From the NCBI GenBank assembly GCA_025594325.1, contig JANHCV010000017.1, positions 62,001 to 126,000 of the forward strand: 64,000 nt of DNA, read 5' to 3'. The stretch's first letter is position 1. Every line of letters begins with the position of its first letter. The notes beneath the pieces are model-generated. The model did not search any database, was not told where the DNA came from, and worked only from the letters and a program-made list of their open reading frames with translations. This DNA comes from Blastocladiella emersonii ATCC 22665. Lineage: Eukaryota > Fungi > Blastocladiomycota. The translations under genes were made by a program, and so were the position numbers. This document shows, piece after piece, positions 1 to 64,000 of the stretch.

Positions 1-856
1 TCTACTGGAACGGGCACCAGTGCTGGAAGCCGTGGAGCCGCGAGGCCCTGTCCGGTTGGCGCCAGTTCCTCAAGCTCGGGCTGCCCGGTTTGGTCATGGT
101 GTGCAGCGAGTGGTGGTTGTTTGAGGTACGAACGCGGTCCGTGGCCCAATCTGCGCTCTGTTTGCGTATTAACACGCCAGCAACCCGTAGGTCGTTGCGC
201 TCGTTGCGGGATCGCTTGGTTCCGAGACTCTCGCCGCGCAGAGCATCCTTCTCAACTCGTGCTCCCTCCTGTACATGGTCTTCCTTGGCATCTCGGTTGC
301 GAATAGCAGCCGCGTCGGCAACTTGCTCGGTGCAGGCAAGGCGGTTCGCGCAAAGTTCTCCGCGCAGGTCTCGCTTATCATGTCGTTTTGCGTGGCCATC
401 ATGATCTCGACGGGCCTCATGGTGTTCCGCCACGACTGGGGGCGCATCTTCAACAACAACGAGAACGTCATCAAGCTGGTCGCGTCGGTGCTTCCTGTTT
501 GCGCTCTGTTCCAGTTTGCCGACGGCGGCGTGTGCGTCGTGGGCGGGATCCTGCGCGGGTGCGGCAAGCAGAAGATTGGCGCGCTGCTCAACCTCGTGTC
601 GTACTACTTGATCGGCCTGCCAGCGGCGCTCCTGTTCACCTTTACCTTCGACCTCGGGCTCCTCGGCATTTGGCTCGGGCTCGCGGGGACGCAGATCATG
701 TGCTACGGGGTCCAGGTTCTCTATGTCCTGTACGCGGTCGACTGGGATTTGGAGGTTCGCTACGCCCAGGACCGCGTCAACGAGACGGACCGCCAGATGC
801 TCCTCGACCGCGCCACCGACTTTGTCGAGGACGACGACCCCGAGTACGGTCGTTGA
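1..856 (+). CDS. MATE family efflux transporter (5' part outside window)
   Basis: Spliced across intron 126-190 (GTACGA..TAG): WKPWSREALSGWRQFLKLGLPGLVMVCSEWWLFE|VVALVAGSLGSETLAAQSI..RVGNLLGAG..GGILRGCGKQKIGALLNLVSYYLIGLP, the canonical eukaryotic MATE motifs. Confidence 0.93.
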
Positions 857-1234
857 AGAGCGGAACGGATGTTCCCCGAACTCAACCCATCAACGCTCCC
901 GCCTGCCGCGCGCTCGCGGGTCCGGCTTCAGCACATACCCTAGCATGAATGTTGTCCGCGCCCCTCGTTCTCGCCCACCCACCCACCACCTACCTACCTG
1001 CCTTTCCTGTTGAACTAGGAGCCCGTGTGCTCGACCTATACTTGAATAACAATCCACGACTTGACTTTGCACTCGTACGGCCTCGCGCATTGCACCAGCA
1101 GTTGCGAGACGCGACGGAATAACACGTGTGCGGAGGCGCGGTAACCGACGCGCGTGCGCCACACACGCTTGGCGCGCGCCCATTACCTCCCGCCCTCGCG
1201 CGACCCGCTGCCGCAGCAGCACCTACGAATCCAC

Positions 1235-4059
1235 ATGCCATCAGCAGTTCATGCATCGGGCGCATCGCCCTCTCCGCCAGCGTCGCCCGTCGTGGCGGCG
1301 CCGCCCCCGCCACCCCCGCCGCCGGCCCCGCCGGTTGCCGGCGACGGCGCGGCCTACGACGTGTTCACGGCGCCCTTCAACTGCAGCCCGCTCGACGACA
1401 AGACCTTTGACGCGGTTGCCTACATCAACCAGATCTTCCCGTCGGGTGCGTCGTCGTCGTTGTCGCTGTACGCGGCATGAGCTGGGCTGACGAGGCGCCG
1501 CGTCCAGAGCAATCGCTGTCGTCCATTGACCTGGTGCTCGCCAAGCTGCGGCGGCGCGTGCGCACCATGGACGACCGGATCCAGGAGAACTTGCGGCAGC
1601 AGACGGACCGCGGCAAGAACAATGCGACCCAGCTCGAGTCGGTGACGCGGGCGATGCAGGACCTGGTGGGCCACATTGTGAGCATCAAGGAGAAGAGCAA
1701 GGAGTCGGAGCGCGTGGTCCAGGACATGACGCGCGACATCAAGTCGCTCGACTACGCCAAGCGCAACATCACACACAGCATGACCGTGCTCAAGCGGCTC
1801 GGCATGCTGACCATGGCCGTGAACCAGCTCAAGGAACACGCGGCCAAGCGCCAGTACCGCCAGATCGTCCCGCTACTCCAGGCGATCCGCCAGCTCGAGT
1901 CGCACTTCCGCTCGTTCCGCAACGTGCCCAAGGTGGCCGCACTGCTCAACTCCCTGCACTTTATCCAGGCCGATCTGCGCAAGCAAATCTTTGAGCTCTT
2001 CGACAGCGCCTTCACAAGCCAGGCGCAGCTGCAGCCCGCCGTCGACCGCCCGACGCTCGCTGAAGCGTGCCTCGTTCTCGACGGCCTGGAGCCCAGTGGG
2101 CGGTATGTGTTTTCCTGTAGCCCCTCCGTGTCCGAGAACTCGTCTAACACTGACCACTGCTCATCCAGACTTCAGCTGCAGGACTGGTACTCATCGCTGG
2201 TGCTCCGGGAATACCGCAGCATCTTCAACGGCAAGGACGAGGTGCGCAGCACAAGGACAACCGACGGGTTTGGACGTTGGGTGCTAATCGCACGCAACGT
2301 AGCTCACGTCGCTCGACAACGTGCCGCGGCGCTTCGCATGGCTGCGGCGGTACCTCAAGTCGTACGACGACGAGCACAGCAGCGTGTTCCCATCGGCGTG
2401 GCGCATGGACCACGAGCTGTGCATGCGCTTCTGCACCGAGTCCAAGGGCGGGATCGCTGCCGCGGCCGCGGGCGTCAAGGACGTCAAGGCGCTGCTCAAG
2501 GCCATGAAGGCGACGGTCGAGTTCGAGGGGTACCTCGTGCAGCGGTGGCGCGGCGGCGACAGCTCGGGCGCGGGTGGCGACGCCGAGGAGCCTACAGCGT
2601 ACCGCAGCATGTCCGAGGCGCTCGAGCCCGCGCTCGGGCCATACGTCGAGTCCGAGGACCGCCGGCTCGCGGACCTGGTGGGCAGGCTCGCGCAGGCCGG
2701 GCTGGCGGTCGACGAGGGCAACCCGAGCGTGCTCGCGTCGGCCACGGAGCTGTTTGTGACGTACAAGGAGCTGCTGGCGCAGGTGGCCAAGCTGTCGCAT
2801 GGCAAGCTGCTGGCGGACGTGGCGGGGATCATGGGCAAGCACCTGGACCGGTACGCGGACACGCTCAACGGGTTCGTGCGCGACGAGCGACGCGGCACGG
2901 TGCCGGCGGACGGGTGGCGCGAGCTGGCAACCGTGCTCAACACGGCGCAATACTGCTCGGTGATCACTGGCCAGGTACACACCCGCGCATGCATGTACGC
3001 CATCGAGCGTGGTTAGGAAACTAACGGCACGCCCGCGCCTGCACTAGCTCCGCGAAAAGGTGCTCGAGAAGGCGGCGGCGTCGCACCGCGGCAGCATCGG
3101 GCTCGACCGGCAGGTGGAGGCGTTCAAGGCGGCGAGCATGGGGGCGGTCAAGTGCATTGTGCGGTCCATGGTGGACGGGGCGTGCGAGGGGGCGTGGGCC
3201 AACATGTCGCGGATCCCGTGGGGGTCGCTGCAGTCGGCGGGCGACGCGTCGCCGTACGTCGCCATGGTGACGGCGGTGATCACGGGTGCAGTACCAGTGC
3301 TCGCGGCGACGATCAGCGAGGCGGCCATGTTCCGGTCGCTGTGCGACAAGCTCGCCGAGTACGTACTGCTTGCCTGAGCTAGTCGGGTGGGTGGTTGCAG
3401 CTGACTCGAACCGAATGGCGCCCAGGGCGTACCCGACCAAGGTGTACCAGCTGCTGAACCGGTGCAAGCCCATCAACGAGGCGGGCGCGGAACAACTACT
3501 CCTCGACGTGCATGCGCTTAAGTCGGTGTGCAGCCGGATCCCGGTGCTCGGCGACCCAGAGTCGCAGCCGACGTCCATGTACGTTGCATCTCGAGAACGG
3601 AGATGGCTCGGGAGCGAGCCTCACGAGAAACCGTGACGTGTATGTAGCTTCACGCGCGTCCTCAACAAGGGGTTTGGCAAGCTCGAGGTGCTTCTCAAGG
3701 TGCTGCTGACGCCAGCGACGCCGGCCGAGGCACTGGTGACCACGTTCATGACCGTGTACCCGGAGAAGGAGCGCACGCGCGTCGCGTTTGCGCAGGTTGT
3801 GGAGCTCAAGGGGCTCAAGCGCAGCGACGCGACGGCGTGCGCGGACCTCCTCGCGCAGCGGCTGGCGAGCCAAGTGCAGCAGCATGCGGCTTCCGCGGAC
3901 CAGACCGGCGCCGGCGCCGCGGCAACGAACGCCACGGGCGCGCTGGTTGCCGCGTCGGCCGCGGCGGCGACGGCGGGGGCGCAAGCGCTGGCGGACGCGG
4001 CGGCGGCGGCGGGAACCCAGTTTGCGGTCAAAAAGATGTTTGGCAAGAGCAGTAGCTGA
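1235..4059 (+). CDS. VPS53: GARP complex subunit Vps53 (multi-exon)
   Basis: N-terminal PLDDKTFDAVAYINQIFPS|EQSLSSID, then IKSLDYAKRNITHSMTVLKRLGMLTMAVNQL, RRFAWLRRYLKSYDDEH, CKPINEAGAEQLLLDVHALK, and FAQVVELKGLKRSD. Confidence 0.92.
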
Positions 4060-4310
4060 GCGTCGCGGTTGATTGTGAATACAGACGGTACAGGACGTGA
4101 TGATCCAGGATGTGATGTGAGAAGGTGATCGTTCCAGGGTGCCATGCCATGCCTGTCACGGACGGGTGACTCTGCGGCCGCGAAAGTTCGGCGGCTGCTC
4201 CGCTGGTCGCTCCGCAGGTCGCTCCCATCAGAACCCCTGGCGACTCCGCTCGCCCTGTGCTCCCCAGAGCGCTCTGCCGCCACACGGAACTACCAATCCC
4301 ACTTGCTGCA

Positions 4311-5604
4311 ATGTCGCGCCGCACCATCTTCGTCTCGGGCATCGGCCCGCACACGCGCGCGCGCGACCTCGCCTACGAGTTCGAGCGGTCCGTGTCCCTC
4401 CCGCCGCCCGCCGCCGGCTAACGGCCGCCCCGCCACTCCACCGCCCACGACAGCGCTCGCTAGTGCCCGGCCGACGTGCCCGACTCGCGCCGCTCGCTCG
4501 ATCGCCTTCGTTTTCGCCCTCGCCCTCGCCCTCGCCGCCGTCGTCGCCTTCGCTCCCGCCTCGCTCCGCCCTCGCAGCACGCCATCGCTCTTTCGCCCGC
4601 CTGCTCGCTCGCCTGTTTGCTCGCCTGTCCGCTCGATCGCTCGGCCGCATGCCCTTGACCGGCCCACCCATACTCGCGGGGGTCCGCTTGCCCGACCCGT
4701 CGCTGGGACACTCGCCGCCCCTCCCCACGCTCGCTGAGGGACCTGATCTCGGCTTCGGCTTCGGCTTGCTATGACGACCGCAAACACGCCAGTGACGAGC
4801 GCGACGCGCCGTGGACAAGGTGCACCTGCGATCCCCTTCTCGCCCACCCGTACCTCCTCCGTCCCACTCTACCCCATTTTCTCCCTCGACTCGAATCCGG
4901 TCTTTTCCCCAGCGCATCGTCACACGCACACGCGTGCTAACGCCCAGCGACCCCTCTATCTCGAACCTGCACTTAGCTTTGGGCGCCTGGTCCGCTGCGA
5001 CATCCCTGCCCCGCGCAATGGCGGTCGCCCGTTCGCGTTCGTTGAGTATGTCCGCGAAGAGGACGCCCTGAGAGGCTACGATGAGCTGCACGGCGTCCGC
5101 ATTGACGGGTACGTCATTACCCTGCAGTGGGCTCGGCATCCGGGCCGGCGCGAGGACCGCCTCGGCCGTGGTCGGTCCCGTTCTCCCCCGCGTCGTGGCC
5201 GCTCTCGCTCCCGTTCTCCCCCGCGCCGTTGGGGCCGCTCTCGCTCCCCGCCGCGTGGCCGGTCGCCCCTCCCGCCGCGTGGCCGGTCGCCGATCCCGCC
5301 CCCGCACCCTGCCGGTCCGCCGGCCCACAGTGACGAGCCGCGCCGCCACTCGCGTTCCCGCTCGCGCTCCCCGATGCCGGCCTCGGCCGCCCATGGCGAC
5401 CGTCCGCGCTCCCGTTCGCGCTCGCGCTCGCCCGTCGTCATGGCCCCACGCTCGCGCTCGCGTTCGCGCTCTCCCGCCGCGCCCAGCGCCGTTCCCGCTC
5501 CCGCTGCGGCCGCTGCCGATGCCATGAAGCCCGTCACGCCCCTCGAGTCGGCTGCCAAGCTCGACGAGCGCCGCGACGAGGCCGACGATCGCCGCAACGA
5601 CTAG
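4311..5604 (+). CDS. SR-like RRM/RS-domain splicing factor (Srp1-like)
   Basis: Exon 1 (4311-4387) MSRRTIFVSGIGPHTRARDLAYEFER joins across a 589-nt intron (4388-4976) to FGRLVRCDIPAPR..RPFAFVEY..ITLQWA, followed by RS/RSP repeats. Confidence 0.88.
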
Positions 5605-5769
5605 GTCAGTCGGTTGCCCGACCACCCGCAGCTGGACCCGAGGCCCACGCCGACTGCCGCACTCTTTTGTCTTGCTTCTTTTCCGCCTCCCAACCTCCCA
5701 TCCCTGTCTATTGAATCTCACGCGTAATATCACAGTTTGATCTGCACCTCCACTCCGTCTGCACGCTCT

Positions 5770-5815
5770 GCGAGACGCGCTGCGAGACGCGCTGCGAGAC
5801 GCGCTGCGAGACACG
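5770..5815 (+). repeat. 12-bp tandem repeat (GCGAGACGCGCT, about 4 copies) upstream of the PS synthase
   Basis: Read directly; GCGAGAC[G/A]CG cores at 5770, 5782, 5794 and 5806. Confidence 0.9.
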
Positions 5816-5838
5816 TCCCAATGCGGCACGTGCGCGGC

Positions 5839-5870
<32 letters not shown>

Positions 5871-5957
5871 CGATCCCCCCGCGGTGTTGACGTCGAGCCG
5901 CCGCTCCCCGCTCTCCCCTCGCCCCCCCCCCCCCCCCCCACAATCACCTGCCGCAGC

Positions 5958-7317
5958 ATGGAGCACATGGATCCCTCGGACTCGGCGAGCCCCGAGCGCG
6001 CCGCCCTCGCCCTCGGCGGTGCCCAGCGCGGCGCCGGCGAGGCGTACCCGGACCCCATCGAGCCGTCCATCGAGTTCCTCTACAAGCCGCACACCATCAC
6101 CGCCCTCGTCGCGCTGCTGCTCGGCTTCATCTACTTTGCCTTCCAGGACTTTGGCGATCGCGCCACCGAAATGTGCGCCCTCCCTCGCGCGTCCGTGCCG
6201 CCCCGCGCCCCGCAACCGGCTGACGTGCCGCTTTCCCCCCTGTAGCGGCCTGTGCGCCGTGCTCGGCGTCTTCGTGCTGTTCGGCACCATCATGTTCCGC
6301 GACGGGCCCTTCATCCGCCCGCACCCCGTCTTCTGGCGCTTCGTGCTCTCGGTCGGCTTCGCGTACCAGCTGCTGCTCACCTACATGCTGTTCCAGCGGC
6401 CCGAGAAGGTGCGCGGCCTGCTGCAGAAGCTCGACCCGTCGCTCGGCGTCCAGCTGCCCGAAAAGTCGTACGCCGAGTCGTGCGACCTGTCCCCCGCCAA
6501 CGTGTGGGCGCAGCTCGACGAGTTTGTGATTGCCCACGTCGTTGGCTGGTACGGCAAGTCCATCATCCTGCGCGACTACTGGTTCTGCTGGATCCTCAGC
6601 GTCATGTTCGAGATCTGCGAGTACTCGCTGCAGCACCAGCTCCCCAACTTTGCCGAGTGCTGGTGGGACCACTGGATTGTCGACGTGCTCGTGTGCAACT
6701 GGCTCGGCATCTACCTCGGCATGAAGACGTGCGAGTACCTCGAGATGAAGGGCTACTCGTGGCGCGGCTTCCACGAGCTGCCCTCGTACCGCGCCAAGGT
6801 CAAGCGCGCCGTCCAGCAGTTCACCCCGCACTCGTGGACCAAATTCGAGTGGGGATCGACACATAGCTTCTCCAACTACGTGGTCGTCATGGTCCTCCTC
6901 TTCTTTGTCCTCCTGACCGAGCTCAACGCCTTCTACCTCAAGTTCATCCTGTGGATCCCGCCCAAGCACTGGCTCAACCCCGCCCGCCTGCTGCTCGTCT
7001 TCTTCTCGGGCATCCCCGCCGTGCGCGAGGCCTACCAGTACGTGCACGACCCGCGCTGCAAGCGCTTCGGCACCCACGCCTGGCTCGCCGTCGCCACCGT
7101 GTCCACGGAGCTGCTCATCTGCCTCAAGTACGACCTCGACCTGTTCCTGATCCCCTTCCCCGCCTACGTCGTCCGCTTCTGGGTCGTCTTTGCCGCCGCC
7201 GTCACCCTCTACCCGATCTGGCAGTTTGTCATCGCCCCGTGGTGGGAACGCCGCTCGTCCTCGGCCTCCGCCGCCGCCGCCGCCGCCGCCGCCAGCAGCA
7301 AGGTCAAGCGCGACTGA
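5958..7317 (+). CDS. Base-exchange phosphatidylserine synthase (PTDSS2-like)
   Basis: KPHTITAL, DGPFIRPHPVFWR, DEFVIAHVVGWYGK, SVMFEICEYSLQHQLPNFAECWWDHWIVDVLVCN; one intron ending at 6245. Confidence 0.92.
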
Positions 7318-7388
7318 AGTGGAGAGAGAAGCTTTAGCTGTTACCTAATTGATGAATCTAGTCCTTGTACAATACACGCTGTCACACA

Positions 7389-10329
7389 TTATTCAGCATG
7401 CGGGTCCAGCGCCATCCGCTCGACCAGCTCGAGCACCAAGAGGTCGCCGATCGGGTCGACGGTGCGGACACGGACCGTGACCCACTCGCCAATCTCGAGG
7501 CTCGGGGTCCCGACGGGCAGCTGCACGACGCCGCGGACACCCGCATCCACGAGCCCGAGCACGGCGCCCGAGGTACCGAGAGTGTTGTCGATACCGAGCG
7601 TCCTGGGGAACCGGTCGAGGTTGCGGTGGACGCGCGCCACGTAGACGGCGGCGGGCTCGGCGGCGTGGCGCAGGCGCAGGCACTCGGCGGCCCACCACGC
7701 CTCGCGCGCGCGCTGCGCCGTGCGGATGGCGCGTTCGCGCGGACGGGCCGCGGCGAGCCACGGCGCGAGGTCGTCGCCCGCCATGGGTTTCGCGCCCGGA
7801 AGCCCGTGCGCGGCGCGCAGGGCCGCCTTGAGCTGGAAGTGACCCAGCATGTCCGTAAACCGGCGCAGCGGCGAGGTCGCCTTGGTGTACCCGCCCGACT
7901 CGTGCGTGATGCCCATTTGGTAGTGCGGGCCGGGCGTCACCGCGTTCTCGGCCGCGGACAGAACGCCTGCGCTGGCCAGCGTGTCGGGCAGCGAGAGCAC
8001 GGAGCTTGGCTTCATGCGCGACGTGAACGCGGTCAACACGTCGGCGGCGTGCCACGGGAGGGCGCCAAGGGCCTCGGCCGACGGCACGCGCTGAGAGCGG
8101 AAAGGGACCGCGACCTTGTGTTCGCTCGCAAACTGGGCCGTGGCGCGGCCCGCCATGATCATAAGCTCGGCGATCACCTGGCGCGACGGGGAGAGGGCAA
8201 TCAAGTCACGGTGCAGGCGGATTTCGGGCGCCGCCGCGAGGCCCTCGGGGCGACGCGCGGGGTGGACGTTGTCGCGGACCGTCGACGGGAACGCGGTGCC
8301 CGGCGCGGGCGTCACGCTGACCATGGGCCGCCAGTTGGACGCGTTGAAGCCGCCGGCTGCGTACCGGCGCTCGGCGTGGCGCCGCGCGATGCACTGGAGC
8401 GCGCGGAGGTCGCGGGTCTGCACCTCGGTTAGCGGGCCGCCGGGCCACGCCGCCGCCGTCGGGCTCATGCGCGACGCAGTGCGCTCGGCGATGGTCACAT
8501 CGGCGCCAGGCGTAACGCTACTGACGACGCGCGGGGCAATGGGCGGGCGGATGACGCCAGGGAAGTTGGTGTCGAGCACCGAATCGACGAGCTCGTAGGG
8601 CCGCGGTGTGACCGAGTGGAGGATTGAAGGCTGAACCTTGCAGTCGGCAATCTCGCCGGCGGCGTCGAGGCGGATCGAGACGGTCAGGGCGCGGACCGGG
8701 CCGGCGCCCGCCAGGCTGAAGCGGCCGGCGGCGAGCGAGGAAGGAAGCATCGAGTAGGTGGACTCGGGAAAGTAGACGGTCTGCATGCGCGCCTGGGCCC
8801 AGGCGACAAGCGAGTTGTTGAGGTCGAGGTACGCCGTGGGGTCAGCGACGTGGATGTGGACCCACTCGGGCTCGCCCGCGGCGCCGTACTCGACGGACAC
8901 GCCGTCGTCAATCTCCTGCGCGGACGGGTCGTCGATGGTGTACACGGGGAGCGAGCCAAAGTCATGGCGCACGGAATCGAGACCGTCGAGCACGGGCATG
9001 GTGGATGCGAGGGCGGTGGCGTCGGTATGCGCCTTGGCGAGCGCCGCGTCGACCTCGGGGAACCCGGATCGCTCAAGCTTTAGAGGGGAGGTGAACAGGG
9101 CAAAGTTATCGTGGCGGTGGAAGATGCCGAGGTCAATGAGCAAGCGGAGCGCGGGTTCACGGGCCTGTGCAGTGTAGCCGAGGTTCTGCAGGACGTTGGT
9201 CTCCAAGAAGCGGAAGGGGCCGAGAGAGCCCGGGGTCGAGTCGAGAGCCATGATGCGGAGGCACTCGAGTAGGACCGCGTCCTCTTCGGACCACGGCTCA
9301 ACGGGGTTGGTATGGTCGAGGAGGAGACGGCATTTGGCAACGAAGGCGGCAAACGGATCGGGCGCGCCCGACGCCTTGCCGTTCAAGGCGGAAGTTAGCA
9401 TGGCGTGGGCGCGCTGAAGCAGGCGCACGACGCGGGCGGGGCGCATGCGCACGACAAGGTTTTGGTGCAGCGAGGAGAAGGCAGGCGTGTAGTGGACCTG
9501 GTCCTCGGCGAGGTGCAGAATCACAGCGGCGGCGTGGGCAACGTCAAGCTTGGGCGCAGTTGCAGCGGCGCCGTGCGGGGCAAAGACCCATCGGATGAAC
9601 TCGAGCAGGTCGACCTCGGCCAGCCCGCGCTGCAAGTGGAACTCGTCGTAGGCCGCGTGAAGGCGATCCAGATGCGATTGGCGGAAAGCGTTGGCGCCCA
9701 TGGACAAGCTGCGGAGGGCGCCGTGGAGATCGGTCGTTCCAGCGGGGCCAGCAAACATGGCGGGAACGCGGAACCAGATTTCGTTGGCGCTGTGCGAGTG
9801 CAGGAAGCCGTTGGACACGAGCGACTGGAGCGGTGCGGTCGTTTCCACGATCCCAAACACGGGCTTGCCGCGGCTGTCGAAGCGATGGCGAGGATCAGCC
9901 GGTGGGCGCGCGTCGACGAAGGAAGGGGAAAGCGTACCGCACGCAAATGACAAAGTCGCCAACGGCAAACTCGGAAGTGGGCATGGTGAGTACGGCGCCC
10001 TCACTCAAGGGAAAATTTTTGATGGGCGCGTTGGGACGGTGGCCGCCGATGGCAGCGCGTACTGGGGCATCTCGCCGGGCAAAGTCATTGCGCCAGGGAC
10101 CGGCGTCCCGGGGTCGTTGGGAGGGGTAGCCGCCGCGGACACTGGCATGGTTCCCGTTGCGTGGCGGAGGCGATGGACCGGTGCGACGAGGCGGGCGGGC
10201 CTCGAGAGCAGTGCGCGACGTCGCAAACGGCCGCGACAGGGCAGCGGTGGCGGGGGTGCCGGCGGCGCCGGTCCTCAGCGGCGCGAAGCGGCTGGCAGTA
10301 GATAGAGATACATGGCGGGCGTTGTACAT
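7389..10329 (-). CDS. DSS1: Mitochondrial RNase II/RNB exoribonuclease (Dss1-like)
   Basis: RNB motifs YTIDDPSAQEIDDGVS, IHVADPT, TVYFPE, LIAELMIMAG and YTKATSPLRRFTDMLGHFQL. The Arg/Ser/Ala-rich presequence MYNARHVSLSTASRFAPLR lies in exon 1; one intron near 9.9 kb. Confidence 0.85.
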
Positions 10330-10677
10330 GGTGGGGTTGGCAGGTCGGTCGCCCCATGCGAGCGGGGTCGGCCCGAAGGCGACCAGCGCGAGACACGGGC
10401 GCGAGACGCGGCGGCGCGCGCTTGTTGGTCGCGCCACGTGGCGTCAGCCGATCGGGTGCGGCGCGCCAGCCACGCGCCCCCGGCCTGCCTGCCCCGGCAT
10501 GCGCCACGCACGTGGCCCGGGCGTTCCCGGCGCGTCGCGCCGGCGTCTCGGCCCGCGGGTCGGCCGGGTCCCGCGCCCGCGCGTCTCCTATCTCCGCGGC
10601 CCTTCCCTCCCTCCCTTCCTCTCTCCCCCTCCGACCCGCTCCTGCAACGTATCGACTCCCCCCAACGCACCATCACC

Positions 10678-12348
10678 ATGTGCGGCATCGTCGGCGTCCT
10701 CCTTGCCGACCACAAGGCCCAGGCCAGCGCCGAGATCTGCGAGGCCCTCGGCATCCTGCAGCACCGCGGCCAGGTACCGCCCGGCCGCCCTGATTGCCCG
10801 CCGCGATGCACGGATTGACGGCCGCTGCCCATCTAGGATGCCGCCGGCATCATCACCTGCGGCGAAAAGGGCCGCCTCTACCAGTGCAAGGGGAACGGCA
10901 TGGTCCGCGACATCTTCTCGGCCGACAAGCTGCGCGGCCTGTGCGGCTACATGGGCGTCTCGCACGGTACTGCTCTCCCACCGCCCTCCCGAAAACCCGC
11001 CATCTCACCCCGTCCGCGCCATCCCTCCGCCCCAGTCCGCTACCCGACCGCCGGCAGCTCGTCCACCTCCGAGGCCCAGCCCTTCTACGTCAACTCGCCC
11101 TACGGCATCTCGCTCGCCCACAACGGCAACCTGACCAACGCCGGCGAGCTGCGCGAGTTCCTCGACACGGTCGCCCACCGCCACATCAACACCGACTCGG
11201 ACAGCGAGCTGCTCCTCAACATGCTCGCCGACAACCTGCAGCGCACCGGCAAGATCCGCATCGACGAGGACGACCTCTTCACCGCCATCCAGACCCTCTA
11301 CACCCAGGTCCGCGGCGGCTACGCCTGCGTCGCCATGCTCGCCGGCTTTGGCCTCATCGCCTTCCGCGACCCCAACGGCATCCGCCCCTGCGTCTACGGC
11401 AAGCGCGCCACCCCAACCGGCACCGACTACATGGTCGCCTCCGAGTCCGTGTGCCTCAGCTCGCTCGAGTACGACTCCATGGTCGACCTCGCCCCCGGCG
11501 AGGCCATCATCATCACCAAGGCCGGCACCTTCTCGCGCCGCCAGCTCGTGTCCCCGGCCCGCCCCTTCACCCCGTGCATCTTCGAGTACGTCTATTTCGC
11601 CCGCCCCGACTCGATCATCGACGGCGTCTCCGTCTACAAGGCCCGCCTGGCCATGGGCGAGGCCCTCGCCCACGAGGTGGTCCGCAAGATGGGCCCCGAC
11701 AGCGACATTGACGTGGTCATCCCGGTCCCGGACACGTCGCGCGTCGCCGCCATGCAGACGGCCCACGTCCTCAACAAGCCGTTCCGCGAGGGCCTCATGA
11801 AGAACCGCTACATTGGCCGCACCTTCATCATGCCCGGCCAGTCGCTGCGCACAAAGTCGGTCCGCCGCAAGCTCAACCCGATGCACCTCGAGTTTGCCGG
11901 CAAGAACGTGCTGCTCGTCGACGACTCGATTGTCCGCGGCACCACCTCGCGCGAGATTGTCCAGATGGCCCGCGACGCCGGCGCCACCAAGGTGTACTTT
12001 GCCAGCTGCGCCCCGCCCGTCCGGTTCCCGAACGTGTACGGCATCGACATGCCCTCGACCAAGGAGCTCGTCGCGCACGGGCGGTCCGAGGACGAGGTGG
12101 CGGCCCTGATTGGCGCCGACCGCATGATCTACCTGTCGCTGCCCGACCTCGAGGAGAGCGTGCGCAAGTTCAACCCGGCACTCCGCGAGTTTGACACGTC
12201 CGTCTTCACGGGGTGCTACATCACGGGCGACATCACCAAGGACTACCTCCACGAGCTCGAGGCGTCGCGGTCCGACTCGGCCAAGTCAGAGCGCCAGGCC
12301 TCCAACGAGCAGGAGCTTGGCCTGCACAACCAATACCACGACGTGTAA
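10678..12348 (+). CDS. ADE4: Amidophosphoribosyltransferase
   Basis: MCGIVG Ntn nucleophile, QHRGQ|DAAGI, VRYPTAGS, AHNGNL, CIFEYVYFARPDS, VLLVDDSIVRGTTS; two introns. Confidence 0.97.
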
Positions 12349-12497
12349 CGCGAATTGCACCCGTCCTCTCGTTGCGCCGCTGCCCCGTGCGCGGGCCGAC
12401 GATGACCCAAACTCCACCTAGTCCACTCCCCTCTCCATAGCACCTTCCGCATACATCGACTTTGCAACTGCGCTTGTATTGAACCGCTTTCATTCAT

Positions 12498-13351
12498 TCA
12501 CGCGCTTGGCTCAGGCGCCACCTCCTCCTCGGCATGGCTCACGTCGCCCACGACGGCAACGAGGCCCGACGTCTTCTGCAGGCGGCCGGGGAAGCCGTCC
12601 CACTTGAAGAGCGCGGTGCGGCCATCGGGCGCCACGTACCCGGTGCGCTCGCCGAGGATGGCCGAGCTCGCGGCGTCGATGACGGCCATGGCGTCGGGGA
12701 CCGAGTCGACGATCTGGGCCAGCTTCGAGTTGGACTGCGAGACGAAGCCGTTCTCGACCGCGTTCTCAATCCAGGTGCGGATCGGCGTGTAAAAGTCGAG
12801 GATGTTGAGGACGAGGACGGGCTTGTCGTGGATGTGGAGCTGGGCCCACGTCGTGGTCTCGAAGAGCTCCTCGGCCGTCCCGAGGCCGCCCGGCAGAGTC
12901 ACGAAGGCGTCGGCGTGCTCGTTGAAGAGCTGCTTGCGCGTGTGCATGTCCGGGACGGTGATGGTCTCGCCAATCATCTCGCCGCCAAAGGCGAGGAGCG
13001 CGGTAGGGATGATGCCGAGCACGCTGCCCCCGCGCTGGTGCACGGTGCGGGCGACGATGCCCATCAGGCCGCCCGACCCGCCGCCGTACACGAGCCGGAT
13101 GTTGCGCGCCACGAGCGCCTTGCCGAGCTCTACACGGGCGGGCGCAGCGTCAGCGCCAGCGTCAGCGGGGAGCCGAGCCAGGGCAGGCGGCGAGCGCGGC
13201 GGCGAGCGCAGCGGCGAGCGTCCGCACCCTCGGCGGCGGCGGCAAACTCGGGGCGGAACCCGGGGCTGCTGCCGCAGTAGACGCAGATGGACCGGATGGG
13301 CTTCGGCGTTGCCGCGGCAAGGGAGTCGAGGGACCGGGTTTCAGCGTTCAT
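12498..13351 (-). CDS. LOG-family nucleotide phosphoribohydrolase (Rossmann fold)
   Basis: ICVYCGSSPG, LVYGGG..GLMG, DMHTRK and PGGLGTAEE (PGGxGTxEE); one intron. Confidence 0.93.
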
Positions 13352-13861
13352 GGCAGTTTAAATTGCATGCTACGTGGTAGGGGAGCGGGAGCGCTTTGGG
13401 GGACTTGACCGCTGTGGCTCGGCCCCGGGACGATCGGCTGCCGGGCGCTCGGCGGATTGCCGTGGCACGCGGGCACCTGACCGCGAGACGCGTCGCCGTC
13501 TCACGCGTCGCGCCGCGCCGAGTGTCTCCCCGCGCCGCAAACGTCTCCCCCCACGCGCCGCGGGCCCGAGCGGTATTCCCAAAAAGGGCCAGTGCAATGT
13601 CCTACCGCCTGGCCCGGGAACCCGTCCGGCCTCCCCCGCCAGCGACGCGACCGCGCTCCATGCATCAAAACCTAACCTGATCGCGGCGCAACCTACCCGA
13701 AACCCGCAACGTACCCCCGAGGAGCCCTTGACTCCGCTTCCCCTTGCGACCAGCACTATACAAGCACCGCGCCGTGTGATCGCACCACCAGAGTAGCTGT
13801 GGGCTCCTTCCTCGTCGCTCGGCACTATCTCCTCAACGACCTGCGTCCCGACCTGCCCGCC

Positions 13862-16800
13862 ATGGCGTCACTGGTGTCGCCGCACGCCTCGGCGCAGGCC
13901 GCCCATGCGCACGGCGGCAGCGGGCAGCAGCGGTCGCCACCCGTCCTCATGGGCGTCGTGTACCGCGAGGGCACCCTGTATCCGACGCACAAGAAGCTCG
14001 GCTACAACATTGTGCTCTTCAACCGCACCACCGGGATCGTCGCCCCCATCGACCAGAACGGCTGCGTCCGCCTCGAGGCCGGCGGCGACTATATTCCCGA
14101 GCGCTCCGACTCGGACCGCCTGCGCAAGGTAGGCTGCTCATACCCCAGCGTGCTTGCTCCGTACACCTCGCTGACCTTTATTGCATCCCTAGCTCATTGA
14201 CGACGCCCGCCGCGCAAAGTCCACAAAGTGGTCCAAGACCTCGGGCAGCCTGACCAACCTGACTCTGCGCAGCCGCCGGTCCAGCGTCAACAACGCCATC
14301 GGCAAGAGCCTGAGCCGCCTCGCCTCCGCCTTCTCGTCCAACGGCGGCGTCCATCCGGCTGCCGTCGATTCTACCGGGTCAAACCCGTGCGTCCAGTTTG
14401 GTCCCGACTCGCCTGAGCCGTCGTCGTCCTACACGACCGCACCCCCGCCGAGCGCGGCCACGGATGATGGGAGCGCTCGCCCGGGTTCCGCCACCGCTTC
14501 CGCTTCCTTCTTCGGCACCATCCGCGGCCGCCGCCGGTCCGCCGAGGTCGTCACCGGCATGGGCTCGTCGGCCAACGCGCTCGCCGCCACCGCGACGCCG
14601 CCCGGCATGAACCGGTCCCGCTCGCGGTCGCGAACCGGCTCCGCCGCTGGCGGCTCGATCCTTGCCGGGTCGGTTCGGAGTGCAAGTGTGCAGGATCTCG
14701 GTCCGCGCGCCAGCCGACCCTCCATCAGCAGCACCACCTTTTCTGGCCCGCCTGTGGGCGACGCCGACCGCGAGGTCTCGCACAGCGCCGCGAGCTCCAT
14801 CAACGGCAAGGAGCCCGCGGGATCCTCGGCCGAGGCCGCCGACAACGATGAGGAGCTCACGCTCGAAGACTTTCTGCGCAAGGACTTCAAGTCGACGCCC
14901 TCGATCCTCAACCCCGTCGAGCTGGCCTCGTCGTCCAACCCCGCCATCGCGCCGTCCGCCGCTGCTCCAGCACACGCGCTGGGCCCGCGGTCGCTGTCGC
15001 CGGTCATGCCCATCTCCGAGGAGCCCGCGGGGTCCGAGCACCACCAGGAGACGGTCGTGGTCGGGAGCGAGGTGACACTGTGCGCTTCGCTCATCATGGT
15101 CCGCGACGGACGACCGGGAACCGTCTGGGTCAACCTGCAGTCTGGCCACGTCCACATCTACTCGGATCCACACGTCCGGCTCGCTCTCCGACTATTCAAC
15201 GTGGCACCATTCTGACTCTTTTCACGCTTGTAGATGAACGACCTTGTCGACTCGCTCCAGGTCGCCGAAAACTGCATGGCCATGCCCGACACTCGGAATG
15301 CCGACCAGGGAGCATTCTATATCCTGCAGGACGACGTCTGCATCTCGTTCATTGCTCGTTCCCGCGACGACATGGTACTACCCGTCCGCTTCCTCGGCCT
15401 CTCCGAACCCGCCGCTCACCGACGCGCCATGTAGCTCAACTGGGTCAGCAGCGTCAACTCGGCCAGCCTCCCCGACACGTCCTCGTCGGCCCGCGACGAC
15501 CGCTCGTCGACCGACAACTCCTCGGCCGAGTTCGAGTGCGACTACCGCAAGGAGTACGAGGAGATGGTCAAGTCGTTTGACCTCGTCGAGCTCTCGCGCA
15601 TCAAGCTGCCCGAGACTGCAACCCGCCGGCCCATCTCCGTGGACCGGCTCAACCAGCTGCGCCAGAACCGCATGAGCGTGCTGCGGCAGATCAACATCAA
15701 CGAATTGGCCTTCGATTCCAGCGCCATGGCCAACCCGCACCTCCACCTCGTCGCTACGGGCGTCGCCAAGCATCCCGCACCGCCGGCGCTCGTGATCCCC
15801 GAGGCTTTGGACGAGTTGTCGCCCCCTGGTGCCTGCGGCGACATGTCGGGCCTCACGCCCTCGCCCATCTCGCAGACACCGTCGGGTAGCAATCTCCCCG
15901 AGCTCGGCGCTCCCGCCGCAGCAGCGTCGCCTGCCGCCGTCAGCGATGATGCCGCGTCCATGGCAATCCAGTATGCTGTCTATCGCTCGTTCTCGCTCTA
16001 CTCGAACCTTCACTGACGCTGGTTTTACTAGGGAGGAGTTCCAGGCCGACCGCATCAACCAGCAGATGGTGTCTCCCGATCGCGACGTGAGCCAGATGCA
16101 GGCGACGATTCAGCAGATTGGCAACTCGCCCGTCTCGAGCCTGCAGCGGCGAACCCGCTCGGACGCCTCGAGCTCTCCTCGACCGAGCCCGCTCGGCGCC
16201 TCCGACGAGCCCGAGTCCGCGTGCCAGTCCGCCATCTCCATGGAACGCGAGGTCGAGAGCATCGACGAGGAGTCGAGTGGAGCCGGCCAGTCTGTCAACA
16301 CGCCGAGCCCGCGGCTACCCGGAACCCTCGAGGCTGCGGGCGGCGCCACGCTGCGCGGGACCAGCAGCTCGGAGGAGACGCTCATGAAGCATGGCGCCGC
16401 GACCCTCGACAAGCTCGTTGAGCGGCTCGCGGACGAGCACGGGTGGGACCCACAGTACGTGGACACGTTCCTGATCGGCTACCGACACTTCACCGACACG
16501 GCCACGGTCCTCGAGAAGCTGCTCGCGCGGCTGCACTGCGTCGCGCCAGCCAACGCGACGGCGGCCGAGCGCGTGTTTGTCGCGCAGTGGCGGCCCATCA
16601 TCCGCCTCCGCGTCATTGCCGTGGTCAAGATGTGGGTCGAGCGGTACTGGGTCGACTTTGTCCTGTACTCGGGCGCGCGCGAGCAGCTCGACGAGATCTG
16701 CGACTCGCTCGAGCGGTTCGAGCCGGAGCCCGACGAGAACGCGGTGGCGGGCCGCGAGCAGCGCGCCTTCTTTTCGCGACTCAGCAAGCTGCTGCGCAAG

Positions 16801-17884
16801 CTGGTCGTCTACCAGTCCAACAAGGCGACGGCAGCCGCCATGGCACGGGCGGTGGCCGTGTCTGTCGAGAGCGGCAGCGAGCACCGCGTGGTTCCGCCGT
16901 GCGACTTCCTCGCCATGGACCCGATCCACATTGCCGTCCAGCTCACGGCGCTCGAGTTCAAGCGGTTCAAGGCGGTGCGGCCCATCGAGTGCGTGCTCAA
17001 CCTGTGGGCCGACACCAAGGACCCCGCCGTCGAGCGCGAGCTGCGCAACATGGCCGACATGGTGGCCGCGTTCAACCAGGTCTCGTACTGGGTCGCCACC
17101 GAGGTGTGCACGCAGCCCGAGCTCCCGACGCGGATCAAGACGGTGGAGCGCATGATCAAGATCGCCAAGGTACCATCCTTGACTGACTGACACACTCGAC
17201 ACGTTCGATCGGCGTCTAACCCCGAGTTGCGCGGTAGATCTGTCGCCGAGAGCGCAACTTCAACACGACCGTGGCCATCGTTGCGGGCCTCAACAATTCG
17301 GCGGTCCTGCGCCTCAAACAGACGTGGGAGGGCATTCAGGAAAAGTACCGGCAGACGTTCCAGGACCTCGAGGACCTTGTCTCGCAGACGCACAACTTCA
17401 AGAACTACCGCCACGCCCTGGACACGATGGCGCACGAGGGTTTCCGTCAGCCGTTCATCCCCTTCTTTGGTACGCTTCCCCCTGACGCCTGCGCTCGTGT
17501 ACTGGGAGCTCACGCACACCGTAACATAGGATTGTTTGTCAAGGACCTCATGTTCTGGAACGAGAACCCAAAGCTGACCGAGTCCGGACTCATCAACTTC
17601 TCCAAGGTCCAGTCGATTGCAGGGCTGATCCAGGCCTTTCGCCGGTGGCAGGACCACGAGTACGCGCCGTCGCCGGCCACGCTCGCTGCCATGGGCGGCA
17701 GCAGCGGCACCGGAAGCAGCGGGGTCGGCGCGATCCCGGAGCTGGTCGAGCAGTACTGCCGAAACCTCCGCGCGCTCAAGGAGCCCGCCATCTACAAGTA
17801 CAGCTGTCTGTGCGAGCGCAAGGGCGGGGCCAATGGATCCACGCGGCTGATTGACAAGTGGGCGCAGGAAAACGCAAAGCGGTG
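13862..17884 (+). CDS. Ras guanine-nucleotide exchange factor (PH-like + REM + Cdc25 domains)
   Basis: REM: ATLDKLVERL..YVDTFLIGYRHF..RLRVIAVVKMWVERYWVDF. Cdc25: IAVQLTALEF..FNQVSYWVATEV..NFNTTVAIVAGLNNSAVLRLKQTW..IPFFG..KDLMF. A spliced PH-like segment ends FIARSRDDM|LNWVSSVNS. Confidence 0.9.
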
Positions 17885-18283
17885 AAGACTTGTGGAGTGT
17901 AATACAGTTGGAGTTGGCTTGTCCTCTCTCGAGTGTGTGGCGCGACGCGAGGTCACGCTGTGGCGCGACACGACTTGAAGACAACGGAACGGACGTGTGC
18001 GGTTCCGGCAGCAGTCATGGCATGTGGCTTCGGTGTATGGGGCAAGTAGTAGCGCACACAGAGTGACATGGAGTTACGTGTATGATTGAACGGGGTGGGT
18101 GGACGCACAATGAGGTAGCAGGGAACGAGAGAAACAAACAGCAAAACGAGTGGGCAAGGATGGTATGAGCGCGTGCGCTATTGATTATAGGAGCAACGTG
18201 TCAGCGGATCGTTGCACAAACGGTCGACAAGTGAACGAAAGCGCACCGCCGGCCGCAAAGACCACGAATAGTCGTGCGTCGGG

Positions 18284-19675
18284 TCACATAAAGTACTGGC
18301 CTGGTCCGCGGTTGGGCGACTCGCGGCGCTCTTCGGGCACGGCGTTGAAGATCTTGAAGTTTTTGGTGGAGACCTCGAGCGTGTCGTCGAGCGTCATGAT
18401 GGCGGCGACGTTTCCGCAGCGGTAGCAGTACTGGAATTGGTCGAGCAGGAGGTGGGGGTCAGCGGTTACGTAAGGCGCGGAAGTGACAAGCAGTCGTACA
18501 TTAGGTGCCGACCACACGGTGACGAGGTTCTCATCGGGGAACATGAACTTGTAGCCCTCCTGCACGAGCTGGTGGGCGCGCGCAATGAGGGTGAGGTTGT
18601 TGATGTGGTTAAACTATGACGAAAACACGGGCAGTTAGCCAACGAGTCCGACGTGCAACGAGGACGCGAGACCGGCGACGCATACCTCGTTTGTCACCTT
18701 GGCGCCGAACAACCATCCTGCACCGCGCGGTGATACCGCCCAGGTGTCGGTCTCGTCTGGGTCGGACCACATCAGGTCTACGTGGGCCGCGAGGTGTGAG
18801 ATCATGTTGGAGCAAGGCAGCGGGAGGAAACGTACCGCAGAAGGCGCCCTCGTGTGGCACCTCCTGGCAGCGGTGGATGGTGCGGATCTGGTCGAGTGTG
18901 CGGACGTCGGGCGAGAGGCCGCCGTGGACGCAAAAGACGCGGCCGTCGATGATCTGGGATGAGGCAGCGCGTTGTTAGTCGATCAGACGCGAGGAGAGGA
19001 TGGCGCAAGGAGAGGTGATACGTACGGCGCCGAGAGCGAGGAGGTCAAAGACCTGGCAGCACTGCTTCCAGACGTTGGGGTTGCCGTACTTTGTCTGGCA
19101 CTCGTCTGTTCGAGGATCAGATGGTGGTGAGTCCGAGGGTGAGGTGCGGGGGAAGAGGAAAGCGGGTGCGACGAACCAAAGAAGCCATAGACCTGGGTGA
19201 TCTGGCGACTCTCGTGGTTGCCGCGGAGCAGGGTGATCTTCTCGGGCCACTTTGCCTTGAGAACCATGAGCAGGGTCAGGGACTCGAGGCTGTAGTATCC
19301 CCGGTCGACAAAGTCTCCCTATGGTTGCAGGGGAGGTGAGACTCGAAGAAATCGCGGGAGGCAGGGTGTGAAATACCATGAAGATGTAGTTGGTGGTGGG
19401 GACCTCGCCGCCGACGCGAAAGAGCTCCATGAGGTCGTAGAACTGGCCTAGGGGGGCCGGCAGCGCGGGGCCGGGTGAGCACGGGCGGGCGCGCGGCCTC
19501 TGCGCCGGGGCGTACCGTGGATGTCGCCGCAGATGGTGACGGGGGTGCAGACGGGCTGGATGTTGGACTCCTCCATCAGCAGGCCCTTGACGATCTCGCA
19601 CAGCTTGCGCATGTCGGCCTCGGCGAGGTAGCGGCACTCCTTGATCTGGGCGAGCCACTCGTCGGGTCCCGCCAT
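18284..19675 (-). CDS. SIT4: Ser/Thr protein phosphatase PP6/Sit4 catalytic subunit
   Basis: [59 protein letters not shown] and a C-terminal YFM; several short introns. Confidence 0.93.
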
Positions 19676-20117
19676 GGTGGTGATCGTTGGAGGTGGTAGG
19701 GGGCTGGCGGTGGGCAGCCGAGCCGTGCGGCGGTGCAAGGGGCGGGGCAGTGCAGGGAGTGGGAGTGGGAGCGGCCGCCGGCAGCGCTCAGGGGGTGGGG
19801 GTCGGCGTGAGGGCGGGCGGGGGCGTCGGCGGGTCGGCGGGCTGTCGGCAGCAAGTTACATGGGCGCCCGGCGCGGCGCGGACTCGGTAGCGGGCGGGGC
19901 GGGGGAGCGAGGGCGGCGGGCGGATGAGGGCGGCCGCGGGGTGGGTGCTGCGGGGCGGGTGCTGCGGGGCGGACGTGCCCACGCGTCGTCCATGGTCACG
20001 CCGCCGCCGATGCGCGTGGCGTGCCGGCGATGCTCGCCCTGATCCTCGGCCCGCGCCTCTCCTCTCCCCTCTCTCTCGGCCACCAACAATGCACCGATGC
20101 CGTAGATGAATCACGAA

Positions 20118-20835
20118 ATGTACCCGACGCCGCCCGCCATGACCGCCGCCAAGTCGGCCCTGCGCGCCGCTGTCAAGGCTCGCTTGCAGGCCGTCCCACC
20201 CGCCGTCCGCGCCGCCAAGTGTACTCCTACTCCCGGCACTGCCGATTGATCGCGGGTCCCGCACCGCTCACCCGTCGGCCGACCCTGTAGCCGCCCGCAT
20301 CGCCGAGTGCGTGACCGCGCTGCCCGCGTGGCGCTCCGCGCGCTCCGTGTCCGTGTTCCTGTCCATGCCGCACGAGCTCGACACGATGCCGCTGGTCCAC
20401 GCCGCCCTGGCCGACGGGAAACGCGTCTACGTGCCCTACGTGGCCGGCCGCCGGTCGCCCATGGTCATGGTCGCCGTCGACGACGCGGCCGACGTGGCCG
20501 CCCTGCCGCGCGACAAGTGGGGCATCCCGACCCCGACCACCCCGTCGCCGCGCACCGGCGCCCCGCGCGAGCGCCCGCTGACGCCGCTGGACCTCGTCAT
20601 TGTGCCGGGCGTCGCCTTCACGTCGCCCGCCGGCGCGCGCATTGGATACGGCGCGGGCTACTACGACTCGTACCTCGCCACCCCCGAGGCGACCGACGCG
20701 GTCCGCGTGGCCGTGGCCCTGGCCGACGTGCAGATCGTCGACTGCGTGCCCACCGAGCCGCACGACGCGCGCATGCACTGGCTCGTCACCGACGAGGGCG
20801 CCGTCGAGTGCTGTCCCTCCTCCACTTCACCATAG
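20118..20835 (+). CDS. FAU1: 5-formyltetrahydrofolate cyclo-ligase
   Basis: KSALR N-terminal helix, VFLSMPHELDT, KWGIPTP, LDLVIVPGVAF, RIGYGAGYYDSY and EPHD; one intron. Confidence 0.92.
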
Positions 20836-21154
20836 AACACTGATATAACTTGATCGATCCCACCGAGACAGGCGTAGCGAGGCAGAGACACTTTCATTGG
20901 AATCAGCAAACGGGACAGGCAAACGATCAGACAGACAGACAGACGGGAAGGGAGGGGGACACAGTGCAACGACGAGGCGAACAGGGGAGCGAGCAAACAG
21001 GGAGAGAAGGAGGAACACGAGCAAAAACGGGAGGAGCGACAACGGCGACGGGCGAGGCGGCACGCTCGCAGCGGGGAACACGAGGAGCGAGGCCCGCGGG
21101 CGTGTACACGCGCTCGCCGACGGCGTCGACGTCGGCAGCCGAGCGAGGCCCCGC

Positions 21155-23418
21155 TCACGCCTGGCCAGCAGGCGCTCCCGCGGGCCGCGGCAGGTGGTTG
21201 TTCGGGTTGTCAATGTGCTCGGGCACAAAGTTGTTGATGTCGATGCCGCGGGCGCGCAGCGCGTCCTCGGCGTGCGGGGGCACGAGCTTCTTGTTGAGGT
21301 CGGGGCGGATCGACAGCTCCATGCGCGAAAAGTCAAAGAGTGGTGGCAGCTCCTTGCCCGAGGGCAGGCGCGTCTCGGGCAGGCGCAGCTCGTCAAAGAA
21401 GGGGTGGGTGAGGGCCTCCCACGCGGTCGGGCGCGTGTTAGGCTCGTAGCGCAGCAGGCGGTCGATCATGTCGAGGGCCTCGGGCGGGGTCTTGGGGGTG
21501 AAGATCTGCGACCACGGGTGGGCCTTGATGGGCGGGAAGTTGTGCTCCGTGTAGTTGGGGTTCATGGCGCGCACCTGGTCGCGCTCCGGGGTGCCGAGCA
21601 CCTTGATGATCTCGACGAGCTGGTCGACGCCCGACTCGCCGGGGAACATGGGCTTGCCGAGCATGAGCTCGGCCATGACGCAGCCCGAGGACCACACGTC
21701 GATCTGGGTCGTGTAGTTGGTGGCGCCGAAGATGAGCTCCGGGGCGCGGTAGTAGCGCGAGCAGATGTAGGACACGTTGGGCTCGCCGGCAATGAGGATC
21801 TTGGCGGAGCCAAAGTCGCACAGCTTGAGGACGCCCGTGGCGGCGTTGAGCAGCAGGTTCTGGGGCTTGATGTCGCGGTGGCAGATGCCGAGGGCGTGGA
21901 TGTAGGCGAGCGAGCGAAAGACCTGGTACATGTAAAGCTTGATGAGGATGAAGGGCATGGTCTGCTTCTGCTTGACAAAGTGGCGCGAGGCGCGGTAGAT
22001 GGTCTCGGGGACAAACTCGAGGACCAGGTTGAGGTAGACTTCCTCGCGGCGCTCGCCGTTGGAGTAGAAGAAGGACTTGAGGTCGACGATGTTGTGGTGG
22101 TCGACCATGCGCATGATCTGGAGCTCGCGGTTCTGCGGGAGAATCAGGGTGAGCATCAGGCTAGCGGGGAGGAGGGGGAGCAGCAGCAGCAAAGTACCTT
22201 GAAGCGCTTGTCCTGGAGCACCTTCTTGATGGCGACGCGCTCGTGCGTGTCGGCGAGGGTGGCCTCGTAGACGACGCCGAAGGAGCCGTTGCCGACGGGC
22301 TTCCAGTCGTAGTAGGAGAGCTCGATCGACTCGCCCGACTTTGCGTCGGTGGCGATGATGGTGGTGGTGCGGCGGTTCGCGTCCGAGGGACGGCCTGCGG
22401 ATTGCGACATGGTGGGTGGTGGGTGGTGGGTGGTGTTGGTGCGATTTAGTGCAGCAAGTGTAGGCGGGGCGGCGGGCGGGGGCGGGTGCGGGCGGGGAGG
22501 GGTCGGGCGCGGGAGAGCGGCGGCGCGGCGGTGGCGGCGCGACGCGTCGGGCAGCGTCACACGAGCGGCGCGTGGGATGCGTGTGCGGGCGGGCGGGCGT
22601 GGGTGGCCGGCGGGGCGGCGAGCAATTTCGGGTCGCAGCACAGCAAATTGCGGCGGGCGGGGAGGGCAGCGGCAAATGCGCGGATGGACGCGGGCGGGCA
22701 GATCGGGGGGCGGGGCGGGGAGGGGGTCGGGCGGGCGGCCGGGGCGCACGGGTCCGGGCGTGCAGCGAGCGAGCGAGTAGGCGGGGGTGGGGAGCGGAGC
22801 GGTCCGCGCGGGCGAGCGAGGAGCAGAGGGGCGTGCGGCGGGAATGCAGCAAGTCGCGGCGACGGGGTCCGGGGCGGCCGCGGCGGAGAGGGGGTGGAGG
22901 GCAGGGAAGGGCGGGCCGGCGCGGCGCGGCGAAGGCGAGTGTGCGCGGGCGCGTGCGGGGCGCGCGTGCGCGGGGTGGGGCGGCCGTGTGGGTGGCGCCG
23001 TGGGTGGCGGCGCACGCCAGGACGAACCGCCGTGCGAACAGCAGGCAGCACCAGCACACGGAAAAAAATAGACGGCAGCGGATTCGCACGGTCGTCGACA
23101 GGAACAGGGCGAGGGAGGGCGAGGGAGGGCGAGGGAGGGAGCGGGGCGGGTCGGAATGAGCAATCCTGCCATCGCATCGCACAGAAATCGAGCAGAGAGA
23201 GACGTACCGGCCGCCGAGGACCCCGTCGCCGTCGATGAGCCGGGCATCACCTGCCCGTTCATGGTCGACCCGCCGTTGGCCGCCGCCGCCGCCTTGGCCT
23301 GCGACTCCATGAGGAGCCGCACCGACGACGAGATCAGCGTGTGCGTCTTGCTGGTGCCGGTGCCCGCTGGGCCGCCCGGGTTGGCGTTGCCGTGGCCGTT
23401 GTTGTTGTTGCTGGACAT
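21155..23418 (-). CDS. GSK3: Glycogen synthase kinase 3 (shaggy-like)
   Basis: [23 protein letters not shown]|[25 protein letters not shown] and [20 protein letters not shown]. Upstream exon 23418-23208 joins in phase across an 813-nt intron. Confidence 0.95.
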
Positions 23419-23581
23419 GGCTCTGCAGCGAGTGGGGGTGGCGTATGTGCAGGTACCCGCCGATGTGCGAGTCGAAAGAGCGAAAGTCGAACCACTCGGA
23501 CAAAGTCGCGAGAGAGGCGGAGTGGAGCACGGGCGATGGGCCGGGGCGGGCCGCTTCGCCCGACGCGTCACTCGCGTCACT

Positions 23582-23609
23582 CGCGTCTCGCGCGTCTCGC
23601 GCGTCTCGC
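23582..23609 (-). repeat. 9-bp tandem repeat giving three GCGAGACGCG cores upstream of GSK3
   Basis: The plus strand has cgcgtctcgc at 23582, 23591 and 23600. Confidence 0.85.
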
Positions 23610-24621
23610 ACCGCTCCGAGCAGACGATGCGGCGTGGCCGGCGACGCGCCAAGTTCGGGTGGGAGAGGCCCGCCTCGCGCGTCGCGCCAAGTGCGCTGCT
23701 GCGTCGTGAGCCGAGCTGCGCCACCCCGCTGAACGGGCCACCTCACTCGAAACTCAGACTCCGGTTCTTTCAACGTCTAGCATCAAGGCCGTTGCTCTTC
23801 CAAAGTCGAGAGGAGGCCAATCGTCACGGCGGGCAGCGCAGTCTCCACTTGCGTAGAATGCGATGCGGTCGCTCCGCTGCATGTGGGACATCCCGCAGCA
23901 AGACGTGACCGTCACGGCGACGGAATCGGTTCCCTTGGAACTCTGAGCGCAACCATTATGGCTGCCTTGGTCCCGAGTCCAAGAAGGTCTTGGGGCATGT
24001 TCGACGGCGCGACTGAGCTGGCCACCAAGAAGCCTTCACATCAGCGAAAGTGTGCTTCTTGCGGTTCCCGCTACGATAGGCGTCACACGTTCAGCCAAGA
24101 CCCACGGCTATGCCTCCCTTTCGCAGTTACGCTCCCAGCAACCGGCCCACAATGCGATCAGGGCCGGGATCATACAGCTTGCAGCAACTGTTGCTGACTA
24201 TCCTGATGCGGCGCCCTACACACCGCAACCGTACCTGTTTGGCCCACTGGATACGGTATTGGGAGCTCATGCTCCGCGGTTCCGCTCCAGAGGGTGCGGA
24301 GAAGTTGCAGACCACGCGTTCAGCCACTCACGTGGAGCATCACGCGCAGGGCCGATTACGCGATATCCGCATGGGTGCAATGGATGCGAATGAGAGGGCA
24401 AGGGGCTAATGAACCAGTTATTAAGTGATATGCTGCTCTGGTACACAGGCTCCTTCCTTCGGGAATGGTCAAGGGGGACCGGTTGGGCGGGGCGCGCTCT
24501 CACGCGGCGCGACGACGGCGGCGCAGCGCCCCCTCGCCTCGACTCGCTCTCGCTCCCGCCGCCGCCGCCAACCCCGTCCCGCCCGCTCCCCTGCCATGCA
24601 TCGCGCGCAACTTGGTGCATC

Positions 24622-27430
24622 ATGACCCGCACCTTCTTGCATGACTCGCCGCCCGAGCCGCACGCCCTCGGCCCGCGCGCCCTGTCGCCACCCGCGCTGC
24701 CCGTGCTGCCGCCGGCAACGGTGACGGTGACGACGGCCTCCGCCTCGGCCACCCTCTACCACCAGGAGCGCATCACCCTCGAGTCCGCCAACGTCACGGA
24801 AACCGCGCTCGCCTTCATCCGCACCGAGCACACCCACTCGCGCGCGCAGGCGCCGGCTCCTGCGGCCCCGCCTCTGCACCCGTCGCTGCAGCCGCTTCTC
24901 ACGGCGCTGCCGACCTCGGCGCGACTGGCGCCACCTTCGCCCAAATCGCCCATCGACAGCGGCGTCACGCTCCTGTCCTCGTCCGCCCACTCGCAGTCGC
25001 GCTCCCGCGCACGATCGCACTCCAAGAGCGCGAGCCATCCAAACGCCGCGTGTAGCGGCAGCGAGTGGAGCGGCACCACTTCCGCCTCCGCCTCCGCGTC
25101 GATGGCCGCCCATTCGAACCTCTCGAACGTGTCGGTGGCGGCCCCGTCGAACAGTAGCCCTCTGCCGCCTGCTCCCGCACCACCGTCGCTCCCCACGCTC
25201 GCGCACCACCACCCGCCGCCTTCAGACTATCCGGATTCTTTGTCTCGCCATAGTCTCGCGGCCGCCGACGGGCACATGGCGTCGGCGGCGGAGCTCGCCG
25301 TTTTCAGCAGTATGCTCGACCTGCCGCACTCCAACGGTGTGCCCCTGTGCGAATCGCCGCCCTCCTTGTCGGATGACGAGGACGAAGCTGGCGCCGCCGC
25401 TGGCGGGCCGGGACCCGCTGGAACGGTCGAGATCCACCCGCCGCCTGCTCCACCCGTCGCGCTGCGCACGATCCGCGTCACGAGCGAGTCTTCCGTCTCG
25501 GTTGCGTCGCACCCACCGACTTCGTCTTCAGCCGGCAGCTCGCCCGCCGCGCCCACGTTCCGCCACGGCCGCCGTGCCTCGGCCCCGCTCCTCCCTTCGC
25601 GATCGGGGGTCCCGTCCGCCAGCGGGTCGCGCTCCAACAGCCTGCTGTTCAGCTCACCTCCCACGTCGGCCGAGGGCCTCCCACCCGGGCTCGCCAATCA
25701 CCCGGCCTTTGCGAACGCGAGCGAAAACTCTAATCCGGCGCCACCTGCGACCAACGGCGCGCCTGGCCCGGGGCCGGGCACCGGTTCCCGCCGCCCCGCT
25801 GGGACCGCGAGTCCAGGCCACGCCCACCGCGGCAGCGTGGGTGGGGCGTCGCTGCACCGGCGCATCCTGCGGCAGCGGTACGCGCAGCTCGCGGCGACGC
25901 TCGGCACGCACGACATTGACAACCCGCAGCAGGCCGCGTACGTGTTTATGCTGCACCTGCTCACGGGCATCCGCGTGTGCGTGTCGCGCGGCGAGGCAGC
26001 GGCGGCAGCGGCCGGTGGCAGTGCCCTGGGGGCATCGCAGCCGCCGCTCACGCGCGCCGACTTTGACGCTCGGCACAAGCTCGCCAGCGACGAGACGGGC
26101 GCCGAACTCCCGCCGCACTCGGGGCGGTACGACTTCAAGTTCAAGGACTACGGGCCGCGCGTGTTCCGCGCGATTCGCGAAGCGTTCGGGGTGGCGGCGC
26201 CCGACTACCTGCACTCGCTGACGGGCAAGTACGTGTTGGCGGCGGTTCGGTCGCCGGGCAAGTCGGCGTCGACGCTCTACTTTTCGCACGACTACCGGTA
26301 CATTATCAAGACGATCCGCGGGCCCGAGAAGAAGGCGTTGCTGCGGATCCTGCCGGCGTACGTGGAGCACGTCCGGCGATACCCGGACACGCTGCTGGCG
26401 CGGTTCTACGGGCTGCACCGGCTCAAGGCGCCCGAGGTCGGGCCCAAGGCGGTGCACGTCATTGTCATGGCCAACGTGTTCCCGCCCAACTACGACATCC
26501 ACGCCAAGTTCGACCTCAAGGGGTCGACGGCGGGGCGGGCGGCGGCGGACGCGGACACGAACCCGCACGCGGTGCTCAAGGATCTCGACTGGCTGCGGGA
26601 TCCGGCGCGGCGCATGCACCTCGGCCCGCGGCGCGCGGCAGCGTTTGTGGCGCAGCTCGAGCGCGACGTGCTGTTCCTCATGGCGTGCAAGCTCATGGAC
26701 TACTCGCTGCTGGTCGGGATCCACGACCTGCGGCGCGGGAACGCGGTCCCGGGCTTCGGCATGGGTCCAGGCGCGGGCGGCGAAAACCCCGGGTCGTGGC
26801 CGGCGACGCCGCAGCAGGCGGCCCAGTCGACGCCGTCAAGTCCGGCGAGCGCGACCGTGGGCGGTGGCGATGAGTCGAGCCGCGGCGCCCTGCAGGTTCT
26901 CATGGTGCGTCGCTGTCTCCTCCCTTGCACAATTCGAAACGGAAGACTGACCCTCACACGGTGCGTGTAGGCCCCCGACGTGTTTGCGGGCATGGACGGG
27001 GCGCGCGCGGCCGAGGCGGGCCAGGCGGGCGGGGCGGGGCGGCCGGTGGTGCGGATCAACACGGTGAGCGAGCTGCAGCTGCCCGAGAACAACGTGCAGG
27101 CGCGCAGCAGCATCTTCTTCTGCGACCACGGCGGCATGCGGTCGGCCAACGAGCGCGACGTGCCGGGCCCCGACGTGTACTTTGTGTCGATCATCGACAT
27201 TCTCACGCCGTACAACTGGACCAAGCGGCTCGAGCACCTCGTCAAGTCGGTGACGGACGACCGGGTGCGTGGCGGCGCTGCCTCCGTGAGCGGGCCGTGG
27301 CCGTGGCCGTGGCCGTGGCGGGAGCTAACCCGCGGCTCGAACGCGCGTGTAGAGGCAAATCTCGGCGGTGCGGCCCCTCGCGTACGGGCGGCGGTTCCTG
27401 CGCTTTGTCAAGGAGCGCGTGCTGGGCTAA
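24622..27430 (+). CDS. MSS4: Phosphatidylinositol-4-phosphate 5-kinase (Mss4/Its3-like)
   Basis: LTGIRVCVSR, FKFKDYGPRVF, GKSASTLYFSHDYRYIIKTI, DLKGS, MDYSLLVGIHD and SIIDILTPY; long low-complexity N-terminus. The start codon is uncertain. Confidence 0.88.
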
Positions 27431-27674
27431 TAGGAGCTAGGAGAGCTAGGAGCGAGTATTCTGGTGCCTGTGGGCCTGCCTGTGGGCGAGGGGAGTCAGG
27501 CCACACGTGAATGCACCCAGCGCGACTCGGTGACGCAAGGCCGCGATAAGCTACCGCTTCATTAATTCGTCAGCCGACCAATTTTCTCGCGAGTACAAAA
27601 GGGACGCCCTCCCGCCCCGCTTGTCGCTCCGCCTGGTTCCCTCCGCTGAATCCAACGCGCCCCCCACACTTGCA

Positions 27675-28979
27675 ATGTCATCGACCACCGCCGCCGCCTT
27701 CACGACCAAGCCCGCTGCGGCTGCCGTGCCCGCCCCCGTCGAGATCACCATCAAGGAGCAGCCGCACGCGCTCGCGGCGCCCGCGGCCGGCGACGACGAC
27801 GACGTGGCCATGGGCTCGGCGCCCGCGTCGCTCAAGGAGTTTGAGGCGGCCGCCACCGACGACGTGCGCATCGACGGCTACGACCCGCGTACGTGTGTCC
27901 CCGCTGGCGACTGGGCGGCTGGCTCCCTCCCCCACTAACACCCGGCGGCGCACCACGTAGTGATCCAGCCCGCGCTCCTGGCGGCCGAGATCCCGCTCAC
28001 GGCCAACGCCAAGCGCACCGTGGTGGCGGGCCGCGCGCAGGCGGCGCAGATCCTGGCGGGCGCCGACGACCGGTTGCTCGTCGTGGTCGGCCCGTGCAGC
28101 GTGCACGACGTCGAGGCCGGGCGCGAGTACGCGGCGCGGCTGCTGGCCGTGGCCAAGCGGCTGCAGCGCGACGTGTGCATCGTGATGCGCACCTACTTTG
28201 AGAAGCCGCGCACCACGGTCGGGTGGAAGGGCCTCATCAACGACCCGGACCTCGACGGCTCGTTCCAGATCAACAAGGGCCTGCGCATCGCCCGCAAGTT
28301 CCTCGCCGACGTGACCGACTCGGGCATGCCCGTCGCGATTGAGCTGCTCGACACCATCTCGCCGCAGTACCTCGCCGACCTCTTCTCGTACGGCGCGATC
28401 GGTGCGCGCACCACCGAGTCGCAGCTGCACCGCGAGCTCGCCTCGGGCGTCTCGTTCCCCGTCGGCTTCAAGAACGGCACCGACGGCCGCCTCGGCATCG
28501 CCATCGACGCCATCGTCTCGGCCGCCCACCCGCACCACTTCCTCGGCGTCACCAAGCACGGCAACGCCGCCATCACCCGCACCCGCGGCAACGAGTGGGG
28601 CCACGCCATCCTGCGCGGCGGCGCGGGCGGCACCAACTACGACGAGGACTCGGTGCGCGCCGCCGCCGCCGCCCTCGCCAAGGCCGACCTGGCCCACCCG
28701 CGCGTCATGGTCGACTGCTCGCACGGCAACTCGCGCAAGGTGCACACCAACCAGATCGCCGTCGCCGACGAGGTGGCGCGCCAGGTCGCCCACGGGTCCA
28801 CCCACATCTTTGCGGTAATGCTCGAGTCTTTCCTTGTCGAGGGACGCCAGAACCACCCCGAGGTCTACGGCAAGTCCATCACCGACGCGTGCCTGTCGTG
28901 GGACCAGACGGTCCCCGTGCTCGAGCGCCTCGCCGAGGCCGTCCGTGCCCGCCGCGCCCGCCTCTCGGCCTTCCACTGA
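27675..28979 (+). CDS. ARO4: DAHP synthase class I-alpha (Aro4-like)
   Basis: VVVGPCSVHD, MRTYFEKPRTTVGWKGLINDP, GAIGARTTESQLHRELASG and DCSHGNS. HFLGVTKHG matches the Tyr-sensitive Aro4 G226 pattern; intron 27890-27960 (approximate). Confidence 0.93.
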
Positions 28980-29254
28980 GCCGCTCCTTGCCGTGCGGGT
29001 GCTCCCTCCTGTCCTGTTCTGTCCTCCGAGGCCGTCCGCGCTCGCCGCGCCCGCTCCGTCCTGTCCTGTCTGCTCCCGCCCTGCCCCTGTGTACCATATC
29101 AACCAATAGTCATTATCATTAGCTCGTGCCCCTCCTGATCGTTCCTGGCCGCTTCGCGACGCGCCCACGTGACGGCGCCGCGCACTGCAGTCGGCCACCG
29201 CCTTCCGACCTGCTCTCTCCTCCCGGCCTGTGAGAGCAACCAACCGCAATTGCC

Positions 29255-31929
<2,675 letters not shown>

Positions 31930-32019
31930 CTGTTTGGAAATATGCGAAATGTATTCACGTTCAAAACTATGGATTGAACGCGACGAGGGAGGTCTAACGA
32001 AGAGCGATGCGAGGCCGGC

Positions 32020-33132
32020 TCAGTCGCGCTTCTTGGGCTTGCGCTTGCCGACGGCGGGCGAGCGTGTTGCCGTCGTCGCGGCAGCCAGATCGGCGGCTTC
32101 GACGGCGGCGGGAGCGGCGAGTGGAGGCTCGGCCTTGGCCTTGTTCGCTGCCGCCTTGGCCTTGCCCGCCTTCTTGCCGTAGCTCTCGAGGGCGATGCCG
32201 GCAAAGACGACGAGGACGCTGGCCCACTGTCCGAGCGAGAGGTGGTGGCTGTAGGTGACAACGGACAGGATGATGGAGAACATCTTGCGGGTGACGGTGA
32301 TGGTGACGAGCGACAGGGAGCCGAAGCGGGCGAGGGTGTGGAAGATGAAGACCTGGCCAGTCGCGCCGGCGAGCGCAAAGAGGAGAATGTCGGTGAGGAC
32401 GGCGGGGTGGCGGGCGACAAAGTCGGCGGCGACGGCGGGCTCGTTGTTGGAGACGGCGGGGACGGCGAGGTAGGCGACCATGAGCAGGGCGGCGGCGAGG
32501 TTCATCGTGACCATCATCTGCTGGCCAGTGACCTTGAAGGCGCGGAACATGGCGTCCTGGGTCGAGTTGGTGAGGCCGTCGATGGCGAGGTTGATGCTGA
32601 GCAGGAACAGGCCCCACAGCGACGAGGAGGCGGCGCCGCGCTTGGCCTTGCCGGCGGGGGCCTCCTGGTCGTGCAGCAGCATGAAGGCGGAGACGCCGAG
32701 CGTGACGAGGGCGACGGCGGCGTACTGGTGGCGCGGGAACGAGGCGCGGTGGACGAGCACGCTCATGGCCATGACGGGGAGCAGCTTGCACGACTTGCCG
32801 AGGATCATGGTCGGGTAGTCGATGTACTTGAGCGAGGCGTAGCCGAAGGGCGACGCCAGGCTGTTGAGCACGGCGACGAGCCCGTAGGCGCGCAGCACGG
32901 GCCACCCGCGCGGGCCGAGCGACTGCCCGCGCGCCACGAGGTACACGGTGCCGACGGCGGCCGCGAGCGCCGCCTGGCACAGGTTCATGACGATGAACGA
33001 CCGGAAGAACTCGGGCGCGCCGCCCGCGCCGGCGCCGCCGTACGGCGTGGTCGTGACGCGCTCCTGCAGCACGCCCCACGTCAGGAAGCACGTGTAGATG
33101 CCCGCGACGCAGAACCCGTATTCGAGCAGCAT
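32020..33132 (-). CDS. HUT1: UDP-galactose transporter homolog (SLC35B1/Hut1), intronless
   Basis: GIYTCFLTWGVLQER, YIDYPTMILGKSCKLLPVM, DGLTNSTQD, GQVFIFHTLARFGSL and VTRKMFSI; C-terminal KKRD is a KKxx ER-retrieval motif. Confidence 0.92.
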   Translation of the reverse strand: MLLEYGFCVAGIYTCFLTWGVLQERVTTTPYGGAGAGGAPEFFRSFIVMNLCQAALAAAVGTVYLVARGQSLGPRGWPVLRAYGLVAVLNSLASPFGYASLKYIDYPTMILGKSCKLLPVMAMSVLVHRASFPRHQYAAVALVTLGVSAFMLLHDQEAPAGKAKRGAASSSLWGLFLLSINLAIDGLTNSTQDAMFRAFKVTGQQMMVTMNLAAALLMVAYLAVPAVSNNEPAVAADFVARHPAVLTDILLFALAGATGQVFIFHTLARFGSLSLVTITVTRKMFSIILSVVTYSHHLSLGQWASVLVVFAGIALESYGKKAGKAKAAANKAKAEPPLAAPAAVEAADLAAATTATRSPAVGKRKPKKRD

Positions 33133-33361
33133 GGTGTCGATGGCGTTGCAGTTGGCGAGTGTTTGGAGGAGAGGGGATTCGGCAGAGGTGGGGCGAAGGG
33201 GAGCAGCAGCGAGCGATCGGCGCGCGCGGACGCCGCAGGCGCCCACCCGCTCGCACGCACGTGGCCGGCCGGGGGCACGCGGACATGACCGCCGCGACCT
33301 GCCTGACGCCGCTCACAAGAGATCGGGCGAACTGAGAATCAATTGGTATTCGTGATATACT

Positions 33362-36300
33362 TCAAACACGGTCGCCATCGTCATTGCTGCCCGAGAGGTA
33401 CAGATCGCGGAAGAAGGCGTTGCCCTTGGGCGCCGCGGCGCTGCTGTCCGTCGTAGTCGCGGCCGATGGCTTGGGTGCGGCGGCGACGACGACGCGGCGC
33501 TTGGGCTTGGCCTTGGCGTGCGCTGGGACAGGCACTGCCGTCGCCGCGGAGGGAGCGGCGGGGACCGGGACTGCCGCTGAGCCCGTCGCCGTCGCCGCCT
33601 TCGTGACCGCGGATCCGCTGCCGGGCGGCCGCTTGACCTCGGCGTGCAGCCGGTACCCGCCAACCTCGCGCCCGTTGAGCGCCAGCGCCGCCGCCGCCGC
33701 CGCGTGCCGGTCGCTGCCGAACGTCAGGATCCGCGACCCGTCGTCGCGCACAAACACGCTCGTCAGCTCGCCCTCGACGTACCGCGACCAGTCGACCGGG
33801 TCCGCCGCCGCCTTGGCCTCGCTGCCGTCCGCGCCCACCGCCGCCGGCACGGGGAGCCCGCGCACAAACACCTTGCACGCCGCCCGCGCCGCCGCCTTGT
33901 CCGCCTCGGCCCGCGCGTCGCGGTGCTTGGCCACCGCCGCCGCCCGCAGCGTCCGCTCCGCCTCGCGGTCCGCGCGCGCGTGCTGGTCCGCCCGGATCCG
34001 CGCCGCCTGGTGCTCCCCCGCCGCGCCGCCGGCCCGCGTCGCACGCGCCACCGACACGCTGAGCGGGCGGCCCTCAAACGCGTGCTTGTCGAGGCTCGCC
34101 ACGGCCGCTGCCGCCGCAGACTCGTCGGCGAACGTCACGAACGCAATCCCGCGCGGCTTGCCCGCCGGGTCGCGCGGCAGCCGCAGGTCCGTGACCGTGC
34201 CGTGCTGCGCAAACAGCGCGCGGACCGCCGCCTCGGTCGCCGAGAAGGCCAGGTTCGCCACGAACAGGACCCGCGGGTCGTAGTCGCGCACCCGCGTGCC
34301 CGCCACGACGGGGACCGCGGGCTCGGCGCTGTTCGGACCGCTGCTGGCATCGCTGCTACTCTGCGTGGGGTGGCCTGCGACGGCGGCAGCCGCTTGCGCG
34401 AGAGGGGACGCCGTGCTGCGGGTAGCGCTCGGGCCCTCGGACTTGCGCTTGGCGGGATCCGACAGCGCAACCGACATGGCGCGCCCACCCTCGCCCAGCA
34501 CCGTCCCGTCAAGGGCCGCCACGGCGGCGCGCGCGGCGTCGCTCGTCGCCATCTCGACGTACCCGAACCCCTTGGACTCGCCAAACTTGGTCCGCATCAG
34601 CCGCACGTCCACCACCACTGCCTCGTCACCGTCACCCGCGCCGCCCGTGGTACTCGCAAACGCGGCGCGCACCTCGTCCTCGGTCACCCGCTTGCCGAGG
34701 TTGGCGACAAACAGCGTACGGCGGTCGGCGTCGGCCGCCGCAAACACGGCGTGCTTGACCTCCTTCTCGGCCGCGATCCGCGCCACGGCCGCCTCCTTTT
34801 CGGCCCGCAGCACCGCCAGCGGGTCGAACTGCGCGCCCACCGCCATCTCGAGCTGCAGCGGGCGGTCGCCGCTCCCGGCCAGCCGCAGGCTGTGGCGGAA
34901 CCGGAACACCTCGACCAGCGACTCTTGCTGGCGGAACAGGATGAACGCCTGCGTCTGCTCCCCGCCGCTGCTGCTGCCGCTGCCGCTGCCGTCCGCGGGC
35001 GGGGAGGACGAGGCGGCGGTGGGCGGGAACCGGATCTCCTGGATCGCGCCGAGGGGTTCGAGCAGTAGCCGCAGCGCGCCCTCGTTGGCGGGTACGACGT
35101 GCTTGACGACGAGCGTGCGATCGAGCTTGGCCTGCCGCGCCGCCGCATCGGGGGCATCCACCGACCGCGGCTTCTTGGCGGCATGCTCGCGCGAGGCTGC
35201 GTCACCCTCGCCCTCGCCCTCGTCGGCGGCCCGCTTGCGCTTGGCCTTGGTCTTGGTCTCGGACTGCACGGCAACCGCCTCCTCACCGGCCGGTGACGAG
35301 CCGGCGGCGGTACTCGCGGCACCAGCGGTAGCGGATGCGTAGTAGTCGCTGTAGTACTGGTCCATGACCTCGAGCTGCGAGTGCAGCGTCTCGACCTGGC
35401 GCAGCGACCCGTCGACGAGCTCCCACTCGCGCCACGCGGCGAGGACGGCGCGCGGATCGTCGGTCACGGCCGCCTGCGCCGACTCGAAGACGGACCGGAT
35501 GCGGTGCTGCGCGATATCGTTCGACTCGGCAGCCTGCGCAATGAGGGCGCGGGCGATGCGGAGCCACGGTGCGGCTACTGCGCACGGGGCGTCGCGGAGC
35601 CGCTGGATGGCCGCGTCGACCGCGTCCGCCACTGCGCCTGCTGAAGCAGAGCCGGAGGTGGCAAGGAGCGCCTCGACGATGGCAGGCTCGAGCGAAAAGT
35701 CGGAGCTCGGGACGTCGCCGAACCGCTCGCTGCGCGCGGCCACAAGTGTCATCACACGGTCGGCGAGACTAGCACTCGACGGCGCCGTGCTACCAGCGCG
35801 GTAACAGCGGCGCAGGCACAGGATCGCCTCGACGAGGATGCGGTCGGCCGCCTCGACCGACTTTGCCACGTCGACCGCCCGCTGCGCCTCGGCGACCACG
35901 TCGGCAGGGTCGTCGAGAGCGCGCAGCAGGTGCATGCCGATCTCGCGCGCCGTGGGGCACGCGGCGACGGCACGGCGCAGCACGCAGTGGACGGTAGCGG
36001 GGTCGAGCGGCGGGTCGGCGACCTTGGCCCAGTGCGCGTACGTCGCCCACAGGCACGTGCGCGACGACGGCGTGGGGGCGAGCTCCGCGACGGCGCGCTC
36101 GAGGAACCCAGCCACGGCGCGCTGCGGGAGCACGGCTGAGACGGCGCGCAGGTACATGTGGACGGTGCCCGTGGTGTCGTCGCCCGCTGCAACGGCGGCT
36201 GCGAGGGGCGCCTCGTACGCCGTCTGCCACTCGGCGGCGTACGCGAGCGCCTCCTGGAACCGGGCGTTGGCCGCGGCGAGGTGGGACTCGAAGGAGTGCG

Positions 36301-37138
36301 CGGTATCTTCGGAGCGCGCGGCGACCTGCGACTCGAAGCGCGTGTACTCGGTCATGGTGTCGTTGAGGTCTACGTACACGGTTGCGAGAGCGCGGTGGGG
36401 TCAGCACATCTGCTGGGTCATGAACCGTGTTGGAGCACGCACGCGGGCCAGGAATCCACAGGCGGTCATGGTACAGCTGGCGGATGGTCTCGTCCGACGC
36501 CCTAGCAGAGGTATCGAGTGAGCGAGCGCCCTGTGACAGCCACGACGGCGGATCACGCCACGCACCCGCTCCTGCGCGTCAGGTGCAGCAGAATCGCCCA
36601 CAGCTCGTGGCCGCGCGTGAAGTGCGCCTGGTGCATGTCGGCGGCGCGCGCGACGGCGGCGAGGCAGGCGCCGGGCCACGCGAGCGGCGGGCGCACGTCG
36701 TCGGCCGACTCGGGCGCCTCGGCGAGCACCTCGAGGTAGTCGTCGACGCAGGTGGCGAGGAAGGTGCAGTACCGGATCCACACGTCAAAGGCTACGCGCG
36801 GCGTCGCGGTGTCGGTCAGTGTCGGCGCGCGCGTACGCCGTGCGGGAGAACACCGGCGACAACGTACACGGGCAGAGCTCGACGGCGCGCGCAAACAGCG
36901 CGGCGAGGACGGGCGGCGGCGTGTCGAGGCGCGCCTCGTCGTCGAGCCAGCGGGTCCACTGGTCTTTGGACGGGTACACGCGGGGGACGGCGGGTCAGCG
37001 CGTCGTCGTGGCCGCCGTGGCCGTGTGCGTCAGCGCCGTCGCACCGCTGGTCAGCACCGGGATCCGCGACGGGTCGGCGCGCAGCTCCTCGCGCCGCGCC
37101 TGCGGCATGTCCATGGGCTCCATTGCAGCAGGTTCCAT
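33362..37138 (-). CDS. PRP24: U4/U6 recycling factor Prp24/SART3 (HAT repeats + 4 RRMs + Lsm-binding motif)
   Basis: Spliced N-terminus PVLTSDQWTRWLDDE..FDVWIRY, HAT-like helices, RRMs (RRTLFVANL..SKGFGYVE; VLFVANL..PRGIAFVTF) and C-terminal KGNAFFRDLYL. Confidence 0.8.
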
Positions 37139-37555
37139 CGTCGTCGTCGGCGACGCGTCGTTGGTGGCGGTGAGACACGCGAGAGGGGATGCCGACTCAC
37201 GCGCCGCCGGGCGCCACGCTGCACGCGCACGCCGTCGCACTCGCCACTCGCACTTCGCGGCCGCCGCCGTGAGCACGCACGCGTCCACGACGGCGACGAC
37301 AACGCGTCCGGCACGACCCGCGGCGGCTCCCCCCGCACCGCTTGTCTGATCCACGGCTTATCTTGCGCCATCATCCACTTCCGCGGCCCTCGCGCTCGTT
37401 CGTGGTGGCGGCGGCGGCGAACAGGCGGCCTCGGAAATAGGACTCTGCCGCGGCGGCGGCACACGAGCGAGCGCCAGGGTACAAAAGCGCGCCGCCGCCG
37501 CCCTCGTCCTCCTCGTCTCTCCCTCATCGCAACAACCGCACTGCGCTGCACTCGA

Positions 37556-38005
37556 ATGAACATGACGACCACCGCATCCACCACCACCGGGACCGCCCAG
37601 TGGCCGCACCCCATCACCAGCTACGACGTGCACATCTACTGGCTGCCCAGCAGCAAGGCCCAGCGCGCCGAGGCCATGGCGCTCAAGGACACGGCCGCGG
37701 CGCTCTTCCCGCAGCTGTGGCACGGCAAGATGTGGGACCGCCCCGTCGGCCCGCACCCGTACTCCATGTTCGAGATCGACATCCACAACTGCGCCGACTT
37801 TGCCGCCTTTGTGCCGTGGCTCGCCCTCCACCACGGCAGCCTGTCGGTCCTGATCCACCCGCAGACGGGCGACGACGTGGCCGACCACACCAAGCACGCC
37901 CTGTGGCTCGGCCAGCCCGTGCCGCTCGACATTGGCCTGCTCGCCGAGTTCCAGCAGAAGCAGCAGGCTGCCGCTACTACCGAGGCCGGTGCTGCTTCGT
38001 CCTGA
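37556..38005 (+). CDS. DOPA 4,5-dioxygenase family protein (Amanita DODA type), intronless
   Basis: SYDVHIYW, RPVGPHPYSMFEI, FVPWLALHHGSLSVLIHPQTG and DHTKHALWLGQPVPLD. Confidence 0.9.
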   Translation: MNMTTTASTTTGTAQWPHPITSYDVHIYWLPSSKAQRAEAMALKDTAAALFPQLWHGKMWDRPVGPHPYSMFEIDIHNCADFAAFVPWLALHHGSLSVLIHPQTGDDVADHTKHALWLGQPVPLDIGLLAEFQQKQQAAATTEAGAASS

Positions 38006-38101
38006 GCCGCCGGGCCGAGGATCCGACGAGCCGCTGACGGGCAGAGCATAGACGCATGGTCGCCGTGTACATACATATATATCCCTCATCTTCATGTCCC
38101 T

Positions 38102-39099
38102 CTAGTCCCCGAGCAGCTCTATGGCGTGCACGGCCTCGAGCCAAAAGTCTTCACACGCGAGGTCGGCCGTCGCCACGAGCGCCGCGAACACGCTGCCCGC
38201 AAGCTCGATGGGCAGGCCGCGGTACAGCGCCGCGAGCATGCGCCGCCAGAGCGAGGCTGTGGGCGGGCCGCCCTCCTCGCGGACTAGCGTCGCCAGGCAC
38301 GCAGCGATCTCCTCTGGGTACGCAGTGCCGCGTGTAAGGACCACGTACCTCGTGTCGTCTGCCGCCGCCCGCGAATCGAGTGCGAGCCGTACGGCAGCCG
38401 TGTTCAGCGGGACCGCGACCGCGCGCACGGCAACCTCCACGGCGAGCGCGAGGCCAAAGTAGCCCGCAAGCGAGCGAGTGCCGAGGCTGCCGTCGCGCGC
38501 TACAACGAGCGGCTTGAGCATGGCGCGAATGGCCGCGAGGACGGCGGGCGCGGCAAACTGCGCAGCCAGCGGAATGAGGAGCGGGCCGTGGGCGCGCGCG
38601 TAGGGTCGTTCGGCGCGGACGTGCTCCGCTGCCGTCGCGATCAGTCCCTTGGGCGGCCGCGCGGACAGGATCCGGCGTGTGCTTGCGACGGCGAGCGGGG
38701 CGAACACGAGCGTGTGGACCGCACCGTTCACTGCAGCGGCGGCGACCGCGACCACGGCGCCGGTCCGCGTGTGGGGTGGCGGTGCAGCAGCACGGCCGTG
38801 ACGGGTACGAAAAGCGAGGCGGTCGCCAGCTGGGCGACCGATCCGGGCAGCGAGCGGTACAGTCCGCGCACGCCGAACCGGGCGTACATGCCGCGCAGCG
38901 TCGCAACGAAGCCGGCGCCCGTTGCTAAGCGCCCGTCGCGCTTGCTTGTAACGGCCCACGTCCGGTGCTCGGCGCGCATCAGCGTCAGGACCGTCTCGAC
39001 GGGCGCCGTCACCGCCAACAGGAGGGGTGTGGCGGTCAGGACGGCAGCGCCGATGATTACTACGAGCTGCCGCGCGGTGTCTGGTTGCACAAGTTCCAT
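38102..39099 (-). pseudogene. Divergent mitochondrial carrier (SLC25) split by a one-base frameshift
   Basis: Three degenerate carrier repeats (APVETV..G.RGLYR; APLAVA; VPLNTA..ALYRG). The frame switches near the G4 run at 38773-38776, and I found no intron that restores it. Confidence 0.6.
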
Positions 39100-39639
39100 G
39101 AGCTTTTTTGATCGTCAAATGCGTTCGGGTGACGACGTGACAGGAAGAGCACTGCGTTTCGAGCGGCGCACCTGAGGGCGTCGACGGACAGTTGGACGAT
39201 CACGGCACGTGCAGATGACTTGCGCGTCCGGTTCACACTGTAAACACCCCAGCTGAGCACGGTCCTCCTGCTGCCCGTGTGGTCCCGGACACTCAGCCCT
39301 ACCTTGGATCCGCGTCATCAACCGACCGACCTATACGTCATGCATAGCGACGACGTTCACGTTGAACAGCGGGTTGGCGAAGCGACCTGGGCACCAGGTT
39401 GCCTGCCGCTGCCTTCATCGACACGAATCGAAGGCAACGTCAAGTCCCGCCGTGTCGTTGGTTGCGAGATTTGGCAACGAACGAGGTCGCTCGTGTGCTG
39501 TTCGTATCGCATTTCCAGCGACGGCGAGACGATTACGTCGCTCAATTCATCGGAGATGAGTACCCAAGGCGGAAAACTAGAACAAGGTAACTGGGTTTTG
39601 TTATTGAACTAAGGTACGATTGAGGCAGGGGCTCGCGAA

Positions 39640-40956
39640 TTAGGAGAACTTCTCGGCGCGAAGGGCGCGGGCGAGAACGAGCGCCGGAACATCGGCGGCG
39701 CCGAGCTGCTCAGTAAACTTGGCGTGTTCGCGAAGGGCAGCGAGCATCTGGTCGTCGGAGACCGAGGTCGTTGGCGAGGGAATCGGGAGCAGGCGGACGC
39801 GGCAAGCCTCGACGAGCTCGTCATGGGTCAGGTCCGCGAAGCGCTCCTTGCGGAGGAGGGCATCGTCCTGACGCAGCATAGACATGCGGAGGAGCATGCG
39901 GGTCTTGGGGAAGAGTAGGGGCGCAGACACGCGCAGGAAGCGGGCGAGGTCGACCGACTTGTCGTAGTCGAAGCTGCCGAGGTTGGCGTAGACGCGGAGG
40001 GCGGGGACGAGCTGGACAATCTCCGAGTAGTGGGCCGGGGTGCCGCGGTCGGCAAGGCGCTGCATCAGCTGGCCGCAGAACTGCATGTCGTTGTCGAGCG
40101 AGGCGGCGGCGGGGTCGACAATCTTGGCAATGTGCTGGGTGACGACAGGGGCGAGGGCGGCCTGGGTCTTGGCGGTGCTCTCGTCGACGAGCTCCATGAT
40201 GCGGCGGCCGCGGAAGCCGGTGGGGAGGACGCCGGGGAGGGTGCGGACGATGAGCGGCAGGGCGAGGAAGGAGAAGGGGAGGACGGCGTAGACGGCAAAG
40301 GGGATGATGCGGGCCCAGTCCTGCTTGACCATGGCAATGTGGCGCACGTCGCGGCGGTTGGGCTCGTAGGCCTCGCGCTTCTGGATCTTCTCGTAGACGA
40401 TCTCGATGTAGCGGACCGAGTCCTTTGCGATCTTGCGGAAGCCAAACACGATCTGGTGGACCGTGTCCTTGGCGAGGGCCTTGCCGGACTCGAGGGTAAA
40501 TCCGGGCTTGGCGACCGCCACCGACTGCGTGGGCGTGCTCTTGGCGGCCGCAGCTTCCACTGCCGGAGTAGCGGGAGCGGACGGCGTCGCGGTTGCTGGC
40601 GGCGCCGCATGAGCAGCGGAGGCAGCCGCCGAAACGGAAGCGGGGGCGGGCTCGGTCACGGATGGCGTTGGTGGCGAAGCCGTGGCGACGGGAGCGACGC
40701 GGCGAGCCGTGGCGGGGGCGGCGGGGGCGGTCGCGGCCTTGGGGGTGGCGGCGGCAGCGGCCTTGAGCTGCTCCTGCTGCAGGCGGTACTGCTGGGCAGT
40801 CAGCTTCTTCTTCTTCTTGTCGGCATTGGAGCCGGAGCGGCTGTTGGACAGGTGCGAGCTGAGCGAGGCATGGCGGGCGAGGATGCGCGACGCGGCGGGG
40901 GCGCGCACGGCGCGGAGGGCGGCGGCCGGGCCGTAGAGGGAGGCCAGGGCGCTCAT
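39640..40956 (-). CDS. LETM1-family (LETMD1/Mdm38-like) mitochondrial inner-membrane protein
   Basis: Presequence MSALASLYGPAAALRAVR, then RRDVRHI..QDWARIIPFAVYAVLPFSFLALP..PGVLPTGF and LRQDDALL..LTHDELVEACRVR. Confidence 0.82.
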   Translation of the reverse strand: MSALASLYGPAAALRAVRAPAASRILARHASLSSHLSNSRSGSNADKKKKKLTAQQYRLQQEQLKAAAAATPKAATAPAAPATARRVAPVATASPPTPSVTEPAPASVSAAASAAHAAPPATATPSAPATPAVEAAAAKSTPTQSVAVAKPGFTLESGKALAKDTVHQIVFGFRKIAKDSVRYIEIVYEKIQKREAYEPNRRDVRHIAMVKQDWARIIPFAVYAVLPFSFLALPLIVRTLPGVLPTGFRGRRIMELVDESTAKTQAALAPVVTQHIAKIVDPAAASLDNDMQFCGQLMQRLADRGTPAHYSEIVQLVPALRVYANLGSFDYDKSVDLARFLRVSAPLLFPKTRMLLRMSMLRQDDALLRKERFADLTHDELVEACRVRLLPIPSPTTSVSDDQMLAALREHAKFTEQLGAADVPALVLARALRAEKFS

Positions 40957-41367
40957 AGCAGCAAGATAGGGGCGTTGATCCGTAGCAGGGGGTCCGTGGT
41001 CGGGCAGGATTCGGCGGAGGGGGAGAGAGTGTTGCGACCCGCAGGGCGAGCAGAGCCGGCCGATCGGCAAGCTGGCCGTCGGTGGCGCGTGCAGCGCGAT
41101 GGGCGTGGCAGCCGTCGACCCGAGCGCGTCCTCCTTCCCTCGCCTGCTCGCGGCTCGCTCTCCCCCCAGCGCTTACCTGCAGCGAGTAGCTCGCTCCCAC
41201 CTGCTGCAATGTATGATGCAACCTATGGAAATCCCCTCTACGAGACCGGATGCCCGCCCAACCCTCAGCCGAGCCACTACCGAACCTGCGACCACCACCG
41301 CTGACGCTCGGCCCGACGGCAGCACCTAGATCCCAAGGCTAGAAGCCGCAGACTAGAGGCCTCACAC

Positions 41368-42645
41368 ATGCTTGCACACGCCGCCGCACTCGCCGCCGAG
41401 GCCTCGCGCTTCCTCTCGCGCTGGCTTGTGCGCGGCGCTCTCGTCTACCTCGCCGCCGTCGCCCTCCTCGCCGCCTTCCCGCGCCTACAGGCCCTGCTCG
41501 TCTACATGCACTGGGTTAACTGGCCGCTCGGCGACCTTGCCACACCGACCGTGTTTGGCTTCCGTGACGGCTCTGTCCGGAACATCCGCATCCCGACCAC
41601 CGATGGCCTGCACATTGGTGCCTGGCACATTGTCCAGGAGTCGCCGCGTGCCCGCCGCGAAAACGGTGCCTCGCAGTTCCCGCGCGACTCGACCGCCACC
41701 GAATCGCCCGGTGCCCTGCTCAAGTGGCGCATCCAACCTGCTGACGCCGTCTTTCTCTACCTCCACGGCAATGCGGGCAACCGCGCCGTCTCCCACCGCC
41801 GCGCCTTCTACCAGTCCCTGCTCGCCTCGCACATGCGTGCCTCGCGCCGTCGCGACTCCAGCTCCGGAACGGGGGATGACGCTGGCCGCGCCCATCTGCT
41901 TGCCTTTGACTACCGCGGGTTTGGCGACAGCGCTCGCGCCCTGCCTTCGGAGCTCGGCGTTCGCCAAGACGCCCTTGCCGCTTGGAACTACCTCCTGGAG
42001 CAGGGCGCTCGTCCCGGCCAAATTGTCATTATCGGCCACTCGCTTGGTACCGGCATCGCCACCGCGCTCGCCGCCCACCTCGCCGAGTCCGACCCGACGG
42101 CCCCGCCGCCTCGGGGCTTGATGCTACTCGCACCCTTCACTTCGATCCCTGACGCCGCCCTGCAGTACCCGCTGGTTCCCCTCCACCTGATTGGCATGTT
42201 CACTGGCGGCCACGCCGGCATCCAGGACTGGGTCAAATCCAAGATTTCGGTGCGATTGAACTCGGCCGCTGCGCTCCCGTTGGTCTCGTGCCCGATCCTG
42301 CTCGTCCACGGCGCACTTGACGCGGTTGTGCGCATTGACCACTCGCGTGCTCTCTTCAAAGCGCTGACTGGTCGCTCCACCCGCAACGCTCTCAACCTGG
42401 ACCTGGACTCGCTCTCCACGGAGGCGACCACCCCGCTTCACATTACGCCTGTTGGAGAGCTCGAGGGCACCGTGTACTCGGCCGTTGCGCGTCCCAGGTC
42501 CGCCAAGGCCGATTCTGCCACCACCCACGCTCCGCGCTCAGTCACGTTTGCCGAGGTCGCTTTTGGCGGGCACGACGACCTTCAAGTCCATGCCATGGTG
42601 CGCGACATGATGGCAGTGTGGCTCCGCGGTCTCTCCGAGCCGTAA
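41368..42645 (+). CDS. ABHD12-like membrane-anchored alpha/beta hydrolase
   Basis: N-terminal TM, LYLHGNAGNR, FDYRGFGDS..PSELG..DA, GHSLGTG nucleophile elbow, HGALD and a C-terminal GGH. Confidence 0.87.
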   Translation: MLAHAAALAAEASRFLSRWLVRGALVYLAAVALLAAFPRLQALLVYMHWVNWPLGDLATPTVFGFRDGSVRNIRIPTTDGLHIGAWHIVQESPRARRENGASQFPRDSTATESPGALLKWRIQPADAVFLYLHGNAGNRAVSHRRAFYQSLLASHMRASRRRDSSSGTGDDAGRAHLLAFDYRGFGDSARALPSELGVRQDALAAWNYLLEQGARPGQIVIIGHSLGTGIATALAAHLAESDPTAPPPRGLMLLAPFTSIPDAALQYPLVPLHLIGMFTGGHAGIQDWVKSKISVRLNSAAALPLVSCPILLVHGALDAVVRIDHSRALFKALTGRSTRNALNLDLDSLSTEATTPLHITPVGELEGTVYSAVARPRSAKADSATTHAPRSVTFAEVAFGGHDDLQVHAMVRDMMAVWLRGLSEP

Positions 42646-42704
42646 GTGCCTATGGCAATATATCTCGACAATGCATAGCGTGACATTTGTGCTATTGTAT
42701 ACGC

Positions 42705-43773
42705 TCAGTTCAACCAGGTCAGCTCGAGAATCTCGCGCCGCACGCCGCCGCTCGTCTCGACGTGGACCGTGGAGCACCGCATCTTGCCGCGCGACGAGAC
42801 GAGCGCGTTGAACTCGAAGGTGCCGCCGCCCACGCCAAAGTACACGGCCTTGGCCGCAACCAGACTAGCGAGCGCAGGTGTGGAAATTGTCAGTGGAGGT
42901 GCTTACAGCAGGCAGTAAGGAGATCACGTACGCTCGGCCAGTGTGGGCCAGCTTTGCCTCGATCAAGTCAAGCAAGCGCGGCGCGGTGACCAGGTCGTAG
43001 ATGGTCTCGGAGGTGAGCACGAGGTCGTAGCGGTCCTGCGACAGGTGCTCGGCCATGAGCGACCAGTCGCCCGACACAAAGTCCACGTTTTCCGGGATAG
43101 CGTCCCAGCCAGCGGCAATCTCGGCCTCGTAGGCGCCGTCGCGGTCGAGCTCGTCGTCGGCAGGCGGCGGGCCCGCGTTGAGCACGACGCCGGGGGCAGT
43201 CACGAGGTGCAGGACCTGCACGTTGTAGTCGGACAGGGTCAGGTGGGCAAAGGGGACGCGGTGGGCGAGCAGGGCCATGGACGGCAGGGCCGAGCCGCAC
43301 CCGAGCTCGAGGATGCGGGTGCTCGGTTGCACGATGCCGCTGTTGAGGACGTAGGCGGCGAGGTCGACGCTGCACTCCCACGTCTTGAGGCCGCCCTCGT
43401 AGACGCCCTTGATCAGGTCGGTGCCCATGGCGATGGTGGTGCGCAGGACCTCGGTGTCGGCGTCGGCGGGCCCCGCGGCGTCGCCCATGGTGTCGCGGCT
43501 CGCAATCTCAAACTGCACGTCGCTGAGGTGACGGCGGCGCACGGGTACGGGGACCACGGACCGCAGCTCGGGCACCACCTGGCCGACGAGGTGCAGCGGG
43601 CCGGCGAGCGAGTGGGAGCCGTCCTCGGTCACGGTCGGCAGCATGGGCACTGCGGCGGTCCGCGGATCGAAGCGCGCGGCGGGCTGGCGTGGCCGGTGGT
43701 CGTCGGGGACGGCCACGGACGGCTCGGCGGCGCCGGCCTTGTTCAGGTCGCTGAGGAAGTCGAGGAATGACAT
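42705..43773 (-). CDS. HPM1: Histidine protein methyltransferase 1 (METTL18)
   Basis: DLIKGVYEGGLKTWECSVDL, ILELGCGSALP, DYN, YDLVLTSETIY and, after an intron, LVAAKAVYFGVGGG. Confidence 0.92.
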
Positions 43774-44010
43774 TGCAGGGGGTCGGGCGGCTGGTCTATC
43801 GCCGTAGAGTCGGGCACTGATGCGGGGCAGGATGGGGGGCGGGGAGAGGGAGAGCGGGAGGGGGAGGGGGTGATGGCCGTGATCGCCGTCACCTGACGCG
43901 AGAGGCGCCGTCGCGACCCTGCCCGCTCGCTCGCGTCCCGCTCCCAACTCGCCCCCTCTTGCGCCGCACTGGCAAGGCGAAAGGACACAAACGCACATGC
44001 ATCTGCTGCC

Positions 44011-45814
44011 ATGGTCGACCCCGATCAACTGCTCGAAGTGACGCTGCTCCACGAATCGCAGCCGGTCCGTCCGTCCCGCGCGCGCGTCGCCCCGTCGCAT
44101 CCCCGCCCGCCGGCCGCTCACCGAACCCCTCTGCCGCGTAGATCACGCAAAAATGGCTCAGCCGCGAGTGCAACATGACCACGCGCGAGGCTCAGGCGTA
44201 TGCGATCGGCGCGCCGCTTGTCCCGCTCGCCCCGACCTGACCTCCCGCGCGTGTAGTGCGCTCACGGCGTACGTGGAGCGGAAGCGTGCAGCCAACCAGT
44301 CTGTCGCGGTGACACTTTGCGTCTCGTACTCCGAGGACGCTGTTCGTCGCGTCGCGGTCATGGGTGAGAGCCAGCTCAAGGGTACGTGAATGCGTGCTTC
44401 ATCACTGGACGAGCGTAACTCACGTACAATGTACGTGATAGCCCTGCTGCAGAAACCCACCGCGACCGTGTTCGGCTGGCACATTTTTGCCGTCTCCAAG
44501 GGCCCGTTCGACGTATGCTCGCTCCTTGCACCACACGGCTCGATTCCACGTGCTCACTTCCCCCTCGCAACTAGAACCTCCGCGTGCTCGCTTCCGTCGA
44601 CCGCCCGTCCTTTGCCGTGCCGACGCAGAAACACTCGCTGATCCTGAATCCGGCCGTTTCTCGTCTCGCCAAGCCTGCCCCCTCGGCCCTCTCCAGCTCC
44701 GCCGCGCCGGTTCCCGCTGCGTCCACTCGTCCAACCCCGTCCGCCAAGGCTGCGCCGTCAAAGGCCCCCGCCAAATCGACCTCGGCATCCAAGAAGCCCG
44801 CCAGCAGCGCGTCGAGCAGCAGGCTTGCGGCCGCCTTCGCTGTCCAGCCCATAAAGTCGGCCGCCGCCGCCAAGTCTGCTCCTTCTTCTGCTGCGACCAA
44901 GCCTACGCCTGTGCCCAAGGCCTCCCCGCCGCAGCCCCTGCCTACGACAGAGTCCGTTATGATTGACTCGGACGAGGGCAGCGACCTCGACGACGCCGAC
45001 TTTGCCGCAGTTCCCGTTCCGTCTCGCTCGACCACACTCCCGCCCAAGCTCCCGGCCCCTGAGCCCAAGGCAACGGTGTCGGCGGCGGCCAAGCCCTCGG
45101 CAAGCGGTCGTACCAGCGGCGGTGATGTCGCGGTGAGGGTGAAAACGTCCCGTGCCCTCGACGACAGCGACGACGACGATTCCGGGCGCCCCGTTGTCAA
45201 GAAGCGGCGCGTGGTGGATGATGACGACGAGGACGAGACCGACGTACCCGCAATCGAGGACGTATCGCAGATTTTCGATATACCCGCCATCACCCAGCAG
45301 AGCGCGGCCGACGTCAGCACCCAGCAGTCGGACGCCATGGACGTGGACGCTCCGTTGCCCGCGTCGGCGCCCTCGCTCGGACGTGGTACTTGCGCAACCA
45401 CCACCGTCTCCGCCACGTCCCCTCACTGACTTTCAATCGTGTGTAGTCAAGCGCCGCCGCCGCGTCAAGCGCGCCAACACCTACGTTGACGAGCGCGGCC
45501 GCCTCGTCACCGAGGACGAGATTGTCAGCGAAGAGTACTCCGAGGACGAAGTCCCCGCGCCCGCTGCATCGGCACCTTCGCGTGCGCCGGCTCGCGCGGC
45601 CGCGACGGCCGGTGCACCTCCGGCATCGGCGCCCGTGGCCAGCACCCGGAAGGGCGCAGCGGCCGGCAAGTCCAAGTCCAAGGGCGCGGACACGACGGGC
45701 GACGATGCAGAGGCTGCCGCTGACAGCAAGCCGGCCGCTAAGAAGGGCAAGGGCGGGAACAGCAGCCAGGCTGGTCAGCGATCGATCCTCTCATTTTTCT
45801 CGCGCAAGTCGTAA
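44011..45814 (+). CDS. POLD3: DNA polymerase delta subunit 3 (Cdc27/Pol32)
   Basis: Spliced N-terminus ..ESQP|ITQKWLSRECNMTTREAQA, KRRRRVKRANTYVDERGRLVTEDE and a C-terminal PIP box QRSILSFF. Confidence 0.82.
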
Positions 45815-45968
45815 TCCTCGGTCGTGTAGTGCCTGCGGATGACGCGCTGTAATAAACGTGTCTCGCCCGCATCTGTTCGCCCCCACCCGCCTCGCGTTCA
45901 GCCCGTGTCCGCGCGCCGTTTGGCCTTCGCTGCTCTCCCCGCCTCTACTTCGTTGCCCCACGAACGCC

Positions 45969-48900
45969 ATGTATCATCCGCAACCACGACCGCGCACTGG
46001 CACCGCGCGTCCGCGCACCAGCGCGTCGACGCGCCCCACAACGGCCACGGCTGGCCGTACCGGCCGCTCCGTCGCGCCGTCCACGGCAGGAGGAGGAGGT
46101 GGCAGCGCTGCTGCTGCGCCGTCCGCCCGCCACGTCGTCGCCCTCTTCCACCCGCGCCCGAGCAACCTCCAGGGCGCCGCGTCGAACCTTGCATCGGCTC
46201 GAGGAGGCCGCGTCACGTCGTCAGCGGCGGACACGCGGGCCTCGGGGGAGGTTGGACTGTGTGTCTTCGACCTCACGTCGTCCACCTGTGCGCTCTCGCA
46301 GTTCGCGGACTCGCGCTGCCTCGTGCGCACGCTGGGGAAGCTTGGCGTGTTCCCGCCAGCCGAGCTCGTCGTGCCGTCGTCCTTCTACCATCCCGTCAAG
46401 TCCGAGGCCGCGATCCTGCTCGAGGGCAACCTTGACGCGGCCACGCAGGTCATCCCCGTTGCTCGCAAGCACTTTGATCCGAGCGCTGGCATGGAGCTCT
46501 TCACCCAGCTCGCCCTCGCCGACTCGCTGCCGTCGCTTCGGGACCAGGTGGTCGCGTGCCCGCACGCTCTGAGCTCGCTCGCGGCGCTCCTCAAGTGCGT
46601 TTCCTGCTCCAACTGACGCTGGCTCATCGACGGCACTGACACGCCCGCGGTCCCTGCAGGTTCATCGAGGTCAACCACGGTCTGTCCTTTGCTCGCACGT
46701 CGATCCACTTTGTCGTCGACCCCGTTGGCGGGACTCTCTTGATCGACGGACCCACCTCGAGTGCCCTCGAGCTCGTCGCCAACCAGGCCGGCCAGCGCGG
46801 ACACACGTTGTTCGCGGTCATGAACCGGTGCTGCACGGTACGCGCTCTCCGCCAGCAGACAAAGCGAACGTTGCTGACTGACTTGACCCTCGATGCAGGT
46901 CATGGGCATGCGCTTACTGCGCTCGACGATTCTCCAGCCTCCGAACGACCCGAGCACCATCAACTCGCGCCACGACGCCGTAGATGGTACGTCTCGGCCG
47001 ACCGCAGCGCGTGTGCGAGCCGAGACTGACGCACTCGACGTGGGCACCCTAGCGCTCCTCCTCGACCTGGCTACGACCAAGGCCATCCAGGACACGCTTA
47101 AACGAGTTCCTGTCATGGATCGAATCATTTCTGGGGTACGATTCTACGCCATCCTTGCGCGACACGTGTGACTAGTTGAAGGCTGACTGACCTCTGGCAC
47201 GTACTTCAGCTCGTCCAAATCCCCAAGAACACTTCGTCCAAGTCGGCGGAGCGCGAGATCGGCCTCATCATCGACCTTCGCCACACCCTGCGTGCGATCC
47301 CTCCGCTCCTCGACATCCTGTCCGCCATCTGTGGTCAACGCGACGTCCACGACCAACATGCTGGCCTCAACGCTTCGTCGCCGCACCCAGCACTTCTCGA
47401 GCAGGTGCGCACGTTGCTCATGGAGGGCGCCTTTTCGGCCATGGACTCGGCCATCTCCAGGGTCTTTGAGGAGGACCTCGAGGTTGAGTCGACGCCCATC
47501 GGGATCCGCAATCAGCGCGCATTCGCTATCCGGAGCGGCGTCCACGGTCTCCTCGACGTTTCTCGCCGCGCTTACCAGGAGTCGGTCGCTGACATTCACC
47601 AGCTCATCAACGACTATGCTGGTACGCCCGTCGCCTCGACCAACCCTGCACCAGTTCTAACGGATCCGCTGCCCCCTCGTGTGTAGAGGAGTACCAGCTC
47701 GCGCTCAAGGCGCAGTTCACCGCGGCGCTCGGGTTCAGCATTGAGTTCAACCTTGATTCGAGTGGGCTCCCTCGGTCAACAGCCCCGACCGAGGACGCCG
47801 ACTCGATCTCGGGCACGCCTGCCCCGCGCACGCCAGTGGTTGCCGACCTCCCGCCCATCTTCATCAACGTGGTCCGCCGTCGCGGGACCGTGCGGTGCAC
47901 GACGCTCGAGCTCATGAAGCACAACGAGCGGATCTCGGAGTCCATGGGCGACATCTACCTCATCTCGGACCAGTACGTGTAGCGCTGGGGGCTCGTTTTT
48001 ACTGCAGGCCGACTGACAATCGAGTTTCGTGTGGGTAGGATCATCAAGGGCCTCATGGAGGAGCTCCGTCTCCGCGTCGGCGCCCTGTACCGACTGTCCG
48101 AGGCGCTCGCACTGCTCGACATGCTGACGAGTTTTGCCGTTTTCCGGGCATCAAGCGATCTCGGTACGTTCCACTCGCACACGCGCCTGCAGCGTTGGGC
48201 TGGCACTGACGTCGCCTCTAATCTAGTGCGACCCTCATTTGGCGACGCTGTCGACATTCGGCAGGGTCGGCATCCGATTCAGGAGGTACTGCTCGAGCTC
48301 GGCCAGGTCGCGCTTGGCGCCGGCCGGGCGGCCTTTGTCCCAAACGACACCCACCTCAACCTTTGTCCTTCAGTCGTTAACGAGGGCGGCGGCACCTCGG
48401 CGGTCGGCCAGTCGCACATCCAGGTCATCACGGGCCCCAACATGGCGGGCAAGACCACGTACGTGAAGCAGGTCGCGCTCATTGCCATCCTCGCGCACAT
48501 CGGCAGCGGCGTGCCGGCTGTCTCGGCCACGGTCCCGCTTCTCGACCGGATCCTATCGCGCATGGCATTTGGCGACTCGATCCTCACGCACTCTTCGACA
48601 TTTGCTGTCGAGATGCGCGACACGGCTCGCATCATCGAGGAGGTCCTCGTCCCTGGCCAGCGGGCGCCAACTGCTGCCCGTGCGCGGTCCGTCGCGTCGA
48701 GTGTCGCTGAGACACAGGCGTTCTCGCCGTGCCCTGGCGGTCCTCTTTTGCCGCGCGACCCGCCGCTCCCGAGGGCAGCCGACCGGTACACGCTTGTGCT
48801 GATTGACGAGCTCGGGCGCGGTACGTCGCCCAACGAAGGAGCCGGGTTGGCTTACAGCGCGGCCGAGGCGCTGACGCTCTTCGGGACCAACGTGCGTGTG

Positions 48901-49586
48901 TCTCGCTCGATCCAGGCCTTCTAGAGCAGCTGGCTGACACGTCGATCCCCGTGTAGGCGATCGTCCTGTTTGTCACGCATTTTTTCGAGGTGCCGACAAT
49001 GCTTCTCCGCGCGTATCCCGGGCTGGTGACGCACTCGCACCTTGGCATGTCGCAGCGCGACGACCAACTGGCCTTTGACCGCGGCCTCATCAGCCAGGCA
49101 CCCGGTGACCGCGGTCCCGCCCTGGGCGCGACCGATGAGGGCGGCGCTGGAGCGGGGTATGGGATTGAGCTGGCCCAGGTCCTGCCGTTTCCCAAGTCGG
49201 TCATGGACGCGGCCACGTTCGCGGCCAAGCTGCTCGAGCCGAAGCCGCTCGGCGACTCTGACGTGGCTCCGCTCGGGACCGATGCCGGTCAGCGGTCCGC
49301 CTCGCCGACCAATACGCGCGCATCAGCGCTTCTTGGCCTCGCGCGCGACGCCATTGCCCTCGGCTCCAGCCCGGACCTCGCGACGGTGCGGACGGGCCTC
49401 GAGCAGCTCGCCGTTGCCGCCCGCGACGCGCTGTTCCCGGATCGCGCAGGCACGCCGCCGCCGCCGCCGTCTAAGTCGACTGGTACGGCGCGGGCGAGCT
49501 CGCCCGCAACGTCCGTCACGTCGGTCCGCGCGAGCCCGCGGAAGCGGCGTCGTGTTGTCGCTGGGGATCTGGCAGCTTTGGATTGA
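45969..49586 (+). CDS. MSH4: Meiotic MutS homolog 4
   Basis: N-terminal RPRTGTARPRT, EVGLC, LIDGPTSSALELV, NQRAFAIRSGVHGLLDVSR, ITGPNMAGKTTY, SSTFAVEM and LVLIDELGRGTS; no mismatch-recognition domain I is evident. Confidence 0.85.
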
Positions 49587-49648
49587 ATGCATGTAAACCG
49601 TTGTTCCAATTCCTAGCTGAGGTCGGTCAGTGCCCTTGTCCAGGCCGT

Positions 49649-49708
49649 GGCCGCTCGTTGGGCCGCTCGTTGGGCTGCCCGTTGGGCTGCCCGTTGGGTC
49701 ACTCGCCG
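49649..49708. repeat. 12-bp degenerate tandem repeat (GGCYGCYCGTTG, about 5 copies)
   Basis: ggccgctcgttg x2, ggctgcccgttg x2 and one degenerate unit, between MSH4 and the ankyrin gene. Confidence 0.8.
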
Positions 49709-49814
49709 AGCCGCTCGCCCTCGACGCGTCGCGACCACCGCGCGCCCCCCTCCGCCCAACGCACTCGCGTCAATGTACACCCGCAATATAACTTGCAGAA
49801 AACTCGTCGATACC

Positions 49815-50533
49815 ATGTCATCGAATGATATCTCGCAGGGCGCGACGCCGTGTATGTGGTGCACGCGAGCACGCGGTCCTGGCTGGCAACTGACGATGCG
49901 GCGATGCAATCTCGCTCCCTCCCTCCCTCAGTTGAGCAGATGGCGCGCGCAACGCGCAGCGGGAATCTCGACATGTTCTACGCCGCGCTGTCCGAGTTTG
50001 ACGGCGAGCCGGCCACGCTGCTCCACGGCAAGGACGGCTCCGGCTCGACGCTCGTGCACATCGCGTACGCCGTGTGCTTCGACCTGAGGCATCAGTAAGC
50101 ACTCTGACACGGCAGCCTGTTTCCCGTAGAGCCGAATACGCCAACCCCGCGGTCCTGGAGGCACTGCTCTCCATGGATCCGTCGATCCTCTCGTCGGTGG
50201 TCTCAGCGCCCGCGGCCACGCCCGACCGCAACACGCCGCTCCACCTCGCTGCGAGCCCGCGCGTAGACAACAACGAGGCGGCGTCTCTCGAGTGTGGTAC
50301 GGTGCTCGGATGGTCCAGCCGACCACTACGCGTCACTGACGTCGCGAACCCCGATTCTAGTCCAACTTCTCCTCGCTGCTGGCGCCAATCCGCGCGCGAA
50401 GAACAAGGCCGGCGAGCTCCCCGGCGACACGAGCCCGCACCCCAAGGTCCGCGCCGTGCTGCGGCAGCGCACGGCCGTGGGCGGGAGCGACCTCGCTCTG
50501 GACGCCGACGACGCGGATTCGGATGACGAGTGA
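49815..50533 (+). CDS. Small ankyrin-repeat protein with acidic tail
   Basis: Four exons: GSTLVHIA|AEYANPAVLEALL, NTPLHLAA, VQLLLAAGANPRAKNKAGELP and C-terminal DADDADSDDE. Confidence 0.8.
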
Positions 50534-50762
50534 CTGAGTGAATAAATTGCATGTTGGGCGACGTCGATGCAACAGCAATCGGATCGGGCCCTGCGGTGGG
50601 CGAGGTCGGTGACTGAGGTCGGCCATGGGCGCTGCGAGCTGGAGGCTGAAGGGCGGCCCGCTGCGCCTCCTCTCGCTTCCTCTCCTGCAACCCGACTCCC
50701 ATGTATCTTTGTCCTGGCTGCTAGAACGTCCCAGCCGTTCCACTTGCTGCAATTGAACCGTC

Positions 50763-51935
50763 ATGTCATCGTCAACGCCTGCGGGAAAGCCCGCCGAGTG
50801 CGCGCTGCTCCGCGCCTTCTACAACGACACCCAGGGTGTCCAGTGGACCAACTCCAACGGATGGAACAACCCGGTTGACACCCAGACGACGTGCTGCGGC
50901 TGGAAGGGCATCCGCTGTGACGGGGAGGGCAATGTCGTCGCCGTGTATGCCCCGCACTCGCCCCGCCCATCGACCGACCCTAAACAGCTCCCTCTGTAGC
51001 CAGCTCCGCGGCAACAACGTCGGCGGCCTGATGCCAAACCACCTTGCTAAACTGCCCAAACTTGCGACCGTGTACGGAGACTGGTCCATCGGCCACACTT
51101 CCTTCGTTGGACCTCTGGTCGCTCACCATGTCCATCACTTCAGGGATCTCTACTTCAACGCAATCGCTGGCACGATTCCAAGCGAGTTCAGCACCGTCTC
51201 ATCGCTCCGCTACTTGTACGCCCTGCGCACGCTCCGCACGAGCCGCCCCCACTGACCGCATCGCCCGTGCATCGGACAGGGACCTGAGCAACAACTATTT
51301 CGACGGCGAGATTCCCAGCGGTATCTTTGTTTTGCCCTCGGTGACGCACGTGGATCTCTACGCGAACTTCCTGACAGGCAGCGTGCCAACCACCTATGCT
51401 ACCCAGTACGTTCGCCACGCGGCTCCGTCGTGATTCAACACTCCTAACCCACGCTGACCGTAGGCTTGCGACGTGTACACTTCGGTCTCCAACTGAGAAC
51501 CAGGCGAACAGCTTGACCTGCCCTCCCGCGGCCACCGCCACGCCGCACCCGTGCGTCAAGTTCTGCACGGAGCCCGCGCCAACCCCCACTGGCTCGGCCT
51601 CGCAGTCGCTTGGTCAGATCTTGACCCTCTCTCGCGTCGGTCGGCAGGCACAGACCATTGTGCCCAAGCCCACCCCGCCACCGCACGCCGAACTGGCTTC
51701 CGGGAGCCCGAGCGGCTCCTCGGCTTTTGTTGATGACACGACCGGCGGCTCGCCGCTTCTCGTCGTTCTCCTGGCCGTCGCTGCCGTCCTTGGCGCCGTG
51801 GGTCTCGCCACGATCGCGTACCGCCGCCGACAGCGTGCTCGCAAGACTGCGACGCTGGCACACGAGATGGGCGCTGTCAACTCCCCGGCCGTGGCCTCGC
51901 CCAGTGGTGGAGCTGACAGCCTCATTAAGCATTAA
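50763..51935 (+). CDS. Plant-type LRR single-pass membrane protein (receptor-like protein architecture)
   Basis: N-cap ALLRAFYNDTQG..W..CCGWKGIRC; four repeats of the LxLxxNxxxGxIP type; Cys/Pro/Thr-rich stalk; TM LLVVLLAVAAVLGAVGLATIAY; basic stop-transfer RRRQRARK. Introns at 50945-50999, 51072-51143, 51216-51279 and 51406-51463. Confidence 0.82.
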
Positions 51936-52120
51936 CTTGCTGCTGCCCCGCCCCATGTATTTGCATTCGTATAAGCGGGCATTTTGTGTGCACAGTCCTT
52001 ATCCGATGAGGAGTGAGCGGCGAGGCGAGGCCTCAAGCTGGGCCTCAACTCGCTCGCCGCGCGCCGATCGCTCTCTCTCTCTCCCGCACCATCCAGCACA
52101 TGTAAACAAATGAAAGAATC

Positions 52121-53167
52121 ATGGGCCTTATTGTAAACCTTCTCTGCCCTTGCTCCCATGGTCTGAGCCACTGGCTGCCCGCAGCGTACCTGCCTCATCC
52201 GCGGTATGCCGTTGACTTGGAGCACCCCGACGCCGAAACGCTCGCCGAGATTGTCGTCCGCGGCCTGCTCTCATGCTATCCAGTCACGCTGGTCGTCGGG
52301 GTTCTTGTTATGCGGCTTCTGGTCCGCGTATACCTCGGCGCTGCAGAGACGCACCACGTCGATGCGCAGGCCTCGGAATCGCCGCGGCCACCGCAAGCTG
52401 CGAATTCTGCAGTGGTTCCCGCTGCGCCTGTCGCTCAGTCGGTACCTCCTGCACCTCCTGCCCCAGCGCTCCTTGTGTGCACCAAGTGCCACGATTCGCG
52501 CAAGGTCATGCCAGCAACAGCCGGCGCCGGGGAACCCCGCAAACGGTCCGGGCAACTTCTCTACGAGGCGTTAGCTGCCGATCCGACTCTTTCGGCAATG
52601 GAGGAAAGTGGGGCGCTCCAGGTCGTCCCCGTCAAGTGCCTCGCCAACTGCGACGGCGCAAACTGCATCGCGCTCAGCGCCCGCGACAAGTTTTGCTACC
52701 AGTTCGTTGGGCTGACAAACGATACCGCTGATATCGAAGATATTATCACCTTCGCGTCGCGCTACGCTGCACCGGCGGACGATTCGGTCGAGGGCCGCTC
52801 GTGTTTCTCAAAGGTCAAGACCCGCCCCAATCGGCTGCGCAGCAACTGCGTCGCACGGATTCCACCACTCGAAGGCGACGCCCGCGATATGCTCACCGGG
52901 ATGGGTCCAATGCTACCGCCAGCGCAAGAAATCCCTGAGCCCGTCCAGCTCAAAGTCCCGCCACCGTCAATTTCCTTCGCGGAGGACGCAATCTCGGCCC
53001 CAATCTGCAATACTCTCTCCTCGGAAGCAGCGAACTCGGCCATCTCGCTTTCCCCGAATATGGGGCTCGCCGTCGCAAAAGTAGACTCGCACGATGATGG
53101 GTTCCAGGTCGTTGTGTCGCGGTCTGTCCGACGCAAGCTGCGACGGATGCGGAACGTTTTGCCGTAG
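52121..53167 (+). CDS. DUF1636-like Cys-rich putative metal-binding protein with an N-terminal TM segment, intronless
   Basis: LLVCTKC..SGQLLYEAL..VVPVKCLANC..CIALSARDKFCYQFVGL..FASRYAA..RPNRLRSNCVARIPP matches my recollection of the bacterial DUF1636 consensus. Confidence 0.72.
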   Translation: MGLIVNLLCPCSHGLSHWLPAAYLPHPRYAVDLEHPDAETLAEIVVRGLLSCYPVTLVVGVLVMRLLVRVYLGAAETHHVDAQASESPRPPQAANSAVVPAAPVAQSVPPAPPAPALLVCTKCHDSRKVMPATAGAGEPRKRSGQLLYEALAADPTLSAMEESGALQVVPVKCLANCDGANCIALSARDKFCYQFVGLTNDTADIEDIITFASRYAAPADDSVEGRSCFSKVKTRPNRLRSNCVARIPPLEGDARDMLTGMGPMLPPAQEIPEPVQLKVPPPSISFAEDAISAPICNTLSSEAANSAISLSPNMGLAVAKVDSHDDGFQVVVSRSVRRKLRRMRNVLP

Positions 53168-53629
53168 TCATGTTATATCCACGCAACACGATCTTTATTT
53201 GAGCCATACTGTGAGTAAAATTTAGCGCCATGGGCCCGGAACGGGGTTTGCGCAACTAAAAGGTCGCGTGGTCGACGCTCTACCCTATGTGCCCTCAAAG
53301 AAAAGCTGCTCGATGCCCGCACGTGAAGCCAATCTCGTGTCAGGCAAGCAGAATTTTCGCGATGTTCATAATGCGTGACCCACGTGACAATCACACTTCC
53401 GTGGGAGACGCGTCGCTGTCTCTCTCTCGCGCCGCGTCTTTCGCCCGCTGGAACACTCGCAGCTCGCACGGGCATCGGGCCACCAAAATCTCGATCGCAG
53501 CTCTCGCTCGCTCGCTCTCTCCCCACGCAGTCATACCGCAACTGCTCTACGAACCAACCCCCCTCGCGCGCGTCAAGACTCCCGATCGTGCACGCCACTG
53601 CAGCAACGACCCACCCCTCGTGCCCTGCC

Positions 53630-54751
53630 ATGTCCGGCGTACCATTCCAGAAGCTCGGAGACTTCGAAGCCGGCATCTCGGTCGACGACTCGCGCCAGAC
53701 GGGGGCGATCCGGCCCGGCTCGGCCTCGGGCGGCGCCCGCGGCATCGGCGGCAACTTCTCGGGCCTCGGCGGCGCCAACCTGCGCAACCTCGAGAACCGC
53801 CTCAACATGGCCAACTCGAACCTGCTCGACAAGTTCAGCTGGATGGACGACAAGCGCAAAGTGGTGCGTACCGCCTGCTCGGGTGTCCTCGCGGAACGCC
53901 AGACACTCACACATGACGGCGTGTAGCTACTTCGTGCTGTCCTCGGCGAGGGTCTGTGCACCTTCCTGTTCCTGTTCATCGTGTGCGCGACGCACGTCAA
54001 CCACATCCGGTCGCACACGCCCGACTCGCTGGTCCTGGGCGCCATCTCGACGGGCTTCGCGTCGATCGCGCTCATCTACTCGTTCGCCGACGTGTCGGGC
54101 GCGCACTTCAACCCGGCCGTGACGTTTGCGACCATGGTGACGGGCAAGACGTCGCCAGCCAAGGGCGCCATGTACATTGGGATCCAGCTGTTTGCCGCCA
54201 TGTTCGCGACCGTGTTCGTGCGCGCCGTGTACCCCAAGGACCCGTCGGGCGCGTCGACCATGGAGCTCCTGTTTGTCGACGTGGGCAGCGACTCGGACCC
54301 GGGCCGCGCCTTCGTCATGGAGTTTATCCTCACGTTCATTCTGGTCTACGTCATCTTCGCGACGGCCTTCGACACGGTCGACACGGCGCCGGTGCAGGTG
54401 GCCGCGACGCACTTTGACGAGGACGGGCAGCCCGTCGAGAACCCGGCCGCGGCGCGCGACGCCAACGTCGGCCGCAACCTGACCATCTACACGACCAGCG
54501 GCAACACCAAGGCCGGGTTCGCCCCGCTGGCCATCGGCATGACGCTCGGGTTCCTCTGCTTCCTCGGTGGGTCCGTGTCGGGCGGCGCCTTCAACCCGGC
54601 GCGCGTGTTCGGGCCGGCGCTCGTCGGCAACTACTGGAACAACCACTGGGTCTACTGGCTCGGGGACTTCCTGGGCGCGGCCGCGGCGGGCTACACGCAG
54701 TCCTTCTTTGCCCACCGCCCCGTGCAGAAGAGTGCGGGCGGGGGCCAGTGA
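53630..54751 (+). CDS. Aquaporin (MIP family)
   Basis: LRAVLGEGLCTFLF after intron 53864-53926; two NPA boxes (SGAHFNPAVT and GGAFNPARVFG); HWVYWLG. Confidence 0.95.
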
Positions 54752-54871
54752 GTGGCCGGCTGGTGGGTCGGCGAAGGAGAAGCGGAGATGACGAAGGTTG
54801 TTGACTACATATCCTAATACACGAAACTCGTTGCTACAACTAAGGACTAGCAGCTATATTGGTCTAGTGGC

Positions 54872-56318
54872 TCACTCACGGGTCGCGCCTGTTGTTGTCG
54901 GCGCCAAAGTTAAAGTAGCTCTCGCGGAACCCCTTGTGGCCGGGTTTCTTGGTCGACGCGACGGTAGTCGCCGGGTCGCTCGAGTTGGCAGAGGAGAAGG
55001 CATCGAGAGCGGCGGAGCCCATGGACTCGAGCTTAGCGCCGAGGAGGCCCGAACCAGAGACGTGCATGCCGGGCTCCCAGTCGCGCACCTTTTCGATGGT
55101 GATGAGGCGGCGCGACCACTGGCCAAAGGGCTGCTCCGAGTTGGCGACGAGGCGCAGGGCCGGGTGCAGGGGCACGTCCTCGGGGGCGTACTCGGCCTTG
55201 ACCGTCGGGAGCCAGTAGGACAGGCGGCCGCCGACGACGAGCGAGCGGGCGGCAAAGTCGGTGAGGTCAGCCATGACGGCGTCGAGGTCGTAGGGAACCG
55301 TGGCGGGGAAGCGGCCCTGGCCGTGGCTCGGCGCGTGCTTGCGGGACGCGTCGGGCGAGACGCCGGCGGGGCGCCACTTTTCGCCGCCAATCTTCTTCGC
55401 ACCGGCGCGAACGCCGTAGGGCGGGTCCGTGACGATGGCGTCGAGGAAGGGGCGGGCGTTGCGCCACGGGTGGTGGGCGAGGTCGAAGACGAGGCAGTCG
55501 AGGACGCGGTCGGCGCACCCGTACTGGGCAATGTTGGAGTGGACCGAGACGGAGCCGGGCGCGTCCGTGGAGCGGGCGCTGCCCTTGCCCGTGCCGCGAA
55601 TCTGGCGGCCGTCAATGTCGCTGCCGACGGTGACGCCGCCAAAGTGGGCGGCGGTGACGAGGAAGGAGCCGGTGCCGACAAAGGGGTCGTAGACGAGGGC
55701 GCCGGGCTTGACGTGTGCCATGTTGGCCATGATGAGCGAGAGCTCGGGGTCCATGGAGGTGGTGCCGAGGTAGGCGCGGCGCTTGAGGTTGTAGCGGTCA
55801 ATGGCGCGGCGGTCGCCCGTGGCGACGAGGAGGCCGAAGTAGACGCGGGTCATGCGGTGGTCCGGGTCGTGCGGCGGGGTCCACGCCTCGAGCACGCCAA
55901 GGGTCGCGTCGGGTGTCTTGAGGTCAATCACCCCGCGAAAGGCCATGTAGGCGAACGAGTTGATGATGGCGACCTTTTCGGGCATGGACTTGGTGGTGTT
56001 GAAGGTCTCGACGACAAACTTGAACGAGGCGTCCATGAAGGGGGCGTTGCGGTTGCCCGGGTTGGCGCGCACGGCGGCGTGCAGCGCATCGTAGTCGTCG
56101 GCCGCGTCCCACAGGGCGTAGGCGTGTTTGACGAGGATGCTGCGGCGCACGAGAGCGGCGGCGGCGGCGTCCGAGGCGAGGTCGACGGTGGCAAAGGGGC
56201 ACGCGGGGTCGTAGTCGACCCACGTCAGGGCGACGCCCTCGAGGGCGGCGAGGGCGTCGATCTCGGGGCGGCGGAAGTCTTCATGTGCCTGGGCAAAGTG
56301 CAGCAGATACGGCGGCAT
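54872..56318 (-). CDS. TRM11: tRNA m2G10 methyltransferase, intronless
   Basis: YLLHFAQAHEDFRRPE, RAYLGTTSMDPELSLIMANMA, VYDPFVGTGS and DAIVTDPPYGVRAG. Confidence 0.95.
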
Positions 56319-56591
56319 GGCGGATTGAGTGGGTGGAATGAGTGGAAGGTCGGCGGGTGCGGCGTGGCGCAGCCGACGAGGTCGCCGCGGCGGCAATGTG
56401 CGCGGCGGGTCATGCGGCGTCACGTTGGCGGGCGGCAGGCACTCAACATCGGCGCGGCGGAGGTCGCTGCGCCGCCGCGATCGCGCCGCACGCTGGCCGG
56501 TCGCCGCGGCCGCGACGGCGCTGAGACACTGCTCGACGACGACGACGACGCCGGCGTGCCGCTCCCTGCAACCGCACCCACCACGCATACC

Positions 56592-57372
56592 ATGTCGCTC
56601 CTCCGCCCCGCCATGGGCCTGCGCGCCGCCGGCGCCGCCGCCCTGCGCCGCCCCGCCCCTGCCACCGCTGCCATGTGCGTGTGCCGTGTGACGTGGATCC
56701 GCTGCTGCCGCTGCCGCCACGGTGAGCGCAGCGCGGTTATGAATCAACGAATGAATGAACCAACGCCCTCCCGCACCCGCGCCCGCTCCGCGTAGCCAGC
56801 AGCTCCGCGCCCAGTCGACGACCACGGACGTGTCCGCGGCGCCGCCCGCGCCGCTCCCCGCGGCAGGCCCCGCGCGCGGCCAGATGGCGGCGCTCGCCCA
56901 GGGCAAGGGCGACTACGTGCTCGCCACGGTCGACTCGGTCATCAACTGGATCCGCGAGGGCTCGCTGTGGCCCATGACCTTCGGTCTCGCGTGCTGTGCC
57001 GTCGAGATGATGCACATGGCCGCCGCTCGCTACGATCAGGACCGCATCGGCATCGTGTTCCGCGCCTCGCCGCGCCAGTCGGACGTGATGATCGTCGCCG
57101 GCACCCTGACCAACAAGATGGCCCCCGCCCTGCGCAAGGTCTACGACCAGATGCCCGAGCCGCGCTGGGTCATCTCCATGGGCTCCTGCGCCAACGGCGG
57201 CGGCTACTACCACTACTCGTACTCGGTCGTGCGCGGCTGCGACCGCATCGTCCCCGTCGACATCTACGTCCCCGGCTGCCCGCCCACCGCCGAGGCCCTC
57301 ATGTACGGCGTGCTGCAGCTGCAGAAGAAGATTGCCCGCGAGAAGACCACCCGCATCTGGTTCCGCAAGTAA
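56592..57372 (+). CDS. NDUFS7: NADH:ubiquinone oxidoreductase PSST subunit
   Basis: Mitochondrial presequence exon, then [29 protein letters not shown] and [12 protein letters not shown]. Confidence 0.97.
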
Positions 57373-57525
57373 AGGTTCCGTGTGTCGTGTCGTGTCGTGT
57401 GCCAGTGCATCTGTTCTTGTGCTCAATCATTACCTCAGTTTCTTTTCGTTCGTCCTCTCGCACCGAATCCTGTCCTAATAATCCAACCGTGATCCTGATT
57501 ACTCGCTGACTTGCGATCTTCGGCA

Positions 57526-59456
57526 TCACCCAAACATGCGCAGCTTCTGCCCGCCCTCGGCCTGCTTGGCCGCGAGCTCTGCCGCCGCCTTGCGCTTGCG
57601 CTCCGCCGCCTCGGCCCGCAGCCGCTCGTCCTGGACCCCGAACAGCGAGCTGAAGAACTCGTCGACCATGCTGTCGCTCCACGCCATCACCGCCGACACG
57701 CCCGCCGACCCCGACGCGCCGCCCTCGTCCGAGTTGGCCACGGCCCCGCCGCGCGCACCCACAATCGCCGACCCGGGCACGTTGAGCGGCCGGTACTGCG
57801 GCGCCACCGCCGTGGGCGCCATGAAGTTGGCCAGCTTGTCGTGCACGTGGAACCGCAGCTGCCGCCCCTTGGACGCGCGCGTGTCCACGGCCCGCTTGAC
57901 CCGCGACGCTCGCAGCGTCGCGTGGTGCGCAGCCACCGCGCCCGGCTGGTCCGCGAGCTTGCGGTCAATCAGGTCCTTGAGCTGCGCCGAGTAAAAGTCG
58001 CTGTCGTCGAAGATGAACGCCAGGCTCGCGTTGCGCACCGTCCGCGCCGAGCCGCGTACCTCGGTCGTCTCGTCCGTCACGTCCAGCATGGGCTTCTCGC
58101 GGCCCGACACGGTTGCCGCCGCCGCAGCAGCTGCCGCGGCCGTCGCCTCGGCGTCGTCCGCTGCCGCGAGCGTGAGCACCGGCTCGGGCGTCCGCTTGAG
58201 GTGCGTCCGGTTGATGAGCCGGTCGCGGTCGTTCATGACCGACGTGAACTGGTGCGCAAACAACGTGTTGATGGCCTTGAACTTTTTCGTGTTGAGCGAC
58301 ACGCCTGCCGCCGCGTTCACCTTCTCGTGCCACTTTTCCATGGCGTCCATGCGCCACGGCCGCGACCGCTTGAGGAAGCTGGTCGTGTCCTCGAGCACCT
58401 CGTCCGCGGCCGAGGACGGCGACGCATCGCTGCGTTTCCGCTTGCCGAGCATCGGGACCGCCTCGGACGCGACCGTCGCGAGCGCCGGATGATTGTCGAT
58501 CATGGCGCGCTGCAGCGCCGACAGGTCCATCATCAGATCCGCCAGCGCCTTGCGCGCAGCGGTGACCGCCGACTGACCCGCCGACTGCGTCGCGTCCATG
58601 AACGCGGGGAACTCGGCGGGGGCCGGCAGCGTGTTGGCCGACGTGAGAGCCTTTTGCAGGCGGATGCGCAGGTCCAGAAGCGCGTCGCACATGCCCTATT
58701 GAACGTGAACGTATTGCAGGGGTTAGCGCTGTCGAAGGGCTCCTCCGTGAGGAAGCGCGGACGCACCATCTGGGCCTTGATGTGCTGCCCCTTCTCGGCG
58801 TCGGACGCGGGCTGCTCAACCGCAGCGGCGAGCACCTTCTTGGTGAGCTCCGCATCGTCAGCCGCACCGCCTACTGACGACGCCTCCTCGTCATCGTCGC
58901 TCTCGTCGTCGCTTTGGCCGAATGCCTCGACTTCCGAATCCTGCTCGTAGCCCTCCTCGCCGCCGAGTTCGTCGGCGTCGTCGCCCCAGTTGAAGCCGGA
59001 GGCGCCCGTCTCTTCAGCGCCCTCCTCCTCATCGCCGTCCGACTCGCTGTCGCGGTCCTCGTCCATGGGATCGTCGTCGCTATCGCTGCCCGAGGCCTCG
59101 TCACCACTGCCCTCGAGATCCTCCTCCTCGTCGGAGTCGGAGCCCTCGTCACTCCAGTCACCGGCCGCGAGATCGGCGCGCGACACGCGGCGACCGGCGT
59201 ACTTGGGGTCGTCGAGGACGAGGTCGGAGCGCGCGCGCAGGGCCGACTTGCCGACGTCGACGTAGTGGGAGCGATCGGGCTCGTCCGAGTCGCCGTCCGA
59301 GTCCACGCCGCCGTCACTGGTGGCGCCGCCAAACGCCGAAGACTCGGGGTCCATGTCGGCGGGACGCGTCGTGTCGAACATGGCCAGCGTGGCGGCCAGA
59401 CCCGACTTGGGCGCCGCGGCTGCCGCGGCGCCCGTCTTCTTTTTGCTTGATGCCAT
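57526..59456 (-). CDS. BFR2: Ribosome biogenesis factor Bfr2/AATF
   Basis: HYVDVGKSALR, an acidic tract, EKGQHIKAQ|..DALLDLRIRLQKAL, IFDDSDFY and VDTRASKGRQLRFHVHDKLANFMAP. Confidence 0.93.
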
Positions 59457-59726
59457 GGTGTCGTGCGTCGTTCAGATGGTGGGTTGATACGTTGGACGCA
59501 AAGATGTGCGTGGCTCAGCGCCTCACAGCCAAGGAGGCCGGGAGGGAAGCAACCGCGTCGCGGAAGTGCGACTTGGGTCAGTGGAGCGCACGTGATCTGT
59601 CGCTACGCAGTGCTCTCAGTGGACACGAGGCAGTATCAAGCAAATTCTGCTGTATTTACTTGTTTGCTCTCAGCAATGCGCGGGTGGGGAAGAAAAATGT
59701 GCAAGGGATCATCAATCACCAAACTC

Positions 59727-61976
59727 TTACTGGAAGAGCAGCTCCGTGTACTTGGGCAGGGGCCAGAACTTGTCGGCCACCTTCTGCTCGAGCGCGTCCG
59801 CGGCGGAGCGCACCTCCTCCATGGCGGCGACGAGCTTGGCGTCGGCGGCCTTGGCCTGCTCGACGGGGTCGGCAATGTCGAAGATGGCGTCGGCCGTCTC
59901 GGTGAGGGCAGCCGACGAGGCCGTGAGCTTGACGAGCAGGGGCGTGATGGCCTTGATGGCGTCCACCTCGGGCGACGCGTCGCAGCCCGCGGCCTTGAGG
60001 GCCGTGGCCGTGTCGGCGAGCGACTTGCGGTAATCGTACACGGCGGGCAGGATGGTCTGGTTGATCATGAACTTGAGCGTGTTGGCCTCGATGAGCAGGT
60101 CCTTGGCGAAGCGCTCGACGAGCACGTGGTAGCGCGAGTGCAGCTCCTCGTGCGTGAACACGGCCGTGGCCTTGGTCAGCATGTCGGCGTTGACGGGCTC
60201 GAGCAGCTGGGCGTAGGCCTCGGGGACCGACTTGATGTTGAGCAGGCCGCGCTTCTCGGCCTCGTCCGACCAGGCCTGCGAGTAGTTGTCGCCCTCGAAG
60301 CGGATGGCGCGCGTGTCGGCAATCAGGTCGCGGATAACGGCAATCTTGTCGTCCTCGGTGGCAATGGCCTTGCCGGCCATCTTGGCCTCGAGCTTCTTGG
60401 CAATCTGGTCGAGGGCCGAGGCGACGGCGGCGGTGAGGACCGTGACGGGGAACGAGGGCGACTGCTTGGAGCCCACGGCGCGGAACTCGAACTTGTTGCC
60501 CGTGAAGGCAAAGGGCGAGGTGCGGTTGCGGTCCGTGAGGTCGCGGGCAATCTCGGGGAGCACGGCCACCTTGAGGTCGAGGACGGTGCCGCCGAGCTTG
60601 ATGGTCTGCATGTGCGGGACCGAGAAGTTCTTGATGCCGCGCTTCTGCTCAATGGCGTCGAGCACCTCGGTGAGCTGCTCGCCGAGGAAGGCCGAGATGA
60701 TGCCGGGCGGTGCCTCCTGGGCGCCGAGGCGGTGCAGGTTGGACGAGGACGAGATGGAGGCGCGCAGGATGCCCTGGTGCTGCTTGACGCCGAGCAGGGT
60801 GGCGAGGAGGAAGATGAGGAAGCGGTAGTTGGTCTCGGGGCGGACCGTGGGGTCGAGCAGGTTGTCGCCCTGGTCCGTGGACATGGACCAGTTGCAGTGC
60901 TTGCCCGAGCCGTTGATGCCCTTGAAGGGCTTCTCGTGGAAGAGCACCTTGAGCTTGTGGCGGTGGGCGACCTGGTGCATCACGTCCATGACGAGCAGGT
61001 TGTGGTCGACGGCGACCGTGGCCTCCTCGAAGATGGGGGCGAGCTCGAACTGCTGCGGGGCCACCTCGTTGTGGCGGGTCTTGACGGGGACGCCGAGCTT
61101 GAGCAGCTCGAGCTCCGACTCGGACATGGTGGCGAGGACGCGCGAGGGGATCTTGCCAAAGTAGTGGTCCTCGAGCTGCTGGTGCTTGGGCGGGACCGAG
61201 CCGATGAGGGTGCGGCCCGTGAGCTTGAGGTCGGGGCGCAGCGAGTAGAGGTTGCGGTCAATGAGGAAGTACTCCTGCTCGGTGCCGAGCGTGGTGTAGA
61301 CGCGCGACACGTTCTCGCCGAGCAGGCGCAGGACCTTGACGGCCGACTTGGAGAGGGCCTCGTTGGCGCGGAGCAGGACCGTCTTCTCGTCGAGGGCCTG
61401 TCCGTTGTAGGAGATGAAGACCGAGGGGATGTAGAGGGTGGTGGTGCCCTTGATGGGCCCGTCGCGCAGGAACATGGGCGAGGTCGTGTCCCAGACCGTG
61501 TAGCCGCGGGCCTCGAAGGTGGTGCGCATGCCGCCCGAGGGGAACGAGGACGCGTCGGGCTCCGACTGCAGCAGCTGCGAGCCCGAGAAGGCGTCGATGG
61601 CGGCGGCAAACTCGCCGCTGGCGTTGTACTTGAGGGTGAGGAACGAGTCGTGCTTCTCGGCCGTGGTGCCCGTCTGCGGCTGGAACCAGTGGGTGAAGTG
61701 GGTGCAGCCGCGGTCCTGGGCCCAGACGCGCACCGCGTGCGCGACCGCGTCGGCCGTGGTCTTGTCGAGCGTCTGGCGGCCGCGCATCTGCTTGACGAAC
61801 TGCGCGTAGACGGGCTTGGGCAGCGCCTTCTGCAGCGCCGACAGGCCGAAGACCGAGGTGCCGAAGATCTCGGACGGGGTCAGGACGCGGCCGTGCACGT
61901 CCGTCGGCACCTTGACGTCGCGCGGCGTGTGGGCGACGACGCCGAGGACAGCCTCGATGCGGGCCTGCTGCGACAT
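59727..61976 (-). CDS. glnN: Glutamine synthetase type III (GlnN), intronless
   Basis: 749 aa with GSIII motifs THFTHWFQP..TAEKHDSF, EPDASSFPSGG.R.TFEARGYT.WD, GTEQEYF, HNEVAP.QFE, HEKPF.GINGSGKH and DRNRTSPFAFTGNKFEFR. Confidence 0.95.
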   Translation of the reverse strand: MSQQARIEAVLGVVAHTPRDVKVPTDVHGRVLTPSEIFGTSVFGLSALQKALPKPVYAQFVKQMRGRQTLDKTTADAVAHAVRVWAQDRGCTHFTHWFQPQTGTTAEKHDSFLTLKYNASGEFAAAIDAFSGSQLLQSEPDASSFPSGGMRTTFEARGYTVWDTTSPMFLRDGPIKGTTTLYIPSVFISYNGQALDEKTVLLRANEALSKSAVKVLRLLGENVSRVYTTLGTEQEYFLIDRNLYSLRPDLKLTGRTLIGSVPPKHQQLEDHYFGKIPSRVLATMSESELELLKLGVPVKTRHNEVAPQQFELAPIFEEATVAVDHNLLVMDVMHQVAHRHKLKVLFHEKPFKGINGSGKHCNWSMSTDQGDNLLDPTVRPETNYRFLIFLLATLLGVKQHQGILRASISSSSNLHRLGAQEAPPGIISAFLGEQLTEVLDAIEQKRGIKNFSVPHMQTIKLGGTVLDLKVAVLPEIARDLTDRNRTSPFAFTGNKFEFRAVGSKQSPSFPVTVLTAAVASALDQIAKKLEAKMAGKAIATEDDKIAVIRDLIADTRAIRFEGDNYSQAWSDEAEKRGLLNIKSVPEAYAQLLEPVNADMLTKATAVFTHEELHSRYHVLVERFAKDLLIEANTLKFMINQTILPAVYDYRKSLADTATALKAAGCDASPEVDAIKAITPLLVKLTASSAALTETADAIFDIADPVEQAKAADAKLVAAMEEVRSAADALEQKVADKFWPLPKYTELLFQ

Positions 61977-62081
61977 GGTGGTTGATGCGTGGAGGGGGCG
62001 GGCGGGGAGGGATCGGCGGGCGCGACCTTGATTAACGGAAGAGGGCGGGGAGCGGGGCGGGCCGGCGGGGACGGGCGCGCA

Positions 62082-62092
62082 CTTTATACGGT
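62082..62092 (-). promoter_or_regulatory. Candidate TATA box for GSIII (ACCGTATAAAG)
   Basis: The plus strand reads ctttatacggt, about 110 nt upstream of the GSIII ATG. Confidence 0.6.
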
Positions 62093-62757
62093 CGGCGGCC
62101 GTGAGGGCCTTGCGAGGGAACGCGTATCGCTATCGCGCGCACGCACGCGTCAGAGTCCGCTCCCACTCGGCACGCGTGTCTCCGAGCCCACGCCGCGCTG
62201 AGGGAACTCTCGGGACCGCCTATTTTCAGCCGCGACGGCCGCGCGCACGTGAGCCGATTCCGCGCGACGCGTCCCCTTCGCGGGCTCGGCCGGGCGCCTT
62301 TTCGCCTTGCTCGCGAACCCGATAAGCGACGCGCCGCTCATCCTCACGGGAGAGTCGGCGCGCCACGGGCCGGCCCGGCCGGGTCCTGGGTGGCGCCGTG
62401 TCTCGGTCTGCTCGCCCCTCCCTCCTCCCTCCCGCGGTCGCGCCCGCCCTCGGCGCCCTGCTCCGCCGGGACTTGGCCGCGCGAGGCGCGACGCGACGAT
62501 GCAGAGCAAAGTGCAGCGCTGAGTGCAGCGCCCCCGCCGCGATGTGACACTTTTCATCTCGCCGCACGTGGGCCGGAGCAGACCGGGCGCAGCGGGCCGG
62601 CGCGCACGTGACGCGTGCTCGAGCGGCGCTCCGTGTTGCGTCGCGTTGCTGTTCCGGCCGCGCCCGCGCCCGCCTGAGACCGCCTGCGCCCGCCTGAGAC
62701 CGCCCGAGACCGCCGACCGGCCGGCCGACCGACCGGACTCGCGCCGCCGGACCCGCC

Positions 62758-62768
62758 ACCGTATAAAG
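62758..62768 (+). promoter_or_regulatory. Candidate TATA box for PCK1 (ACCGTATAAAG)
   Basis: accgtataaag lies about 90 nt upstream of the PCK1 ATG in an otherwise GC-rich spacer. Confidence 0.65.
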
Positions 62769-62852
62769 CACCGCGGCGCCCCCCCGCTCCCTACGCTCGT
62801 GCTCCTCTCCCGCCCCGCCCGCCCCGGCACCCCCACACCCCCCGCCGCCACC

Positions 62853-64000
62853 ATGACCTCGATCCCCAGCATCGCCGAGACGGTCAACGACCAGCTCCAC
62901 AAGGAGGCCGGCATCGACTACTCCAAGGAGATCAAGCGCAACATCTCGGTTGCCCAGCTCTACGAGGACGCGCTCAAGTACGAGGACGGCACCTTCCTGT
63001 CGTCGACGGGCGCCCTCATCACCTCGTCGGGCGCCAAGAAGGGCCGCTCGCCGCGCGACAAGCGCATTGTCGAGGAGGAGACGAGCGCCCGCGACGTGTG
63101 GTGGGGCCCCGTCAACACCAAGATCTCCGAGTCCGTGTTCATGATCAACCGCGAGCGCGCCATCGACTACCTCAACACGCGCTCGCGCCTCTACGTCTTC
63201 GACGGCTTTGCCGGATGGGACCCCAAGCACCGCATCAAGGTCCGCATCGTGTGCGCCCGCGCCTACCACGCGCTCTTCATGCGCAACATGCTCATCCGCC
63301 CGACGGACGCGGAGCTCGCCGAGTTCGGCCACCCCGACTTCACCATCTTCAACGCCGGCCAGTTCCCCGCCAACCGCTACACCACGGGCATGACCTCGTC
63401 CACGTCCATTGCCATCAACTTCAAGCGTAAGGAGATGGTCATCCTCGGCACCCAGTACGCCGGCGAGATGAAGAAGGGCATCTTCACCATCATGCACTAC
63501 CTCATGCCCAAGCAGGGCGTCCTCTCGCTCCACTCGTCGGCCAACGAGGGCACCACCGACGGCGACGTGTCGCTCTTCTTCGGCCTCTCGGGCACGGGCA
63601 AGACCACCCTGTCCGCCGACCCGCACCGCAACCTGATCGGCGACGACGAGCACTGCTGGTCCGACGACGGCATCTTCAACATCGAGGGCGGCTGCTACGC
63701 CAAGACCATCGACCTCTCGGCCGACAAGGAGCCCGAGATCTTCAACGCCATCCGCTTCGGCTCGGTGCTCGAGAACGTGGTCTTCCACCCCGAGTCGCGC
63801 CTCGTCGACTACACGGACGCGTCGCTCACCGAGAACACGCGCTGCGCCTACCCGATCGAGTACATCCCCAACGCCAAGCTCCCCTGCATGGGCGGCCACC
63901 CCAAGAACATCATCCTGCTCACGTGCGACGCCTTCGGCGTCCTGCCGCCCGTCGCCAAGCTCACGTCGGCCCAGGCCATGTACCACTTCATCTCGGGCTA
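62853..64000 (+). CDS. PCK1: ATP-dependent phosphoenolpyruvate carboxykinase (3' end outside window)
   Basis: [49 protein letters not shown] and [10 protein letters not shown]. Confidence 0.97.

Follow-up and report, generated by a model that had tools for sequence, protein, structure and literature searches.

A conserved, apparently membrane-anchored eukaryotic branch of the ferredoxin-like DUF1636 family, seen from a gene of Blastocladiella emersonii

An intronless DUF1636 gene and its surroundings

The stretch of DNA analysed here (the window; 64,000 nucleotides of contig JANHCV010000017.1 of B. emersonii ATCC 22665) has a GC content of 62–73% and carries a complete DUF1636 gene on its forward strand. 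This gene was taken from the list of open reading frames, and its neighbors were identified with Pfam:

48031-48924, + strand: exon encoding MutS domain V (MSH4-like)
52121-53167, + strand: complete intronless DUF1636 gene, 348 codons from ATG to TAG
53981-54751, + strand: MIP-family aquaporin
54876-56906, - strand: Trm11-like RMKL/UPF0020 methyltransferase
59727-61976, - strand: type III glutamine synthetase (GSIII_N, E = 1.8e-66)

A first-pass annotation of this DNA, made from the letters and their open reading frames, had described an intronless open reading frame, and this was borne out, the frame being intact. An orthologue in Catenaria anguillulae aligns colinearly with it, from the N-terminus ('MGLIVNLLCPC' vs 'MGIVVDLLCPC') through to a C-terminal DDGF..RR motif, which supports both the start codon and the absence of introns. 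On its 315-kb scaffold the Catenaria gene, itself without introns, is flanked by an ASH2L-like gene and an SMC gene. On the other strand of the B. emersonii window, a 300-aa open reading frame beginning with ATG (53173-54075, -) runs antisense to the region upstream of the aquaporin gene and overlaps that gene; this frame probably arises from the high GC content and does not represent a gene.

The same annotation had noticed more A/T-ending codons here than in housekeeping genes, and the counts agree. GC at third codon positions (GC3) is 0.68 for the DUF1636 gene, lower than in any other gene of the window, against 0.78–0.98 in the 16 neighboring reading frames whose GC3 exceeds their own GC1 and GC2 (among the Pfam-matched neighbors, aquaporin 0.95, glutamine synthetase 0.98, Trm11-like 0.87 and MSH4 0.78). 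The Catenaria orthologue has a GC3 of 0.66, as compared with 0.69–0.71 in the genes beside it, and because it resembles its own neighbors in this way the depression of GC3 is peculiar to the copy in this genome. The low value would be read most simply as weak codon bias of a gene with low expression, which fits better than foreign origin.

Ferredoxin-like domain, anchor and tail of the protein

The predicted protein was divided into the following parts, all on the + strand:

52121-52180: residues 1–20, conserved hydrophobic, Cys-containing N-terminal motif MGLIVNLLCPCSH.., common to Catenaria, Sorochytrium and Paraphysoderma
52265-52339: residues 49–73, membrane anchor, predicted N-out/C-in (Kyte-Doolittle 19-residue mean 2.07)
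52340-52456: residues 74–112, Pro/Ala-rich disordered linker (AF2 disorder at 74–115, pLDDT 49–62, without secondary structure)
52457-52870: residues 113–250, DUF1636 / thioredoxin-like ferredoxin domain (Pfam, AF2, Foldseek, profile against the PDB)
52478-52489: first Cys pair, C120-x-x-C123 (CTKC), invariant in 111 homologues, codons read directly
52637-52651: second Cys pair, C173-x-x-x-C177 (CLANC), invariant in 111 homologues, aligning with CLSAC of 9jn8
52871-53164: residues 251–348, C-terminal extension, mostly disordered (AF2 pLDDT 39–46 at residues 290–330)
53093-53104: residues 325–328, DDGF motif in the tail (DDGF..RR common to Catenaria only)
53120-53152: residues 334–344, basic helix ending the tail (AF2)

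The assignment to DUF1636 made in the first pass was confirmed by Pfam, in which residues 117–249 matched the whole PF07845 model (1–117 of 117) with a score of 67.6 bits, where Pfam's gathering threshold is 31.6 (E = 1.7e-18). This was the sole Pfam match at E up to 1, a range that held no match to PF01257 or to the CDGSH, Aim32/Apd1 or DGAT3 families, and an NCBIfam search of the protein gave none. DUF1636 has been described as a family of small soluble single-domain prokaryotic proteins of about 130 aa (PMC4520260), and the first-pass annotation had likewise called it prokaryotic; being small, soluble and single-domain is a descriptive trait of the family and not its definition.

Across 111 full-length domains, eukaryotic and bacterial, the only invariant columns were C120, C123, C173 and C177, which were also invariant in a second alignment (A7), and in the RP...ARIPP motif R235, P236, R246, P248 and P249 were invariant or nearly so. 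The core originally proposed, CxxC..CxxxC..C ending in ARIPP, therefore stands as to four cysteines and the ARIPP ending; its fifth cysteine, C182, varies across the 111 homologues.

AF2 modeled the domain from the 111-row alignment with a pLDDT of 90.1 and a pTM of 0.84. Foldseek comparison of this predicted model with solved structures in the PDB gave 9jn8 as best match (TM by target 0.83–0.88, E = 6e-10, probability 1.00, identity 30–32%), an entry released in 2025 as 'Crystal structure of a thioredoxin-like ferredoxin of Rhodobacter capsulatus' (molecule ORF378). Next came Aquifex aeolicus Fd4 (1f37, 1m2a) and Azotobacter vinelandii FeSI (5abr), with probabilities of 0.99–1.00, TM by target of 0.56–0.62 and E of 1e-3 to 1e-2, followed by NuoE/NDUFV2. 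When PDB sequences were searched, the family profile matched 9jn8 at E = 7e-31 and gave weak matches to 1f37 and the NuoE chains (E = 0.008–0.04), and the B. emersonii protein by itself matched 9jn8 at 1.5e-9 with both Cys pairs and ARIPP aligned. The thioredoxin-like ferredoxin fold, which the first pass had named for this family and which was predicted for DUF1636 in 2015 (PMC4520260), is thus what the model gives here. From the title of the 9jn8 entry and the conservation of the ligands we infer that the four cysteines bind a [2Fe-2S] cluster; they could bind Zn or Co instead. Literature searches returned no relevant paper for ORF378/9JN8 and no paper for PF07845.

The remaining parts of the proposed architecture, an added N-terminal transmembrane segment, a Pro/Ala linker and a C-terminal extension, were all recovered. 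The hydrophobic segment at residues 49–73 falls within a single AF2 helix spanning residues 38–73 (pLDDT 77–92). In the full-length AF2 model (mean pLDDT 74) the confident compact domain covers residues 116–258, and the linker and most of the tail (residues 260–333) are disordered. Linker length is highly variable among homologues and reaches about 350 aa in Kickxellomycotina. The N-terminal motif takes the form M-G-(I/L)-x-x-x-(L/F)-(L/I)-C-P in blastoclads and a shorter form, M-x-I-(L/F)-W-P, in Kickxellomycotina; a helix start of G-(W/C)-x-P-L recurs in fungal members. N-myristoylation of Gly2 was considered and dropped because the motif varies in orthologues.

In layout the protein is like mitoNEET/CISD1 and CISD2, in which a single-pass anchor near the N-terminus leaves a short N-terminal end on the lumenal or intermembrane side and a small [2Fe-2S] domain in the cytosol. 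This is analogy and not homology, since the fold and ligands of the CISD proteins are unrelated (a CDGSH site of three Cys and one His) and the B. emersonii protein lacks a CDGSH Pfam match. With R. capsulatus ORF378 and other bacterial DUF1636 proteins it shares the Pfam family, the CxxC...CxxxC cysteines, the RP...ARIPP ending and the fold. Those proteins are soluble and single-domain, of about 115–145 aa, and often encoded at the head of a cobW-cobN operon under riboswitch control; in contrast, the B. emersonii protein has 348 aa with anchor, linker and tail, is eukaryotic, lacks B12 neighbors and falls in a separate clade. Fd4, Azotobacter FeSI and NuoE/NDUFV2 have the same overall fold and their CxxxC pair aligns, but the CxxC partner replaces Cys22 of Fd4 as the second ligand position (PMC4520260). 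PF01257, the NuoE/NDUFV2 family, is unmatched at E up to 1, and the protein is not part of complex I. Eukaryotic thioredoxin-like ferredoxin proteins with a [2Fe-2S] cluster are known in yeast Aim32/Apd1 and plant DGAT3 (PMC8482512, PMC6250708); these belong to other Pfam families, unmatched here, and differ in architecture. Aim32/Apd1 occur in Dikarya, whereas no named holder of a eukaryote-type DUF1636 protein is a Dikaryon.

The weak codon bias might suggest a gene that is decaying or silent, or bacterial DNA that contaminates the assembly. This we regard as highly improbable, as the reading frame is unbroken over 348 codons, every residue invariant in the family is present, and conservation with Catenaria runs end to end, the N-terminal and DDGF motifs included. 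The gene is flanked by MSH4, aquaporin, Trm11-like and GSIII genes in the same 64-kb stretch of 67% GC, and contamination was rejected because these flanking genes are eukaryotic.

Distribution, phylogeny and origin of the eukaryote-type branch

Word-index searches found few members of the family: the whole reading frame returned Catenaria only, the domain two proteins, and an alignment query 13 matches. It therefore took an exhaustive profile search to see the family, which over 1.84 billion representatives brought up 567 relatives with E of 1e-3 or less. Among the 150 best of these, about 70 were eukaryote-type (166–595 aa, matching the whole profile), and the bacterial-type members were shorter (115–145 aa) with lower profile scores. 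A search of the ESM Atlas by features and shape, covering clusters of 50 or more members, returned bacterial DUF1636 clusters only. The closest relative was the 399-aa Catenaria anguillulae protein (P0001; 46% identity, 199 bits), against 72 bits for the best bacterial BLASTP match.

Thirty of the roughly 70 eukaryote-type clusters were looked up and 13 carried an organism name, being those of 12 non-Dikarya fungi and the bacterium Thalassospira marina; no Dikaryon, animal or plant was among these 13, and no member of Mucoromycota was among the named matches. Besides B. emersonii, the holders in Blastocladiomycota were Catenaria, Sorochytrium and Paraphysoderma. The others were Quaeritorhiza (Chytridiomycota), Smittium, Spiromyces, Dimargaris and Coemansia (Kickxellomycotina), Piptocephalis (Zoopagomycotina), and Entomophthora and Basidiobolus, with Entomophthoromycotina represented. 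We found no mention of eukaryotic members in literature that mentions DUF1636.

Four further members lie on contigs with plainly eukaryotic neighbors. One (locus L001) has genes for actin, a MARK-type kinase, SAC3 and RNase PH as neighbors; another (L005) is on a 1.85-Mb metagenomic contig with PABP and SRP72, of which the 16.6 kb that were fetched have 75% GC; a third (L007) is accompanied by genes for ribosomal protein L1, NSRP1 and an aspartate aminotransferase, the latter closest to Atlas clusters that are 98–100% eukaryotic; and the fourth (L009) neighbors kinase and WD40 genes.

Some features of individual loci and groups were recorded alongside. Loci L001 (8001-9681) and L003 (24-1312), from eukaryotes of 38–39% GC, hold anchor-plus-DUF1636 genes of 173 and 181 aa, and at both an actin gene lies just downstream on the opposite strand, a conserved micro-synteny. 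At L005 (8001-8639) the protein is an anchor-free DUF1636 member of the P0152/P0070 group from an intron-poor eukaryote, with two NUDIX genes also nearby. Five proteins of Kickxello- and Zoopagomycotina (P0006, P0007, P0013, P0015 and P0029) have at least one extra Cys pair in the loop that follows the CxxC, C-x(4-8)-C-R-L, followed by an acidic D-(I/M)-E-D motif, and low-complexity linkers of 150–350 aa; the blastoclad proteins are without the extra Cys and the acidic motif. The extra cysteines might form a second metal site.

A tree of 111 rows and 128 columns was constructed in IQ-TREE (LG+C20 PMSF). It is unrooted, its bacterial rows are only the 45 representatives closest to the eukaryotic profile, and the bootstrap had not fully settled, so that support values are rough. 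All 45 bacterial-type rows lay beyond a single branch (99/95). The blastoclad proteins (window, Catenaria, Sorochytrium and Paraphysoderma) formed one clade (98/75), within which those of the window and Catenaria paired at 100/98, and this grouping of the four blastoclads fits the prediction of vertical descent. All named fungi fell in one clade of 45 tips (88/91) that includes some further groups, and two more eukaryotic clades, of 5 and 16 tips, stood outside it (each 100/97–98). Domain identity between the eukaryotic and bacterial sides was 25–37%.

A strongly hydrophobic segment precedes the domain in 42 of the 74 eukaryote-type sequences and is found in all three eukaryotic clades. The other 32 have no detectable anchor; several of them are fragments or truncated models, and the group P0053–P0062 with P0070 seems to be truly soluble. 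Lys and Arg were counted in the 15 residues after and the 15 before the segment, and the C-terminal flank was the richer in 38 of the 42 anchored members, the N-terminal flank in none, with four ties. The flanks of the B. emersonii protein are mildly asymmetric, with one Arg N-terminally and two C-terminally when the anchor is taken as residues 49–65. Under the positive-inside rule, the ferredoxin-like domain is predicted to face the cytosol, with the N-terminus outside or lumenal. The cytosol is where an Fe-S domain is expected to be matured. The predicted anchor is ancestral and not an add-on of this lineage.

The first-pass annotation had proposed that the domain was acquired horizontally and then refitted with a transmembrane segment in this lineage, that is, that this fungus or its recent ancestors received a DUF1636 gene from bacteria, to which helix, linker and tail were then added. 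Such an event is attractive in that the family is described as prokaryotic (PMC4520260) and the gene is intronless with the lowest GC3 in the window, but the results above speak against it. The anchored layout is common to at least five non-Dikarya fungal groups and to further eukaryotes, the blastoclads form one clade (98/75) with the bacterial type past the 99/95 branch, the best bacterial match scores 72 bits against 199 for Catenaria, and in Catenaria the orthologue is like the genes around it in GC3. Judged by the tree, transfer into this fungus or its near ancestors is excluded, and we consider recent transfer very improbable and largely refuted already. A broad vertical distribution in eukaryotes had been named at the outset as what would speak against the proposal, and it is the distribution found. 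Low GC3 and the absence of introns are no evidence of transfer here, and the tempting reading of an 'alien gene' is corrected.

On the ultimate origin of the eukaryotic branch the tree is silent, and we draw no inference from it because it is unrooted and its bacterial sampling is limited to the profile-closest sequences. A single very old bacterial transfer, or inheritance from an endosymbiont, may have founded the eukaryote-type branch, with later loss in Dikarya, animals and plants. One branch splits the bacterial from the eukaryotic sequences, the two sides share only 25–37% identity over the domain, the named holders are patchy and confined to non-Dikarya fungi, and the family is far more populous in bacteria. 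Set against this are the lack of a root, the 45 profile-closest bacterial representatives and a tree that indicates no donor lineage, and the three deep eukaryotic clades would equally fit presence in an early eukaryote. We give the old transfer slightly less than an even chance; it concerns origin and not function, and is compatible with the reading of vertical inheritance and membrane-tethered redox function preferred below.

B12 context, with proposed metal binding and function

The first-pass annotation had placed DUF1636 genes near cobalamin loci in prokaryotes, and an example was found in a metagenomic bacterial locus (L012, 8671-10385). Here about 120 nt separate a cobalamin riboswitch (RF00174, 101.5 bits) from the DUF1636 gene downstream of it, and the genes after that are cobW, cobN, a CobG-like gene, cbiC and those for the methyltransferases, with cobU and cobA/cobO divergent upstream. 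This is a clean example of DUF1636 heading an aerobic B12 operon, and the same arrangement has been reported for Phaeobacter inhibens (preprint 10.64898/2025.12.19.695462). Two other bacterial loci, L011 (Thalassospira) and L013, carried no B12 genes, so that on a bacterial context of three loci, one of them with a cobalamin operon, and one preprint, the link between bacterial DUF1636 and B12 is real and not universal.

The annotation was also right that early-diverging fungi use cobalamin. B12-dependent enzymes have been reported in all non-Dikarya lineages and in no Dikarya, with the full complement in Blastocladiomycota (PMC8085122). The fungal groups that yielded a DUF1636 protein here are all non-Dikarya, and the fungal distribution of DUF1636 thus resembles that of B12 use, a pattern of loss in Dikarya that many ancestral genes share. 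None of the six eukaryotic loci inspected had a B12-related neighbor, and a review of cobalt made no mention of a DUF1636 protein. The anchored proteins might supply a redox step so far missing from the cobalamin handling of fungi and protists that scavenge B12, and descend from the bacterial ferredoxin encoded first in cobW-cobN operons under riboswitch control. If so, they could for example act at the surface of an organelle and donate the electrons that reduce cob(II)alamin, for adenosylation or for the remodelling of corrinoids, the supply of electrons for cobalt reduction being our guess at one possible specific role. We treat a role in B12 as a lead of low probability.

Instead of an Fe-S electron carrier, the protein might be a metallochaperone or a sensor of metals, with Co or Zn held by the four cysteines and a membrane tether that places it beside a metal or B12 transporter. 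Databases label members of the family 'metal-binding protein', the bacterial gene can sit directly before cobW (a Co(II) chaperone) and cobN, and the preprint cited above (10.64898/2025.12.19.695462) calls DUF1636 'potentially involved in cobalt insertion'. However, the closest relative with a solved structure entered the PDB as a ferredoxin, the domain agrees with the [2Fe-2S] ferredoxin Fd4 in fold and at three of the four positions of the ligands (PMC4520260), and no B12 or metal gene adjoins any of the six eukaryotic loci inspected. On balance we think this function unlikely.

The reading we prefer, with a probability of roughly 0.6, is that of a vertically inherited eukaryote-type DUF1636 protein serving as a membrane-tethered one-electron carrier or redox module. 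The N-terminal signal-anchor helix would fix the protein in an internal membrane with its short N-terminus on the lumenal or outer side, and the flexible Pro/Ala linker would hold the thioredoxin-like ferredoxin domain in the cytosol. There C120, C123, C173 and C177 would bind a [2Fe-2S] cluster, by analogy with the solved bacterial relative, and the protein would pass single electrons to or from a partner or act as its redox module.

In the literature DUF1636 is known as a small prokaryotic protein, often at the head of B12 biosynthesis operons. What is new here is a coherent eukaryotic branch with an added membrane anchor, conserved across non-Dikarya fungi and several protist lineages. This branch of a known ferredoxin-like family seems to have been previously undescribed, and its anchored members offer a specific candidate, open to testing, for an Fe-S redox protein tethered to a membrane.
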